NCBI GenBank assembly: GCA_000004695.1
Contig: CM000155.2
Coordinates: 2,656,001-2,720,000, forward strand
Origin: Dictyostelium discoideum
Lineage: Eukaryota
Direction of reading: 5' to 3'
DNA: 64,000 nucleotides
Below the pieces are notes generated by a model. The model did not search any database and had not been told where the DNA came from. It saw only the letters and a program-made list of their open reading frames with translations. Of the stretch, positions 1 through 64,000 are shown one piece after another; position 1 is the stretch's first letter; every line of letters begins with the position of its first letter. Made by a program: the position numbers and the translations under genes.

Positions 1-2323
<2,323 letters not shown>

Positions 2324-2438
2324 ATTATTAATGTATATGTAAATAAATATATATAAATATATATCCTATTACATATACGAATATATGTAATATTAATTTA
2401 TTTATTTGTAATTATTATTTTTTGATTTTAACAATAAT

Positions 2439-2477
<39 letters not shown>

Positions 2478-2869
2478 AAAAAAAAACTTCCAAATTTAAA
2501 TTTTTTGGAGGGAAAATAATTATTTATTTTTGGAAAAAAAAAAAAAAAAAAATTAATTATAAATCATTAAGAACATTTCTTAGACTTTAAATTCTTATGG
2601 AAATTATTTATTATTAAATATCTTGATTAAATTTATTTTAAAAAAAAAAAAAAAAAAAAAATAGATAGATATCTTTAGAGGCCACTAAAAAAAAAAGTAA
2701 ATATTTTCGGAGGTCATATAAAAAAAAAAAAAAAAATTTAAAACCCAAATTATTATAATATTACTACAAAAATTTTAATTTACTTCCTCTTGTTCTTTTA
2801 TTTATAAATTTAACTAAAAAAATAACAAAAAAAAGGTTTATCCAAATTTTTTTTTTTTTTTTAATTTTT

Positions 2870-4323
2870 TCACTTCCATTTAGATATTTGAACCAATCTA
2901 TTTATTAATCTTAAATATTGTAAATCTTTTTCTAAATCTTTTCTTATTTCTAAATCATGATAATTCATTATTTTAAAAACATTACATGGTTGAACTAAAA
3001 TATATATATATATATAATTAGAATATTGATATCTTTTAATTTGAAATAATTATAATTATTATACATACCAGGTAATTCATAATTAGAAGTGACTAAACCT
3101 GCATATTCGGATGTTGAAACTTGATCAGAAAAAGTGATAGCTAAAATGGGAACAATACCCAAAGCAATTGATTCTTTCATTCTTTTTTCCATTTTTCTCA
3201 TTGTTTCAACACTGGTGAAACTTTTTATTGATACAACAAATAAGAATACATTAACTGAAAATTCTGGTTTAGGAATACTGCCAATATTAAATTTTTCATT
3301 AATTGCTAAATTATTATAAACTCTACCCTGAACTTTATATTTTAATTCTATATCACTATCACATAATCCCCACTATTTATAAAAAAAAAAAAAACCCATT
3401 GATTAGTTTTATTATAATTAAATAATTAAACAATTATAATAATAATTAACTTACAGTATCTACGAATGAAATATCAAAACCACTTAAAAATGAATTTGAA
3501 AATGGATCATTTGAATAATTTGAATCGATAATACTTTTAATTGATCTATAAGTGATACGATTAGTTGAGAAATAAGTGCTACCACCATGTTCTTCAGAGA
3601 AATTTTGTTGAATTGTAGAAGATAAATTGAAAAGATTAATTAAACCCATAATTAAAGAAGTTTTACCTGAAGAAGCACAACCTTCCAAACCAATGGTTAA
3701 ACGTTTATTTGGTTTTAAATCACCTAAATACCAACTGATATTTGGATACATATTACTGAAATAATTAACACCAATATCCAAAGTAAATTGTACATTTATA
3801 TTAAACATTGGCTGAAATGAACAACCTAAATTTCGTTGAAATTCATTAAAAGTTATTAATTGTTTATAATATGTACCTGTTGTTGAAGTTGTTGATGCAA
3901 TGATTGCTGCTGCTGCTGCTGATGTTATTGATGATGATGATGATGATGTTGTTGTTGTTGTAGTCATTGTTGAAGTATTTGTAATTGATGGATGAAGACT
4001 TAGTGTATTAGGTATTTCAATTGATTGAGAACCATAAAATTTATTTGTAAATATAATTTTCGTACCTTTTACAACATTATTTTGAATATCTTTTGGTGAA
4101 ACTATAACCATAATCTCCAAATTATCCTTAATTGGTGATAATGTTTGACTTGAAATTAAAAATGCTTCAATTCTAATTGGTAAATTATAAACTTCTCTAA
4201 AATGAATTTTAAATTGATAAAGTTTATTATTCTCCTGATGATTTGTTAATGAAATATTTGAATTAGAAGAGGATGATATCGGTATTGGTTGTGGTAATAT
4301 ATTTAAACTATTACTATTATTAC

Positions 4324-4380
<57 letters not shown>

Positions 4381-5389
4381 TAATACTATTATTATTTGTA
4401 CATTTTGTATTTTTATTATTTAAATTTGCTGATAATAATTCATTTGAAAAATTATTAAATGGTTTAATATCTTTACTTGAAATATTTTCATTTTCTTCTT
4501 TATTTTCTTCTTTATTTTCTTCTTTATTTTCTTCATTTTCTTCATCATCAGTATCTTCATCATTATCATTATCATTATTATTATTACTATTAATTAATAC
4601 ATTTTGATTTATTGAATAAATTGTTTTTAAAGTTGATTTTATATTATCAATAATATCATTTTTAAATGAGAGGGTAGTTTCTTTAAAAGGTTCATTATTA
4701 TTTTTATCTTTAATAATATTTAAAAGTTGATAATTATCTTTAAGTATTGATAAATGTTGTTTATTTGATTGATTATAAATTTGATCGATTGAGTAGTCTG
4801 TTATTTTAAAGATTGGTGGTATTGTTGGAGGTGATTGAGTGGTTGAATGTTTGGTAATGAGTGAATTGATTAATTGAACTTTATTATCTAATAAAGATTT
4901 GGTTTTTAAATATAGTTCTTCATTATCTGTAAATAGGGTTTCTAAAGTTCTTTTAATATCAAGCTCTAAAATTTGTAAAATTTGATGTAACTGTTTGAAT
5001 TTATCCGATAATTGATTCATATTACTTTGATGATTTAATTTAATTTTTTGGAATTGTTGTTCAACAATTTGTATTTTTTTTTTACTTTTTTCTTTAAATC
5101 TTTGAGATTTGTTATAAGTTTCATTTAAATCTTTTAATGTATTTTGTATCATTGATTTTGAAATTAATGAAAATGAGTGACCTTTATGTCCAATACTACA
5201 GATACAAACTAAACATACAGGAATTTTACAATCTTCACAAAAACTACAAATTTCACTATCACTATGTTCAAAACATTTTATATCAAATATTGTTGTTGGT
5301 ATTATTGTTGTTGTTGTGGTTGATGATGATGTTGTTGTAGTGGTAGTTGTCATCGTTTGTAATGGTGATTTTTGTGAATCATTTTCCAT
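2870..5389 (-). CDS. TRIM-like protein with a B-box zinc finger, a coiled coil and a poly-N linker, followed by a C-terminal dispersed P-loop GTPase-like domain. Three exons.
   Basis: Exons about 5389..3455, 3372..3069 and 2994..2870; donors GTAAGT and GTATGT, acceptors ATAAATAG and TTTTAG. Exon 2 shares the frame of track ORF 2995..3201. The first ATG is at 5389 (MENDSQKSPLQ...). B-box-like spacing: C-x2-H-x8-C-x2-C-x4-C-x2-C-x5-H-x2-H (CFEHSDSEICSFCEDCKIPVCLVCICSIGHKGH). P-loop G1 is LEGCASSGKTSLI, G3-like is FVDTVWG, and the protein ends ...RLVQISKWK*. Confidence 0.6.
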
Positions 5390-5842
5390 TATATTTTTAA
5401 AAACCAACTTTTGTTAATATATATATATAGATATTTTGTTTTGTTTTGTTTTGTTTATTATTAAATTTTTGTTGTGTTTTATTTTTTTTTTTTTTTTTTT
5501 TTTTTTTTCAACTCTTGTGTTGGCGGTTTGATGACATATTTTTTTATTTTTTTTTATTTTTTTTTTTTTTTTTAATTTTTTTTTTTTTTATTATTTTTTT
5601 TATTATTTTTTTTTTTTAGTTTTTTTTTTTCCTCTTTACATTTTTACATCTTTCAAGACAGTGTTGTTTTTTTTACTTTTTTTTTTTTTTTTTTTTTTAT
5701 ATATATATTAATAAATATGATTATGGTGATTGTGATTGACAAGCACCAAATAATTTCCCAAATTATTTATCTTGTGTTTTTTTAAAAAAGTAATAATTTA
5801 TTTATTTTTATTTATTTATTTATTTTCTTATTTTTTTCTTAT

Positions 5843-8745
5843 TTAGGCATTTGTTGTGTTATTAGTATTATTAATTGAGAAAGTTAATAAAGTTTTCATT
5901 GAATTTAAATATTCTTGTAATTCAGTGACTGATTTAATTGAATTTTCAGAAACATTTTTGGCAATTGATTGAGTATTTAAAGTTTCAAGAATAGTTGATT
6001 TGTTATTATCATCTTCAGTTAAAGATAATTTTGATAATGATTTTTCATTAATAATATTTGATAAATTTAAAGAATCATCAGAAAGTTTTTTAACTAATGT
6101 TTCTAAATCTGTGCGAATAGTAGTATGATATTCTTCTTTCTTCTTTGCTCTTTTACCTGGTAATGCAGAGTTCACTAATAATGCTATGAATGAGAACCAA
6201 GTGATTGGTTCAATAAAACTTGATACAACCATACGACTTGATCTAGATAAACTATTCAAACTATTACCTAAAACAACAGATTCTCTAATATTATCACTTA
6301 AAACTTTAACAATTTCAGTAATTTCATTATTAATTAATTCTAATAATTCTTTAACTTGTTTTAATTTCTCTTCATTAACTAAATATTTTATAAAAAATAA
6401 TAAAAATGAATTAATAATTATAAAAATTTTAATAATGATAATAATAATAATAATTTAAATACATTACATTCTTTTAATAAATTTAAAATTAAATTTAATA
6501 ATTTAAAATTATTTAAAGTTGAAATACGAGTTAAATTATCAATTTTATGAGAATTGATAGAATTTAATTTAGTTGTAGTTGATTCAAGTGAAATTAATAA
6601 TTGATTAAATTGATTTAAATCAATTGGTGATTGAGTTGAAATTAAATATAGAATATTTAAAATTTGTCTACGATAGGTTAATTGTAAAAGAAGAGTTGAT
6701 TTCTCTGTATTTTCAAAATAGAGTGAAGTGATACCTTGAATTTGATTTTCAACTTGTTTGATAGAGTCGGAATTAGAGGTGGTAGTTGGATTAAATTTAT
6801 CAAAGATAGTATTATCATGATTGAATGAAAGGGCATTCAATACTTCATTTGAACAATCGAAATTAATTGGATCAGTACTTGAGATTTGAGATTTACAAAT
6901 TTCAACGAATTGAGAGGCAGTGAAATTAGCATTTGGTAATTTTTTAAAACGAATTAACATGAAATTAAATAATTGTCTTTCAGTTTCGTAAACTGATTTT
7001 TGGAAAGAGTTGGCAACTTTAACTTGGAATTTTTGAATCTCTGTGATTTTACTGTAACAACCATTTTGATAACAAGCAGCAACATAATCAGCTGTCGATT
7101 CATTTTCATTGTAGAATTTAGCAGACTTTTCAAAAGCGTTAATTGCATTGGAGAAACAAGTTGGTTCACGAATAAATTGATCAGCGACTAAATGACCGAG
7201 TGTATCATATTGAATATTTTTAATGTTTAAAATTTTGAAATGATTACTTGCCAATTGATGTGCGCCCAATTCAAAGTATAATGAAAGAAGGTAAAGATTG
7301 AATTGATAGTTTTTGGTTGAAATGGAATGAGCAAACTCCAAGATAGCGGCACTTTCTAAAAGTAATGAAACTTGTTTGGTTTTTTCATATTGATCCATTA
7401 AGAGGAAATGACAAATTAAAATTAAATCATCACCTGGATAACGTTCAGATTCAATTGCCAATGGGAATTTCTTTGTATTGTATTGATATTCTTCAAGGAT
7501 TTCTTTAATGATTTTGATTGATTCTTCAATACTCATTTCCAATTGTAAACCTAAAACTCTGGATAACTTGTGATAATTTGAAAGTTGGCTAATATGATTA
7601 GCTTCATCTTTATCCAATGATACTAATTTATAAATACGATCCATAATTTCTTTACGTTGTTCAATGGATTTTTTAGTTTCAATAAATTGTAAATATTTCT
7701 TTAAATCTGAATAGAGTACTGGTTTTGTACCAAATTTAGTGAAATAATTTAAAATTAACTCTATGAATTTATTAAAGACTGGACCATCGATGTTTGCAGC
7801 AGGATTACCATTGGCGGTGGTGGTAGTTGTCAATAATCTATAGTAAATTTCAATCTCTGCTAATAATGGACCACGTAATAAATGTTTACTGGTTTGTTGT
7901 GATTGAATATTTTGAATGAATTGTTTGGCATCGTCAATCTTTGAGATATCATTGAGTGACCAAATGTTATCGAAATAACCCATATAGCATGACCATTCAT
8001 CCGGTTCATATTTTGTAAGGATTTCAGAGTAGTTATTGGCTGCTTCTTGATGATTACCCAACTTTTGATTAAGGTCACCTAAAATCTTTAAACGTTCAGT
8101 TGCAACATTATAAAGTTCACCCAATTTGCCTTTAATAAGGTTAAGATGTTCACTGGTTTTACCTTGAATATCCAATACGGTTTCATACATATAAAGATGT
8201 TCACTTGTTTTGATTTTACCTTCTTCTACTAATTTCTCTGCTAACTTTTGTGATAAACCAATAAAGAGTTGGTTTGAAGGGTTGTCATGAACCATCGATA
8301 AAATGGTCATTAAATACCAAAGACTATGTTGATGAGATGGGAAATTCTTTTGTAAATCTAGTATGACTTGTTGTTGTTGTTTATAATCTCTAACCTTTGC
8401 ATATGCTAAAAATAAACCTTCTGCTAGATTTTCGTTCTTTGGATAGGCTTTAACTGATGCTTCGTAAACTTTGGTCATTTTGTATCCTTGTTGAACTGAT
8501 TTATAAAAGTAATTTAAATTTGATAATAAAGTTTCATTATAGTGTCCAATGAATGCAACTTCATCTGCACATTTAATTGCCTCTTCATTTTCACCCAATT
8601 TAATTAATGTAATTGCTTTTAAAACTTTGACAATATTTGTATTTTCATCCTTCTTTTTTGTTAAAAGTGCATTACATAATTTTAATGATTGTTTATTATT
8701 ACCAGAATCTAAAGCTGAATAAATTCCACTTAATTTATTACTCAT
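5843..8745 (-). CDS. naa25: N-alpha-acetyltransferase 25, the NatB auxiliary subunit (Mdm20/NAA25 homologue). Two exons.
   Basis: Exon 1 runs 8745..6468 (track ORF 6418..8745) and exon 2 runs 6378..5843 (same frame as track ORF 5843..6259). Intron 6379..6467 has donor GTAATG and acceptor ATATTTAG. The N-terminus (SGIYSALDSGNNKQSLKLCNALLTKKKDENTNIVKVLKAITLIKLGENEEAIKCADEV...) aligns with the TPR-like N-terminus of NAA25/MDM20. Confidence 0.8.
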
Positions 8746-9566
8746 TTTATTTTAAATTGGATAATTGAAAAAAAAAAAAAAAAAAATGAAAAAAAAAAAA
8801 AAAATCATTTTTAAAAAAAATCCACAAAAAAAAAAAAAAAAAAAAAAAAAAAATGATCACAAAAACGTTCAATTTTGATTTTTGTTTTTATTTTTTTTTT
8901 TGACAAAAGACAAATTTTATTTTTGATTTTTTTTTTTTTTTTTTTAATAAAAAAATGATTTAATTATGAATTTAGTATTTATAAATAGATCACTAAAAAT
9001 GATATAAAATATTAAAAAAATGAATGTAATTATTCTGTTTTTTTTTTTATTTTTTTTTATTTCAAGACTTAGAGGATAAAAAAAAAAGATTCATAAATTC
9101 ATATAAAAAAGATTCATAAATTCATATAAAAATAAAAACTAAAAAAAAAAAAATAAAAATCAGAGAGGCCTTACAGTTAACATTATTTATCTAATTTATG
9201 ATTTTGCTGTTTGTTTAGCTTTGCTTCCAAATTTGTAATAAAAAAATTAAAATTGAAAAATTATGGGTTTATTATTTTTTTTTTTTTTTTAAGAAAAGCA
9301 CGTGGCTTTATTGAATCTTTCATTATTATTTTAATTTTCTTTAAATTGATTTATTAAAGTTGATTTACCAAAAGTTGCAGTTTTGGATTTTAATACTGAT
9401 CGTGCTCATTTCACACTTGGTTATTTTGCTGGTCAAAACAGGAGTTGTTGGATTTGTAAGCCCGGTGAATATAAAATGGTCATTGTTTAAAAAAAAAAAA
9501 AAAAATAATAATCCAAAGAACTTTTTTTAAATACAGGATATTATTTATTTTAAAAATTTTGATTAA

Positions 9567-14007
<4,441 letters not shown>

Positions 14008-14071
14008 TATTTATTTATAATATATTTTTTAAATTTTAAAAAATATATATATATTTTTTAATTACCACCCA

Positions 14072-14118
<47 letters not shown>

Positions 14119-14222
14119 TTTGCCTATCCAATTTTTAAAAATTTTCAAACCCCAAAGGTTTTAAATTTTTATTTTTATTCATTTAAATGGACAAGGACCT
14201 CATATAAATAAATAAATAAAAC

Positions 14223-14268
<46 letters not shown>

Positions 14269-14578
14269 TAATTTAAAAACACACCCACAAATTTGTAAAT
14301 GGATAAAAATAAATAATAAAATTGTGTTGAGTGGCTATCAGTTTAGTGGTATTTTTGTTTGAAAAAACTTTTTATGTTTTTTAAAAAAAAAATTTGTATA
14401 CAACAAAAATTAAATTATGTTTAAATGGGGCAGTTGTTTTTTTATTTATTATTAAATTTTACAATAAACTTAATGTTTATATTGTAATATTAAATTGAAA
14501 TTAGTTGACTTGGTTATAAAATTTTAATAAAAATATATAATAAAAAGAAAAGAAATAATATATTAATTTTAGTTTTTT

Positions 14579-19380
<4,802 letters not shown>

Positions 19381-20068
19381 CTTTTTTTCTTTTTTTTCTT
19401 TTTTTTCCAACAAAAATAAATATGAAATAAATAAAAATAAATGTAAAAATCTATTTTATTGTTATTATTTTAAGGGATAATTATTATAAAAAAAAATTTT
19501 GATTCTATTTTTTTATACGAAAAAAAAAAAAATAAAAAAAAAAATAAAAAAAAAAATAATAAAAAATAATAATTGTAATAAAAATAATTGAATATATATA
19601 TTATATATATTATACAATCAAAAAATCATTGTGTGAGTATAACCCCATTTAACCCATTTTTCAACTGTTTTTTTATTTTTTATTTTTTATTTTTTTTTTT
19701 GTAATTTACTTCACCCCAAAACAGTTCCTATTGCATTTATTTTGAAGCATATTCAGTAATTGTAAAGTGTAAAAAATTTTTAAATTTACAAATTTCCTTT
19801 TTTACCCAATAGAAAATTCTATTTTGTGTGTGTGAGTGTGCATATATATCTTTCCCCTAAAAAAAAAAAAATGAATTGTGTAATATGAGAGGTAAACAAA
19901 AATTGATAAAAAATAAAAAAAAAAATAAAAAAATAATTATTTTTATTTTTTTTTTTATTAAAATTTTTTCACGTTTTCCACCAATAATCGAACTTGTTCT
20001 GTGAAAATAATTATATGTAAATTTAATTGATTAATTAATTAAAAATAAATAAATAAAAAAATAAAAAA

Positions 20069-20278
20069 ATGATAAATAGAAAACCAACAAGAATTGAATT
20101 AAATATGGAAGATATTGAAGAGTATGAACAACTAAAAAAAGAACAAACTAATTCATATAAACAACAGCAACAACAACAACAACCAACTACAATTTCAACC
20201 CCAAAACAATACCCACTCTTAAACACTACCCAACCACCAAAGAAAACTACTGCCCAAATCATTGGTTATGATCAATAA
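20069..20278 (+). CDS. cdc26: Anaphase-promoting complex subunit Cdc26-like small protein of 69 aa.
   Basis: Track ORF 20069..20278. The N-terminus MINRKPTRIELNMEDIEEYEQLKK matches the conserved Cdc26 N-terminal motif ([20 protein letters not shown]...). An AT-rich promoter lies upstream and a (TAATTAATAA)n run lies downstream. Confidence 0.55.
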   Translation: MINRKPTRIELNMEDIEEYEQLKKEQTNSYKQQQQQQQPTTISTPKQYPLLNTTQPPKKTTAQIIGYDQ

Positions 20279-20499
20279 TTAATAATTAATAATTAATAAT
20301 TAATAATTAATAATTAATATATACAAAAAAAAAAAAAAAAAAAACATCATCCTAATAGATTAGATGCTTTTATTTTATATTATTTTAAAAAATATTTAAA
20401 TAAAATCCATATATAATGTAATATATTATTACCAAAATAAAAATAATAATAATTATCTTTTTTTTTTATTTGTTTAATTTTTTTTTTTTTTTTTTTTTT

Positions 20500-22038
20500 T
20501 CAAGCAAAATTCTTTTTAATAAAATTTCTAATTGGATCATTTCCTTCTTCTTTAACAACTAAAGTTTTTAAAGGATCATGAGACCAAATATAATAATCTT
20601 GTTCTTTTGCAAATTTTAATGTTGCAATATAACAATCATTTGTTGGAAATGAATTATAGAGTACAGATTTAGTATAAGTGATACGATTTCTTTCAGCTTC
20701 CCAAAGTAAGATTTGTTCAGCGACGACATCTGGTATTGGTTGACCAGAGTTGGCAGCATTTGGATGACTATTATGTCTAACAAAGTCAATGATTTGGTCA
20801 GCAGTTATACCATGAATCAAAGCGGTTCTAATACTCTCCCTCGTAATGATACCAACCGCTAAATTCGGTAACCTATATAACATCTTGACGAACAAACTCA
20901 ACAACGAGATTTGCAAAGAGGAAGAGGTGTATGCGTAAAGTCTGTAATTCGTCTCCAACACTATATAGCCCTGCTCCTTCTGAGTCTGAGTTCTCTCTGA
21001 CGAAATACTTTGTATCAACGACAACGTTTTACCAGTGGTCAATGAAATGATTAACCGAGTTGGATAAAACAGTATACTGCTATCAGTCCTCATATAAATC
21101 AAGCCAAACTGCTTCAATGCGAATAAATACTCTTTCTGCTGCTCAGACAATTCTGAAACTAAATAACCTCTACCCAAATTCAAAAATGATAACCTAAATA
21201 AAAAACTTAACAAATCATTTCTCGATCCGCTTCCTTTACCTTTCTTTTTCTCCAAATCATCCAAATAAACAATTAACAATGTCCAAATTTGTGTATAAAC
21301 ATCTTTTAATAAAAATTTAAACCCCTCTGATGTAATTGATAATCCATCACCCTCTTGTTTCGTTAAATTTGATGATAACAATAATTCCGATATTAACTTT
21401 GATGGTTGAACTGTATCATCCGATAAAAAATATAAAACTTTCTCCCATTGTGATTTTGAATATGAATCTAAATCATCAATACTTGGTGGTTTATGATTAT
21501 CTTTTATACTACTATTATTTGAAAATATTACTTGATTGCTTTAAAAAAATAAAAAAATAAATAAAAAAATTAGTAAATAATAATAAAAATAAAAAAATAA
21601 ATAATAAATAATAATTAAAATTTACACTTGAACTAATGACCTCTTTATATTATCTTGAAATAATGGATTTAATCTAATTGTTTGTTCAGTTTGTTGTTGT
21701 TGCTGTTGTTGTTGCTGTTGTTGTTGTGATGATGATTGTTGTGATGATTGTTGTTGTTGTGGTTGAATTGGTTTATTAATTTTATCTAAAAAGATAATTT
21801 TTAAATCAAATAATTTCTTTAATGATTCTTTATGTTGTTGTATTGATGCTTGTGTTGACCAATCCTTTGCTAAACTTAGAGGATAAGTATCAACTAATAA
21901 CATCTTTAATATATATTGTTTTGATCTTGGTGGTAATGATCTTAGAATTGCTTGACATGTCCATGGATCTTTATATAATTCTTCTAAATCTTTTGAATCT
22001 AAACTTGCTAAATATTGAAATACTTTTGAAAGTGTCAT
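20500..22038 (-). CDS. gtf2h4: General transcription factor IIH subunit 4 (TFIIH p52/Tfb2). Two exons.
   Basis: Exon 1 runs 22038..21641 from ATG at 22038 (MTLSKVFQYLASL..., p52 N-terminal domain; track ORF 21622..22068). Intron 21539..21640 has the weak donor GTCATT and acceptor TTTTTTAAAG. Exon 2 runs 21538..20500 (track ORF 20500..21381) and contains NLAVGIITRESIRTALIHGITADQIIDFVRHNSHP, typical of p52/Tfb2. Frames were checked against both track ORFs. Confidence 0.75.
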
Positions 22039-22104
22039 ATTTATCTCTCTCTCTTTTCCAAACCCCAATAAATAAATGAAAAATAAAAAAAATAAAAAAA
22101 AAAA

Positions 22105-22137
<33 letters not shown>

Positions 22138-22242
22138 TGAAAAAATAAAAATAAAAATAAAAATTGTTTTTTTTATGAATTTCATATGAAACCAAGAAAA
22201 TAGATTTTTTTTTTTTTTTTTAATTTTAATTTTTATTTTTTT

Positions 22243-24181
<1,939 letters not shown>

Positions 24182-24200
24182 TTATTATTTATGAAAATAC

Positions 24201-24338
<138 letters not shown>

Positions 24339-24685
24339 AAGAATCAAATGTTAAGAAAAAATTTCTTTTTAACCAATAAAAAAAAAAAAAAAAAAAAAAA
24401 AATGTTTATCAACTATTAAAATTAATTACAATATTTTTTTATTCCATACTTTCAAAAGTTTAAATTTTCCTATTTTTTTTTTTTTTTTTTTTTCCAAAGA
24501 TCTTCCACGCACGCAAGCAACAATTTCAAAAAAAAAAAAAAAAAAAATTAAAAAAAAAAAAAAAAAAAAAATTAAAAAAAAAAAAAAAAATTTTTGATTT
24601 TCACTTCATTATTAATTTTTTTTTTTTGACCATCAATTTGGGAAAATAAAAAAAAAAAAAAAAAAAAAAAAAAATAATAATAATA

Positions 24686-25061
24686 ATGAAAGTTTTAAAT
24701 AATTTATTATTATTTGTATTTTTAATATTCTTAGTTGGTTCAAATGTTGTTAATTCAACAAGCCAAACATGGATAAATCAAGATGTTCAACGTTCAATCG
24801 ATGTTACAACTCACCTCTCTAAAGAGAGTATCTCAATCAAAGCAAAATCATTAACCGATAAAAATGATATCTATCAAATTTCATTCAACTCTAAATATCA
24901 TGTTTCAATTCAAGCATTAGATTCTCAAAATAATGAATTAAAAGTTTATTTATCACCAAATTCAATCAATATTAAAGAAGGGTGAGTAAAAAAAAAAAAA
25001 AATAAAAAAAAAAAAAAAAATAAAAGATTTAAATATTAAATATCACACACCCACCCACACT

Positions 25062-25094
<33 letters not shown>

Positions 25095-26211
25095 CAGTAT
25101 TAATACTAATATTAAATAATTTAGATTTAAAACTTATAATATTGAATTAAAAAATAAAGTTAAAAAAGATGAAATTGTACAATTAAAAGTTAAAGTTACA
25201 TCAATGATTGAACAAATGATACCATATCCAAGTGAGATTAAACAAGGTCAAACTCAATTGGTATTATATTTGAATAATCATTACTTTACATCACCATACA
25301 AGACAGAGACACAAAAGACAACTGTTAAATTAGCATCAAGTAAGGTTGAATCTTACAGTGAGGAGCAACCAACCTCATTGAAGGGAATGACAGTCACCTA
25401 TGGTCCATACAGTGCAATTGAAGCATTCTCAGTAAGCCCAATGCGTATTCACTATGAGAATGGGTCACCATTTTTCGTACTCACCAATCTATTGAAAGAG
25501 TATGAAGTCTCACATTGGGGCAACCTCGCTGTGGAGACTCATTACCAATTGGAGAATAAGGGTGCCCATTTGGTAGGCGCATTCTCTCGTTTGGACTACC
25601 AACGTAACCCATCAGTAAACCCAAACCAAATCGCAGAGGTAAACGAAGCCGTGCCACTTTCAGCCACCGATTTCTACTATCGTGACTCGATTGGCAACAT
25701 TTCCACCTCCTCCTACCAATATCTCGCCAATCGTATCAACTTTAAGATTCAACCACGTTTCCCATTGATGGGTGGTTGGAAGAATACCTTTTACACTGGT
25801 TACAATCTCCCAATTGAGAAATTCCTCTCTGTCGATACCCTCACCGGTCAATATCATCTCAATGTTACCTTTGGTGTTGGTATTGACAATGTTTACGTTG
25901 AGAATCATATCTTGAAAGTCGTACTCCCAGAAGGTGCCACCGATATCAAAGTCCACGCTCCATTCGCTTTCACTCAATCTGAAGAAAATCGTAAAACTTA
26001 TCTCGACACCATCGGTCGTCCAGTTGTCGTCATCAACATCAAAGATACCGCCTCTGAAAACTATCGTTACATTCAAGTCACCTATAACCTCTCATCACTC
26101 TCTATCTTCCATGAACCATTATTAGTTATTGGTGCTGTCTTTACACTTTGTATTTTCATTATTTTATATTCACGTTTTGATTTATCAATTTCAAAATCAA
26201 AACAAATTTAA
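24686..26211 (+). CDS. Ribophorin I (OST1 subunit of oligosaccharyltransferase). Two exons.
   Basis: Exon 1 runs 24686..24981 (signal peptide [24 protein letters not shown], donor GTGAGT). Intron 24982..25124 contains (CA)n and (TA)n. Exon 2 runs 25125..26211 (track ORF 25204..26211) and ends in a C-terminal TM segment ([17 protein letters not shown]). Overall ribophorin I-like layout. Confidence 0.75.
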
Positions 26212-26287
26212 AATAAAATAAAAAATAATAAAAATAAAAAAAAAAAAAATAAAACTTATATATATAAAAAAAAAAGTTTATTTTATT

Positions 26288-26817
26288 TTATTGAATATAA
26301 TTATCTTTTCTAATAAAATCTCTATTTTGTTGTTTATAGGTTGTTTGAATTAAATTATAAAAAAATGTGTAATAGAATAAGAGATTATCATATTCACCAT
26401 TGTATTGATTATTATTTTGAGATAAATGAAATTCTTTGAAAAAGTAATAGATTGCTTCTATGGTTGCTAGATAACTGTCACCATGACGTTGGTGTCTCCA
26501 AAACATTGTTTTTTGCATATCGATCTTTACACATTTTATACCTTGTAATTTTGGATGTTTTAATATCTTTCTTGCATTATGCCATTGTGATTCAACGAAT
26601 AACACTTTCTTAATATTACTAAAATCAATATCCTTTACAAAACATGAATCTTCTGAAGGATATAACAATATAGTTTCATCTAAATTATAATCTGGTATTT
26701 CCTCTGGAAATTCTATAAATTTTACATCCTCATATGCTATAACTTTGGAATGAATTGCTGTACTTTTACTAATTAATTCGGTTGGATGATGAATACTTTA
26801 AATAAAAATAATTAGTA

Positions 26818-26905
<88 letters not shown>

Positions 26906-27203
26906 TTATTATAATTACTTACACATCAACATTTAAAGGTAATTTTAATTTTGGTGAGTTTTCAGGATCACCTAATGGTAAACAACAGTCATAACAAAAA
27001 TATTTTCTCTTTTTTTCACATTTTGTACAAATGGTTCTACTAATATCAATCATATGATCGAATGTATGTAATTTTAAATCTGATAACCATGATTGATCAT
27101 CTTTAACATTATCTAATACACCAACTGTTGATTTTAAATTATTATTTATATTACTTCCTTTTGGTTTTGGTTGTTCGTTTGAATCAACCTCTGTTTTTTT
27201 TAA

Positions 27204-27238
<35 letters not shown>

Positions 27239-27332
27239 TACTATTACTATTATTATTATTTGTAGTGGTATTTATAGTTGTTGTTTTTGTTTCTTCTTTT
27301 ATTGTAGTTGTTGGATTTTCAGGATTTTCCAT
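26288..27332 (-). CDS. DTW-domain protein (DTWD1-like tRNA-uridine aminocarboxypropyltransferase family). Two exons.
   Basis: Exon 1 runs 27332..26923 (track ORF 26919..27332) with the Cys motif CTKCEKKRKYFCYDCCLPLGDP. Intron 26796..26922 has donor GTAAGT and contains (ATT)n. Exon 2 runs 26795..26288 (track ORF 26288..26668) with the DTW-like core VESQWHNARKIL...MFWRHQ. Confidence 0.7.
26819..26895. repeat. (ATT)n microsatellite inside the intron of the DTW-domain gene.
   Basis: Direct read. Confidence 0.9.

Positions 27333-64000: not shown

Follow-up and report, generated by a model that had tools for sequence, protein, structure and literature searches.

On the minus strand at positions 2870..5389 of the window (the whole stretch of 64,000 nucleotides that was analysed) lies a coding region for a product of 787 aa, divided into three exons by two introns. 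Read from the ATG at 5389 to the TGA at 2872-2870, the exons (5389-3455, 3372-3069 and 2994-2870) add up to 2364 nt that stay in frame, and the start is the first ATG. The product is modular and has five parts: a B-box type 2 (B-box2) zinc finger, a coiled coil, an acidic/poly-N linker, a beta-rich module and a GTPase domain.

Gene model and predicted splicing

Exon 1 (3455..5389, minus strand, as are all features below) encodes residues 1-645, which cover the B-box, the coiled coil, the linker, the beta module and, as far as D644-T645 of G3, the first half of the G domain. It is followed by intron 1 (3373..3454; 82 nt, GTAAGT..AG, 11 % GC, phase 0) and by exon 2 (3069..3372), which encodes residues 646-746 plus 1 nt and contains W646-G647 of G3, the switch II region and the G4-like strand. 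After intron 2 (2995..3068; 74 nt, GTATGT..AG, 9.5 % GC, phase 1), exon 3 (2870..2994) supplies residues 747-787 and the stop, with the C-terminal NY..E..KD motif and the last helix of the G domain. When we searched the window with the product by tblastn, residues 1-321 and 382-784 were recovered as exon-sized blocks, with the low-complexity linker masked. The region upstream of the start Met is A-rich and intergenic, and the orthologue from D. citrinum begins at the same Met.

The gene model could be wrong, either because the transcript ends after exon 1 or because the downstream ORFs are a decayed remnant, and the G domain would then be truncated and non-functional. ORF calls on raw public contigs (P0006, P0013, P0151), which consist of unspliced fragments only, are in keeping with such a reading. 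Against it, both introns are canonical (GT..AG) and AT-rich, carry stops in every frame, and fall to about 10 % GC compared with 19-28 % in the exons. Splicing also keeps the frame and restores conserved sequence: junction 1 cuts the family-invariant DxxG between D644-T645 and W646-G647, and joining the exons rebuilds the motif, while at junction 2 a conserved LPV(E/Q)xxNxF stretch is restored. Exons 2 and 3 carry invariant family residues, among them Y758 and D770 in exon 3 (K769 is nearly invariant in the family alignment), and the G-domain alignment to which they belong shows 86 % identity with D. citrinum. Furthermore, the D. citrinum orthologue (777 aa) is continuous across both junctions, and homologues are uninterrupted at the equivalent positions, including the transcriptome-derived P0010 (Pellita TRINITY). 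A truncated or decayed gene is therefore highly improbable in our view. The three exons and two introns that a sequence-only reading of this DNA had proposed hold up as predicted splices, and we take the locus to be a genuine gene, with three exons, of an amoeba of the Dictyostelium type.

N-terminal modules and the amoebozoan family

The B-box type 2 zinc finger (residues 37-74; 5168..5281) is recognised by Pfam zf-B_box, by its ligand spacing and by PDB matches. Its ligands, C39-x2-H42-x8-C51-x2-C54-x4-C59-x2-C62-x5-H68-x2-H71, fit the B-box2 pattern C-x2-H-x7-9-C-x2-[CDHE]-x4-C-x2-C-x3-6-H-x2-4-[CH] exactly, and all ten Cys/His are kept in the D. citrinum orthologue. The zf-B_box HMM, a check that had been proposed for this protein, gave 20.7-23.8 bits (E 5e-5), which is slightly under the 24.1-bit cutoff yet specific. 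In the PDB, the B-box matched TRIM5, TRIM72, TRIM63, TRIM54, MID1, XNF7 and TIF1beta; most matches, the first nine among them, are B-boxes of TRIM type. The coiled-coil segment (residues ~79-161; 4907..5155) follows directly. By a crude home-made measure, the heptad periodicity of hydrophobic a/d positions lies beyond the 99th percentile of shuffled sequences at residues 79-161 only, and the best PDB matches (5w9a, 4tn3 and 7xv2, which are TRIM5alpha / TRIM72 B-box/coiled-coil chains) align over both elements, the TRIM5alpha match (E 0.0015) covering the B-box and about 100 helical residues. The PDB E-values for this region (~1e-3) are modest. No RING precedes the B-box: the first Cys/His is residue 39, and there is no RING-type Pfam match. 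The sequence-only reading had thus been right about the B-box spacing, the coiled coil behind it and the absence of a RING.

The protein resembles TRIM5alpha and TRIM72 in its B-box2 ligand spacing and in the long heptad-periodic helix directly after it. Unlike TRIM proteins, it has neither a RING nor a B-box1, and its C-terminal domain is not PRY-SPRY, NHL or COS. The full tripartite motif has been reported to be metazoan-specific (PMC2533329). The architecture had been called unusual, which it is, but we did find one precedent, and only one, in TRIM23/ARD1, a TRIM protein with a C-terminal ARF GTPase (PMC12075517), in which a B-box/coiled-coil scaffold is likewise joined to a C-terminal GTPase domain. 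The likeness is architectural (convergent) and not one of orthology, since the G domain is of the ARF family in TRIM23 but IFI44-like in the window protein, and of the two only TRIM23 has a RING. The joining of a B-box/coiled coil to an IFI44-like G domain is a new architecture made of known parts.

A long, disordered low-complexity linker of acidic D/E/N/K repeats and an N18 run (residues ~266-380; 4250..4594) leads to the beta-rich module (residues ~388-560; 3710..4228), which has no known relatives and was delimited by the family alignment. This module is interrupted by a Ser/Thr/Ala-rich insertion (residues 466-506; 3872-3994). It found no relatives among PDB sequences or Pfam, and two of its last strands show up in the AF2 model. 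The earlier reading had gone from the poly-N linker straight to the G domain and had missed this conserved module.

Our searches found 27 relatives, among them P0001 at 1e-198 and P0002 (DDB_G0269482) at 4e-46. All named family members come from Amoebozoa, and their annotations read hypothetical or VWFA domain-containing. The D. citrinum orthologue is 82 % identical over the C-terminal 400 aa. Within the family, the B-box and coiled coil occur only in the window gene and in this orthologue, and most members carry a VWA domain at the N-terminus. DDB_G0269482 and the other VWA proteins are true paralogues (E 4e-46, 36 % identity) in which an N-terminal VWA stands in place of the B-box and coiled coil, and all VWA paralogues have the beta module. 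The beta module and G domain are thus the constant core of the family, and the N-terminal module is exchangeable. Many paralogues have extra C-terminal tails, namely ubiquitin-like segments, zinc-ribbon arrays or a kinase. The history of the family includes tandem duplications and domain shuffling. When the C-terminal 400 aa served as query, a word-indexed homologue search returned nothing, although the collection contains the D. citrinum orthologue, and with the family profile it gave a single weak match; the list of candidates may have been flooded by low-complexity words. Literature searches on DDB_G0269482, and on IFI44 with Dictyostelium or Amoebozoa, returned nothing relevant and no expression or phenotype reports.

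The GTPase domain and its relation to IFI44 and IFI44L

The C-terminal domain (residues ~561-787; 2873..3709) spans both introns and is an IFI44-like TRAFAC GTPase domain, with the alpha/beta fold and the strand order of solved GTPases that characterise TRAFAC-class P-loop GTPases. G1, or Walker A, is G570-C-A-S-S-G-K-T577 (3659..3682), in which G, G and K are invariant in the family; it is the GCASSGKTS motif of the sequence-only reading. G3, D644-T-W-G647 followed by Leu (3367..3460), contains intron 1 and was established by the exon assembly and the family alignment. A DxxG-like G3 had been proposed and is indeed present, but its correct reading is FVDTWG and not FVDTVWG. The G4-like motif T725-F-S-D728 (3124..3135) had been placed correctly as a G4 of non-Ras type, since it aligns with the TKVD of IFI44-like proteins. 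TFSD has no Lys, and the Asp is missing in several amoebozoan family members, so that guanine specificity is uncertain. Near the C-terminus, the signature N757-Y758...E762...K769-D770 (2924..2965) aligns with NYxSExELDxxxD of IFI44, its Y and D being invariant in both the family and the IFI44 alignments.

By profile comparison, the G domain of the window protein is a distant, diverged homologue of the IFI44/IFI44L GTPase domain. Aligning the family with the IFI44/IFI44L G domain, hhalign gave 99.1 % (E 9e-19) over 210 columns, and the alignment of the family profile to IFI44L extends through the C-terminal NY..E..D helix. Both groups have GxxGxGKSSxxN, the switch-I Thr, DxxG followed by Leu, a conserved Gly after switch II, an HxVxFV strand, the G4 position and the NY..E..D motif. 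The G4 of human IFI44, THVD in the query segment used (98 % identical to gorilla IFI44), also has no Lys. Incompleteness of the IFI44 G4 and the Leu after DxxG in IFI44/IFI44L have both been noted (bioRxiv 10.1101/2020.02.24.963900), and the window protein matches this replacement of Gln by Leu in DTWG-L at 644-648. Neither the IFI44 family nor the amoebozoan family has a dedicated Pfam model; both give only marginal matches to MMR_HSR1, AIG1 and Septin. These conclusions on IFI44/IFI44L rest on retrieved, source-named proteins.

Sequence identity to IFI44 is only about 20 %, and a search with the IFI44 profile gave no direct match to the window protein, so the proposed link is transitive, running through the family profile and less diverged members. 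In contrast to vertebrate IFI44/IFI44L, the window protein has no TLDc domain (no Pfam TLDc match), as is also the case for several animal IFI44-like proteins (P0119, P0146). IFI44 in turn has no beta-rich module, whereas in the window protein and its paralogues a B-box and coiled coil, or a VWA, precede such a module. To our knowledge, the amoebozoan host has no interferon system, and the IFI44-type module appears, from these profile alignments, to be older than animals.

Several other GTPase families were considered. The sequence-only reading had suggested a GBP/IRG-like G domain, which is not what we find: the nearest family is IFI44/IFI44L. The IRG matches in the PDB span only profile positions 10-72, up to and including the P-loop; Pfam IIGP was matched, under its cutoff, by one of 20 family members, and the family search gave no GBP match. 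The nearest solved structures are septin-9, -3, -12 and -7 by sequence profile and, by Foldseek, GIMAP2, Toc34 and GIMAP7; septin, GIMAP and Toc34 score well under IFI44L, and the matches fall short of their Pfam models. Septin membership was rejected on the lower scores, the partial alignments, which end at the G4 strand, and the matches under the Pfam cutoff. No chain of the IFI44 family turned up among the PDB sequences searched, and phmmer of the G domain against PDB and NCBIfam returned no matches. A single-sequence AF2 model was uninformative (pLDDT 30). A viral fold library matched generic GTPases only, which gives no sign of a giant-virus origin.

A putative scaffold with a nucleotide switch

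The explanation that we favour, with a probability of about 65 %, is that the gene encodes a modular B-box/coiled-coil and IFI44-like GTPase protein that acts as a scaffold with a nucleotide switch. By analogy, the B-box and coiled coil would form an elongated homodimer or a higher-order assembly like that of TRIM5alpha, which would hold at least two G domains on flexible tethers. In the G domain, G1 is intact, the switch-I Thr is present and DxxG has a Leu behind it; as in IFI44, there is no catalytic Gln. Septin, GIMAP and Toc GTPases are activated by nucleotide-dependent dimerisation, and the G domain may bind nucleotide and undergo a dimerisation-dependent switch like these relatives. Since it has no RING, the protein would not be expected to be an E3 ligase. 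More speculatively, it may have a role in cell-autonomous defence or stress response, as suggested by analogy with IFI44, GIMAP, IRG and TRIM proteins and by the tandem duplications and domain shuffling of the family.

Alternatively, the G domain might be a degenerate pseudo-GTPase, and the protein a pure scaffold or adaptor that works through its B-box/coiled coil and beta module with no nucleotide switch. The G4 without Lys, whose Asp is substituted in many family members, points in this direction, as does the E-value of merely 0.15 for the window protein against Pfam MMR_HSR1; in addition, deletion of G1 from IFI44 did not abolish RSV restriction (bioRxiv 10.1101/2020.02.24.963900), so that G1 was dispensable in one antiviral read-out. 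However, the Walker A Gly/Gly/Lys, the switch-I Thr and the Asp and Gly of DxxG are invariant in 20/20 aligned family members, across deep amoebozoan divergences, which points to selection on the binding of phosphate and Mg and makes a pseudo-GTPase unlikely. We consider it quite unlikely, too, that the C-terminal domain is no relative of IFI44 but a cytoskeletal GTPase of septin or paraseptin type, in which case the protein would do housekeeping work as part of a filament or scaffold. In favour of that reading, the solved structures that match best by sequence are septins (septin-9, 32.9 bits, E 3.7e-7, aligned from G1 as far as the G4 strand), Pfam Septin is matched below its threshold by six of 20 family members, and the best Foldseek matches, from a predicted model, are to GIMAP and Toc GTPases, which are related to septins. 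At equal database size, however, the family profile scores 58.9 bits with IFI44L, whose alignment includes the C-terminal NY..E..D helix that the septin alignment ends before reaching, and the hhalign result stands on the same side. Moreover, no family member reaches the 26.2-bit Pfam Septin cutoff, not even the best (E 1.7e-5), and the window protein has no Septin match at all. IFI44 itself may belong to a wider septin/AIG1-like assemblage, so the septin and IFI44 readings are partly nested.

A broader extension of the favoured scaffold reading is conceivable, if doubtful: the IFI44-type GTPase would be an ancient module of cell-autonomous defence that predates interferon and goes back at least to the last ancestor shared by Amoebozoa and animals, and amoebae would combine it with N-terminal domains for assembly or sensing that can be swapped. 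The window gene would then encode a RING-less sensor that forms lattices like TRIM5alpha and reports through a GTPase switch, not through ubiquitination, and Dictyostelium would be a tractable genetic system for finding what the IFI44/IFI44L G domain does.

IFI44 and IFI44L rank among the human genes that interferon induces most strongly, and their biochemical mechanism is poorly understood. Their function has likewise been called poorly characterised (bioRxiv 10.1101/2020.02.24.963900). That Amoebozoa have a relative of their G domain which can still be recognised, in a small family whose N- and C-terminal domains have been shuffled, offers an evolutionary anchor for IFI44/IFI44L outside animals. 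The set of invariant residues helps to separate the core mechanism from lineage-specific features, and the host is haploid and genetically tractable, which suits it to function tests. The locus also places part of the TRIM module, whose full form is reported as metazoan-specific, in a protist and on a different effector, in parallel to TRIM23. For annotation, proteins labelled 'hypothetical' gain a testable domain assignment.

Gene structure and the N-terminal B-box region

The minus-strand gene at 2870-5389 consists of three coding segments (5389-3455, 3372-3069 and 2994-2870) that join into a single frame of 2364 nt, or 787 codons, exactly at the coordinates and junctions proposed in the sequence-only reading. 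Both introns are short and carry stops in every frame (intron 1: 82 nt, GTAAGT..AG, 11% GC; intron 2: 74 nt, GTATGT..AG, 9.5% GC), as against 19-28% GC in the exons. The window is strongly AT-rich (15-30% GC) and contains coding poly-N tracts and short GTAAGT..AG introns, a combination that is the signature of a dictyostelid genome. When the spliced product was compared with the window by tblastn, exon-sized blocks were recovered, with no second copy of the gene in the window.

The matching ORFs called in public data are fragments of unspliced genomic sequence, and support for the splice model is therefore comparative. An orthologue from D. citrinum (KAN0022118.1, “hypothetical”, 777 aa), 82% identical to the window protein over the C-terminal 400 aa, runs unbroken across both junction positions. 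Intron 1 falls precisely between D644-T645 and W646-G647, and in our alignment of 20 members of the family (relatives sharing the beta module and G domain) neither the Asp nor the Gly of DxxG varies; the aligned homologues include one TRINITY transcript from Pellita. Exon 3 encodes Y758 and D770, both invariant, and K769, which is nearly so. Judged from these sequences, the three-exon model is very likely correct, and the motif previously read as FVDTVWG is F-V-D-T-W-G in the spliced product.

Behind a Thr/Ser-rich leader that has neither Cys nor His, residues 39-71 have the B-box2 pattern C-x2-H-x8-C-x2-C-x4-C-x2-C-x5-H-x2-H. The top Pfam match is zf-B_box, which scores 20.7 bits with the full protein and 23.8 bits (E 5e-5) with the segment alone, marginally below the gathering score of 24.1 bits. 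In a phmmer search of PDB sequences with residues 29-267, most matches, including the top nine, were TRIM-type B-box chains; the best were TRIM5alpha B-box2/coiled-coil constructs (5w9a, 4tn3; E 0.0015-0.004) and TRIM72, with alignments spanning the zinc finger and ~100 helical residues. A simple heptad-register score, taken against composition-matched shuffles, exceeds the 99th percentile only at residues 79-161. These results bear out the proposal of a RING-less B-box and coiled coil. Since the window protein has no RING, the region comprises only the B-box2 and coiled coil of a tripartite motif, and the protein does not strictly count as a TRIM. That motif, in its full form, has been reported as metazoan-specific, and B-boxes in protists are mentioned there solely as unpublished observations (PMC2533329).

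The linker (residues ~266-380, minus strand) is made of acidic D/E/N/K repeats and an N18 run. The poly-N linker had been recognized, but the beta module behind it was missed: residues ~388-560 can be aligned, in all paralogues, with the stretch that separates the VWA domain from the P-loop, and the family alignment indicates about seven alternating hydrophobic strands. Its profile matched nothing among PDB sequences or in Pfam. A Ser/Thr/Ala-rich low-complexity insertion within the module (3872-3994, minus strand; residues 466-506) occurs in the window gene and the D. citrinum orthologue, where it differs in sequence and length, and no VWA paralogue has it.

An IFI44-like G domain

Alone, the window G domain matched only MMR_HSR1 in Pfam (E 0.15) and no PDB sequence. 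An exhaustive HMMER search yielded 27 relatives, and in a search of all PDB sequences with the family profile septins led (septin-9, 32.9 bits, E 3.7e-7, aligned from G1 to the G4 strand), so that the GTPase domain first proposed does have GTPase-fold matches. The GBP/IRG resemblance, earlier suggested as speculation from the G4 region, was rejected: IRG proteins match the profile around the P-loop only.

A resemblance to IFI44 was tested with retrieved sequences. The query segment, which is IFI44 itself by its matches, brought up 316 proteins that NCBI and UniRef name IFI44 or IFI44L. The amoebozoan profile scored up to 58.9 bits (E 4e-15, at a database size equal to that of the PDB search) against IFI44L proteins, over profile positions 29-269, including a C-terminal helix that septin alignments never reached. 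Profile-profile comparison with 17 IFI44/IFI44L proteins, from mammals to a bivalve, gave 99.1% probability (E 9e-19, 210 columns). Reciprocally, the IFI44 profile matched the relatives P0018 (8.5e-11) and P0023 from Acytostelium (2.5e-6), its best solved-structure match having E 0.007. It did not directly detect the diverged window protein, and the link between the two is therefore transitive.

Both groups have GKSSxxN, a Thr in switch I, DxxG with a Leu after it, a Gly beyond switch II, an HxVxFV strand and NY..E..D. TFSD, earlier read tentatively as a GBP/IRG-like G4, aligns with TKVD, which is the G4 motif in IFI44-like proteins; the G4 Lys is missing both here and in human IFI44 (THVD in the query segment), whose G4 has been described as incomplete (bioRxiv 10.1101/2020.02.24.963900). 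Pfam has no dedicated model for the amoebozoan family or for IFI44/IFI44L.

The observation is confirmed and its interpretation supported, with IFI44 in place of GBP/IRG as the closest family. Apart from the beta module, which is uncharacterised, every part belongs to a known type of domain. What is new is the architecture: B-box2 plus coiled coil plus IFI44-like GTPase. For a B-box/coiled coil with a C-terminal GTPase, TRIM23 (RING/B-box/coiled coil and ARF; PMC12075517) is the single precedent found. We found no earlier report of an IFI44-type G domain in Amoebozoa in the searchable literature.

Family architectures and possible role

All named members are from Amoebozoa (D. discoideum, D. 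citrinum, D. purpureum, D. dimigraforme, Tieghemostelium, Cavenderia, Acytostelium, Synstelium, Pellita and Pelomyxa) and are annotated “hypothetical” or “VWFA domain-containing”; the other members come from environmental contigs. Most members begin with a VWA domain; among those scanned, B-box plus coiled coil occurs only in the window gene and its D. citrinum orthologue. C-terminal tails differ. Dictyostelid paralogues end in a ubiquitin-like segment (weak TUG-UBL1 match), and P0010, P0014, P0023 and P0026 carry CxxC...CxxC zinc-ribbon repeat arrays (Pfam Zn_ribbon below threshold in P0010 and P0014). In P0019 (Pelomyxa schiedti KAH3731695.1, 1698 aa), the VWA/beta-module/G-domain core is extended by a long helical stretch, another VWA domain and a protein kinase domain, a more elaborate architecture within the same family. 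Adjacent or near-adjacent locus tags in D. discoideum (P0030/P0003, ACTFIR_004735/004736) and Cavenderia (P0024/P0016, DFA_00462/00464) suggest tandem duplication; together with truncated paralogues (P0007, 283 aa; P0009, 239 aa), this is what fast-evolving gene families typically show.

A word-indexed search with the family profile had a single match, P0028 (JGI/Logan, environmental, 368 aa), with an IFI44-like G domain (GPTGSGKSSFIN ... DTRG ... TRFD ... NY) and a ubiquitin-like-looking tail. This search overlooked the 82%-identical orthologue within its own collection, perhaps because its candidate list was crowded with low-complexity words, and its negatives on Dictyostelium-like proteins are unreliable.

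The domain order of the window protein is established; its phosphate- and Mg-binding motifs are intact and strongly conserved, and the catalytic Gln after DxxG is absent. Assembly through B-box and coiled coil is well established for TRIM5alpha. By analogy, these segments may dimerise or assemble and present tethered G domains, which might switch through nucleotide-dependent dimerisation, as in septin, GIMAP and Toc GTPases. The analogy with IFI44, GIMAP, IRG and TRIM, along with family duplication and domain shuffling, suggests a possible role in defence or stress; our literature search found no expression or phenotype data for the family. Some of the 20 aligned members have lost the G4 Asp, and G1 of IFI44 is dispensable for RSV restriction (bioRxiv 10.1101/2020.02.24.963900).

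Neighbouring genes

Between the B-box gene and the NatB gene described below lies a 138-aa ORF (5843-6259, minus strand), which lacks a Cys-rich motif and is therefore not a missing RING exon. A Logan contig (L001) has a 129-aa gene at the corresponding position (2535-2924), with no Pfam match. Immediately upstream of the B-box gene, an intron-less 775-aa ORF (6418-8745, minus strand) specifies an auxiliary N-acetyltransferase subunit of the NatB/MDM20 (NAA25-like) type, with Pfam PF09797 on record, and an identical protein is encoded on a Logan contig from run SRR26869268.
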